A stretch of 63,436 bases of DNA, counting the filler, from Reticulomyxa filosa (lineage: Eukaryota > Protista > Foraminifera), in NCBI GenBank assembly GCA_000512085.1. It is 21 parts of 21 records of this genome, joined end to end, with 100 filler letters (N's around TTAATTAATTAA, not from the genome) between each part and the next. Parts side by side here need not be neighbours in the genome. Positions count along the whole stretch, not along the records: positions 2,411 to 9,411 come from ASPP01028076.1; 20 more parts are not named here. One strand, 5' to 3'. Within the stretch, counting starts at the first letter, position 1; each line of letters begins with the position of its first letter. The translations under genes and the position numbers were made by a program. Under the pieces are notes generated by a model. The model searched no databases. It worked only from the letters and a program-made list of their open reading frames with translations, and was not told the DNA's origin. This document shows positions 1 through 63,436 of the stretch, one piece after another.

Positions 1-24
1 TTATGTGTGGTCTATATTTTGCAG

Positions 25-164
25 TGCTTGAAACGATTCAGCAAATGCTCGCAGATCCGACTACAGATTCCCCGGTCGAACCTGCAATTGCTGATGAAAT
101 GATGAAAAATCCAAAGAAATTTCAGGAGAACGCTAAACAATTTACCAAAAAACATGCCAAGTGA
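25..164 (+). CDS. Ubiquitin-conjugating enzyme E2, last exon (5' partial)
   Basis: After the TTTTGCAG acceptor it reads LETIQQMLADPTTDSPVEPAIADEMMKNPKKFQENAKQFTKKHAK*, the typical E2 C-terminal pattern (L..P..DSP.EP.IA.....F...A..FT.K.A). Too short for the ORF track. Confidence 0.85.
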
Positions 165-1149
165 ACACAATGTCAATCATGCGGGAAAAAATAATAGATA
201 GTGTCAAACATTTTGGATGAATCGAAATTTGCGATTTGTTTTTTTACTTTGTTTTGCTTTTTTTACCATTTTCCTTGGGTGGTTTGTTCGTTCTTTAGTG
301 TACTCTTTTTTGTTTTGTTTCTTGTTCTTTTTCTTTCAAACACACAATTTTTAAATGGTTAACCATTTGCTATGTTTGAATACGAGTGAAAACAAAAATT
401 TTAAATGTACATGTTAAACTTTGAGTTTCCGTCGAAAAGGGCTGCATTGATTTCCATCAGACAAAGAATACATGAAAATGAGTCCAATTCTTTTAACAAT
501 AACAAATAATTAATTGGATCAACCACAGTTGGTGGGCTGAGATAAAAACATTAACAAGCCATTTTGATAAGTGTATGTCCTTTTACTGGAACAAAGCGAA
601 ACTATGTTAATAATAAAAGAAATTTTAATTGACAAAAACTAAAATAGATCACATTATATTAAATCTTGTATATCTACATTCGTTTAACATATCTTGTAAT
701 AGTTGGGTATACCTTTTTGTGCAATAATATTTTTCAAAAAAAGAAAGAGTCAAATTTATTAATAGTTTTTTAAATACAATTATGTACGTGATAGCACTCC
801 TTTCGTGTTCATCCACTTGCGGAGCATGGCCTTAAAGAAATTTACAGTTACTTTAAAAGCCAGTCATTTTGATTTTTCTTGAGAAAATAATCAAAGTTAG
901 CACAGTTCTCAGAAAAATCTTTGGTTAAGAAAAATACATTACGAATCAATTTTCTTAAATCCAACGTAACAGTAACTGACCTAAATAATATCATTTCTTA
1001 AAAGGGATTAGTTCCAGGTTTTTTTCTTCTCTTTTATGTGAGTATTTTCCAACAAATTACATCTTATGAAGATGATAAAAAAAAAATTCAGTTTTTTGTG
1101 AAACAAACTTTTTTACGTTTTCAGTGTAATATTTTTGATTATACTTAAA

Positions 1150-1640
1150 AGTATATTTAGTGTACAAGTGGATTGAATCATCAACAGAAATTTTGTAGAA
1201 GAACTTGGTGGGATATTGTAATCCTTTTGTTTATGCTTAAATATTGAATTATAATATCCAATTGTCCATTATTTAATTTTGGTGATATTATCCGGAGTAT
1301 TTTTGTACATGAGTTTTGGGCACTGTCATCACAATCAAATTATTTTTTGGACATGAATACATCATCTAGGTGATCAGTTAATTTCGATGATATTTTTTCG
1401 AGTATTGTTACCTTATAATCTTTATGATTGAGTTTTTCTTTTAAACTGGAAAACAAATTATTCGATTGCGTTTCATTCATGTTCGATGCCATTTCTTGAA
1501 GTACTTTCGCATATGAACAGCGAATATAAGTGTACTTATTATTTAATCACTTTAGTAAAAATTTAAATATGAGATTCATTTGTTGTTCATTCAACTTCGG
1601 TGTTGTTGATTCGAATATTTTCTCATATGAACGGTGGACA
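1150..1640 (-). pseudogene. Decayed HEAT-repeat-like gene fragment
   Basis: Minus-strand pieces such as IRCSYAKVLQEMASNMNETQSNNLFSSLKEKLNHKDYKV and PKLNEQQM resemble helical HEAT-type repeats, broken by stops and frameshifts. Confidence 0.4.
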
Positions 1641-2310
1641 TGATAATTTGTATAGTTAAATCCTTATTAAAGCAGATTATTTAATTGTGTTCAATCAAAT
1701 AATAATTCTTTTTCTGCGAGAGGTTTTTACATATAAAAAACAATTAATGCTGGTCTATTGGTTATTGACAAACTATGATAAAATTTGATTAGAGTTTTTG
1801 TGTTACATTAGAATTTTTTTGAAGAAAACACCATTATGCATAATATCTTCAGATCAGAAAGAAAAAGTTTTATGGTAGTTATTTGATGGATCATTTTTGA
1901 CCCAAATTTTTGTGTAATCTTAAATTTGAATGATAGTCAACCACAGATATTACAAAATCAAATTTTCTTTGTATCAAGTGTGTTTTGCTATTACAAATCT
2001 CTTCATAAACATTTTTTTCCAGATTCTAGTAACACAAGACAAAGAATTATATTATTTTTGTAATTCCAAAAACATTATCTAAAACAATTTTTTTAATTAA
2101 AAAAAGTGTAATATATGTACTTTTTTTTCTGTGCATTGATCACTTATTTATATAATCATTTTTTGAATCAATTTTATTGATTCAATTAAAAATCTCAAAC
2201 ATTAATCGAAGTATAAAAGTTTGTAAATGATATTTTCGACATAAAATATTCTTGTAAGTCAAATGGTTGATAAAATGTATATTGTATTGATTAAAATTTT
2301 GTTTATAGCC

Positions 2311-2410
2311 NNNNNNNNNNNNNNNNNNNNNNNNNNNNNNNNNNNNNNNNNNNNTTAATTAATTAANNNNNNNNNNNNNNNNNNNNNNNNNNNNNNNNNN
2401 NNNNNNNNNN
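2311..2410. other. Artificial contig spacer (44 N + TTAATTAATTAA + 44 N). Identical spacers start at 9412, 10953, 12778, 14631, 18792, 21269, 22479, 27107, 30602, 31770, 38040, 40499, 45215, 49642, 51684, 53767, 59246, 60346 and 62298.
   Basis: Twenty identical 100-nt blocks. The palindromic 12-mer puts stop codons in all six frames. Confidence 0.98.
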
Positions 2411-5400
2411 CCTGACATTTCCGGTTTTGACATTGCAACTTTTTTTTTTTTTGGTATGTGTAGTTTGATAATGATACCTTTTCCTCTCTATCAGTTTCAA
2501 TCTCTATTTCCATCTCTCTGAGTATATGTATAGTTTGAAACAGAAAATAAAAGTGTCAACCTTCAGTTGGAAGGGGATGTTCATTATGGGCAATGGTGAG
2601 TTGGATAGCATTTTCTTCGGGTTTTTTTGAGATGCTCTTGCTTTCGTTTGCCAGCGTGACACGACGATTGTGTAGGAAGACACGCCAGCTGTGGGAGATG
2701 TGTAGACACCACGGGATAAAGCGATAGACAGTGATGGCGACGATGACGAAGCACCAGGAAAAGATGACAATGTCGATAAGCAAGTTAAAAAACTGTGTAA
2801 AGATAGAGTAACGGATGACGTTCATTCTATCGTCGGTCCACTCTTTTGTGTCGTACATCAAAATGATGGTTTTGATGGCGCGATACACGGAGCACAAGCA
2901 AACGAGGAACATGAGCAAAAATACAAAGTCGACAAACACAAATACAAAATTGCGATAAGTGGAATAGCGCAATTGCCAATTGATTGGATCCTTCAGACTG
3001 CTCCACAGATTCTTGTATAGCGAATGTTGTCTCAGATCACGAATCAGCCAAGGGGTACGAATGATGGAGAACAGTGCGATGAAGCCTGTCACAAGTGCGA
3101 GAGCATCAAACACGGCCAAGGGCAAACTGACCAAGCAAGCAATTCTCCATTCCTCGTATTTATCATTTTGGTAGTCTTCTTTGAATGCCGTGAACGATCG
3201 TACAAATGGAACCAATCGTGTGAATGGACAAAGAATGACTGCAAGCAGACCCATCAAAAATGCAATCCAATCCATAAAGCCGGGGATGACATTGGATAAC
3301 AATGCCCATCGCAATGGGGAATCATATCGCAAATTCTCTCGAAACTGTCCAAATCTCTTTTTCTCGCCCTCTTCGCTGGTGTCATTCCACGCCGCCTTTA
3401 TCTCTTTCCACACATGGAAATAACGGCTCCACATGAAAACCAACGGCAATGCACAGAGGATGAACAGCCATTCCAAGCATGCAAACAACAAATTGCTCAG
3501 CATCAACACGCGCAAATCATAATAATCATCTTTTTTATAGGCATCCCAATTCACTCGAATAGCGCGCAGGAACGATGCCAAACGGAAGGGCATTATTACA
3601 ACGGACAATATACCCAACAGCAAGGCGATCAAATCCACGAAGCCAACCAATATGTTTGACAATAACTTGAGACGCAATTTTGTATTGTATTTCAAATCCT
3701 TTTCATAGTCACCGTATTTTTCCTTTTGAGCTGCCTCACTTTGATCACCGAAACTGCGTTTGATTTGATCGATCATGTGATAGTAACGTGTAAACATAAA
3801 CACCAACGGAATTGCACAAACAAAGAATATCCATTCGCAAATGGCGAACCACAAATTCATCACCAAAGCCTTTCGCAAGTTGTCGTAGTCATCTTTTTTA
3901 TAGCTTTCCCAATGCACTGAAATACTTCGAACAAAGGCAACCACTCGCAATGGCATTATCACCACTGCCAATATTCCAAACAACAAAACAAACCAATCCC
4001 CAATTCCTGGAAACAGATTCATCAAAATGCTCCAACGCAATGGAGAGTCGTATCTCAAGTCCTTGCTGTAGGCTCCATACTTGCGCTTTTGAGCCTCTTC
4101 ACTTTGATCTTTTATCGTCTCCTTTATCAAGCTGAAAATGTGATAGTATCGGGATGGTATCAACAATAATGGAATGGCACATAAAATGAACAGCCATTCG
4201 CAAATGGAAAATCCTACATTCACCATCAATGCCTCTCTCAGGTCATTGTATTGATCCTTTTTGTACGCTTCCCAATGCACTTTGAAACTTCGGAACAATG
4301 CCGCTAATCGAAATGGCATTATGACTACGGACATTATTCCACATAATAATGCAACCAAATCAAAAAGACCAGGGAGGAGATTCGATAATACTTCCCAACG
4401 CAGCACGGTGTCATATTTCAAGTCTTTGTAATAATAGCCAAAACGTTTCTTTTGCCCTTCTTCGGTGGTGTCATGAAGCGCTCGTTGAATGCATTTGATG
4501 ACATGGAAATATCGAGTGAACATAAAGAATAAGGGGAGGACCGCAAGAATGAAACAGCATTCGCAAATGGAATACCACAAATTGGTGAGCAATGCAAGAC
4601 GCAAATCATCATATTGATCCTTTTTGTAATTATCCCAATGCACATAAAAACATCGAAAGAAAGCCACCACTCGAAATGGCATTACAATCACAGAGAAAAT
4701 ACCAAATAATAAGATAACATAATCTAAGAGACCTGGAATAATATTTGCTAATAAACCCCAACGCAAAACAACATCATATCTCAATTCAATTGGATAATTT
4801 CCATATCTTTGTTTTTCATTTTCTGGAGTTGGTTTTATTCTTGCTTCTTGTATTCTTTTATACACATGATAATAACGACTGAATAGAATTAATAATGGTA
4901 ATGCAATAATAATAAATATCCATTCCAAAAGAGACAAAAATAAATTGGTAGTCAATGATATTCGTAAGTTAGAATAATTATCATTTTTGTATGCATCCCA
5001 ATGAACACGAATACATCGAATAAATGCTTTAAAACGCAAGGGCATAATCAATATAGACAATATTCCACAAAATAAAACAATCCAATCCAACAATCCAGGA
5101 AATATATCATATAAAATTGCTAAACGCAATTTTGTATCATATCTTAAAGTGACTCCATATTTTCCATATTTTATTTGATCATTATCTTCTTTCATTGCTT
5201 TTTGTATTTTTTTAACAATATGATAATATCGAGTAAACATTAATAATACAGGTATTGCAAGAATTATAAATATCCATTCATAACAAGCATATATCAAATT
5301 CAATAACATGGCCACACGAATAACAACATAATCATCATTTTTATATGATTGCCAATGAATATGAATTGTACGCACAAAGGCAAATAAACGAAAAGGCATA

Positions 5401-8241
5401 ATCACAACAGAGAGTATTCCACATAATAAAATGAACAAATCAAATATACCAAAATATACATTGGTCACAATCACCCAACGTAATTGTTTGTTATATCGCA
5501 AATCAAAGCGATATTTTCCATATTTTTGTTGTTCAATTTCATCATTTCCTTCCATCAAACTTTGTTTAATTTTTACATAAATGTGGAAATATCGACTAAA
5601 TGCAAATACTAATGTAATGGCATGAATAATCACAAGCCACTCACAACACGCAAATATCAGATTCATCACCAAAGCCTCTCTCAAATTACTGTATTTATCA
5701 TTTTTGTAATCGTCCCAATGAACATAAATACTTCGAAAGAAAGCCACCAATCGAAAAGGCATTACAATGATGGATAATATACCACATAGCAAAACGAACC
5801 AATCCAAAAAACCAGGGAATATATTTGACAATATTTCCCAACGCAAAGTAGTGTCATATCTCAAATCTTTCCGGAAACTTCCAAATCTTTTATTTTGACT
5901 TTCCTCATTGGTGTCATTCCAAGCCTCATTCACTTTTTTGAAAATGTGATAATGACGAGAGGGCATAAAGATCAGTGGAATGGCACAAAGAATAAACACC
6001 CATTCGCAAATGGCAAACAACAAATTCCTGAGCATGGCCGAGCGCAAGGCAACATACTGATCCTTTTTGTAATCATCCCAATGGACATAAAAACTTCGAA
6101 AGAAGGCGACTGCTCGAAGCGGCATAACAATCATGGACAAAATCCCACATAACAAAGCGAACCAATCTGCAAGGCCGGGACCAAAATTGGACAAAATGGT
6201 TACGCGCAATTGGCTATTATATCGTAAGTCCAAATTAAAATTTCTGTATTTTAATTGTTCTCCTTTGACACTTGTGTCATTGAGGGCCTCTCTCACTTGT
6301 TCGAAAATATGATAATAGCGACTGATCACAAGCACCAACGGAAAAGCGAAAAGGATGAATAGCCATTCGTAGCATGCACACCACAAATTCATCATCAATG
6401 CCAAGCGCAAGTTGAGATACTTATCGTTTTTGTATGCCTCCCAATGCACACGACATGTGCGAACGACAGCTATTACTCGAAGTGGCATTATCACCATCGA
6501 CAATATACCAAACAATAATGCAATCCAATCTGCAATCCCTGGGAATAGATTTGACAAAATATTCCATCGAATCTTGGAATTGTAGCCCAAATCAACGGCA
6601 ATATTGCCTCGTTCTCTTTCCATGTCTTTGCGTTGCCAATTCTGTTGGATCAATTTGGCAATGTGATAATATCGAGTGAGCATTATCAACAATGGAATTG
6701 CACAAATCACAAATAACCAATCACAAATACCAAACACTAAATTCATCATTAGAGCCTCTCGTAAGACATTATAGTTATCATTTTTATAGCTATCCCAATG
6801 AATGTAAAAACATCGACAAAAGGCCACCAGTCGAAATGGCATAATAACTACAGACAGTATCCCACATAGCAAAACAAACCAATCAAAAATTCCTGGACAC
6901 AGATTTGCCAGCAAATTCAAACGTATGGTCAAGTAGTATTTCAACTCGAGGGGATAAGGGTCAAGTCTTTTGTGTTGGTTCTGTTCGCTATTGTCAGTGA
7001 AGACAGTGTGGAGTAGTTTGTACATATGATAATAGCGAGTGATCATGATCAACAATGGAAGAGCGCAAATGACAAAGAGCCATTCTAAGAAGGCCATTAA
7101 CAAATTAATGAGTAATGCCAGACGCAGGTCCCCATAATTGTCTTCTTTATACGTCTTCCAGTGTTTTCGAAAGGCACGAACAAACCCAAATATACGAATC
7201 GGCATGACCACCACCGATAAAAATCCACAGCATAAAAACACCAAGTCAAACAGTCCAATCCATAGACAGCGTATTCCAACCAACCGATATTTGATATTGT
7301 ATCCCAATTGAGGATCTCCAAGATATTCTGGATTTTTCGATGCTTCTTTCCATTGCTTTTTTTTTTTTTTTGTGTGTATGTACACGTCACGTATAAAACA
7401 CATCTAATGTTAGTGTACGTGTGTAAAGTGAAAGAAACTTGAATAAAGTGGTAAGTGCGAGTGGGCATGAAAAATCCCAAAATGATCTGAGGAATTACAA
7501 AACAATCACCAACTCCCAACATCAAATTTGCAATCCAAAGTCCGCGCAAAGCATGGTAATCATCATTGATATAGTTTTGTGAATTCTTCGCACAAATTCT
7601 TTTTACATTGTTATTTATAATAATTATAAAAAAAAAAAAAAAAAAATTAATTAAATACATTTTGCATTTATACGTATCTATTATACACATATGTGTATGT
7701 ACACATATTCACATAGAAAGTGATAACTTGAAAAAAGCCAACGTTCGCGTTGGAAAGATCAAAGATAGCAAACCCCAGGGGAGGGTAACCAAGTCCAAAA
7801 GGCCTTGACCAATGTTCTTCCACATACCGAATCGCAATTCATACAGGTAAAACAAATCCGAATTTTCACCTTCGTGTGTAAATGCATTGTAATAACATTT
7901 GAAAAAATGAAAGATTCGCGTTGGGATACACAGAGACATTAGTCCTACTGGAATTGTTATTATGTCAAATAGCGACAATCCAAGCTGTCTCACTGCATTT
8001 ACTCGAAATTTTTCCCTGTTTTTTTATTGTCTTTTTTTGATCAGTCATTAATCTTTTTTTTCTTTTTTTTTTTTTGCACTTACATGCTTTCGCATTTGCT
8101 GAGACACTGACATATACCCACAGTTCGCCATATGGCCAAACAGGCCAGAAGCAGAGACGCAAAGCACAAGATATTTAGCGTCCAAATAAAAACAAACTTT
8201 ATCAAACGTCCCAACAAACCCAAAAAACTCTTGGAATTCAT
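2411..8241 (-). CDS. Giant tandem-repeat polytopic membrane protein (>1800 aa, probably 3' partial), uncharacterised
   Basis: Phase-consistent model: exons 8241-8084, 8015-7728, 7598-7439, 7355-2561 and 2438-2411, all GT-AG introns with phases 2,2,0,1. Starts MNSKSFLGLLGRLIKFVFIWTLNILCFASLLLACLAIWRT. About 30 [D/E]-15/16 hydrophobic-R modules. Confidence 0.85.
3290..7260 (-). repeat. Coding tandem repeat, 11 units of 363 nt (121 aa); two units are 354 nt
   Basis: The Met-Pro anchor (GGCAT on +) recurs at 3589, 3952, 4315, 4678, 5041, 5395, 5758, 6121, 6484, 6838 and 7201. Confidence 0.95.
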
Positions 8242-8646
8242 TGGACATGTTTTTTTCTATTTTTTTGGTCGACGCTCGATTTTAAAATAATCACTCCGTA
8301 GAAAAGGATCCCTTCAAAACGTGCAAATTTTTTGGGGTCACTTGTTTCTTTTTCTTTTGCATAATGATAATTCGCACTATTAATACATCAAAGTTCAAAA
8401 CGAAACATTCAACAATGTTTGCAATGACACAACTGGCTTAATTTTTATAACATTTAGAAAAGAGTATCCAAAACATATCATTGAAAGTAGGCCCTTCCTT
8501 GTGGACAAGAGCAGTGACAATGTAGTACAAATGAATATATCGCAGCTTTGTCAAAGAGATGAACATTCCAAAACAAAAAAAACGAAAGCAGTGTTGTTTT
8601 GAACTTTTGAAGCGATTGGTACCACAATTGAAACTTGATATTGATA

Positions 8647-9369
8647 ATGAGATTATTGCTATTGTTAGCATGGGTTCTAGTATTGCTCTTGAATATTGTC
8701 AGCGGCTTTACTGCAAATACGTACTGTAACCTAATATATTTTCAAACGCAATGTTCCAGTTCAATGAACTGTTATATTGAAGCATTGTTTGGAGGGTGTA
8801 TGTTTCAAAAGATCTTTTGCCCACTGTCGAACATGTATGATTGCGAGATATACTGCGGAGATCAAGGATGTCGTTACACGCAAATCCATGGAGGACAGGC
8901 ACGTACGCTGAGATTGTACTGTTACGGAGCGCATAGCTGTGAATCAATGACAGTGTTCGCAAATAAGTCGTCGAATGTGATTATCGAAGTGGTGAACCTG
9001 CATTCCTTCCGCAGCTCTTCGGTGGTGCTGTCCGGCGAGGCATCAACGAACGTCATAGTCACGCCTTATCCAAGCATGCAAGTTAGCGTGCCAGCACTTG
9101 GACAATCGGAATACTTTGCGATGAATAGCATTTACTTTTCGTCGATGAGAAGCGATCCTACGACAGCTGCAGGAGTGATCAACCTGACATGTGCTGCAAA
9201 CGCGTCTACAGGGGCGACTAACCATTGCGCACAGTTGGGGATTAATGTCACACAAAGCAAGCAGTTGTACTTTACATGCAAAGACGCAGGTCAATGCATT
9301 CAGAACACGTTCTGGTGTCCGAACCCTTCTTCCAGTTCCCCTTCAGTTATATTATGTAGTACGCTGAAT

Positions 9370-9406
<37 letters not shown>

Positions 9407-9411
9407 CCCCC
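8647..9411 (+). CDS. Secreted cysteine-rich protein (3' partial), head-to-head with the repeat gene
   Basis: Signal-peptide-like MRLLLLLAWVLVLLLNIVSG followed by regularly spaced Cys (C.I.C....C, L.L.C.G..SC). Runs into an intronic poly-T at the contig end. Confidence 0.75.
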
Positions 9412-10018
9412 NNNNNNNNNNNNNNNNNNNNNNNNNNNNNNNNNNNNNNNNNNNNTTAATTAATTAANNNNNNNNNNNNNNNNNNNNNNNNNNNNNNNNN
9501 NNNNNNNNNNNAAAAAAAAAACGAAACAAATACCTCAAAGTCTATGGGCGTTTCCAGACAGATAAAATTATTCAAAAGGATCAATGAAAAATCTGGTGAA
9601 TCAAATATTGTTATGGAACTTGATGTATTTGATATGTGCGTGGATTGACATACAATGTAACGAGCAAAGGCGCAACTTTGCGAAGCGTGTGCGCGTGATA
9701 AGTCATACGCATACAACACCAACACCAAAATGTGATTTCCCCCACTTCATTTAGTCCATAATACTTTTTCGCATGTCGATTTTATTTGCATGTTTCGACT
9801 TCGACGACGTCCATCAATCACTGTTTGTCATCCAACCCCTTTTGATTCATTGTTGTGATGAACAATTTCTGATAATACTTTTTGCAAATACTGTTTTATT
9901 GTTATTTGTTTATATTTGCTTTTTTTTTTTTTTTGCCATAAATTTTTTTCTCATTTCTATCGTTTGGTCATAGCATCCATTCCAATCGTGTTCGTAAGAC
10001 TCTATGTACAAATATAAG

Positions 10019-10952
10019 CTATCGGTCATGATAGTCATGTTCGGTGGGCACGCATGCGCGCGTAGAACTTGCCGTCAATCCACACACGATCTGCACCTGC
10101 TCGTTGCTGCGATAGCTGCGTGCCAGCGTTAACTTCCACTTGCGTGCATGCACATGCCAGTGTCGATATTGATTAAGCCTAGCGGGCAATGCACATACAA
10201 GAACCTTCCCCGTTGGTGATAAAGCTACATCCAGAGGAGATCCGCTGATGACATCCGTCTGCTCTCGTGTATGTCCGTCCATTGGCCCCTTCGTGTCTCT
10301 TCTCTGCCAAAGCCGCTCGATATCCTGTGTCTTGGTATGAATACATACGATTCTATCGATTCGCGATGCGGAGCACATACTTCCAACTCTTTCAACAAAC
10401 ATCTTCGCTCGCTATACAAATCCAAATTCGGTATCGTCGACATGTTGTTTATAAAGTCGTCTAAAGAAGAAGATGATGATGATGACAAATGATCATCAAA
10501 AGGTCAAAGTTCTGAAATAATGATTTCATCACACTCGATCGCATTTCAAAGATTTTTCCAAAACTCGATTGATCCAATGATAACAATTTTTCATGAGTTT
10601 CACTGTCATTGAGTTATTCGACTATTTTTTTTTAGGTCAAACAAGGTCGGATTTATATACGCATATTACATACATGTATACATATATACATTTATATAAT
10701 CAAGAAAAGTGTAATGAGTTTCAGCGTCCAAAGGAATATGTTTAAGTTGAATGCCAAATTCGTCCAAAACACTTTGTTCCATTTCTTTGCTTGAATGTAA
10801 CATTTGAAGATATAGATTTTCATTTGCATTGGCCTCATTGTTGCATGGCACTTGATTTGAATTCACTTCTTTATCCTCTGAACCTCTTTTGGGTAGCTCC
10901 CGATTCGCTTATCAGATTGCCTTTCACTGCTAATGTCCCTTCTTTTGATTGG
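10019..10952 (-). CDS. Hypothetical multi-exon protein, 3' part
   Basis: Open frame from the contig end to about 10690. A GTATGT..CACAG intron (10380-10325) joins LKELE to DIERLWQ... in frame, ending at the 10019 stop. Middle exon unresolved. Confidence 0.4.
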
Positions 10953-11499
10953 NNNNNNNNNNNNNNNNNNNNNNNNNNNNNNNNNNNNNNNNNNNNTTAA
11001 TTAATTAANNNNNNNNNNNNNNNNNNNNNNNNNNNNNNNNNNNNNNNNNNNNTTATAAAATACAAAATTCATTTGACACAGCACATTCAATTCTTTTAAT
11101 TTAAATACATATGTTATTTCATTGAATGATTGGAAGTATTTTCCTTTTTTTTTACATAAACACAAATGAGCTTAGCAAAGCAGTTGGCTAATGAAGACAG
11201 TAATTTGTTTTGAGAATATATTGAAAATTATCGAAATATTTGTAAATGTTTCCACTTTTCTATGTTCAATCCCTGTTACTTATTTTGTTTCCACAATGAT
11301 ATAATAAGCAAAATGTGAATTGTGCAAAACATTAAATGAACTTTCAAATATCTTAAATCTACATCCTGTTGAGAATAATTTTAATCAATAGGATTTTCTC
11401 CCTCCCCCTCCCAAAAAAAACTACAAGTTTTATAAGATAAATTTGTATTCTTTTTGATGCAATGTCCTCTTTTTCATGTCTTGAAACTACAAGTCCAGA

Positions 11500-12235
11500 A
11501 ACGTCTCACATTTTGTGTTTGCAAGGACTTCAAAGCTCGCATTGCCTTTGAAAGGACGCAATAAATCAGTTGGTGAGGCGACTTTTTGTCAACTGCTCTA
11601 TATTAGTATCTATGGAAAAGCAAGTGGTATAAATGATAGTGATATTGAAATGAAAGAAGGAAATATTAAATGAACTCACTCAAATAACTCAAGACTATTC
11701 TTTCTTTTTTGTTATATTTGTCGTTTTTGTAAAACAAAAGGAACTGAATGATATCGATATATGTAATGACTATTCCAAAAAGGTAGTTAAAATTAATTTT
11801 AAATTAGTAATGTGTTATTATTGATATGTCATAATTTTAAATCATAAATTTTTTTTGTAGATTAATTATATTTTTAAACATAATTATGTTTTTTGCTTTA
11901 ATCATTATAAAAATATCATACTACGACAAATAATCAAAGCATGTATTTAGTCGTTTATGGGAGAACAAATCCAAATATTAAATGATGACATATGTGGAAT
12001 AAAATTTTTATTAGATGGTTCTAAAATTATTTCATATTCAAATGAAAAAACTATTCGAATATGGGACAACAATGATGGTAAAATTGTTGATTTAACTGAA
12101 CCTAGTATGGTAGATTATATTTTAAGAGTAGACACTCAAACTGGTTTATCAATGAAATGAAGTATTTGGAAAAACTCAAAGTGTTTGAAAGATGAACAAA
12201 AAACACTTATAAAACGCCGTTGTAATCATTCATGT
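11500..12235 (+). pseudogene. WD40-repeat pseudogene with GLSMK-SIWKN tail
   Basis: IKFLLDGSKIISYSNEKTIRIWD is a degenerate WD repeat, joined to ILRVDTQTGLSMK*SIWKNSKCLKDEQKTLIKRR with an in-frame stop. Confidence 0.65.
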
Positions 12236-12594
12236 CTTACTTCAGGAAAAAGTGTTGCTTTTGATAATGTACACTGTTACCCTTTAACTTTATCCTATTT
12301 TGAGTGTTCGCTACTATACAAAAAACAATAGCAAATAGACAAAAAATTAATATTGATTTGCAATGAAGAAAACACAATACTTAATATATCTTGCAATTTA
12401 TTTTGATATTTGAATATAATTTTCTTAAAAAACCTTGAAAATAACTTTTTGAATATTTTTACAAAAAGTAAGATAAAACACATCTTTCAATACTTGCATT
12501 CAATCAAATCAAACAAGTTTAATAATAACTTATTTTTCTTTTAGTCAAACTTTTCCAAAAAAAAAATTCATTTATTATTCGACAAAACAGTAAA

Positions 12595-12777
12595 TTATCC
12601 CCAAATACGAACAAGACCTTTGGATGAACCATAACACAAATTCAAATCATATGCAACATTCTTTGTCTTCTCTTTCTTTTTCAATACAATAAATTTAAGA
12701 CAATATATTGCATTATCTTCTTTCTTATCTCCCTTAATCATATACAATTCATTCTTATTTGATCGAATATCCCAAAA
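12595..12777 (-). CDS. WD40-repeat family protein, C-terminus (5' partial)
   Basis: FWDIRSNKNELYMIKGDKKEDNAIYCLKFIVLKKKEKTKNVAYDLNLCYGSSKGLVRIWG*. Paralogous ends occur at about 47062 and 48778. Confidence 0.75.
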   Translation of the reverse strand, partial: FWDIRSNKNELYMIKGDKKEDNAIYCLKFIVLKKKEKTKNVAYDLNLCYGSSKGLVRIWG

Positions 12778-14730
12778 NNNNNNNNNNNNNNNNNNNNNNN
12801 NNNNNNNNNNNNNNNNNNNNNTTAATTAATTAANNNNNNNNNNNNNNNNNNNNNNNNNNNNNNNNNNNNNNNNNNNNACCCACTCAAAAAAAAAAAAAAA
12901 AAAAAATTTTTGCGAAATTTTTGTCTTGTTTGGCTTGCAAATAAAAAAAATTCTTTTTGCAGTGGGACATATCAACAAATGGAATACCCAGTCTCAAAGG
13001 CTTGTCATTTTTTCCACACTCGACGGTACGTCCGTTTTTCTCGAATGACCACTTGAGAAGATTGTGCCTCAACAGCTCCACACTTTCCAGGTCACACACT
13101 CGAAAGGGTGTCGATCCTTCATTCGGAGTCTCATTTTTTTGTGTTCGTAAATGTCGACCTTCTATATCATCAGCCATCAGAACCTTTCTAGCATTGGTGA
13201 CTGTCTTTTTCATGCAAAGGGATCAGCAAGGAGCTACCAAAAAACTATCCACAAAATTTTTTTTTTATTAGTTCTTATTGTTAGCTCTTTCACAAGCGTT
13301 CATCTATCGAAAAAGAACAAATCTGTTAAATTTAGCATTAGAACGAGGGAAAGGTAAATGCATACTCACATACAAATTTTGTCGCATTTTTCTCTCCCTC
13401 CAAAAAAAAAAAGAGGGAGCAGATAATCGTAGCATCAAAAAAATTTAAAAACGTGTTTTTGTCGTTTAAAAATAAAAAAAATGACAAATCTGTCTAACTT
13501 CATTGCAAACATATATTTAACAAATTCGATGAAAAAAAGCAAGACAGTGTTAACAAGCGACATCGCGACCCACAGCAGCACATGCGGACACATAGATACA
13601 TTCACTCGATGACATAACAATAGTTGATATCGAAGACTCCGACAAATATGTCTACACTTGTGAAGCAAGGTTTGTTTATTTTTCTTTTTTTTATAATAAT
13701 CAAAATCTAAGATATTAACATTGAGTAAGTGCATATCATCAATTGGGACAAGTCGAAATTGCCAACGAAAATCTAGATCAATTGTATTATACTTTTCGAT
13801 GTTAGCATGAGAAATACATATCACCTTCAATGGCAAACATTATATATTTATCTAAAAATTCAATATTTATTTGGACAGTTACTCAATGTCATTATCAGCA
13901 ATCAATTCGGTCTGTTTTTAGATCAGATAATATCAAAGTTAATGCAATAGCAAATCATTTTCGGCAAATTCATATGTTACTTTTTTTCAACTTGTCATTT
14001 CTTAACAAATCACTAGCGAAAATGTATTAAATCTGTTACAAATTTGAAAATTCCTTTTTTTGAATTAATCTTTTTTTAATTAAAATAAATCCACATACAT
14101 TGGATTAAATTATTTGCAAAAAATTCAATGAAAAGATAGTTGAAGTATTTACAACGCCTTAGAGAAAACCAAATTTCTTAAAGATATTGTGGCAATAAAG
14201 AAAGGAAGTAGAAATAATTATTGCTTATTACTAATTATTGATGTATTTGGTTTAATCACGTTTCAATGTCTTTTATTGTGTTATTCATCTTCCATTTACT
14301 TAATTACTTTTGTTTTATCGAAAACATATATCTTTTTGAGTAAAATTTTTCATATTACATTTAGTGTAGTCTCTTATAAGCAGCAAACGTCACAAAATAT
14401 ATTGTAAACCTTTTTTAACAATTTAATATTCAAAATCGCTATAGCGAAAATATTTTTTATAAAGATGTCAATAATATAAGTGTCGCAGTAACAATGTAAG
14501 CATAATATATTTTCATAAGAACAAATAATATAAATGTCACTATTATAACAAAATGTTATAAGTATTCAAATAATATTCTCTTTTTTTAACAGTAGATTGC
14601 AAAGAAAACTGAACGCCTAAAACATATCTTNNNNNNNNNNNNNNNNNNNNNNNNNNNNNNNNNNNNNNNNNNNNTTAATTAATTAANNNNNNNNNNNNNN
14701 NNNNNNNNNNNNNNNNNNNNNNNNNNNNNN

Positions 14731-16231
14731 TCACACAATACACATTAGATGAATGTCCATCGAATGATTGAATTTGTTTGTTGTTATCAACATTCCATAC
14801 ACGAATTGTTTTATCCTCTGATCCAGAACAAATGAATTGACAATCATCAAATGTTGAATAATCAATACTCCGCACCCAATCAGTATGTCCAGTGAGTGTA
14901 TTGATTAATTTGGATGATGAACGAAACAAATCAAAATCGAATTTGGAGGGTGGATTAGAATCATTTTCCTTTTTATCTTCGTCGGTATGATGGATTTGAT
15001 TATTGTTGAACTGTGATTCTTTTTTCAATTGCTTAATTTCAGTAAGAATATTGTCCTGATTGGTGTAATTTGTTATTTGTTTGTGTTATAAAATAGGAAT
15101 AGCAAAAGAGAACGTACCAGTTGTTGTTTTAATATTTGATTATCATTGTTAATTTTTGAAATCTCTTCATTTTGTTTTTTTTTCATTTATTTCTTTTTCT
15201 GATTTCAAATGTTTGATTTCATCCTATGTTTGTTATTTATTTTGGATTGTCAATTCAAGAAATATTGCACACATTGATAATTTTTTTTTTTTTTAAGATT
15301 AGAAAATATTTACATTAAGTTTCGTGCATGCATCACATGTATTTTGGCATTGTTCAATTTGTTTTTTGAGTTGAGTAATATTCTGATTCATTTCTGATTT
15401 CACTTGTTGGATATCATTTTTCAATTCAATTATTTGTACATCCTTTTTCACAGATTCACGTTGTAAATCATCAATTTTTTCCTATTTATGTTTCAACAAT
15501 TCAAGCATTAATGAATGGAAATCAAATAAATATTGAAATAAAACTTTATACATTAAGTTGTTGAATTTCTGTATTACTTTTCAAATGCATCTCTTTTAAT
15601 TCATCCTTTTATATATACGTATATATATATTTGTGTTATATTTTTCCTTTATTTATTAATAGTAAATATTATAAAAATACAACAAAACTGCTTTCAGTTT
15701 TTCAATTTGCAATTGCAATTGCAACTCTTTGATCAATAAAATAATATGTTGAATTGAAATTAATTGACATTGTTTATCCAAATGATCTTTTATCTCCTTT
15801 ATTTTTCCTTTATAATTGCATTGATTTTCTTGTTCTTCTTTTTCTCCTAATATTGTTCCCTCTTTTGATTTTCTCTTTTTCAAGTCATATTGCCGAGGGC
15901 AGATTACCAATAAATCTGAAACTTGTTGTCTTATTATTTTATTTTTTGAAAATTTGCAATGATCGTGTTGTTGAATTGGACATTTTCCATTACTTTGTTT
16001 CAAATATCTTTGCAGACATTCTTCTCCAAATAAATACACTTGTTCTGCATTGTCATGTTCATCACAGTGCAATTCCACTGCGTTATTTGCAATTTGTTTG
16101 CAAATATAGCAGGTCAATGGGTTTACTTTCTCTGGTTTGTTAGTCAATAAAACCCAGTCTTTGTTATAACAACTAGAACTGAAAAATGTTTCTTTTTCAT
16201 GTTCTGAGTTTTTTTCATCGCTTCCCAACAT
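14731..16231 (-). CDS. RING + TRAF-type zinc finger + coiled-coil + WD40 protein (multi-exon, 3' partial)
   Basis: CYICKQ..LHCDEH..GEECL..KCPIQQH (RING-like); VICPRQ..CNYKGKIKEIKDHLDKQC (TRAF-type Zn finger); short coiled-coil exons; then GHTDWVRSIDYS..ICSGSEDKTIRVWN (WD40). Confidence 0.85.
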
Positions 16232-18891
16232 AATCCTTTTAGTTATTATGATAGAGTTTTTTTTTCTCCAAAAAAAAGTTTTGTTTAAAAAAGGGAAAAC
16301 CTGAAACTCTACTTTATAAAGTGGTTGTTTTAAAAAAGTGTGACAATTTCAATGAAAAACAAGAGAAAATTGAAAATAAAACTAAAAAAAGACGAAATAA
16401 TCATTTCAAAAGAAGAGTGGATATCTTCTAGAATTATCGATATAAGTATTGCAGTTGCGACAAAGAGATGCATATTATTTAATTTTGTTATTATATATTG
16501 AAATAAATTATATTTTTATTGCAATTATTTCTTGCATTCTTTTTCCCAAGAAGCAATTGGCATCAAGCTTTTTTAAAATGTTGAAAGAATGTGGAATTTG
16601 TTTGAAATGACTTGTCATACAATTTAACAAATTTATAATTTTCATTTTTTTAAAAGAATAAAACAGATATAATATTCCCTAATGTTATTTTTCAAATGAA
16701 AATTCATATTGTGATACAGTCAAGCAATAAAGAATGAACTGTCTTTTTCTGAACCGATTTTTCGACAAATGATAATGCAATCATACAAAAATTCTAATCA
16801 ATTGGTCTTTTTGTTCTACGCAATAAATACCAAGCAATTAGCAAAGCAATGAAAACGACTTTCAATTATTGTCAATCAAAAAAATAAAATTCCAATCCAT
16901 TTTATCATTATAGTACTTGTTTATTTTCTGTGTTTTTACGATAGAAACATTAAAAATGTTTTCATTAAAATCCGAAATAAATAATATATTAAAGATTTAC
17001 ATATTAGTCAAATAAAACGAACAAAATACTAGCTCGATAGACTAGTCACCTTTCCTTTTTCTTTTAATGGAAGAAGATACATTCAAAGAACGCCTGGAAA
17101 ATATTTTAATAAAAGAGAATTATGCGATTGAAATCGATGTATAGTGAGCATACGTAAAGAATCTGATCGAATTTCCTTTAAAAGAAGGTTTGATTGACGA
17201 AATTGAACATCCAATTTCACTTGTAACATTTAAAAGAGAAAGATAATGCTATTGGAAACGATATGTGTTTAGGGAAAAGACAGCAATTGATCTGAAGAGA
17301 ACCGAACGAGTGTTTGGAACTGAAAGTAGCCAAAAGTGGACAAATAACAGACTGCACCAATACAAGTTGGAAATCGCGTTGAATGAAATGGGGACTGCTG
17401 TTGGAGTGAATCCAAATGCACCGAGTTTATGTGCAAACGCTACGACAATAGGAAGTAAGTAATTGCTGAAAACTTACCATTTTATGTTGCTTTCGCATAA
17501 TTCGATTGAAATGTTTTATGATCGCCAATGGCAATGGCGCAAAATGGTATCGAAATATATATTATCTTGTCTTTTGTTATTTGCACTAATATTGAGTTAC
17601 TGCTTGTGGTGTGCTTACAGAAGTGGTTGAGTATATCATCACTGATAATATATACCACGAAAACTTTGAACAATTGGTTTAGTCTACTGTTAACAAGAGA
17701 GAAAATATTAATAATGTCTCTTGTTATTGCTAGTTTGTATACGTATTATCTTTTGACTTTCTAAATATTTTTAATTCATTGCATAAAAATAGAAATTATA
17801 CGGTTTTCCCTGTTGCACATTACTCTAAACTTATTTTTGTAACATTAATTAAAGAAAATATAAATAACATGATATACGAATCAAATGAATAAAAATATTG
17901 TATATCTTATTTATTTGTCATTGGAAAAAAAAAATTTATAATATTAATCAATCACAATTAGCATGCCAACATCGCTTTGTCAATATTTATTTACCTCATT
18001 TTTTTTTTTGCATTTCATGTATTAATGCCATAAATAAATGAATAACACTATGCATAAATTACTTTTGTCAATATGTCAAACTGTTCCAATACGTTTTTTT
18101 AACTGTAATTGAAACAAAAAAATAAAAAACTTACATTGTTTTTAGATATGTCACAATCTGACAATAATGAGACATTTATATATCACAACAAACAAATCAT
18201 TTTGAGTTATTATCTAACAAACATTTCACACAACAGGATTTTTCGTTATAATATAAAACAGGCAAAGTGATGTCCAAAATAAAATTTCTTATGGAGATGG
18301 TTGTAATGCAATCAAACGAAAATTTTTATTTTTTCTGATATGCAACAGTAAGAAACAACAGTCTCTTACAAACTAGTCATTACAACTGAGTAGTACCAAT
18401 ATCACCTTTTGTTCTTCAAGACCAGAAGTAAGTTGTTCGTTTAATCTCTGTAATTTGTTACAAAAGTGCTTACATGAAAGAAGAAAAAATAAAAAATCTG
18501 GAACTACCCCTTTTTAAGAAACCCTTTCTTAATTATGTTATTTTGACAAATATTTATTGCATTACAAAAAATTTTCATTTTTATTCTCATTAATTCAAAT
18601 TTTTTGATTTTTATTTTAAAAATACAAAATTTATCAAATATTAATATTATTATTTAAAAAAAAGTGTTACTGATAAACAACCATAAATACAATCCAAATA
18701 ATATTTATTCATGGCTTTATTTTGTTCATTCTTAAACATCTTAAATAATTTTTCTTTTTATAATCAAATAAATTATGATATTACTACTTTGNNNNNNNNN
18801 NNNNNNNNNNNNNNNNNNNNNNNNNNNNNNNNNNNTTAATTAATTAANNNNNNNNNNNNNNNNNNNNNNNNNNNNNNNNNNNNNNNNNNNN

Positions 18892-20397
<1,506 letters not shown>

Positions 20398-21230
20398 CGA
20401 AGCAAGGGATGATTGATGATGATATTGTAGACGCGCCCCTGTCTTGGCTTACTAATACCGAATATTCCAGCAACTTTTAAACAACCGAAAGAAAATGGAA
20501 GAAAAAATACACAAAAGTAGCAATAAAATTTCTAAAATAAAAACACAAACAAAAAGAATATGCTAAATTTGTTCTGTAATGTCGTATATTTACAGTAGTA
20601 AATTGATCGTTTTTAAACAAATTCTAAAATATTGGAAAATATAAAAGAAAAGAAAAATTCCAAGTTTAAACAGTGTCAATATTTGTCCCATTACATTCAT
20701 GCTACTCTTAAGTGAGTAAAATATTAGAGAACAGAACTCATTTTATTTTTTTTTATGTACAAAAAAGTTCATATGGCAAACAAAAAAGTACTTATTTTTA
20801 GAGGAATATAAATATTTTTGCTGACGGAGCAATCAATACAGTAACCAATAACAATCGTGCATCACATCAAGCATGGCCATCAACGTGTTGTTTGTCTGTA
20901 TTTTTTTCGTTTATTTCTGTTTTGTGATCTAATTTACAGCCATTTAGTTTCATATTTTGGTCATGGCGTCAGTCAATTATGAGCATCCAAAAATCAATTT
21001 CCACAGAATCCAATCACATTATGACAACAAGAAAAAAAAAAAAAGGACAAATTGAAAAGAAACACACTCCGATAATTCACCCCCGTGAAAAAACTATACA
21101 AAAAAAGACGCGAACGACTCATTGATGACAACAAACAAATAAAGGCAAAATGGGATATGTTACAAACAGTATGTATACGTGTGTTTTATGGTTGTTGCAA
21201 GTTGTAATTGACCGTCACAAGTTATTGTTT

Positions 21231-21268
<38 letters not shown>

Positions 21269-21368
21269 NNNNNNNNNNNNNNNNNNNNNNNNNNNNNNNN
21301 NNNNNNNNNNNNTTAATTAATTAANNNNNNNNNNNNNNNNNNNNNNNNNNNNNNNNNNNNNNNNNNNN

Positions 21369-22420
21369 TGGATACACTAGATATACTTGCAACGCACGTC
21401 CATATAATTACAACACACATCCATAATATTAAAAAAAATATAGGCCAAAGGCAACAACATTAAAATCCAGCAACACAAGGCGCAACGATTGTTATAACAC
21501 TTGTCGGGCGTGTACTGTTGAAGAACCAAAAGAGGATCTGTCACTATCTTTGGATAATTTCCACTTCTTACGATATGATCCCACGTGAAATTTGCTCTTC
21601 CATTGCAATCGTGCAAGATCATAAAAAAACAATACAATAAGGTAAGTATCAAAACCCATAGCCACATGTTGTTTATTGCATTAAAATCAAACAATGTTTT
21701 ATAGTGATCGTGCAACTTAGCAATTTCATAACAATTCCACGACGAATATAAAGCTATCTCTGTGGCGGAGTTGTTACCATGCGCTTGGTTCAAGTGCTCG
21801 ACGATATTTAATACCCGTATTGTAATTTCTCTGTCGTGTAGCAATGCGTACATGCAGCTGCAAGGAGTCTGTTGTTCGAGGTTTTGTCCCATCCATTGCT
21901 GTTGGAGTACGCATCCAAAGACTAGATACAGTACGGTGACAAAACTGACTATTCTTTTCAACAAGGTGACTGTCCAACTGCCAATGACAAACACAAAGCG
22001 TATCGTTTTATGCTTGCGACTGTATACAATGTCAAGTACAATCTCGATCACACTCAATACTATTGCACCTGCTATCCATAAGATTACAAGGAAAAGTCAT
22101 GGCAATAATCCCAACACACACTGAATATCACAAACAACAAGCTTCTGATGCAATTATTGCTGCTAATCCACGTTGCCAGAGTGTACGTATTTGATCGAGT
22201 TTCTAGTAGTAACTTTGAATATTTTCCTTCTTTTATCATTCGATTCCACGTGAAATCTCCTCTCCCGTTCAAGGACAACAACACATAGTCGTGCACGAGC
22301 GTAAAGAACTGTACAGCATGACAAACGTCGAAATCCAGTAATGTATATCTTGTTTGTGCAACTTGGCAAGCTCTCCCTTTCATTTGTGCAATCAAGTTTT
22401 CAGGTTTTTTCAAATTGGTG
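21369..22420 (-). pseudogene. Membrane protein with two internal repeats, disrupted
   Basis: LNGRGDFTWNRMIKEGKYSKL and CNGRANFTWDHIVRSGNYPKI repeat. The two ORFs are separated by a slip in a GT run (about 22115) and an in-frame TGA. Confidence 0.55.
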
Positions 22421-22829
22421 AGGAATATATTAGTAAAAAAAAATGAACATGTAATTCAAGTTTTTTTTTAGGAGTTTCNNNNNNNNNNNNNNNNNNNNNN
22501 NNNNNNNNNNNNNNNNNNNNNNTTAATTAATTAANNNNNNNNNNNNNNNNNNNNNNNNNNNNNNNNNNNNNNNNNNNNAGTCCTAAAGATAAAATGATGT
22601 TCTCATTCTTCGAATTTTTTTTAGAACAAATTTGGCAAAAAGGTTCAATAATGAAAAATGTTCATTGATTTTTCTTTCATTGAAAATTTTTTAAATAAAT
22701 CAATGTTACAGAAAAAAATGGAAAAATGAAAACGGCAAAACGCACACTTGTTTTTTTGTCCCTGTTCTACAAAAAAATTCAAATACTTTCTTGAAGTCTC
22801 AATGTCCTCCAGAAGAGTAGCCATAACCA

Positions 22830-23640
22830 TTGATCCAAAAGATATCTTATTGAGTTGAGTTGTTTAACATTTGAAACTTTGCAACAACAAATCATTGAAG
22901 TAAGTAAAAAGAACCAACAAGGAAAAGTATTGATTAAAATGATCGATTGTAATGGTCGTAAGATTAAAACCGACAAACAACTTCAATTGTTGGAAATAAT
23001 TAACAAATCCATTGGTATTATTACAGGATCAATGGGATCATATTTGGAAAATGCAAAATAAGATCTTTGTTTATTAAAAATATTTTTTAAGTATGAATTT
23101 GGTTTTCGCGTGTTCAATACTTTTAAAATGACAGAATCATTGAGTTGAATGATTTAATATCCAAACATTGTAATGATTATGATGGATTGATCTTTGTATG
23201 GTGTGGAAATGCATTGGTTACAACTGATAATAAAATGAAAGAGATTCAAAAACCAAAGATATTGATAAACATTTGTTAAAGGAAAGTATGTTATAAACAA
23301 GATGAAGATATGTTTATAATATTTGTGAATACGTCATTAGAACAAATGATGGATATCTTAGATAGAACGTGATAATGAAAAAACAGCAAGTCATTTTATA
23401 TCAATAAAGGTTTGATTTTGTTATGAAATATTGTTTTTGATCAAGAAATAAATCCAATTGAATTAATTTATTTAATTCCAAGAATAAATAATGATAATAG
23501 AAAATGGAAAAAAGCAAATCATTTATCAAAAATAATATTTTCAAAATTTAAATAAAGATATTGATGGATCATGTTGGAATTTGGGATTATCTTTTGAACA
23601 AAAAGGAGATATTGAAATGGCATATCAGTAATATAAAAAA
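22830..23640 (+). pseudogene. Caspase-like (C14) + TPR gene remnant
   Basis: Fragments in caspase order: YLENAK*DL.LL, YDGLIFVWCG (23178-23207), KPKILINIC, QDEDMFIIF, then TPR-like DGSCWNLGLSFEQKGDIEMAYQ. Many stops, frameshifts and deletions. Confidence 0.55.
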
Positions 23641-25058
23641 ATCATGAAAAATTCAAGCGATTTGTTGATTTGAAACCGACTTTGCATTGGATCACTTAAA
23701 AAAACTCCAATATATAAATCAGAAACAACTAAAGATAAATACAACAAAGATAGACTTTCAAAGAGGAATTAGTATCTTGGAAAAATGTAAAACTTTTCAG
23801 ATTTGTCCCAACTATCTCTGTTTGAAACAGAAGCGCTTGGTCCATTGAATGCAACATAAAAGCTGCATTGCGATGTTTGATCTTTCAAAGCAAGGTCCAG
23901 CAGCTTGTGTTGGATGGTGATATGTCGACAAGTGACAGGCCGTCAGAAATTCTGATATCCTCATTGGAGAAATCTACAGTATGAGACACAGCACGGTGAC
24001 GTTGGATTACAACAATAATCACTTACTGCACATATTCGGAGGTAGGAGCGATCAAGAGTATTTGGATTTTGGGTCTGTTCTTCAATCATTGCACATTGCG
24101 CAGCCAATAAGAGACCCACATTGATTAAAATGGAACCTTATCGTCGTGTGGTCTCACACTTATAATAATGGTAAAGACAGTAGGAAGGTTACAATGTCTT
24201 CAGTGGTGGTGAGTAAGTCTTTTGCCGATAACACACGGCCTGTGTTCCATTCATATCACTTCAACACGACAGCGAACAAATTCATCTTGAATCAATGCAT
24301 TGTCAGTTTTTCAGTTGAAATGGCATCTCAATTTGATGCTCCACACAAACATACACATATAACCCAAAATGAACTAATTCACATAGAGACGGTCACATGT
24401 CATATCGTAGTTTTTTGCACATTCAAAGGAACAATCTTTTCATCGTCTATTCAACGCAAAGTAATTCAATAGCTCTTTTTCTTTGAGGGTGTCAACATGG
24501 ACGATGTCTTGATCTTTTTTTTCTTGAATATTCGTTGGCCGTGTTCACTAGGTACGTGTCAATTACATCTTTCACAAACAAAGTATCGTACAACCAGGTC
24601 TTCTTTGATCGTGATAACTCTGATTCTCTTTGTGTGCATCCATCTCCACCTATATTTTTTGCACCTACTTGAAGGATTAGATCTCGTTTTGCTATGTGTC
24701 AGCGGCATTTTGTGTTGGATAATATTCATTCAGGCTATTTTGTTTTATAGAGAAAAATAAAATATATCAACATACATTAATTAACATAAAATTTCAACAC
24801 TTTGAAAATACAAAATTCAATGAAGACTGATTGACAGTATGCAAAGCCCACATATTGTAAATAATTGCATATTGATTCGCATTCTCTAAAGATTCTGGAC
24901 GCTTAATACTGTCTTGTGGTTGTTTGAGAACTTTGGAATATATCAAATTTAAATTTAAATTGCATATTTGCAACTAATTTCATCAAGATATTATTTGTCC
25001 AACTAAATTTTTTATTTGCTACTTTAAGTGTTTACTTTCACCTTTTTAAAAAGAGCCT

Positions 25059-25520
25059 ATGGAAAAACACAAGGAGCAATTCCAAGCTTTAGTGAAAAGC
25101 TTGGACACTTCACCCGCCTGGAACAAACTGCTGACAGCACACAAAATGGACAATCTTCGTTTTGGTGCGTTGTCAGAATGTCACTACGGCCAGGCCGTGT
25201 CGTTGCTGTGTTTTCAATTTTGCATGTATGGAAATGCGATCAACAACATGTGTTTTAATGCATCAGTAGCCGACAATCTCCCCCGCTTTGCACGTGACGT
25301 GAAAATAGCAATTGCGAGAGGAACATCATGGGTGGCACTCGATAAGAAAACAAATCGCGTCATGGGCGTTTTGCTTAGTCGTGATTTATTGGAGATGAAC
25401 GAGCCAAAAAGTGAATCAGACCTGCCGAACAATTATTTCCAACAAACTTTAAAAAATTTTTTTATTATAAAAGACCAATTAAAAAAGGATTGAATAGAAG
25501 TGCCTGTCAACAAAGTCAGA
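25059..25520 (+). pseudogene. GNAT/AANAT-like acetyltransferase N-terminal half, probably truncated
   Basis: Pattern HYGQAVSLL..QF and TSWVALDKKTNRVMGVLLSRD recalls GNAT strands b2-b3. Stop at 25491 with no acetyl-CoA-binding half evident. Confidence 0.35.
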
Positions 25521-27220
25521 GTATAATTTTGTGATCAATAAAACTTTTTTTTATTTCATTTTAAAATGAATCCTCAAAGCTATGTGTTGCAATAACGCGT
25601 GGGTACATTTAAGGTGGTCGATTATTCACAAGCTAACATCGCAGTTGCAAAAAAAGAATCTTTTATTTTCTCTGCCAAAAGGACGAATAAAATATGGTAA
25701 GAAAAAAAATGCATAAGGTAGCACTTGATAATAATTATAAATTAGAAAACGTTTTATTTTTATGTTTGTTTTTCTTAGTTACTTGAGAGTGTTACTGATA
25801 GAGCAATCAAATTGGTACTAAAAATATTTATTATTTTTTTCAATGTTTATTCTATAATATCAATACTTCAAAGAATGATATCTCTCACGCAAAAAAAAAA
25901 GTTATAATGTTTTCTGGTAATAAAAACTATGTCACATAAAGTGGTATCTTGTGTTTCACAATACTACCCATCGTTTTACTATTTCAAATATCATTCAACG
26001 TTTGCTTAGACATCACAACACTTTTCATGCAACAATGAGAAATTACCAATTTGATATTATTATGTAGTTGACCAAATGATGAAAAATCCATTATCATTAT
26101 GTCCAGGTAACTATATCATAGTTATTTATAAGCGTGTACGTCTTCAATGTTAGAGTCACTTAATGTTTGCAATATAATACAAAGTACAATGGAATTGCTT
26201 CATCGAAATTTGATTTCTTATTTGAATTCATTATTGATTGCTCAAAAATGTCTAAATCGATGGGCTATGAAACAGTGAAAATAGGCCTTTTAAGAGTATA
26301 GTGAATAGCAAATGTTTTGAATGAAATGAATAAACAGCACAGATGGAATTACTTTTTTTTCTTTCATAGTTTTGAATTAATCAGCACTATAAGGAACACT
26401 TAGAAAAAATCATCGATTATTTGGTTTTACAAATTGATCAGGTCAGTTTAAACAATGGCAATCTCCCCTCTGTTTTTTTCAATCATTTGAGCAACCATTG
26501 TAAGAATGAAAGGCGAATAGCGTTGGTATCGAGTGCAATACAGCAAATGCATCAAAAACAACAAAATTTTCAAAGTAACTTTACGTCTTTACATGCCATT
26601 TGAAAGTGTAGATTCAAAAACAAATTTTTCCTTGTAGTGTATCCCAATCGTCGGTTAAAAAGGCAGCTTTTAACTGTTAACTATTTCTATTTGCTTTTTT
26701 CCTAAGATGGTTACCGAAACAAACTTGAAAAGAGCTGCCTCACCAACAAAATAATATTAGATAACCAAGACAATGTAGACTGTTAACTTACAATCGACAG
26801 CAAAAAAAAAGACCCAAAAAGGGGCGTTCTTTGTGCAGTACTGAACTGAAAATGTCTGTTTTAAGACTTCAGAAATTACAAAAAATTGAATATTTTCATG
26901 AGTTGATATTATGAGTTATATTTAAACATAAAAATAGTGTGAATAAAATTGTGTGAATAAGCATGAGAAAAGATTGATTTATTATCTAAAGAGAATAGCA
27001 AAACTCATGCAAGCACAAAATAATGCAACCCATTCTGATTTTCTTTCTCCTACTCTTGCACATTTCCAAAAGAAGCCACGAAATCTATTAAATAAAAAAA
27101 AAAAAANNNNNNNNNNNNNNNNNNNNNNNNNNNNNNNNNNNNNNNNNNNNTTAATTAATTAANNNNNNNNNNNNNNNNNNNNNNNNNNNNNNNNNNNNNN
27201 NNNNNNCGGCAAGGTTTTCC

Positions 27221-27252
<32 letters not shown>

Positions 27253-27338
27253 AAAGAAATAATAAAAATAAAAAAAGATTTAACAAATTTCTCTCCCCTG
27301 TACAAATGATAAATGTTGACAAAATAAAAATAATAAAG

Positions 27339-28544
27339 AAGTTTCCAAGGAATTGACAAATACAAGCAATGATCCCATGCTGGTCGCTTCAATAATAGAA
27401 GCAGCGAAATCCTCAATGGGCAGTGATATCTCTGCAATCGATATTCTCAATATCCGTACGTTTGCAAAACGCGTCGCCAATTTGTACCAATTCCGTTCGT
27501 CGTTGCACCAATATCTATGCAGTCGTATGGAGAGCTGTGCGCCAAATTTGACTGCATTGATAGGAGAGCAAGTGGGAGCACGACTCATTTCAAAAGCAGG
27601 GTCCTTAGTCAAATTGGCCAAGTATCCCGCGTCCACTCTACAAATTTTGGGAGCAGAAAAGGCTTTGTTCCGAGCTCTGAAAAGCAGAGGGAAATGCAAC
27701 ACGCCCAAATACGGACTGATTTTCAATAGCTCGTTTATCACCAGAGCATTGGCCAAAAACAAGGGTCGCATTTCTCGTTATTTGGCAAACAAAGCCGCAA
27801 TGGCATGCCGATTGGATTGCTTTTTGGACAATCCAACGAACAAATATGGTTTGGCTTTCAAAGAGCAGGTCGAACAAAGATTGCAATTTTTCAAAACGGG
27901 GAAATTGCCAGAAACTAACTCTTCTATCATGGGCAAAGTCCGAAAGGGTATCGATGAAGACGAAGATGAAGATGAAGATATGCAAGATCTAGACAGCAAA
28001 CAAGCAAAGCCAGTCAAAACCAAAACCGGTAAAGATCAATTCCGATTATTTTTTTTTTTTTTTGTATTTTGTATTCATTGAGAAAATTCTGATCCATTAA
28101 AACACTCTTTTTTAAAAACAAAAAGCACAAAAAAGAAGTCGTGAGGAAGATGAAGAAGAGGACGAGGAAGAAGAAGAAGAAGAAAAAACTACAGCACCAC
28201 CAACCAAAAAAAGAAAAGTTACGAGTGAATCTGTAAAACCTGCCGCGAAACCAAAGAAGCCCCCAATGGATGAAGATGTATCTAGTGGCTCACAAAGTGA
28301 CGATGAAGCCGAGGAACCCAAACAGACAAAACCGAAACAAGCAGCCAAAAATGAGAAACACAAAAAAGAGTCCAGTGAGGAGGAAGAAGAAGACGAAGAA
28401 AGTGAAGAAGAGGACGATAATGAAGAAAAACTCAGAAAAGAAATGGAGGAAAAACTTAGAAAAGAAATGGAAGAAAAGCTGAAATTGGAAATGCAAAAAT
28501 TGACAGGCAAGAAAAAAGAAACCAAAAAAAAGAAAAAACAATAA
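27339..28544 (+). CDS. NOP56: Nucleolar protein 56, box C/D snoRNP (5' partial)
   Basis: [72 protein letters not shown] and RYLANK match NOP56 rather than NOP58. Intron 28029-28125 joins an acidic/Lys-rich tail in frame. Confidence 0.93.
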
Positions 28545-29096
28545 ACAACAATACAAAATAACATGTGCACTGTTGTGTAAATGAAACTAGTATTTTCATT
28601 GATTTGAATTAAACTTACAGCATACTGTGTTGGCTTATTGAAGCAAATGTCAATTGGACAGTCAAATGAATAAAACTTTAAATTTTCCGCGAAATTCATT
28701 TCATTTTCTATATATGTTAAAATTTCGTGTAAAAAGTTCTCAAAGATAAAAACAGATGAAAATGTAAAAACATTTTGTAATTGTATTTCTCCTGGTTATG
28801 TAGATATCCAGTTCAGTTATTTAATGAGCAGTGTATGTGGCCAAGCGATTCTATGATTTATGCAATGCGAGATTGCTCTCGTTTGTGAGTTTGTAATTTT
28901 CTTTTTCACATCGCAAATTATAGGAGCGCAAATTAGAGAAATCATAAAAACAAAGGGTTTCATTTCCCTCATTGTTTGATAAATAAACCATGATTTTTAA
29001 ATTGGAGATTGTGAAACATTAAGTAAAAATTCATTGATGAAAACAAAATGTGTGTGTTGTTGTGATACTCTATTTATTTAATAATAATAATAAGAA

Positions 29097-30024
29097 TTAG
29101 CCAGTCAATTTACCAATCATTTTTTTTAACAAATCGGGTTGTGTAGCTTCAGTGGCGATCAAAGGTTTTCCTTGATCTTGAACTGGAACCATTTTGTTGT
29201 AGGCATTGACAACTGTGTCGACCTCTTTTTGCCTTAATCCTCGTAATTCAGCAATTCGCCTTAGGTCTTGATGACTTCCTTTATCAACCACAGATTGAAA
29301 TGTAACAGCCAACATTTCCAATTTTTCGTAGCGCGCAGCGATAGTTTTTAGCATTCCTTCGATTTTACCCATTTCTTTATTGACATAACTTTTATAAGAA
29401 GGCGAGATTTTAACTTCTGGAGTATTGCCATTTGCCTTGTACAAGCATGGGACATCTGAATATTCTTTTAGTGCTTCTGATTCTTCTATTCCCAATTTAG
29501 GTAAATCGAGTAAAGCGGCTTTCAACAGTTGAGTATCAATTTGCAACTGATGAGCACCTTCTTCGTTGATCCTCCTATATTTGTGTAAAGTGTATTTTAT
29601 GTGTAAACAAAATCAGTTGGAATAATACAATTGGGGGGGGGGGGAGAGGAGAAAAAAAACACCTGCATTTGAAGATGGCCATAGCATATCTTGGAATAAT
29701 TTGTTTGGTGATTTGTGAATCAAAATAAGAATGATAATGAACGACAGTTAGCAAATGGACCAAGACAATATCTTTATTTAGGATTTCTTTAAATTTGGCA
29801 ATGAATGAACTTTGGTCATCGGTTTTTTGAACTTCGTTCCACTTTCGACATTCTGGCAAATCGTGGCTCAACATAACACCAATTTTGTTGCCAATATTGC
29901 TGCTTAGCACCTCCAATGATTTCAGGGCAGTTTCATCAAACACTCTTTCTTTCAATTCGCTCAAATCAATTTTTTTTTCGTATTCGCTGCTGAGTGACTT
30001 TTAAAGTGTGAACATGGAAGCATA

Positions 30025-30055
<31 letters not shown>

Positions 30056-30565
30056 TATACATACATGTATACATAAGCACAAATACATCATCACATTTGT
30101 GATAACAAAAAAAAGAATAGTCAAACAAAAGAAAGACTCATTTCAAAACTGATCGAAGCCTTGACTCCAAACCTGGCAGGACATCCGATATATAATCACC
30201 TGTGTTGACGATTATGCACGTGGTAACGAGATCGTTTTCGGTAAATGTCTTTTCCCTCAGATTGTAGGTCGAGGAAGATTGACTCACCGTTTCTGGTAAA
30301 TGTTGCATCAACATTTGTGCGTATTTCTTCAGACCAATGCGATATTCCTATGTGTAGTTTGCACATGTATGTTCCTATTGTTTCTGTCTTCGTGTGTCCG
30401 AGACAAGTGCAGTAACAAAACTCCATAAATCTTAAAGAAGATGTCATCAGTGCCAATTTTGGAACAGCGCACGATCGATTTTTTGATATACCCCAACAAT
30501 TCATCCGCACCACCAAAGCGCACTTCAGCTGGGATTTTGTTGCGCGTCATATTCCATGTCTTCAA
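29097..30565 (-). CDS. VPS53: GARP complex subunit VPS53, C-terminal part (multi-exon, 5' partial)
   Basis: ADELLGYIKKSIVRCSKI, CIIVNTGDYISDVLPGLE, INEEGAHQLQIDTQLLKAALLDLP, SYKSYVNKEMGKIEGMLK and DLRRIAELRGL are colinear with Vps53 motifs. Confidence 0.82.
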
Positions 30566-30701
30566 AAAAAAAAAAAACACCACAAGAGCTTCATTACATA
30601 TNNNNNNNNNNNNNNNNNNNNNNNNNNNNNNNNNNNNNNNNNNNNTTAATTAATTAANNNNNNNNNNNNNNNNNNNNNNNNNNNNNNNNNNNNNNNNNNN
30701 N

Positions 30702-30718
30702 ATAATAATAATAATATA

Positions 30719-30772
<54 letters not shown>
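30702..30772. repeat. (AAT/TAT)n intronic microsatellite
   Basis: Direct observation at the contig end. Confidence 0.9.
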
Positions 30773-30807
30773 TGCCATTTTAAAAAAAAAAAAAAAAAAG
30801 CGAAACT

Positions 30808-31715
30808 TGAAGACTTTGAGCTTGCACACGACTTTTCTTGGCATCCTCCATTTTCAAAGACGAATCGGGATGGAACAGCTCTTCAAACTTTCGATCGGAC
30901 GCGGCCTCGATGAGTTTATGTGGGATAGGACCGATCATGGCTTGCATTTGATTCAAGTGGTCGATTGGACAGTGTGTGTTGAACACCATGGAGCCATGCA
31001 AAAAACTCCAAGATGACACACCCGATGGACCAAATGTCGACGGGTCGTTTCCAGTGCATTTCTAGCACGACTTCGGGCGCACGGTAATGGCGAGTTTGAA
31101 TCAAGTAGTTATATCCATCGCGATACTTCCACGTCTGTCTGTTGTTCGGATCATACTTTGGTTCGTACACGGCGCTGCCAAAGTCGACCACTTTAAGTCG
31201 AGTGTTGATCGGCCAATGATGTGTTTTCTTTTTTTTTTTAAAAAAAAAAAGAAATCTGATTGGACATCACTTCCCTCCAAAAAAAAAAAAAAAAAAGGGA
31301 GGATAAAAAAAAAAACCACATACATTTCCAACGGTGACAGCCTTTGTTCTCCCGTCCACAAATACAATATTCTCTGGTTTCAAATCGGTGAAGATGATAT
31401 CCATTCGATGCAAAACTATTATTATTATCATTTATTTATTTATTTATTTTGAGAGCGTTCATTAATGTTGGTCCTTTTTACCAAAACTCCACTTATCAAA
31501 AATAAACCAACAAATAAATAAATGAATAAAAAGGAGACACTCAAACAATGAATGGCATTGCATATTTGGATGGACAAGCTTCGCACAATGTAATCCGGGA
31601 AAGGGCGATATCGATTCTTTGACATAATGGCATAAATGGACGGACCATACAGTTTAAACACAAAGCACGGATGGTTGTTCCATGAAAAGTATTCACGCAA
31701 ATGAATACAACAACT
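30808..31715 (-). CDS. CLK/LAMMER-family CMGC kinase, internal exons (one apparent frameshift at about 31000)
   Basis: HPCFVFKLYGPSIY, YRPFP, IIFTDLKPENI, KVVDFGSA, IQTRHYRAPEVVLEMHW..PVDIWSIGCV, and DHLNQMQAMIGPIP at the EHLAMMERILGPIP position. Confidence 0.88.
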
Positions 31716-31869
31716 GACACGTTTACATATTTCATATTACATATTACATATTACACACACATAAAAAAANNNNNNNNNNNNNNNNNNNNNNNNNNNNNNN
31801 NNNNNNNNNNNNNTTAATTAATTAANNNNNNNNNNNNNNNNNNNNNNNNNNNNNNNNNNNNNNNNNNNN

Positions 31870-32105
31870 GGGGGATTTTTAAAATGTAGTAATAAAAAAA
31901 TAGAATAATAAAAAAAGGACTTGATTAAGAAGAGGGAGAAGAAAAAAAAAAGATTATAATAAAAAAGAAAATAATAGAAAAAAAGAAAATAAGAATGAAT
32001 AAAAAAAAAGAATGGAAAAAAAAGAAAATAAAAATGAATGAAAAAAATAGAAGAAAATAAAAATGAATAAAAAAAAAGGAAAAAAAGGAAGAAGTGAAAA
32101 TAAAT
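31870..32105. repeat. A/G-rich low-complexity tract
   Basis: Degenerate AAAAAAAGAAAAT-type units at a contig start. Confidence 0.8.
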
Positions 32106-35100
32106 TATATTTGAAATTGTATTTTTTAAATTTTTATGTTAATAAAATGATATCCCACGTGAGGATAATAACAAAAGTTAAGTTTATATTTTTTTTTATT
32201 TGTGTTTGTTAAAAAAAAATCTTGAACATAAGTATAATATTATAGAAATTGAAATTGGACCTGATTGCTCACACATCAAAAGAAAATAAGAATGTGAGTT
32301 GTCGCTTCCAAGATAGCATATTGAAGTGATGCAAGTCCAAATCAAAGTCTTCAATGTAACCAAGGAAACACTGATGTAATTGAAAGACCAATAGTTGAAG
32401 TAAATTATGAACAGTAGTTGCCTTTCTCTTTTTACAATCATCTGCAATTATATGCTTTTCTGTCTACTCATATAATAGTGCTGCCACTGACAATCAAGTG
32501 TAAAATATGATCAATCGATTTATTGACACAGCTTCCAATTTATTAATATTATTGTCATCAAATAAATGCATCATTGTGCTGAAAAAAGATATGAATACCG
32601 GTGCATTCAGTACGTTTGGAAAATAAATAAATTGAGATCACATTCGATAATATTGTGATCAATTTAACAAATTATCAATTGCATGCGATAGTCAATCCAC
32701 ATTATATCGCCGTCTTAAAGTGTAGCACGTACCACGAATTACCACTGATGATGACAGAAATAACTTGCTCTATTTGAAGGTATATATTGTTTTTATCTTA
32801 TTTTCAGCTGTTGTAATATGTCTTACCCAAACAGATGAGCATAGACGTTTTCATTGTACAGTGATTTAATTTAGATTTGGAATGAACCAAAGAAGGAGAT
32901 GAAAAAGGAAAAAGAAAAAGAAACAAAGAGTATATTAAGTAGTGGGAAAAGAAAAAAAGAAGCAAAAATATCAATGACTATTATTCTTAACATATGGGCT
33001 GTATCAAGGAATATGACAAATGGCAATGAATTGTTCAAAAATTGCAAATTTGTTGAGAAGAAATGAAATAGTGTTCCATTTCATCCATAACCATTCATAG
33101 TCTTGATTAAACAAATGTCAACTCTTTTTGGGAATTTGTTGTGTTGACAATCTTCACTAACATAAATGACAATGAAACGTTGTATGCTTGCAACCACTCA
33201 GATCCGCAAATGAAAAAGAAGAGAATATCAAAAATACTGAAGCAAATCTGGTGTCTTAATGAGAATGTAGGCATCACAAAAACAAAGAAAATTTGGCGTA
33301 TAAACGATAGCCAGGAAATAATACTAATATAGCAACCCTTCCATGACAAGGGGCATCAACAGTAGCGAATAGTATCAATGCAAAGGCACATGAAGATATC
33401 GGACCATTTGCATCAATCAAACGCAAATTAATGGATCTTTTCCAAGGCGATATGAGTCAAGAAAGCAATTGTTGTCTTTCTCACAATTCGTACAAATTAT
33501 CGATATCACATTTCATCCTTGTGGTAATATCTACATTCTCAGGAGCCACTCCGTTTCGCCAACACACGAACAGTCCTGATATTGCAAACATGAACACGAT
33601 CCCATTATTCCGTATCGAAGTAATGCGATTTTCACTTGCTTTCATTTATGTCCAGAGACAAAGTGACAGCTTATTACATTAAACAATGATCAAAGCATTG
33701 TACTAAATGTGAATAAGCACAATGCCACGAACACTGCATTTCAATCAGCTGCCATTTCCATTGTCATTGTTATTGGTTCCATTCATCGCTATTTCATTAT
33801 TGGCACTTTACAATGACGTCGATATCATAATTTAATCTTGGAGCCATAGTCATATCAACGTATCACTCTCCCTTTTCATGTTAGCTGCGTGATAATCTTT
33901 CGTGTATCGTACACATTTAAAAAAATGCTGATATATCTATGCAATGCGCGCTGGCATTTGCTTCAATTGCAAACTTGCACTGTTGTTCATCCCGTTAACG
34001 GGTCTGTCCGTGAATGCCCAATCCGGCACGTTTTCTGAAGACACTACCGTTGGTGCAAGGATATCAGATTTTCAAGAATGTAATGTTCAATGGGGATCCT
34101 CATTCTAGGCAACATCTTGATCATGCACGACGGAAGTCTCGGACTTATTGGTGATAGGCCAGTTCAAGTACTTTTCCAAGGAATAACTCACTTTGCCGAA
34201 CTGGTCATTGCACTGACCGATCACAATTTGAAACGCATTGTCGAAAAGGCTAATGAAATGTAGGGGGTTTCGATCCCCAAACGTATGGACCCTTACTTTA
34301 TTTATCGAAGTCATAATCTCTTGGATAATGATATTCGAAAAGGCATGTCGGGTGTCGAATTTTTCACTCTTTTGAGAAATCTTGACGAATCTGGACAATT
34401 ATTACCTGATTCAAAGAACTCTTTCTCTTGCGAAGCTTGTATCAATTCGATTAGATCTATCTTTGCTTCACAAAGAACAATCTCAAATGACAATTGTGCT
34501 GGAGTGCGTGGAAAGACGACAATTGTACTTACAATGGGCTGGAGTTGTCATACATTTTTGTTGCTGTCGACAAGTCAAAGGCAACCAATCAATTTTTTTT
34601 GGATATTATCTCTTTTCTTCACCCAATCAAAAAAAAAGAAATAAAGTGTAAAACGATTGCAATGCACACAATACGTAATCACATAAACTGATATTGAATT
34701 GGGTGACACAGGTATTTGCGATTTCTCCAAATTCCAAATAAAAATAAGTCAAGAAATTGTATGTTGTCTTCTATAGGTACTCTTGGTATCAATGATATTA
34801 ACACGTCGAATGAATGCAAAAAAGTTTTTACTAATGTTAAGATATCCCAACTCTCGCTATACTCTGATGTGTTGTTTTTTTTTTAGCTTTCATTGGATTA
34901 TTAACTTTTTTCCATGTATCTTTTTCAAAATTATTCCAATCTTTAATTTTTTAATAATATGGCTCACTATTGAGATTATTCTATTGTTGTTTTTCATTTA
35001 AATTTTAAATTGATAGCAATTTTAACTTTTCATGATCTATCTCCACTTTTCAATCCATTGATGAAAAGAATCAATAACTTTTTTAGTTATTTCTCAGATA

Positions 35101-35850
35101 ATTTCGTTGAGATTGTATTAAGTAATTTTACACATAAACCATGAATACTCTATTTCACCGTTCAATTCATTCGTCAAAGCTTCTCTGTTTTTTTGTTTTT
35201 ATCGTTTTTTTTCTTTCAATCTTAAAGCTTCAGCAAGAAGATCTTCTTCTTCCCCTTTCTGGTTGCTCAGCATTAATTTTCGTTCGAATGTTGAAAAGAT
35301 TATGAGGGGGCTTGTTTAAAGTTTTTTAGCATATTTTTTAGAACCTTTTTTTGTGAAAGTAAAAACGCTGTCAAACTGAATGTTTTACAATTTCAGTATT
35401 TCCACAACTGAGTTTCTTTTTGTATCGCTCAAGAAAACATTGTTGACATACGCAGATTTACAAGAGTTGAAAACGATGACCAACAAAAACGAATAATCAC
35501 AAACAAAAAAAAAAGTAAACAAACTTAAATATGAATATTTCATTTATTATCAACAACTTATGAAACGCTAATTCAACAATTTTATATGAATAATACAAAA
35601 CAGATTAAACAATAAATAGTCCCCAAAATGCAAAGACAAAAAACAAGTAAAGATTTGAAAAAGGAAAAGTTTAAAAAGCAAAGACTCTTGGCCCCCTCTA
35701 ATCCGTAATCATTGGCAGTGTTATCTCCCAACTTATCAATGAAAGTAACAACAATCCCAGCAGAAATAAGGACATAATTTGCACACAATGAGACAAGATA
35801 ATGCTCATATGTTTGGAATTGTTTTTTTCCAGGAACGTCACCACTGTGTC

Positions 35851-36281
35851 AATTTGACGGTAATTATTCGAGCTCATAAGGCACAATTTGATGGATACGA
35901 AATGCAATGTGTCAATGAACAAACAAGTATTCCTCGCGTAATAACAATATTTTTAGCTCCAAATTATTGCGATATTTATACAAATAAAGGAGCTTGTTTG
36001 AAATTTCATGACGAATTGTTAAATATTCAATCATTTGTTAATTCACCGCATCCTTATTATTTGCCAAATTGTATGGATGTTTTTACATGGCCATTACCTT
36101 TTGTAGATGAAAAAGTGACTAATATGTTGTTCAGTATTTTATCGGGTGCTCAAAATAATTCGTTCAATTGAAACAGCTGTCACCAAACCATCAATTACCT
36201 GTTGGTATATTACAAGGTGGACAAGCTGCTATTGAAAAAGCGTTATCAAGTTTTAATGAAGCCAAACGAGCAGCAAAGTAA
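35851..36281 (+). pseudogene. Calcineurin A (PP2B) fragment, truncated and internally deleted
   Basis: IIRAHKAQFDGY, ITIFLAPNYCD, SPHPYYLPNCMDVFTWPLPFVDEKVTNML, then in another frame LPVGILQGG..SSFNEAKR. Conserved residues are changed (RAHE>RAHK, SAPNY>LAPNY, WSLP>WPLP) and the N-terminal catalytic motifs are absent. Confidence 0.85.
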
Positions 36282-38993
36282 ATGATGCAATGCTTTTACA
36301 AGAAAAAGATATAAATCCCCTAAAAAACAAGGGGAAATCTTTTATAAAGGTTCAAAAGATACAAAGCACAAGAAAATAAATGATAGTCTACAATTTTTTT
36401 TTTGTTTTTGTTGTACGAGTTTTGGCTTTGTTTTATTAAATTGCCTATTTTGTTGTTATTTTTTTGTCTTTTCTTATTCACTAAGCGCGTAAAATAAAAG
36501 CTCTTCAGGGCGATTGTTTATTTTTTTAACAAAAATTGACAAGGTTTTTGAAAATTAATATTCTATATACTATTGAAATTATTTGTCTACAAAAAGAGAA
36601 AGAAATAAATAATTTATTTGTAAATGAACTTATGTTGCTTTTTTTTTGAACTAAGACAATATTGTTTACTTTTTAAAGATTTAGTGCAAATTCTTAATAT
36701 TTTTTAAAATGAAGGAATGAAAAAATGCATGAAATATATCCGAATTCTATTAAAAAATATTTTAATAACAAACAAACCTATCAAAATGTGTCACGCATAA
36801 AACACAACGAACAAACAAGTGAAAAATCACAGTGACATCAAAAACGAGAAAAAAAAAAGAATGATCGTGAAGCCAAAAAATATCATTCATTTATAACACA
36901 AACAGTCCACTGTGGTATGTTTGCTAACATTGCTTTTGGTGTGACTGTTGTGCTTGTGACAATGTTTGGATTTGGATTTCAATCTTTGTGCATCGATCAG
37001 CTTCCTCAAAGCACGAGCCCAATGGATGGACCCTTCTCGATATTTGAGTGACAACAAACACAGTTAGGAGTCATCAGCATGTCGATACATAACTCACGTC
37101 ATTGATACCAAATTTTCCAACGATCAGTAATTTGTCAGTATGTTTGGTTGTTGTTTTTGGTTTTTTTTTGCTTTGCGGGATTTACTTCTGTTTCTTCCAA
37201 AACAATATAACGACAGTTCAAACTTAAGCACATGCGCTTTGTCTTGCTTGTCCAATTCAATAATATCAAATCTTGACAACACATTGTTTTGTATTTTTTT
37301 GAAACGAGCATACGAGATCCATACAAGGTGATAAAGGCATTGTTGATCTTCAAAGCAATATCACATATTCTGAAGCCAATCAGTTGTCAAAAAAGCGCAA
37401 AATCCACACAACATAGGTTGTCTGATTGCACATGCAATATTTATATTTGGCCAATATATGCCAATAGCACTCCAATTAATCTAATTCCAAGCAAAAAAAC
37501 ACAAGATTGAATATGGATGATCATTCAATACAAAAGAGTGAGTACCTTACTAACTTCATTTGATTGGTGTTTCAGCAGAGCCACACAGTAGCTCTTTTCT
37601 TTTTGACCGACTCAATTGAAAGGCATAATACTCACCACCATGGTTGGGTCAATCATGAAACATTTACTGTTCCAAATACTCATCAATGTTAAACTTGGCC
37701 CAAACTTTGTTTGATCTATCAATCGTCGCGTGGATCATTCCATTTTCGACTCCATTTCTAACCTTGACTCATACTCGGGCTACATATTCCAAAGACTCTT
37801 TCTTTTTTTTTTTTTTTTTTGGGACTCCTTGTTTGTATTGGAGTTTACTTTGTCCTTTGGCAAAGTCACAGATAGAATGAGCGAATGCGATCCAATGATG
37901 TCTTGTCTCTGTCCCTGTGGGTATCCTCCTGTGTCCATAAATGCTAAGTCTTTGATGCATCTTCAAACACGCATCACACTCCATTATTTGACCAACATTA
38001 AGAAGGGATCTGCAGTTTTACTGTCTTTAATTGGATCCANNNNNNNNNNNNNNNNNNNNNNNNNNNNNNNNNNNNNNNNNNNNTTAATTAATTAANNNNN
38101 NNNNNNNNNNNNNNNNNNNNNNNNNNNNNNNNNNNNNNNCTGGTAATGCTTGTGGATTGGATAGTTTTATCGTATAAACAGCACGGGCACTGCCCAAAAG
38201 ATTTAGTTTCAAAGCATTGTTGATTGTTGCCTCAAAGGAAGCAATTCTATATTGACCGTGATTGCTCAGTTGGAAATTCGACGACATCTTCTTGTTTGTC
38301 ATCATGAAGAAAAACAAAGAAAAGTTTGACCCAATCAATTTGTTAAATTGAAAGGAGCTTCTGAGTGTCACACTATGTGATATATATGAAGTCTTCTATT
38401 CCGGAAGACTAGCTTCCTCATCATGCGGCCAAACAATTGCAACACCTAACTTCAAAATATCAAAATTTTAATTAGTTGCAAAATAAAATAAACAATAAAA
38501 TTTAAATAACTAAAATTTACATGAAAGGCGTTACTCCTTTATTGGAACTGTTGTGTGATTTGGGTAAAAGGCGCCGAAAAACGATATAATTTTATTAAGG
38601 AGCACATAGACATGGTAGAGCGAGATGGGCAGATAACTTTGTACTTTTTTGTTATTGCCTAAAAAAATCCAAAGAAACAAAACAACAAATGGCCATTGCC
38701 AAGAAGAATTCTAGTGTTAAAAAATACAAGTTTTGTCACATCAAAAATAAGACCACACAATTAAAGTTCCTAGCATATAATAACCTTTCCAAAACACAAA
38801 TTATGCAGCCTTTAATAAATTTGATTGATAAAAAAAAAACAATCTTGCTTGCGTCCATTGTTCCAGAAAGAAAAGCAAACAAGAACAATTCGGAAATAAA
38901 ACAAATAAAATGTCACATTATTATTATTACCACTTTTTTTTTAGAAAAAAAGAAACAGTCACAAACTACAATAATATGAATAAAAGTTTCAAA

Positions 38994-40419
38994 TCAAACC
39001 GGATTTTGAGTTGATGAAGGCGAATCAAGCTGTTTTAATGGTTGCTGTAAATTTATGTAAACACGCACATAAAAAGCATCTTCGTCAACAACAATAGAAG
39101 CAGATATATCCCATACCCCCTCAGCGTGCTCGTCATGATCTTCGTTGCGTTCGTGAGTGGGCGTATGGTCGTGGTCATGTTCAGCGACGGGGACTTTCTG
39201 TTTTTCGCCAATGGGTTTTCTGCATTTGCAGCAAGATAAGATACATGTGAAGACACAAACGGCTATAACGCTCGACAATGCAACGATGAGCAGTAGCAGT
39301 TTTAGCTTTTTGTGAGAGTTACTTTCGCATGATCCACAGTTCTCGATGGTAGTGACATTTATTTCAGAGGAGAGATCACCTGCGTTATTATTTGTTTATT
39401 TATTTGTTTGTTTGTTTATTTATTGTTTAAAGAGAGACACTAACAGTCAATGTCCAATTGAACATAGCCGACATGATTCGACAGATTTTGGTAGCAACCA
39501 GAATCAAATGTTGACGTTGATACACAATCGCTCGTCCGACAGGTAGACGATGTGTAAACCCCGTACGTGGCGGTGCGGTTTTGACATGTCCACATATGAT
39601 ACAACCTGGCATTGTTATCCAAGATGTTGCAAGAATTTGTCACATAATACGATGTCGTATAATCCTTTGAGTTCGAACAATTCACGTCCATATCAGAGTA
39701 TTGGGTATATTTCATAATATTGCAAGACTTGGCTTCACATTCTTTTTTTTTTTCCCCCCCCCCCTGCTCAATATGTGATTATACAAAACAAAGCATCCAA
39801 AAAAAAAAAAAAATGAAATATAAGAATTTATAAATAAATACATATATTTACGTACCTTTGGCAGTAACGTTATAAATACGTACACTGTGCAATAAACCGG
39901 AGCAATTGGTGGAATTGAAATACCAGTTTGCATAAGGTAGATCATTGGGATCATTGCTGGTGCAATGAAAGTAAAAGCTCCATTCCACATCACCCTCTTT
40001 TGCCACGTGACATTGATCAATAGCCCAAATTTCGTTGTTCACGCTCACAAAATTGCATTCAAACTGTCCATCGCTGCTTGTCTCCGTCACTGCAGTAGAT
40101 GAGCTTGTGTCATCAGGACCTTATTATATATGTATTATATACATATATATAATAAAGAGTAAATTCATGTATAAAGCTTTAAAAAAAGCAAAGAGAGTAA
40201 ACAAAACATTTGAAATGAGAAGCTTGCAAATGAGTGGAGTTGGTCGCTTTGTGGCATTGATTGATATACGTAGTGGAAGCACGAAGCAGTGAGGTGCACT
40301 GACTGTCCGCATAATGTGCATACGTCAACACATCGGGTTGGCATTTGAACATATGATACACGCCCTCGGTCGCGTCCAGTTTGCTACAAACGTTATTGAC
40401 ATAGTACCATTGCCAATTT

Positions 40420-40425
<6 letters not shown>
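38994..40425 (-). CDS. Type I single-pass membrane protein with Cys-rich repeated ectodomain (5' partial)
   Basis: Exons encode related modules (YYVNNVC..YHMFKC..Y..YADSQC; YYVTNSC..YHMWTC..YGVYTSSTC), N-glycosylation sequons, TM LLLLIVALSSVIAVCVFTCIL, then CCKCRK and a His/acidic tail. Confidence 0.7.
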
Positions 40426-40498
<73 letters not shown>

Positions 40499-40663
40499 NN
40501 NNNNNNNNNNNNNNNNNNNNNNNNNNNNNNNNNNNNNNNNNNTTAATTAATTAANNNNNNNNNNNNNNNNNNNNNNNNNNNNNNNNNNNNNNNNNNNNTA
40601 TATATATATATATATAAATATATAAATCAAACGCAAATAAAAAAAAAAAAAAACAACAACAAC

Positions 40664-43600
40664 TTGTGGATTGTCTTGAGAATGAAGCGCAAGAGCAGAG
40701 TGGAACTTTTTCTGAGCTCGTTTTCGCAATAACCTTAAAAAGGGGTACAATTGGGACTTGCGCATGGAAATGATTTTCAGCGCGAAAAAGACCAACTGAC
40801 GAGCAGAGGAATAGTTGGACTCGAGCATAAACTCGTGACACTTGTTGACCAACGAAATGATCATTTCGGTGGACTGTGCCCATTCGAACAGCAAGACATT
40901 TTTGGGGGAGCTTTCCTCAAAGATGGTGGTTGGTCGTTTGTTAGGATCATTGGGATTCTGCAAGCGCATTCGCAAGTCAAACTGATCACTTTGCAATGTC
41001 TTGCCATCTGCGTTAATGCCAAAGCGATTTTGGCTCGTTTGCGAGCCAAACTCCAACACAAACTATATACATATATATATATATGTATATATATATATTA
41101 TATGAATCCAAAAAAATTCCCCTCTTGCTTAACTCAACTTTATTTGTGTTAAGTATTTGCATTCCGCGCATCCTCAACAAAGGATGCTTCCATAGCAGCA
41201 AAATGGGGCTACTCACTCCACTTTTTTCGGACGTATAGGACGAGTACACACAAATGTCGCTTTCAGTAAGCACAAATAAGAAGGCATCTTGCAAGTAAGT
41301 TTTGACAATGTTTTGTTGGAAAGAGATGGAATATTCGAGTTTCTTTGTCCTCAAGTTATACACATGAACGGCAGTGTTGGTTCCGACTAAAAACCTCATG
41401 GGCATACGCTGAAGAGAGGAAGGAGAAGAATTGTAGTACAAGTGATTATGATTGGACTGCTTGTGTGCCGACTTTTGCTTTTGCGTCACTTCCCACGGCG
41501 TGGGCTCGACAACTTGCAAGTGATGAATTCGATGTACCTGGGCGAAGCGAATGTGTGCCAAGAGCTTCAGTTGTTTGATCTCGAACGTGGATTGTGTGCG
41601 AGTGATGATTTCATTTGCGATCTTGGTGGTATCCAACGTCAAGTTTTGTGCCTGCAGCCACAGGTCGTAGCGATGTTTGTATATCTGCGTGGAGAATGGT
41701 TCAAACGACCTTTTTTTCTTGTGGAATAACGACTGCGTATCCTCGGTCACGACAATGATCTTGGAATTGGAGTTGGTCAAACTTATCGTGGACTCATCCG
41801 TTGGATCGATCGAAGAAGAAGATGATGATGAAGAAGGAGGGGGTTGTTTTGGCACATTGACAATGACTAAATTAGATTGCAAATGATTGATCCAATTGGT
41901 ATTTCCACTAAGCAAAGACTCTGCAACCAAAGCCTCGGTCAATTCCACACGATGCGCATGATCGGGGAAATTGGCCAGCATGGCGAAAGGTCTGTTTTCA
42001 CCCAGCATTGCCATCAACGACGTGCTGGCGTCGAAGTTGTCTGTACTGTCTTGTCCGGAACACAGACGGTTGTATTCATACACGGTCGGGATGATCAAGT
42101 AACTCGATGCATGATGCTTCATCGACGGACATCCGTTGCTGTCAAACACCACATTCACTGTCATATTCAAAGCCGACGAAAACGGCGCAACTGCACTTGT
42201 CGGTGCTGTCTTCGACTGTGATTCCACTGGCTTGGGCGCGCTTTTGTCTTCCTCCATGTCTTCATTCCAAAGCGGATTTTGAGCGTTTGTCGCTACTTCT
42301 TCAATGTCCTCACTGTCTGTACTCGACAGCGTGTTCATCACCATCACATCCCCGTTCTTTATATCCGTCTGTCTTTCTGTTGGCGCTTTTGTTCTCAAAC
42401 TACGTCCACCCTGTTGCTTACGTCCTTCACGTTTCCTTTTTTTGGACACATCGACAATCGTGTCTGAGTCCTTTTATATTATATTATATATATATATATT
42501 ATATATACATATACACATATATATATGTATATATGTATATATGTATATATGTATATGTATTTATTTATTTAACATTGTTTGAGAAATAATGTTGCACATG
42601 CACACATACATACCTCACCACTTGACCATCGCATGCCGTCTTTGGACGGAGGGGCAAGTGTACTCTCCCGCCGCTTGTTGTTTTCCCTGGCCAATGCGTT
42701 TTTGTCGATAATGTTTAGGTGCAGCAACCTGGTCTCGTGATTGCTAGCAAAGCCGAGATAGTCCCAACGTATGCTCACCATGCGCACCATAAACGAAGCA
42801 TGCAGCTGCAACAGCTTCACAGGGGCCGTTTTCACTGTGATGATCGGCAAATACTTTTTGTGTCTGCGCTTCTTTTTCATGCCTGAGTCTTTCGTGTTGT
42901 CTCCCAATTTGTAACTCTTTGTCTGTTTCTCCTCGTTCTTACTTTCCATTTCTTTTTCGTTGTCGCCGTCCTTGTCCAATATACGAACTTTATATGATCA
43001 AAGATCCACCCACATCAATTGATGTCTTATTTTTTTTTCAAATGAATGATTGATTCTTTTCACAATGATTATATAGACAAATATATGTATATGTATGTAT
43101 ATGTATGTATATGTATGTATATGTATGTATGTATATGTATATAATGTGTCTCTCACACACGTGTCTTTTGGATTAAAGAATGCAGTCTGGAACCGGACTT
43201 TTGAGGACGTGTGGCTTCATACTCGGCAGGAAGTTGCACCGTCCTCAGCCGATAGTCGCAGTCATAGATTTCGATAATGGATTTGCACGCCGCTGCAATT
43301 CGACCCGAATGTTCGCACGTGGAAATGCAGCTGATGTGCTCTTCGCCGAACCCATGTTGATTGGTCGCGCTTACGGTGCCGCTTCCAATCAAGCGTTGGT
43401 GTGTTCGTAGTCAGTCGCGTCCACGTCGTCCAAGTCTTCTTCTTTTTCATTCAACCCTGCATTCAAGCCTGATTGGCTCTCATCGGGGTTCGCAAGTTCA
43501 AATATCTGTTATCCCCTCATTCAAAAGACGATGCAATCAAAAGTATTTTCTTTTCTCTGTCATTTCACAGTACAATTGCAACAAGCCTAACTTACGTGCA

Positions 43601-45192
43601 TTTGTGATACATATTGCGGTCTCTTTAGCGATCGTAACTGCGCTGTATTACATCACACCATATTACATATACACATATATATATACATATATATATATAT
43701 ATGTATATATACGTATATATATGTGTATATGTATTATGGTGTGATTTATTGAAAGAGAAAAACATACCTAGACACGAATTGAGCTTGCCTCCACGAGCAG
43801 GGTCTTTAAAAAATCCAGAAGCGGCATACAAAGCTGTATCTTCGTCAATAATCCATAATTGTTGTGCAGCTTCCAATACCTGTGTATGGATTATTATAAA
43901 GTGAGATAAAATTATTGATTGTATTCATTTATATATATGTATATATATATATATATATCATAACATATCCTTGATCATCGTATATTTCCAAAGAGAACAT
44001 TTCTCTTCGAAATCTCTGGTGAGGTCGATTCAACCAGGAAACTGGGATTTTGACGCTGTAAACCCCCGGAGGCAGCGCTCCGGAGCTGACCTCTTCCCCA
44101 AATAAGGTTTGTCCAACGCGCTTCGCCCTGAGTTCAAAGGTCAGTCGTTCCGTCTGTTCATTTCGCACCCGTTTTTTGTGTTTCCTCGGCTTGCGCGCAT
44201 TCAGCCACTCGGGGTTGGTATTGGACTTGCCAGTGTCCAAGTCTGTCGTGCTTGCATTGACTTGGCTGTTGTTATCGCCGCTGCTGCTGGTGAAATTGCT
44301 TCCAGTGATGTTGCTACTCCCTGCGTCACCAGAGACCCTTTTTCGAATTTGAGAGACAATCAAAAATTTATTTGTAAAGTTGTTGCAATTACATTAAATT
44401 GCATAAAAAAAAAAAAAAAAAAAAAACTGCGAGGAGCCGATTTCAGAAGATGCTTTGAGGTCAAAGTAATTTGGGGAAGAGATATGAATGCCTGATATTT
44501 GATTGGCGGACTCATTTGGATTCAATTGGCTCGTCGAGCTCAATGGATCGACGCTTTTATCTTTCAAGGACTGAGCGAGCTCCAAATTCCCTCTTCCGAT
44601 CTTCACTTCGAACAGCAGGTTCTGCTCGCTGCCCACCTCGCGGGCACTGAAGCCCGAGATTTGCATCGACCGCAAGCGCATGTACGCAGGGCCCGTCAAC
44701 GACAGATGGCCGTTCGTTGGGACGCCGCTGCGAGTTACAAAGCTTATCTCCACTTCTTCTTCTTGTTGATTCCGATGTTCGATCATTTGTACATTGCGTA
44801 TCAAGTCTTTTTTTTTTTATTAAATTAAGGTTACAAAAAAATTATTATAATAATACATTTCTATCACACATATATATACATATATATATATGTATATGTA
44901 TATGTATACACCCTTTTAATAAATAAAATAAACTCGGAAATTTATGCCAGTTTTCATACACAACCAAATGATTGCCGGTGCCGTCGGTTGTGTGCTCGAT
45001 CGTCACAAAAGAAGATGTCTTTGGTAGAAATTGCAATGTTAACACTCTTTCGTAGCGTGTTGGAAAGGAAAACAAATTTGAAAATGGAGGCTCGGATTCA
45101 AATATGCGAATAAACCCATCTCTCCCTGCTGCTGCTAAACATTCCATTGATTTTCGACGACTTTCAATGTTTATTTTTTGTATTTTTGTCAT
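40664..45192 (-). CDS. HPS3: HPS3-like (BLOC-2 subunit) beta-propeller protein with large insertions, multi-exon, partial
   Basis: Four blocks colinear with recalled HPS3 motifs: FSFPTRYERVLTLQF..FVTIE..LVVYENW; ISCISTCEHSGRIAAAC..IEIY; VRMVSIRWDYLGFASNHETRLLHL; VHVYNL..LEYSISF..LQDAFLFVLTESDICVYS. Confidence 0.62.
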
Positions 45193-45929
45193 GTTTATCC
45201 CAAAAAAAAATACANNNNNNNNNNNNNNNNNNNNNNNNNNNNNNNNNNNNNNNNNNNNTTAATTAATTAANNNNNNNNNNNNNNNNNNNNNNNNNNNNNN
45301 NNNNNNNNNNNNNNCATTTGAATATTTTGGTTAGTATTTTAGAAAAGAAAGAATATATAAACTAACATAATTGACAACGAGTTTATCAAAATCTTTGGTC
45401 CATCCTAATTTAATGTTTAATGTTTGAATCCAATAATGAAGAATTATTTGGATTTCTTCTTCTTTTGACTGTTTCAATTACAGATTATAACGATGATTAA
45501 AATAAAGAATAAAAACTTAAAGACAAGCTGGACTCAACTTTCATTGACAAATTTAAGTTTATTTTTGTGAGATAATCTTTGATGATGCCAGATGAAAAAA
45601 TGCTTGTTTATAAAAGGAAAAGCTGAACTAAGAAACACTTTGAAATGAAAGATAAATATTACACTTTGTAAAATTTGGGTATTACAATAATCAGTAACGA
45701 CAATTCTATAATACAAAAATTTTTAAATTATAAGATATTGATCATAGAAGGGCAATATAATGTTACCTATTTTGAATTTTTTGTTAGACCTGTGTAAGCA
45801 GAAATGTTTCTTTGAGCAATCAATTAAATAATCCGATCGAAAAACTCCAAATAATCTTTCTTTGCATCACCTTTATGTTTTTATTCAAGTAGATTATGTT
45901 GGATTGACACCGAGAAAATCAGCTCCAAG

Positions 45930-46520
45930 TTGGTGGCGTTGACTCATAGAATAGTATATTGACTCAAATCACCGTTACCACAGAGTTGTATATCATACAC
46001 GATTTGATCGATACTATCGTTGAAATATTTCTGGATCAATCCATCTTTGGAGTGGTAGCATGTAGCGATTAACTCCAGCGACTTCGATTGGCAAATGATA
46101 GCCAAATATACATAAGTTGCCATCTTCAACAGCTCTTTGCTTTGTAAGTACAAATGTTTGAAATAGTTGATTTGCTTTGTTGCAGTTTGGGGAAGGGACA
46201 GCATAAGAGATTGCAAGGTTGATCATGGCTTTGTTTGTTTTGGAGATTTGGAGTGATAGTCAAAGTGCAATGCAAAGATTGATGAACATAATTTGAAACA
46301 AAATCATTACAACTTTGCTTCAAAAAGTATGCGCATTTAATTTCGGGTAAGTTTTTGGTATTCCTCCACTGCTGTAGAGTATAAAATCGAAACGGATTTT
46401 GATGACGTGACAAATGATACATCGTCGTTGGTAGCGTTTTTTTCAATATTTAATCTACCTTTGCAAATAGCATCAAGTTTTTGGACATGTACAGGAGAAT
46501 ATAAATGCAAAGGTGATGAA
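45930..46520 (-). pseudogene. Decayed copy of an unidentified dispersed family (paralog at 59400-60170)
   Basis: DNA-level similarity to 59400-60170, with multiple frameshifts. Confidence 0.65.
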
Positions 46521-46829
46521 ATATTTCTAAAATGGGCTTTGTTATCTCATCAAAAGAAAAAAAAATAGTTGGGATAGCTCAAATTCAGCAAAGCGTGTAA
46601 TTGACGATATAATCCGAATTCAATAAATGGTGTAAAAAAAATTTAATTTGCTATTGCAAGTGCTATCATTTGTTTCAGCATTTGATGTTGTGTTGGAATG
46701 ACCTTGCTTTTATTCATGCTGATACTCTTTGTGTTCAGTCTGTAATACCCATTGGTTGTGTCGGTATTGGACGTAAGCAAAATCAATTGCAAAGATAGCT
46801 GCTTTGTTTTCAAAAATTTTCAATGATAT

Positions 46830-47215
46830 CAATACTTAAAATCTTTTGCAATTTATTTGATATTTGGATACAATTTTATTTATTACAATTCAAAAAACAT
46901 TGAACACAGCTTTTTCAATTTTTTAAACAACAAAGTAAGATAAAACAAATCTTTCAATGCTTAAATTCAATCAAATCAACAAGTTTAATATCACATAACT
47001 TTTCTCTTAATCAAACTTTTTAAACAAAAAACACTTTCATTTCTTATTCGCAAAAAATAAATTTATCCCCAAATATGAATGAAACCTTTGCGTGAACCAT
47101 AACACAAATTCATATCATATGTAACATTTTCTGTTTTATCTTTTTTTTCAAATCCAATAAATTTAAGACATCTTATTTCATCATTTCCAAATTCTTTGAT
47201 CACATACAATTAACA
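46830..47215 (-). pseudogene. WD40-family C-terminal fragment plus conserved 3' flank
   Basis: LYVIKEFGNDEIRCLKFIGFEKKDKTENVTYDMNLCYGSRKGFIHIWG*. The downstream flank matches 12370-12595. Confidence 0.75.
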
Positions 47216-47819
47216 AGCAGACCACCGTCAATAGAAAGTCATAATTGATTACTAGTTTAGCAAATTATCCCATGTCATAAGCAACATATTTGCGGCAAGG
47301 ATACTCAAAATTATGAAATCAATTTACATTTTACAACTATTTTTCATATCATTAACAAGGCTGACATAACACAAAAAAATTTTTGTTCAATTGGAGTAAT
47401 CGTATTTGAATTTTTCGCTTTCGTAATTCATCTTTAATACTATCCTTTTTTGGGGGGTTTGTATCTTCTTTCAATCATGTAGGGTAAGACCATATTACGA
47501 CCTTCTAAGTGCTAAGAGAACGGCGGAGCCCCCAGTGTGTTAAAACTTTCTTCACAATACAACTCATCTTTGTCTTGTTTTTCTTTTTACTTTTTTCTTT
47601 ATTTTGTCGCAATTATTGTTGTCAATTTATTTCCTCTTCACTGAAATCGATTTTCAGAACTAAGTTCCTTTAGTATTACACTTAGACTAGCTCACTGTCC
47701 CTACAGTCCCATTTATCTTGGATTTTTAATTATTTTTTTTTGTTATTTGTAATTGTTTATGTTTTGAAAGTAATTTAAATTATTCATATAATCATTTAAT
47801 TCTTTGATTCTAGTTGTTG

Positions 47820-48210
47820 TCCTTGAGTTGCTGTTTGGTGAATCTTGTCAAAATTGTTGTGAACATGTAATCTTAAGTCACCAATTTGCAGTTAAGTCAA
47901 CATGCTTGGAGAATATAAACAACAATCACGGAGTTGAACAAGAATTAGAATGAATTGCCTTAAACAATTCATACCAACAATAAGAAATTCATTTGAGTCT
48001 TGATGTTGTATAAAGTTCATTTCAATAGAATTTCTGGCAACTTGTTTGCAAATCAAACAAATAGAGTGGTGAATTTGCTTTTGTTGACTCAACTGCAAAA
48101 TCCACTCTTTACTGAACAAGAAATCTCCAGAAAAACTCGAGACAATCCAATTTATATTTTCTTTGAAATTTTGTCTTCTGTGTTGCCATTGTTTTTCTCA
48201 TGAAGGTAGG
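47820..48210 (-). pseudogene. RING/TRAF N-terminus remnant of the WD40 family
   Basis: SKEWILQL..ICLICKQVARNSIEMN..QH..LIVGMNCL parallels 16231-15900 but has lost Cys residues and carries stops. Confidence 0.7.
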
Positions 48211-48777
48211 TTTTGCTATAATCATTGTTTAGAGATTATTGATTTTGTAGAAAGTTTTTTTATTTGAGTTTTTTATCAATGAGGGAGACTAACAATGAAC
48301 TTGTGAGCAAAATCAGAAACAAAAATTCGTGAGAAAATAGAGAATTTTATTTGTATTATTATTTGAACAATCTTACTCACTTAGCATACAGCTGAGCGCA
48401 ATAGAAAGAGACGATGAAAGTATTGTATCATAGTCTAAACATGTTACTATTTTATGAAATAAAATTTCTTATTTTTCATCTAGCTGTATAACTTCTTTGA
48501 ATTACATCAATTTCCACAAAAAGCTCTCATTTTATTATTTTGTGACACGTTTTGATTTAAAGTGAAATGGAGTACGTGTATGTTTATTTATTTCTTTGTT
48601 TAAATTTTCAAATTACACTTATTAGCAATATAAAATACAATAAAAGTTAAACTGTTACGTTTTTTTTTGAGAAGAATGCTCAGAAACATATGCCAATTAA
48701 CAAATAGTGATTATTTCACTTAATTAATCAAAAGAATAATCACCCAAATAAATTATTTTATTGGTAGAGAAATGATA

Positions 48778-48962
48778 TTATCCCCAAAAATGAATTGAAC
48801 CATAACATAAATTAATATCATCACTATCATTTTTGTTGTTGTAGGACTTTAAAACAAAATATTATTTTATCATTTCTTTTATCTACATTAATCACATACA
48901 ATTCGTTCTTATTTGACCGAATATTCCAAAAACGAATTGTACTATCACTTGATCCAGAACAT
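48778..48962 (-). pseudogene. WD40-family C-terminal remnant
   Basis: CSGSSDSTIRFWNIRSNKNELYVI followed, after a frameshift, by NLCYGSIHFWG*. Confidence 0.7.
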
Positions 48963-49741
48963 TCAATTGTTTATGAAGAAGTTTTAAAAGCAAAACTGAA
49001 TTAAAAAAAGAAATCACAAGCAATATCTCACAAAGTCTGCAATTCTTAAAAAAATATCAAAAGATGGTTATTTTAATTTAATGACATAACAAAGGAAGAC
49101 GATTGATTGGATTTGCATCTTTGTAAAAATGAAATTTATGTTGGTAAACAATTCATTGATATTGGATATTTTTTCTATGTGATTATATTAACTTTATGCT
49201 ATATAGTTTTTTATTTATATTTTTCATTTAATCAAAGATGATATTATTTTTACTGATGAAACTAAAATATAATTATTTTTGATGAATTTCTTTGCTTGTT
49301 AACGTAATAATGCGTCTGAACACACACAAAAAGGACAAGTAAAAGAAATAATGAAAATAAATGAAGAAAAAGTATGAAATGCTGTTATTTTTGTTTTGAT
49401 ATATTATTATTAATTGGATATGATGAAGACAACACTTTTCAATTTCATCAATCATCTGATTGTGATAATATCGCATATATCGCATCATTCAATGAATATG
49501 CATATGAATGTATCGATGATGTCATCTTATTCTTTGGTGAAAATCATTAACGAACATTTAAATAATTCATTAATTAGGATAATCAACTTACTGAAATTGA
49601 ACAATTGAAAAAAGAAATTAAATTAAAAAATGATAGTTCAANNNNNNNNNNNNNNNNNNNNNNNNNNNNNNNNNNNNNNNNNNNNTTAATTAATTAANNN
49701 NNNNNNNNNNNNNNNNNNNNNNNNNNNNNNNNNNNNNNNNN

Positions 49742-51665
49742 TAGATGCATTTTGATTTGCGAGATAATTTTCTATGATACAAGTGACGATTTTTTCATTT
49801 CTCAAAAAACCTTGCTTGGTCAAATGTTCCATTTTATTGAAAAATTGATCTGCATTTATATGTATGAGCCCAAGATACTTTATTTCAATGTTTCGAGCGC
49901 TTACCAATACCCTATTGATTAGATTAGCATTTTTACCTGGCAAATGTTTATACATAAAATCCAAAACAATTAAAATCGAATTGGAAAAAAATAATTGGCT
50001 CACATTTGCGGTCAATGAAATGGAGTCCCAAAGAAACAATATTATATCTACTAACCATTGTCCGGGATGATGTTCATCATCCCTTACGTTCTCGTTGCTA
50101 TCCAAGGACATGGAAGCAACAGATATTAAATAATCATAATGGGAAATAATGGGATGGAAACAATGTAAAGTCGCTTCAATGGTTGCAATGGACAATTTAT
50201 CACACAATAACAATGCCATACACACAAAGATATCTCGAAGAATACTTTGTTTCGCTGGGGCATATTCATGCTTCGAAAAGTTTTGAACCAAATCCATTGC
50301 ATATTCGCGAGTGGCTTTCGCTGAATACTCATTGTTAATTAAATCTTGTTCCAAATTTTTCACAAGTGAAGTCAAATTATTGTATGATGGATCAGGATAT
50401 ATGGAGCACTGCTTTTGACACCTTTTGTGGATGCAACGACTGAAAGGAAAACAAGTTTGAAAGTTGCTTTGAAGAGAATATACTTGAGGATCAATCACAG
50501 CTAAATGCAATTGGCTGGCATTAATATTTGGTGATTTTATTTTAACCAATTCTGGAGTTTTCAATGCTTTTTCAAACAATTTTGGATACCATTGAGATCC
50601 ATCGTTTTTCTTGCTTTCAACATATTTCTTTTAATTTTGTTTTGATATCTTATGTATACTGTAAATACAATGCAGTGCTTATATATACATACATAATTAT
50701 GTAAAGAGTGTTACAAAACTGCAAAACCACCATTTTGATAAATAATAAATAATACATTAACCAAAGCCAAAACTAACAAAGTGTCAATATTATTTTGACG
50801 CCTTTCAAAAAAAGATCCTTCCATATTTTTTCCACCCTTCTCCAAATTCTTCAAAGTTTCGTCAATGGATCGTCTTCCTACAGCTTGCAAGAGGTCCTTT
50901 AATCTCTCTACAAGTATTTCCCTAAACTCGTCATTCTCAAATATCGAATGCAATATCTTTCTTTCTTCTAAGGTATTGAACGAATGTGGAAAATGTAACC
51001 TTCCAAATGCCCGATGAGCACATTTGGATAAATTCTATGCACAACAATCCAATTTCCTGTTTTTATCATAACATTATTTATTCCAAATAAAACATAAATA
51101 AAATTAATTAAAAAAACTAGCATTGTTGGTTTGTCTATCAATTATATCCACCAATGGCTTTTTCAAGTCTTCTTTCAATGATATTGAATTTGTTAACAAT
51201 AAACAATCAATATAAACAATCTTCCACTTCCTATTTTTTCAACAAAAATAGTGTAATAAACACAGATTCAAATTTAAAAAAGAATTCTTTTCTTTTAACT
51301 GTCGAAATATTAAAGGAAATGGTGATTTTCTGTCAGTGTGAATAAGCAAAACCACTAATTTCTTTTTTTTCACTATTGCCTTGCTTACTATAAAAGAGAT
51401 GGTGTTCAAATTGGAGCATATATATTGCTTGTTCCAATTGATTTGTGGTTGTGGGCGTGTAACGATGATGAAAGATTAACACATCACTCAATAATTGACC
51501 ATCGAAAAATTCTTTGATTGTTTTTTCAAATTCACTCATTTTTTTAAATGACACAATTTTTTTTGTACGATGGACCCACTAAATTGGAACATTACACTCT
51601 AGATCACTTGTAATTACCATTAGCATTTGATTGATGGATTTCTCCTGCTGATCCTTCACAGATTC
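49742..51665 (-). CDS. RNF213/mysterin-like protein, internal fragment (multi-exon)
   Basis: Colinear with recalled RNF213 motifs: SFKKMSEFEKTIKEFF, KWKIVYIDCL, EGSFFERRQNNIDTLLVLALVNVLFIIYQNGG and FQTCFPFS. One possible frameshift near 51163. Confidence 0.55.
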
Positions 51666-51783
51666 TCCCTTTTTTTTGTTTGTNNNNNNNNNNNNNNNNN
51701 NNNNNNNNNNNNNNNNNNNNNNNNNNNTTAATTAATTAANNNNNNNNNNNNNNNNNNNNNNNNNNNNNNNNNNNNNNNNNNNN

Positions 51784-51819
<36 letters not shown>

Positions 51820-51888
51820 AATTGTTTCTCAAATCCCAACCCACTGTCAAATTCTTTCCTTTGCAAAAAAAAAAAAAAAAAAAAGAAC

Positions 51889-52747
51889 CTTTGGTTTAAC
51901 CACAGGAGAAGGATTATACACCACCAATGTCGGTGTAATGGATCCCATATAGTTGGTTTTGTTTTGTTTTCCATTGTTGAAGTTGTCCCGTCTTTGTAGC
52001 AGCCTTTCATCTTTTCGTCGTTTTATATCCCTTGTCCCATAAAAAAACCCCATCAAATCAACCACTTATAAGAAACAAGTATGTAGACTCGTTTTGTCTC
52101 TCTTTATATAACACATTTTAAAAAAAAAAAAAAACTTAACTCAATGATTTGAGGTATTGAAGTGTTCCTATTTTGTAAAAAAAACAAAAAAAAGGGGAGA
52201 GGAGAGGGGAGGGGAGTGAAGGACATTAACAGATGGTCAGTGATAGTTTTTAATGCTTAAAAAACCCCAAAAAAAATTAAAAATAAAAAACGCAACAACG
52301 ATGCTTCCATTGGACCGTCATTATTATTGCTTGGAGATTCACTGGTGAAACCAATGTTTACGTTCTAAAGAGTTTTTTTTTCCAAGACACAAGTTTAAAT
52401 ATTAAAAAAATATGTATCTTTTTCTTTTTTTGCCAAAGTTCCTGTTGCGCTGCTCCTTTTTTGTTCAGAATTTGTGTGAAAGAATGAAGTCGCTTCGACT
52501 TTCGAACACCATTTGAAATAAATAATGGGCCTTCGGCATTCATCGAATCTCGTCGCCTTTTTTCCATCGCACTCGAAACAGACTGATTTTGTTTAGGTTT
52601 GGTTGCCAGTTTGTTGTCGAAGCTTTTACAGTGGGCTTTGCACACGTACATATATATATATATATATATGTTACTCACTGCCGTCAATCGAAACTCTAAA
52701 GAATGCAATTCTTGTTTGATTTTTTTTTCATCATCCTCTGTTGTCAT
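51889..52747 (-). CDS. Hypothetical multi-exon protein (3' partial)
   Basis: MTTEDDEKKIKQELHSLEFRLTA, a TA-rich intron, then further hydrophilic exons. No recognisable domain. Confidence 0.35.
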
Positions 52748-53124
52748 CTGTTCTAAAAAGGGAATGCTCAACCGGATAATCCGTCCGAGACTTAAAAAAA
52801 AAAAGTAAAAACCAAACAAAAAATCCAACAAGTCGTTAACTAGTCGTATACATATACAAGATTTCAATTATGTTTGTAGCACTTCCTTCAAAAAGACTAA
52901 CTAAAGTTTTGAGATTTGCACAACTGTTCCAATGTTGCACAGATTGAAGCTTTTTACCTTGAAAATTTTCAAAACAATTTAAGAAAAAAGATAGAAACAA
53001 AATCAATTATTTTTGGAACAAGTAAAAGTTGCACACTAAAAAACTTTCTTACGTAAAAGAGTTGAAAGGGAGGTCTCAGCTTTCCAATCATTTTTGCGCA
53101 TCAATTTCATATATAATATCCAAA

Positions 53125-53713
53125 ATGGTGGGTTTGAAGCGACACAACAAACAATAATACTACAAAAAAAAATAAATAACAGACAAAATAACCAATGTCA
53201 ATAATAAATTTTTGACTCAACAGGCAACCAGTTTTTTGAATGTATTTCATGAACCAGTTACCCCACATGATCTGAAACATCGATTCGATATTTTGAATAT
53301 ACACAATGATGGGAGAATCCCATTTAAGGAATTTTTAACAGTGGCAGAGGACTTAGGTATTGCATTTACTGGAACGGAGGGTCGTGAAGTGTACGACAAA
53401 ATAACTAACTGTGGAAAAAATCAAGTGTTGGACGAGGAAGCATTTACAGGAGGATATGCATTAGTAGCAGAAAATGAAAATGTGGCAATCTTTTATAAAA
53501 AACTATTGGGTGGTGGTCAATACGATTACCAAGACGGACGAACTGAATTGGCAATGGAACAAATGAGTGAAGCTTTGAAAGACCACAAAGAAGACTGGTC
53601 ACAAAGGATCCAATGTATTGAATCCTACACTCGACAAATGTGTATGCCCAATTTGTCTGTCGACAAATTCCATGCTTCATTTCGTACTTTTTTGGATTTT
53701 TTTCATCAAACAA
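53125..53713 (+). CDS. EF-hand pair + CLASP/TOG-like domain protein (3' partial)
   Basis: ATG at 53125 and intron 53132-53182 are in phase. EF-hand-like RFDILNIHNDGRIPFKEFL, then EQMSEALKDHKEDWSQRIQCIE, matching the first HEAT repeat of the CLASP TOG2 domain. Confidence 0.65.
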
Positions 53714-54069
53714 GTTTAGTGCTGCATCTTTTAAAAACTGCATTCCATTTGAGTTTTTTTTTTTTTNNNNNNNNNNNNNNNNNNNNNNNNNNNNNNNNNN
53801 NNNNNNNNNNTTAATTAATTAANNNNNNNNNNNNNNNNNNNNNNNNNNNNNNNNNNNNNNNNNNNNTTTTTTTTTTTTTTTTGTTTGGAGAGAGGGAGGT
53901 TAGTTTTGTTCTCATTGCATGCACATACCACCAAGTGCAAATTTTTTTTTTAAAAATGGTTTTAAAAAAAATAGTGAACCCTTTTTTCCCCATTTCAAAA
54001 AAAAAAAAAAGGGGAGAGAAAAAGGGAGATAGGGGAGGGGGGAAGAAAAAAAAAAAAAAAAACTTGTTA

Positions 54070-54760
54070 ATGAAAAAGCAGGAATGACAGGTTGGATTTT
54101 GTGTACACTTTTGGGGGTCTGTTTTTGAGACAGTGAAATAGCACTGGCTGTCTTTGATAACGGGTTGTCCACGTCCAATTGAAAAGACATTGACAGTGGC
54201 GACAACAAAGGGCTTTCTGATGTTGCCTCGGCTGATGCTGTTGTCTCCTTTCTTGTGTCGTCCACTTGCTTCCAGACTGACATGTTCGTTGTCTCAATCG
54301 TTTCTTTACTAGCGATTTGCAAACGATTCAGAATGCCCACAATCGATTGATCATTCTTGTCATTTGCTTTCAACGGCAATCCAATGTCGAACCACGTTGG
54401 AAGTATTTGTTGGTTCAATTGCTTCGCTATCACCACTTGCTCTAATGGCGACGGCTTGGGTATCATATTCAACTTTTTGTAATAACGTAATCGCAATTTA
54501 TTTGCGCTCATTTCCTGGTATTGTGCGACCTTGTTTTCCGTTATTGTGATGCTATTCATTCCTTCCTATATTACATTTTTATTTTTTTTTTAAAAAAAAA
54601 AAAGGTTTTGTCAAATTCTCCTTGCTTTTCCTTTCTCTGCTCCCCTCTTCGCTCTCCCTTTGCAACATTGTCCGACCTTTCATACTGTAGTTTTGGCAAG
54701 AGTGTTCTTGTTGTACTCACATGAGCACCCTCAAACACTTTTAAAGGTCAATTGATGCAA
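54070..54760 (-). CDS. Hypothetical Ser/Thr-rich protein, partial
   Basis: Open frame of about 160 codons (54559-54070) flanked by homopolymer introns, plus an upstream exon. Confidence 0.45.
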
Positions 54761-56052
54761 ATTTCGGAGAGAGTCACTTTTCTCTTGAACAAATTTTTTT
54801 AAGCTTAACTTTGTTACAGAAATTTTACAATTCTTGTTTTTGGAGTTTTCTTTTGGAGACAGGGACTTTTTCTGTCGAAACTCAAGGTCGTTGTTTTCAT
54901 TTTGGAGCGTGCAATACCTTACCTCTTTCAGAAATAAAGATACGACCGAATCATTTTATCTTGGTCATGGCCTTTTTTGCAATATTTTATCACTATTTCC
55001 AACACAATAAGAAAGCATCAATAAGTAAAACACATTCATAAAAAATTGAATTCCTCAATGAAAAGACAAAATTCAATCAAAATAATTGTTTGGAATATCT
55101 GTAAAATTGTAACGTTTAAATTATTTAAGTTTTAGTTAATATTGCTGTTCTGTCAAGAAAAGTAACACTTGAAGAAAAAGTAAAAAAGTTTTTAAAACAA
55201 GGTCTGGTTCAAGTTCTTAAGAAACAACAGACAAAATTTTTTTTAGGATTGGTTTGGCAATGAATTTTGCCGTGTTGAATACTTGTATGTTTCTATCTTT
55301 TTAACGTTACTTTACGAGCCAATACTGTCGTTGCGATTACTTGTACTGATCGACAACTAGTGTTGGCTCGAAGAAAAAGACAACTCACTCTTCAGACATA
55401 GTCATTGAATATTAGAGTTTGATTTGAAGTTTGTTGACATTTTCAAAAAATAAAATAAAACAAAGCATAAAAATTTTGTTGTTACAGAAGCCAACTTGTT
55501 GCGAAAACCCTTGCGGTAAAAAAAGAAAATGATGACCAAAAGGTAGGTTTTTCCAAAAGTTTTACGGAACATCAGTTGGGATGCCGGTTATTGATACTGA
55601 TATCCCTGTCTTGCTTTCCAAGAAAAAAAACAACCTTTTTTTTGCAAATGCTTACCGTAATTAATGTTTGCTTGAAAGGTTGCTGACACAATTAATTTTG
55701 TTTGTTGACACATCAATGGAAAAATCTTTTGATGGTGATATTAATAGGATTGGTAAATTTTGAAAGCAAAAGTGTATAAAAAGCGCGAAAAAAAAGGTTT
55801 TTGGAATGTTAAAATGAAATTGTTTAAAAAATTATTGTTTTTGGTCATGAACAGTAGGTTTGGCTTACTTTGACAAACGGTAAATGTGTCAGTGATTATT
55901 TGCAAAAGTGGAAATTTTTGTGATAACAAAATTTTAATAAAATTGTTGAAAATATGGGTTTAAGGGATCCATTCGTATATTACTCAATTCAATAAAAATA
56001 GAAAAAAAAGATAAACGAAAAAAACAAAGTCGCTATTAAGGCTTAATCCAAA

Positions 56053-58483
56053 TCATTTACGTACCGCTTTGAAGATCAGCATAAATATTTGGTTTTTTGT
56101 AAGCTGAAGAGTGAAAAACTGGTAATAAAGATATAATTTACTCCAATTTTTGACAACTCGGAAAGAGACTACCATTACGGCTAATGGTATCAAAAGAATA
56201 CATCGGCATGGAAATATGTCCAAAAAGCAAACCAATGTAACATTTGGGAATCCAATGCCAAGTTTGGAAACTTAAAATTTGTTTCAACCGCCAAACACAA
56301 TAATTGATTAAAGAAATAGAAGTAGGGTTAGAGGAATTTTCAGACCCATGTTGATAAGTGTAAGATAAACTGCTTGAGTATCGAAGGATGAGATGCGACG
56401 AAACTGGACGATATTTTCGGACATATTCACTTTTGGTAATATTTAACAATTTTTTGTGCAGCAAGTCATTCCAAATGATAGCAACATGCCATAAACATAA
56501 CAATAAACTGGCAATCAAAGCACTAAATACATAACTGCACATAAAAATCATGGCAAGTAAAAACAAGCGCATAATTGGACATTGAAAAAGTAATAACGGA
56601 TATTGACATCATGACGTTGATATCTTTTGACAACCATATATTCAACATAGATCAACATGAGACCAAAGAAAACACTTAGAGTGATAGTATAGAAAGAATA
56701 CGTGGTTTGAGTATCATCATTCTTATTTCCAGTGTTTGAGCCATTACCACTATTTGCGTTGCTGTTTTCCAAAGAGGCACTCCCAGCAATGAAATCGAGA
56801 TATTTCGTTGGATTGGTTTGAAATTTCAAAGCATAAGCGATGCCAATGATCAGACCGAATATAAACAATACCATTAATGACACCACTAAAAAATCTAGAC
56901 AGCATTTTTTACATCGTCACGTCTGCTTTGATGTTGACTTTGATTTCGAGCATTCTTTTCATCAAACGTCACCACCGTAAGCCACGCGCCCAACCAACAA
57001 ACCAATCCAATGGGTGGCATACATATCTGCCAAGGGTAGCCTTGGATATAGTGATCCGGCAATATCAAAAGCACAAATGTTATTATCATCACCAAATATC
57101 TATTAAAGTTGAGAGAGAGCATTTTTTTATTTTAAGGAGACATAAAAGAAAGTGATCACAATAATAATGGAAAAAAAAAAAAAAAAAAGAACAAAACTTA
57201 AATCCCAACAAAAGGAACCATTTCCATGAGAGATCAACGCATTCTTTGAATGGAAATTGTAGCCATCTTAAGACCGGAACAAAGAGTTCACCACAGTCAT
57301 TTTCACCGAAACCTAAGACCTGTTTGATTTTAAATAAGGAGTGGTACTTATCGAGCGCTTGATGAAATCGATAAATGCAACAAGCAATGTGAGCAAGGGA
57401 CAATAGCATAGCAAACACTAACACGTAGTACCAATGGATGACGTGTCGATACAAATATTGCTTTGACAAATAATTGAAAAAAGAATGGCTGTTTTTATGA
57501 AAGGGGATAATATTGATTAAGAACAAAAACTCCCCGACTAGTGTCAACAGCCATGGCAGTATATTAGGTACAATCGAGAATTGGTTGTCGACATAATCCT
57601 TTAGTTTCTTGCGAAAGTATCGTGCCACCGTATCATAACTGAGTTCGTAGGATATTATTAACGCATACAAATCACTGGGCAAATAATAATCCTCACATGT
57701 ATTGGTTTTTGCACAACCTGTGCCATTACAATTATAGTCACCGTTATGAACTGACCGATGAGAAACGAAAAGGGGTGTCGGAAACGATATGTTCAAGCTA
57801 CTAACTTTTTTTTGTTCAGTCTTTGTTTCATTGTTTTCATTGTTATTATTATTATTATTGTTATCATCGGTATTATTATTATCAACATTGTTATTATTAT
57901 TATTATTATTATTATCGTCATCATTGTCATCATCACCATTGTCGTTGCTGTTGTCTTCATTAATGCTCTCATTTCTGCTATGCTCATGGACGTCATTATC
58001 ATGGATGATATGAATATCTCCATTAGCAAGCAATGGTGTGTCAGTTGCATCTACAATAGCGTTGAGTGAATGGAAGAGCTTGGGCTGAAAGTTGAGATTG
58101 CTTTCCTCGTTTCGCTTTGCTTTTTTTTTGGTATCTTTGGCTTTGCAATTTGATGAGTTGGATAAAAAAGGTTCAATTATGCTTTGCAATTGTGATTGCC
58201 GATACCTGCGAACATAGCACTGTAAAAAATGCAGGCACTGTTGAGCCCCGACATTAGGTTGAATGTCTGACAATATACTGTCTAGTGTCTTCTCGTCGAC
58301 ATATTCTCCATTACCACTGCTGTCCACAAAACTGTCCATTGGCAGTCTCTCTACACTTGAGGTATATTTGTGCTCGTAAATTGACAATGAGTTCACATGT
58401 TCGAATGAACGCTTCTCGTCATCACTACCGTCTTGTGACAGACTCTGTACCCGTTGCAACCAACCACCAACAAACTTGTTCAT
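56053..58483 (-). CDS. Multi-pass membrane protein with Asn/Asp-rich N-terminal region (one intron; 2-3 homopolymer frameshifts)
   Basis: 464-aa ORF followed by hydrophobic ORFs 57122-56895, 56886-56548 and 56572-56138, which join if single bases are added or removed in A/T runs. Confidence 0.6.
57840..57915 (-). repeat. Coding (AAT)n repeat encoding poly-Asn
   Basis: Direct observation. Confidence 0.9.
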
Positions 58484-59399
58484 TTGTTCATTTGTTTTTT
58501 TTTTAATGTTAGTTGCAAATACTTTTTTCTTGTTTTTGAGGAAAGTACATGCTCTTTTTCGGAAAAGGTTAGAGAATCTGATATTTTACTGTCTCTTGCT
58601 TCATCGTGTAACAATTGCGTCATACTTTTTGGCTGTCGCTTCCTTGCCTCCACTTAACACAGTTGAACGATGTCACAACAAAAGCATCAATATTGCGCAC
58701 ATTACGCAAGCAAACAGATAAAGATAATACAAAAAAAGCGGGTATTATCGCCCATTGACAAAAAAAACAAAGTTAGGCATACAGATGGAGAAAAAACTTA
58801 CCGTTCCACCTCGAAAGAACCCTCACGCGGGGTTCTGTTATCATTGACAGCTTCGAGTGACAACCCCGTGTTTTTGAAGTAATTTTTACAATTTCAAATA
58901 AGTTAAAAACTTTGACAAAAGAAATAATGTAATTGGTTATATAATTTTTTTAAATCAATTCGAAGTGGATTTTGGATAAGATAAACCTCGCAACAAATCA
59001 ATCCAAAAAAAAAAACAAACAAAAACGTGCAAACCGATATTTTTGTAGTATTATAAAATCCTTGAAACAAAAGAGTTTATTTCAAAACAAGTAAAGAGTG
59101 AGAGAGATACAATCAAATTAAAAAAAAAAATACAACAAACGGTCCATCAACGCAAAACAAAAGATCAGAAGAAAAAAAAGAAGCTGCATATATAAAATAC
59201 ACACAATTATCAGAAAGAAAAAAAAAAAAAAAAAAAAAAAAAAAANNNNNNNNNNNNNNNNNNNNNNNNNNNNNNNNNNNNNNNNNNNNTTAATTAATTA
59301 ANNNNNNNNNNNNNNNNNNNNNNNNNNNNNNNNNNNNNNNNNNNNGAGTCAAAAAATAGTCAAATTTTTTTACGACTTATTTGTCAATTCTGGTCATTG

Positions 59400-60170
59400 C
59401 ATAAAAAAAAGATTTTACAACTTCTGCCAAGAATGGGAAAAAGATCTACGTAAGCACATGGTGCAAAAACAAAAGATCATACGGACAAACACGAACGAAA
59501 TGAAATATTGTTTGGTATAACAAAATCCATTTTGGAAATACTTATCACACTTTGCATTTGTGTTAGCTGTCAATGTCCAAAAACTTGATAAAGTTTGCAA
59601 ATACTGACTTACTTTGAATTAAAAAAAAGCGTTGTTTTGCATGAGTGCATACTGCGATTTATCCTTTGAACCCGAAACTGACTTTGATGATATGACATAT
59701 TATGCAGCAGAGAAATACAAAAACTTGTTTGATGTCCAATGCAAATACTTTTTGAAGCAAAGCTGGAATAAGTTTGTTTCAACTATACTCATAATCTTTG
59801 CATGCCTTTGGCTATCACTACAAATTGCCAAACAAACAAAGTCATGACAAGACTGCAATATATTATGCTGGACAAATTAACTATTTTATTTGTATTTGCA
59901 AGACAAAGGCAATTTCTGGTCTCATATACTTATACTAGTTGTTGAAGATTGTAATTTTTCGTTTTCGAGAAGTCTGTGTATATTTGGCACCATTTGCCAA
60001 TCGAAAGCTTTGGAGTTGATCGCTACATTCTAGCACTCCGAAGATAGTTTGTCCGAAATATGTCAACGATAGTATTAGCCAAATTGTGCATGATATACAA
60101 CTGTGGTAGCATTGACTTGAGTCACTTACCATTTTATATATAGTCGATGCCACGACTTATAGCTGACTTT
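59400..60170 (+). pseudogene. Second decayed copy of the unidentified family at 45930-46520
   Basis: Shared blocks CxYFLKQSxNxFVS, HLPIExxGVxRY and KYxNDSIxQIVxDIQL. Confidence 0.65.
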
Positions 60171-60480
60171 CCAGATATCTCGTGCTTTGTGCATCATAAC
60201 AGATATTTCTTTAACTTTGCATAGAACATTGACTTAATTTTGTCGATGCAATGCACTAGTCTAAATCAATGAAGATTTTTTTTACCAATCTTTCTTTGTC
60301 TTCTCATATAAAATCATGTATGGAAAAGAGGCAAACAAAAATTAANNNNNNNNNNNNNNNNNNNNNNNNNNNNNNNNNNNNNNNNNNNNTTAATTAATTA
60401 ANNNNNNNNNNNNNNNNNNNNNNNNNNNNNNNNNNNNNNNNNNNNAAAAAAAAAAAACTTTCAATCAAATTATTATTAAC

Positions 60481-61507
60481 TCGAGTGAAATATAAGCATT
60501 TCCTTGAGTATTCACGCCAGGGGCTGTCGAAAAATCTGCTTTCAACACGTATCCGTCTAAGCAAAAAAAAGAACCAAAAAAAAAAAGTTTTAATTTGAAA
60601 GGATTTTTTTTTTTTTTTTTTGGGTAAAATAATCCCTTTTTTCAAATAAATAACAACAATAAATAATAATAATAATAAACTTGTTTGTCGTCTTGCAGTA
60701 GTGGATCCAACTACTCCAACGCCAGTAATGAAAGGTGCACAAAATGCAGGCTTTGCATTGTTGGCGCAATGGAACACGACTGACTTGGCGACCAATTCAT
60801 CTCCGGTGATGTCGCCAAAGGAACTGACTGTAGCCGACAATGTGTTGTTTGCACTCAAATACAACGTTCCGTATTTCCCACTCCAGTCACCCACCTCGCA
60901 GGCATAAGGATTGGTACTGTAGTGTCCACTGCAACTGTATGTCGTGTTGATACATCCCCCTTTTACTTTGCAATACGTATTTCCCGTCTTTGCGCCACAG
61001 GCCGCATAGGGATCTTTTTTTTTTTTTTTTTTGTGTGATTAAAAAACATAATGTGTTTTATTGAAACCAAAAAATTCCTCTCAAAAAAAAAAAAAAAAAA
61101 AAAACAACAAACAAATGTTTGAATCTAACCGTAATGTCCTCCGACAAATGTGGCATTACAAAACGTGTTGACACTGTTGTTCGCAGCGCTGTTCCATGCT
61201 GAGTGTACGTGGTACAGAAATCCTTGTGTTGCATTGCATTGTGATGGCAGACCACTGCTCAGAATCCCCGTTAAATTCACATTTATTGTTATTTGACTGT
61301 CCTGCACTGTCACGGTACCTTCCACACCCCTTTTTTTTTATATAGTTTCACCACGTGTACGTTTCTTTTTTCCTTTCGTTTTTTATCCCTCTTCGGAGGG
61401 GAAAAAACAAAACCAAACGATGATTCGGGGAAGAAAGTGGCTACCATGACATTCGCACCAAAAGCACTGGAAAATAGAAAACTTGCCAAAGCACAAGTTG
61501 TCAACAT
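60481..61507 (-). CDS. Secreted Cu-only superoxide dismutase-like protein (SOD5 type; 3' partial)
   Basis: Exons 61507-61419, 61329-61130, 61013-60681 and 60556-60481 are in phase. Signal peptide; YHVH, GGHYDP, CEVGDWSGKYG, SVVFHC..FCA. Confidence 0.85.
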
Positions 61508-62052
61508 ATCTTCTTTGTAAGTTGTTAGCTTTTTTTCTACAAAACAGATCTTTAATAAGGAGCAGAGAGAGAAAATTCCGCACTTACTGAACTTTTCTTT
61601 CAGACAAAAAAAGTTTTGTTGTATGTTGTGAACAATTGCATATTTAATATAGTGTATATACATTAAAAATATGTTGTTATATTGGCATAAATAACCGTTA
61701 TGCAACAGTTGCATTTTTCTTTTGCTGAAATTTATGGAAAAGAAGATCTTGATATTATGTTTTCATAAATTAGATTTTTTAAATAAAATTTACTATGAAG
61801 TTGTTGGCACGTATTGCTAAAAGCTTGCATATTTTTCGTAATGCCTTAATTGTAATTAGTTGTCCTCTTAATAATTTCTATAATGTTGATGACAAAAGAC
61901 TGCCATCATTTTGGAACCTTGTTGATTTGGATCGCATTAGAAAATTCTGCTTAAACAATAAATTTGAATAAAAAAAGATTCATTCTAAATCAGGAAGTGA
62001 CATTATTCCCATTTTACATTTAAATTGTTATAAACTTATTTATGTTAATGAC

Positions 62053-62297
62053 TCATCCCCACAATCGAATTGTACCATCATAAGAGCATGACACAATAAT
62101 ATTACCATCAGATAAAAAGTAAATTCCTAAAATACTTTCAGAATGTCCTTTTAATTCCTGTATTTGTTGTCCTGACTTCACATCCCACAATCGAATTGTG
62201 TTATCATGTGAGCAAGCAACAATAGTTTGACTATCTGGAGAAAATTGTATTTTTGTTATATGATCATTAGATCCAATTAATTTTTGCATTTGTTTTC
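62053..62297 (-). CDS. WD40-repeat protein C-terminus (5' partial)
   Basis: QFSPDSQTIVACSHDNTIRLWD and LKGHSESI..IVSCSYDGTIRLWG*. Confidence 0.85.
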
Positions 62298-62398
62298 NNN
62301 NNNNNNNNNNNNNNNNNNNNNNNNNNNNNNNNNNNNNNNNNTTAATTAATTAANNNNNNNNNNNNNNNNNNNNNNNNNNNNNNNNNNNNNNNNNNNNT

Positions 62399-62674
62399 CC
62401 AAACACTGTTCAATCTGTTCGACATTCCAATGAGGACGACATAAAGTTTTCTGTTGATCATACTAATTTTTCTGTCGATGAAAAACAAGAAGAATTACAT
62501 TCAGAAAATGGAACTTTGTATTTGTCGAATGACGATGTGAAATTTTGGAAGTGTGTTTTACGTATTGGTGATGATGGTAAAGGTTTATCACTGAAAAACA
62601 GCATTTGGAAGGATGCGAAAGGTTTAACTATGTCCCAAAAGTTTGTTGTGGAACAGCGTGGTGGAAGTTGCTAA
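62399..62674 (+). CDS. C-terminus of a WD40-associated family protein (GLSLK-SIWK-QRGG tail; 5' partial)
   Basis: Open from the contig start: ...KCVLRIGDDGKGLSLKNSIWKDAKGLTMSQKFVVEQRGGSC*. Homologous to the tail at 12110-12230. Confidence 0.7.
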   Translation, partial: PNTVQSVRHSNEDDIKFSVDHTNFSVDEKQEELHSENGTLYLSNDDVKFWKCVLRIGDDGKGLSLKNSIWKDAKGLTMSQKFVVEQRGGSC

Positions 62675-62937
62675 ACAAAATTTTTTTGGAAGGTATATGC
62701 TTCAGCATTGTAAATTGATTTGTTTAACCATTAAGTAAGTACTTGCACTGGTTTTTTTGCCATTACATGAAAATATTCGTTTTGAATTGGAAAAAAAAAA
62801 GAAATTTGAGAATAGTGTGTTCAATTATTCCAAACCAAAAATTTTTTGTTTATTTAATTCTTTGCAGCATATTTTTCGACAAGTTTTGGATATAAATATG
62901 TTTATCAAGCATTAACTTTTTGACTAAGTCACCAGAT

Positions 62938-63380
62938 TTAAATAAAATGTAAAGTTTTCCTTACATTACAAAAACGTAAGAACAAAAATGACACTTGACT
63001 TCGAATAAAGACGTGAGCTTTTTTTTGATTGGTATCATCATTTCTCAAAATATCATAGATATTCCATCCATTGGCATTTGTTCCTTTGCTTTCAATTGAA
63101 AAATTGACCAAATACAATATATTGCATTGCATTACTCAAACTATCCATTCCTTCCCGACAAATCTGTACAAATTCATCTCCAATTTGTACGTTGTGCCAG
63201 TTGATTTCTTCTTCTTCTTTTTCATTGTTTGAATCCATGGTAACCAATGATGCTTTGCTATTATCAATAACAAACCCAGTCATTCCACTAGTTTGTATCT
63301 CAAAGCCATCCATTTGTGCAACTCCTTCACCTTCTTGCACAACTTTGCAATTGCTTTTTTCCAATCCGCTGCGATAGTTG
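62938..63380 (-). CDS. Hypothetical protein fragment
   Basis: ORFs 63364-63092 and 63132-62938 overlap and would join by removing one T at about 63100. Confidence 0.3.
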
Positions 63381-63436
63381 TATTGTATTTGTATTGCTTT
63401 GTGTCAATTTGCTTGTTGATTTATAAAAAAAAAAAA

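Follow-up and report, generated by a model that had tools for sequence, protein, structure and literature searches.

We have analysed a gene of the foraminiferan Reticulomyxa filosa whose tandem repeat matches no known family or fold in the libraries searched, and our preferred reading, to which we give a probability of about 0.4, is that the repeat array forms a leaflet-embedded rod shaping or sensing membrane curvature for a multi-pass protein. The gene lies on the minus strand of a 7,001-bp contig (ASPP01028076.1), the whole of which is included in the window (the entire stretch of 63,436 nt, along which coordinates are counted). What is new is the repeat family and its predicted fold, as judged against Pfam, NCBIfam, the PDB, BFVD and the ESM Atlas, and not a demonstrated mechanism; the function of the array we only infer.

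The minus-strand reading from 8241 to the contig edge comprises 1,809 codons, and the gene, which has four introns, extends past that edge, with its 3' end missing from the contig. The gene model is as follows.

8084..8248, minus strand: exon 1, first module, with N replacing D; probable ATG at 8248
8016..8083, minus strand: intron 1, 68 nt, GT-AG; donor position as in the paralog L002
7728..8015, minus strand: exon 2, two diverged modules; partly omitted by the NCBI model
7599..7727, minus strand: intron 2, 129 nt, GT-AG; position as in L002
7439..7598, minus strand: exon 3, one diverged module
7356..7438, minus strand: intron 3, 83 nt, GT-AG; position as in L002
2561..7355, minus strand: exon 4, 4,795 nt, stop-free frame; 26 modules and a variable linker
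2439..2560, minus strand: intron 4, 122 nt, GT-AG; acceptor with an A-run, as in introns 1-3
2411..2438, minus strand: start of exon 5, lead-in to the next module; truncated by the contig edge

All four introns preserve the reading frame and the first three occupy L002 positions. The 28 bases to the 3' side of intron 4 are in the register of an exon of a second paralog, L003, which opens the next module at 1425; 17/28 nt agree and EMS stands at an equal offset, in a comparison that is short and with which one other L003 site ties. Translation probably begins at 8248 and not at 8241. Read from ATG 8248 with one T removed, the N-terminus is that of L002 and of other foraminifera (P0004, P0005, P0007 and P0009 were compared for exon 1), in which it is intact, and the surplus T, in the T6 run 8227-8222, probably arose in assembly. 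An in-frame alternative start is ATG 8241. The public record for this gene (ETO05484.1; UniProt X6LV52) is mis-spliced at its 5' end and terminates within an intron, its stop codon (2558-2556) falling inside intron 4. Its F-box name is likewise unsupported, the likeness being one of label only: no F-box match from Pfam was found in exons 1-4 or in the relatives, including the F-box-like tail searched alone, at E up to 10. A short C-terminal stretch of the relatives does look F-box-like by eye, and would lie beyond the contig edge in the R. filosa gene.

The A/B repeat reported in the first-pass annotation proved to be real. Thirty modules of the form D/E-x15/16-R, with a period of ~54 residues, are distributed as one in exon 1, two in exon 2, one in exon 3 and 26 in exon 4, and they make up eleven 121-aa A/B units and eight diverged halves. 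The first module carries N for D both in the R. filosa protein and in most relatives, and has no partner upstream. Segments of the array referred to below are these.

3291..7265, minus strand: array of 11 A+B units, 118-121 aa apiece
2680..3290, minus strand: four diverged modules past the array, all matched by position in L003 and in Nonionella
6621..6893, minus strand: part of unit 2, 93% identical to L003 81-353; other units 51-72%
4391..4450, minus strand: end of unit 8, matching 59/60 positions of L003 1-60, which in L003 directly precedes the unit-2-like tract

The 11 units are 43-60% identical to the reference unit and share 16 invariant columns, and, as judged by comparison between units (pN 0.29, pS 0.65), they are under purifying selection. 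The 93% tract shared by unit 2 and L003 reflects either a recent exchange between paralogs or an assembly chimera.

The protein had been described as almost entirely repeat, a description that we attribute to the contig edge: since the gene leaves the contig, and since its Nonionella relatives extend 1,300-1,900 aa further, the array would account for only about half of the protein. In these relatives the N-terminal membrane repeats are followed by soluble domains, ~12 more hydrophobic segments and a cytosolic tail. L003 aligns with P0004 384-988 (E 4e-86), in favour of a continuation of the array into the later domains. The best explanation is that the full protein is a multi-pass one of ~3,100-3,700 aa, of which the piece analysed here encodes the N-terminal half. 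Nonionella stella P0004/P0019, P0005 and P0020 have the same N-terminus, module and order of post-array modules, and Bolivina argentea P0007 and P0009, together with R. filosa RFI_06027 and RFI_31010, share these family features. None of the foraminiferan relatives is characterised or named, and module number ranges from 9-11 ahead of the soluble domain in Nonionella to at least 30 in Reticulomyxa. A link with reticulopodia, raised in the first-pass annotation, would be conjectural, and the module occurs in other eukaryotes as well; two other eukaryote contigs bear separate expansions of it. Word-index protein searches, an insensitive method (one missed known relatives), returned foraminiferan relatives only, and scanning metagenome, prokaryotic and viral contigs for the pattern returned no relative. 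Two further candidates, P0015 (frog mesothelin-like) and P0017, gave no score or a negative one with the module profile and were set aside as false hits. Neither these accessions nor such a repeat was named in any paper found.

A module has a long helix, spanning ~R-13 to P+15, then a kink at P-x-R or T-R; its second helix is shorter, amphipathic and accompanied by a charged loop. The D/E-x15/16-R spacing of the first-pass annotation held; its hydrophobic run of only 15-16 residues did not, the stretch being ~22 residues long (N-7 to R+16) and containing a single Asp. The membrane character suggested earlier agrees with the hydropathy of the module helix (mean Kyte-Doolittle 2.0-2.6). N-7, G-3, D0 and G+7 all point to within 60 degrees of one helix face; opposite this conserved polar stripe, the helix presents a hydrophobic surface from -9 to +13. 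An AlphaFold2 model of three units (pLDDT 88, pTM 0.68) was all-alpha, had no strands, and repeated an identical helix pattern in 6/6 modules. We suggest that the invariant Asp and Arg play a structural role.

Searches were run separately with exons 1-4 of the spliced model, and nothing significant was found in Pfam, in NCBIfam, among PDB sequences or, by features, in the ESM Atlas, in agreement with the first reading that no known family could be recognised. Comparison of the three-unit model with the PDB and BFVD (Foldseek), and with the ESM Atlas by shape, likewise gave nothing above noise, and neither did a wide structural scan with VIA or its second look. Pfam gave no match to the family domains of reticulon, REEP or caveolin, and a suspected resemblance to the inner-membrane hairpin repeat of YccF was not upheld (0/11 units match the YccF model at E up to 1). 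One paralog, P0002, passed the cut-off for rhodopsin-like receptors (7tm_1; 52 bits), but the match is confined to model positions 153-247; it is absent from the exon of the gene analysed here and the fold differs, and we read this score as a composition effect. The best structural matches, weak and at noise level (Z 5-6; 6.4-6.7 at the very best), were rods of three-helix bundles that share helices, and not solenoids. In multi-module matches the rmsd was 9-10 A. The alignments begin and end at the anchor acids: residues 257-311 of the model match single bundles, and the five- and four-module shared-helix repeats of Protein A cover 17-312 and 68-312 respectively. These designed repeats (5h7a/5h7b; described in PMC5454011), followed by the EzrA (4uy3) and BB0323 (6rjw) rods, gave the best multi-module alignments with bundle boundaries on the anchor acids, at Z 5.4-6.4, which is noise. 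They are soluble and only 5-7% identical to the array, whereas the long helix of Reticulomyxa is hydrophobic all round. The secondary structure of the model and the aligned ranges are compatible with a spectrin-like chain in which a continuous helix links three-helix bundles, though only at these low Z scores.

In the rod that we propose, a three-helix bundle would combine the latter half of a long helix, the amphipathic helix and the opening half of the long helix that comes next; successive modules would thus share a helix, giving a rod. The conserved R-13, N-7, D0, G+7 and R+16 would staple adjacent modules, with which the N for D of the first module agrees, and the fully hydrophobic opposite face would sit in the cytosolic leaflet, both loops remaining cytosolic. 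At ~21-22 A per module, the arm would measure 60-80 nm if straight, its length tuned by repeat number. Most likely it would serve as a scaffold that displaces the leaflet, imposing or sensing curvature and holding the C-terminal multi-pass domain in position. Reticulons and REEP proteins are monotopic, and their hydrophobic face displaces the leaflet and favours curvature. The same mode has been described for caveolin (PMC11383982). The likeness to these proteins and to the caveolin-1 8S complex is one of proposed mode only, monotopic with one hydrophobic face; they are small oligomerising subunits without sequence or fold match, whereas the array is a single chain carried by a multi-pass protein.

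Topology bears on the first alternative, a transmembrane array in which the long helices span the bilayer around a buried Asp-Arg pair and the solenoid, arc or ring serves as a pore or transporter. The N-7 to R+16 span is long enough for an ordinary transmembrane helix (best 19-residue Kyte-Doolittle 2.1-2.8), which counts against a leaflet rod; A and B halves alternate strictly in the Reticulomyxa array (odd/even p 0.0005); and an N-D-T sequon occurs in 3/11 B loops, which counts against a same-side rod. Yet relatives differ by single modules (P0004 has 10 before the soluble domain, P0005 11 and P0020 9; L007, which is partly inverted, has one extra), and such odd-numbered changes would flip the domains downstream. 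Moreover, the 17 modules of the relative P0011 do not alternate between odd and even (p 0.82), and the loops after A (+2.4) and after B (+3.1) are both net basic. Together these three observations suggest a same-side topology, with both ends of every module at one membrane face, although the single-module differences could in part be transcript mis-assembly or exon skipping. Nor did the classic solenoid or ring proposed earlier find support among known structures: no alpha-solenoid (HEAT/ARM/TPR) or channel fold reached Z >=8 among 48,161 chains and designed repeats gave Z <=5.3, an absence of match that is not proof. We regard a bilayer-spanning array as improbable, if deserving of serious attention.

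A mechanosensor is a somewhat weaker candidate: here the arm would lie in the membrane as a lever, like a Piezo blade, relaying curvature or tension to a conducting or signalling C-terminal domain. In Piezo, the C-terminal membrane domain is preceded by long N-terminal membrane repeats, a layout to which that of the relatives is analogous, and repeat number differs widely among them. However, Piezo repeats are four-transmembrane-helix units, unlike the modules described here; no Pfam domain of Piezo, structural match to its blade units, or Pfam match to the OSCA/TMEM63 or TRP families was found. The model of the C-terminal region, built from a shallow alignment and too poor to use (pLDDT 42), had no structural match, and profile comparison gave no match between it and the repeat unit. 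Also, the relative L005/L010 carries modules with no detectable match to the Nonionella-type C-terminus.

We are more doubtful of a role in lipid handling, either as a superhelix with a hydrophobic groove that bridges contact sites or as a monolayer coat, for example on lipid droplets. The continuous hydrophobic face and same-side topology would suit a monolayer, and length variation would suit the spanning of gaps; but known lipid bridge proteins are built of repeating beta-grooves, which the strand-free model does not contain. It is very improbable that the gene is dead or an artefact, with an assembly-inflated array or a reading frame broken at the T-run, as the one-base frameshift near the start and the near-identical tracts in contig L003 might imply: the frame is stop-free for 4.8 kb, pN is well under pS, the introns are conserved in a paralog, ATG 8241 is in frame even if the extra T were real, and the units, at 51-72% DNA identity, are too dissimilar to be collapsed or duplicated reads. 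The His-lined metal or proton conduit suggested earlier is hardly credible, since the His, 90-100% conserved inside the A and B halves of Reticulomyxa, stands at different offsets in the two (+28 in A, +19 in B) and reaches <=26% at any column of 91 family modules, and is thus lineage-specific and not family-wide.

Membrane-embedded tandem repeats are rare by comparison with soluble ones, and here a module of ~54 residues is folded with confidence in silico; in this net-forming amoeba a protist membrane protein has grown to ~30 of these small helical modules. It is a long shot, but conceivable, that this is a new membrane-repeat fold, a single-leaflet shared-helix rod whose length sets the curvature or tension sensed by the C-terminal multi-pass domain, in a Piezo-like mechanosensor or membrane-shaper unrelated to known ones. 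Within that reading, the range runs from 9 to >30 modules, with separate expansions in several protist lines. If the same-side rod is true, it would be a third way to a long leaflet-embedded scaffold, beside caveolin discs and reticulon wedges, and the natural length variants would make the relation of length to curvature directly testable.

The piece under study is the complete 7,001-bp contig ASPP01028076.1 of Reticulomyxa filosa (window positions 2411-9411), on which the NCBI annotation places a 1,738-aa 'F-box domain containing protein', ETO05484.1. We observed a single stop-free frame on the minus strand, from 7403 to 2556, and upstream of it three further exons, joined by AT-rich GT-AG introns of compatible phases.

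Gene features, in window positions
8241/8248-8084, minus strand: exon 1, from three-frame reading upstream of the stop-free frame
8015-7728, minus strand: exon 2, from the same reading
7598-7439, minus strand: exon 3, from the same reading
7355-2561, minus strand: exon 4, within the stop-free frame
2560-2439, minus strand: intron 4, with an A-run acceptor as in the other introns

The paralog contig L002 has three introns at matching positions, with diverged interiors. At its 5' end the NCBI model translates intron sequence; this entry (ETO05484.1, X6LV52) is mis-spliced there, takes its stop inside intron 4 and carries an F-box name for which Pfam searches, run one exon at a time, gave no support. 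A conserved N-terminus that L002 shares with the proteins of Nonionella and Bolivina is also found in the window gene from the ATG at 8248, apart from a single surplus T in the run 8227-8222. We read this T as a homopolymer slip; possibly, it is a real frameshift, with the start at the ATG at 8241. Upstream, on the plus strand (8635-9369), a divergent ORF encodes 244 aa or more, among them 16 Cys, and begins like a signal peptide; it matched nothing in Pfam or NCBIfam and, where the contig ends, enters a T36 tract.

The 28 bases beyond intron 4 match the register of the exon with which a second paralog contig, L003, begins the next module, and L003 runs on into a region matching residues 384-988 of the Nonionella protein P0004. 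With intron 4 itself, these observations indicate that the gene very probably extends off the contig. Relatives continue for 1,320-1,870 aa beyond this point: after 2-4 further modules come a soluble insertion of ~200 aa, a region of helices, ~12 further hydrophobic segments and a cytosolic tail. The full-length protein would be of ~3,100-3,700 aa. The window gene, very probably truncated, belongs to a wider protist family. For its putative expression we rely on the EukProt relatives, taken to be transcriptome-derived. Sequence searches with the C-terminal half of the relatives gave no family match. Among their C-terminal membrane segments we noted an optional Cys-rich, zinc-finger-like insert (P0005 about 1400-1440, P0020 about 1290-1340; absent from P0004) that scored below the cut-off against PF25080 (E 0.004); P0020 has an extra C-terminal domain (1950-2216).

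The first-pass annotation described about 30 modules with eleven A/B units, and our count agrees: 30 modules, 22 of them in eleven units of 118-121 aa each. Since DNA identity between units is 51-72%, with pN of 0.29 versus pS of 0.65, the array is no assembly echo; it is old and evolves under purifying selection. Within exon 4, GC drops to 26-30% at about 4600-5600, and the units of this single exon differ in third-position GC, from 0.17 to 0.60. Over 91 family modules the constant features are R-13 (92%), N-7 (67%), D/E0, G+7, P+14 and R+16, D/E0 being present in all 91 partly because the set was selected on it. The hydrophobic run is not confined to the 15-16 residues reported earlier: positions -6 to -1 are hydrophobic too, so that the apolar span is ~22 residues with one acid inside.

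A unit profile, run by HMMER against all 1.84 billion representatives, gave 18 hits, among them paralogs in Reticulomyxa, proteins of Nonionella and Bolivina, metagenome fragments that resemble foraminifera, P0011 (1,411 aa from a Logan contig, 22 modules of one 54-aa type) and P0016, a fragment whose metagenome contig spans 76 kb and bears introns. Two of the 18 were false hits. A profile made without P0011 and P0016 scored 308 bits on the former and 41 bits, a weaker match, at the locus of the latter, with locally shuffled controls below -8. The P0016 locus (L005 328-10147, L010 about 1000-4800), eukaryotic and with short introns, comprises one gene in which the module builds three super-repeats, each roughly 1,000 aa long, and a second gene in tandem; neither gene matches the foraminiferan C-terminus. 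On the contig carrying P0011 (L004 487-4722) we noted about 17 modules in succession, of one 53-54 aa type. In a metagenome contig, L007, the 3' part (2958-3758) is inverted relative to the gene, probably by mis-assembly. Pattern scans of prokaryotic and viral contigs turned up no relative.

In a module tree of 51 columns, in which many forks are open, A halves of the Reticulomyxa paralogs cluster (99/91) separately from Nonionella, and so do B halves (100/99), although a single long Nonionella branch lies among them; most P0011 modules fall outside both clusters, and their forming a group of their own has no firm support. We conclude from these groupings that the Reticulomyxa line built up its A/B array before or across its paralogs, and that the module expanded in other ways in other lineages. 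In L003 1-353, a tract matching the end of unit 8 (4450-4391) at 59/60 positions is followed by one with a 93% match to unit 2 (6893-6621); this joining of near-identical tracts from two different units suggests that paralogs recently exchanged sequence (gene conversion), or that the contig is chimeric.

AlphaFold2 modelled three units (22 aligned rows) with pLDDT 88 (85-88 over five models) and pTM 0.68. In each module, a long helix is predicted to lead through a kink at P-x-R or T-R into an amphipathic helix, which is followed by a charged loop. Structure libraries gave no significant match to this model. Among weak hits, all within noise, single three-helix bundles align to model residues 258-320, from one anchor acid (257) to beyond the following one (311), and shared-helix repeats of Protein A with four and five modules (design in PMC5454011) align on 68-312 and 17-312, one module per half-unit; the EzrA and BB0323 rods rank next, and the top rows contain no natural solenoid. 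From this register we infer a bundle rod sharing long helices, in which R+16 would lie close to D0 of the following module and R-13 close to the preceding one.

If each module crossed the membrane once, neighbouring modules would face opposite ways. P0011 lacks an odd/even signal (p 0.82), A-type and B-type loops in the window are both net basic, and relatives differ by single modules upstream of common downstream domains, all of which argues against single crossings. Three sequons in B loops and the span of 22 residues speak for the transmembrane reading, and a transmembrane pore array, though of low probability, is the likeliest of the alternatives. Over its full length, the long helix has one face of conserved polar and small residues and an opposite, hydrophobic one; with parity and loop charge, this fits a rod in one leaflet, loops in the cytosol. 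A Piezo-like lever acting for the C-terminal domain is a somewhat less likely alternative than the pore array, and lipid handling is less likely still. An artefact is improbable, and a His conduit is the least probable; conservation of the His noted earlier is restricted to the Reticulomyxa A and B halves, between which its offset differs.

We favour, at a probability of about 0.4 and by analogy with caveolin (PMC11383982), a leaflet-displacing scaffold that would impose or sense curvature, and the C-terminal half may hold the activity. In the aggregate, the predicted fold is confident yet unmatched, and the membrane repeat is real, selected and undescribed.
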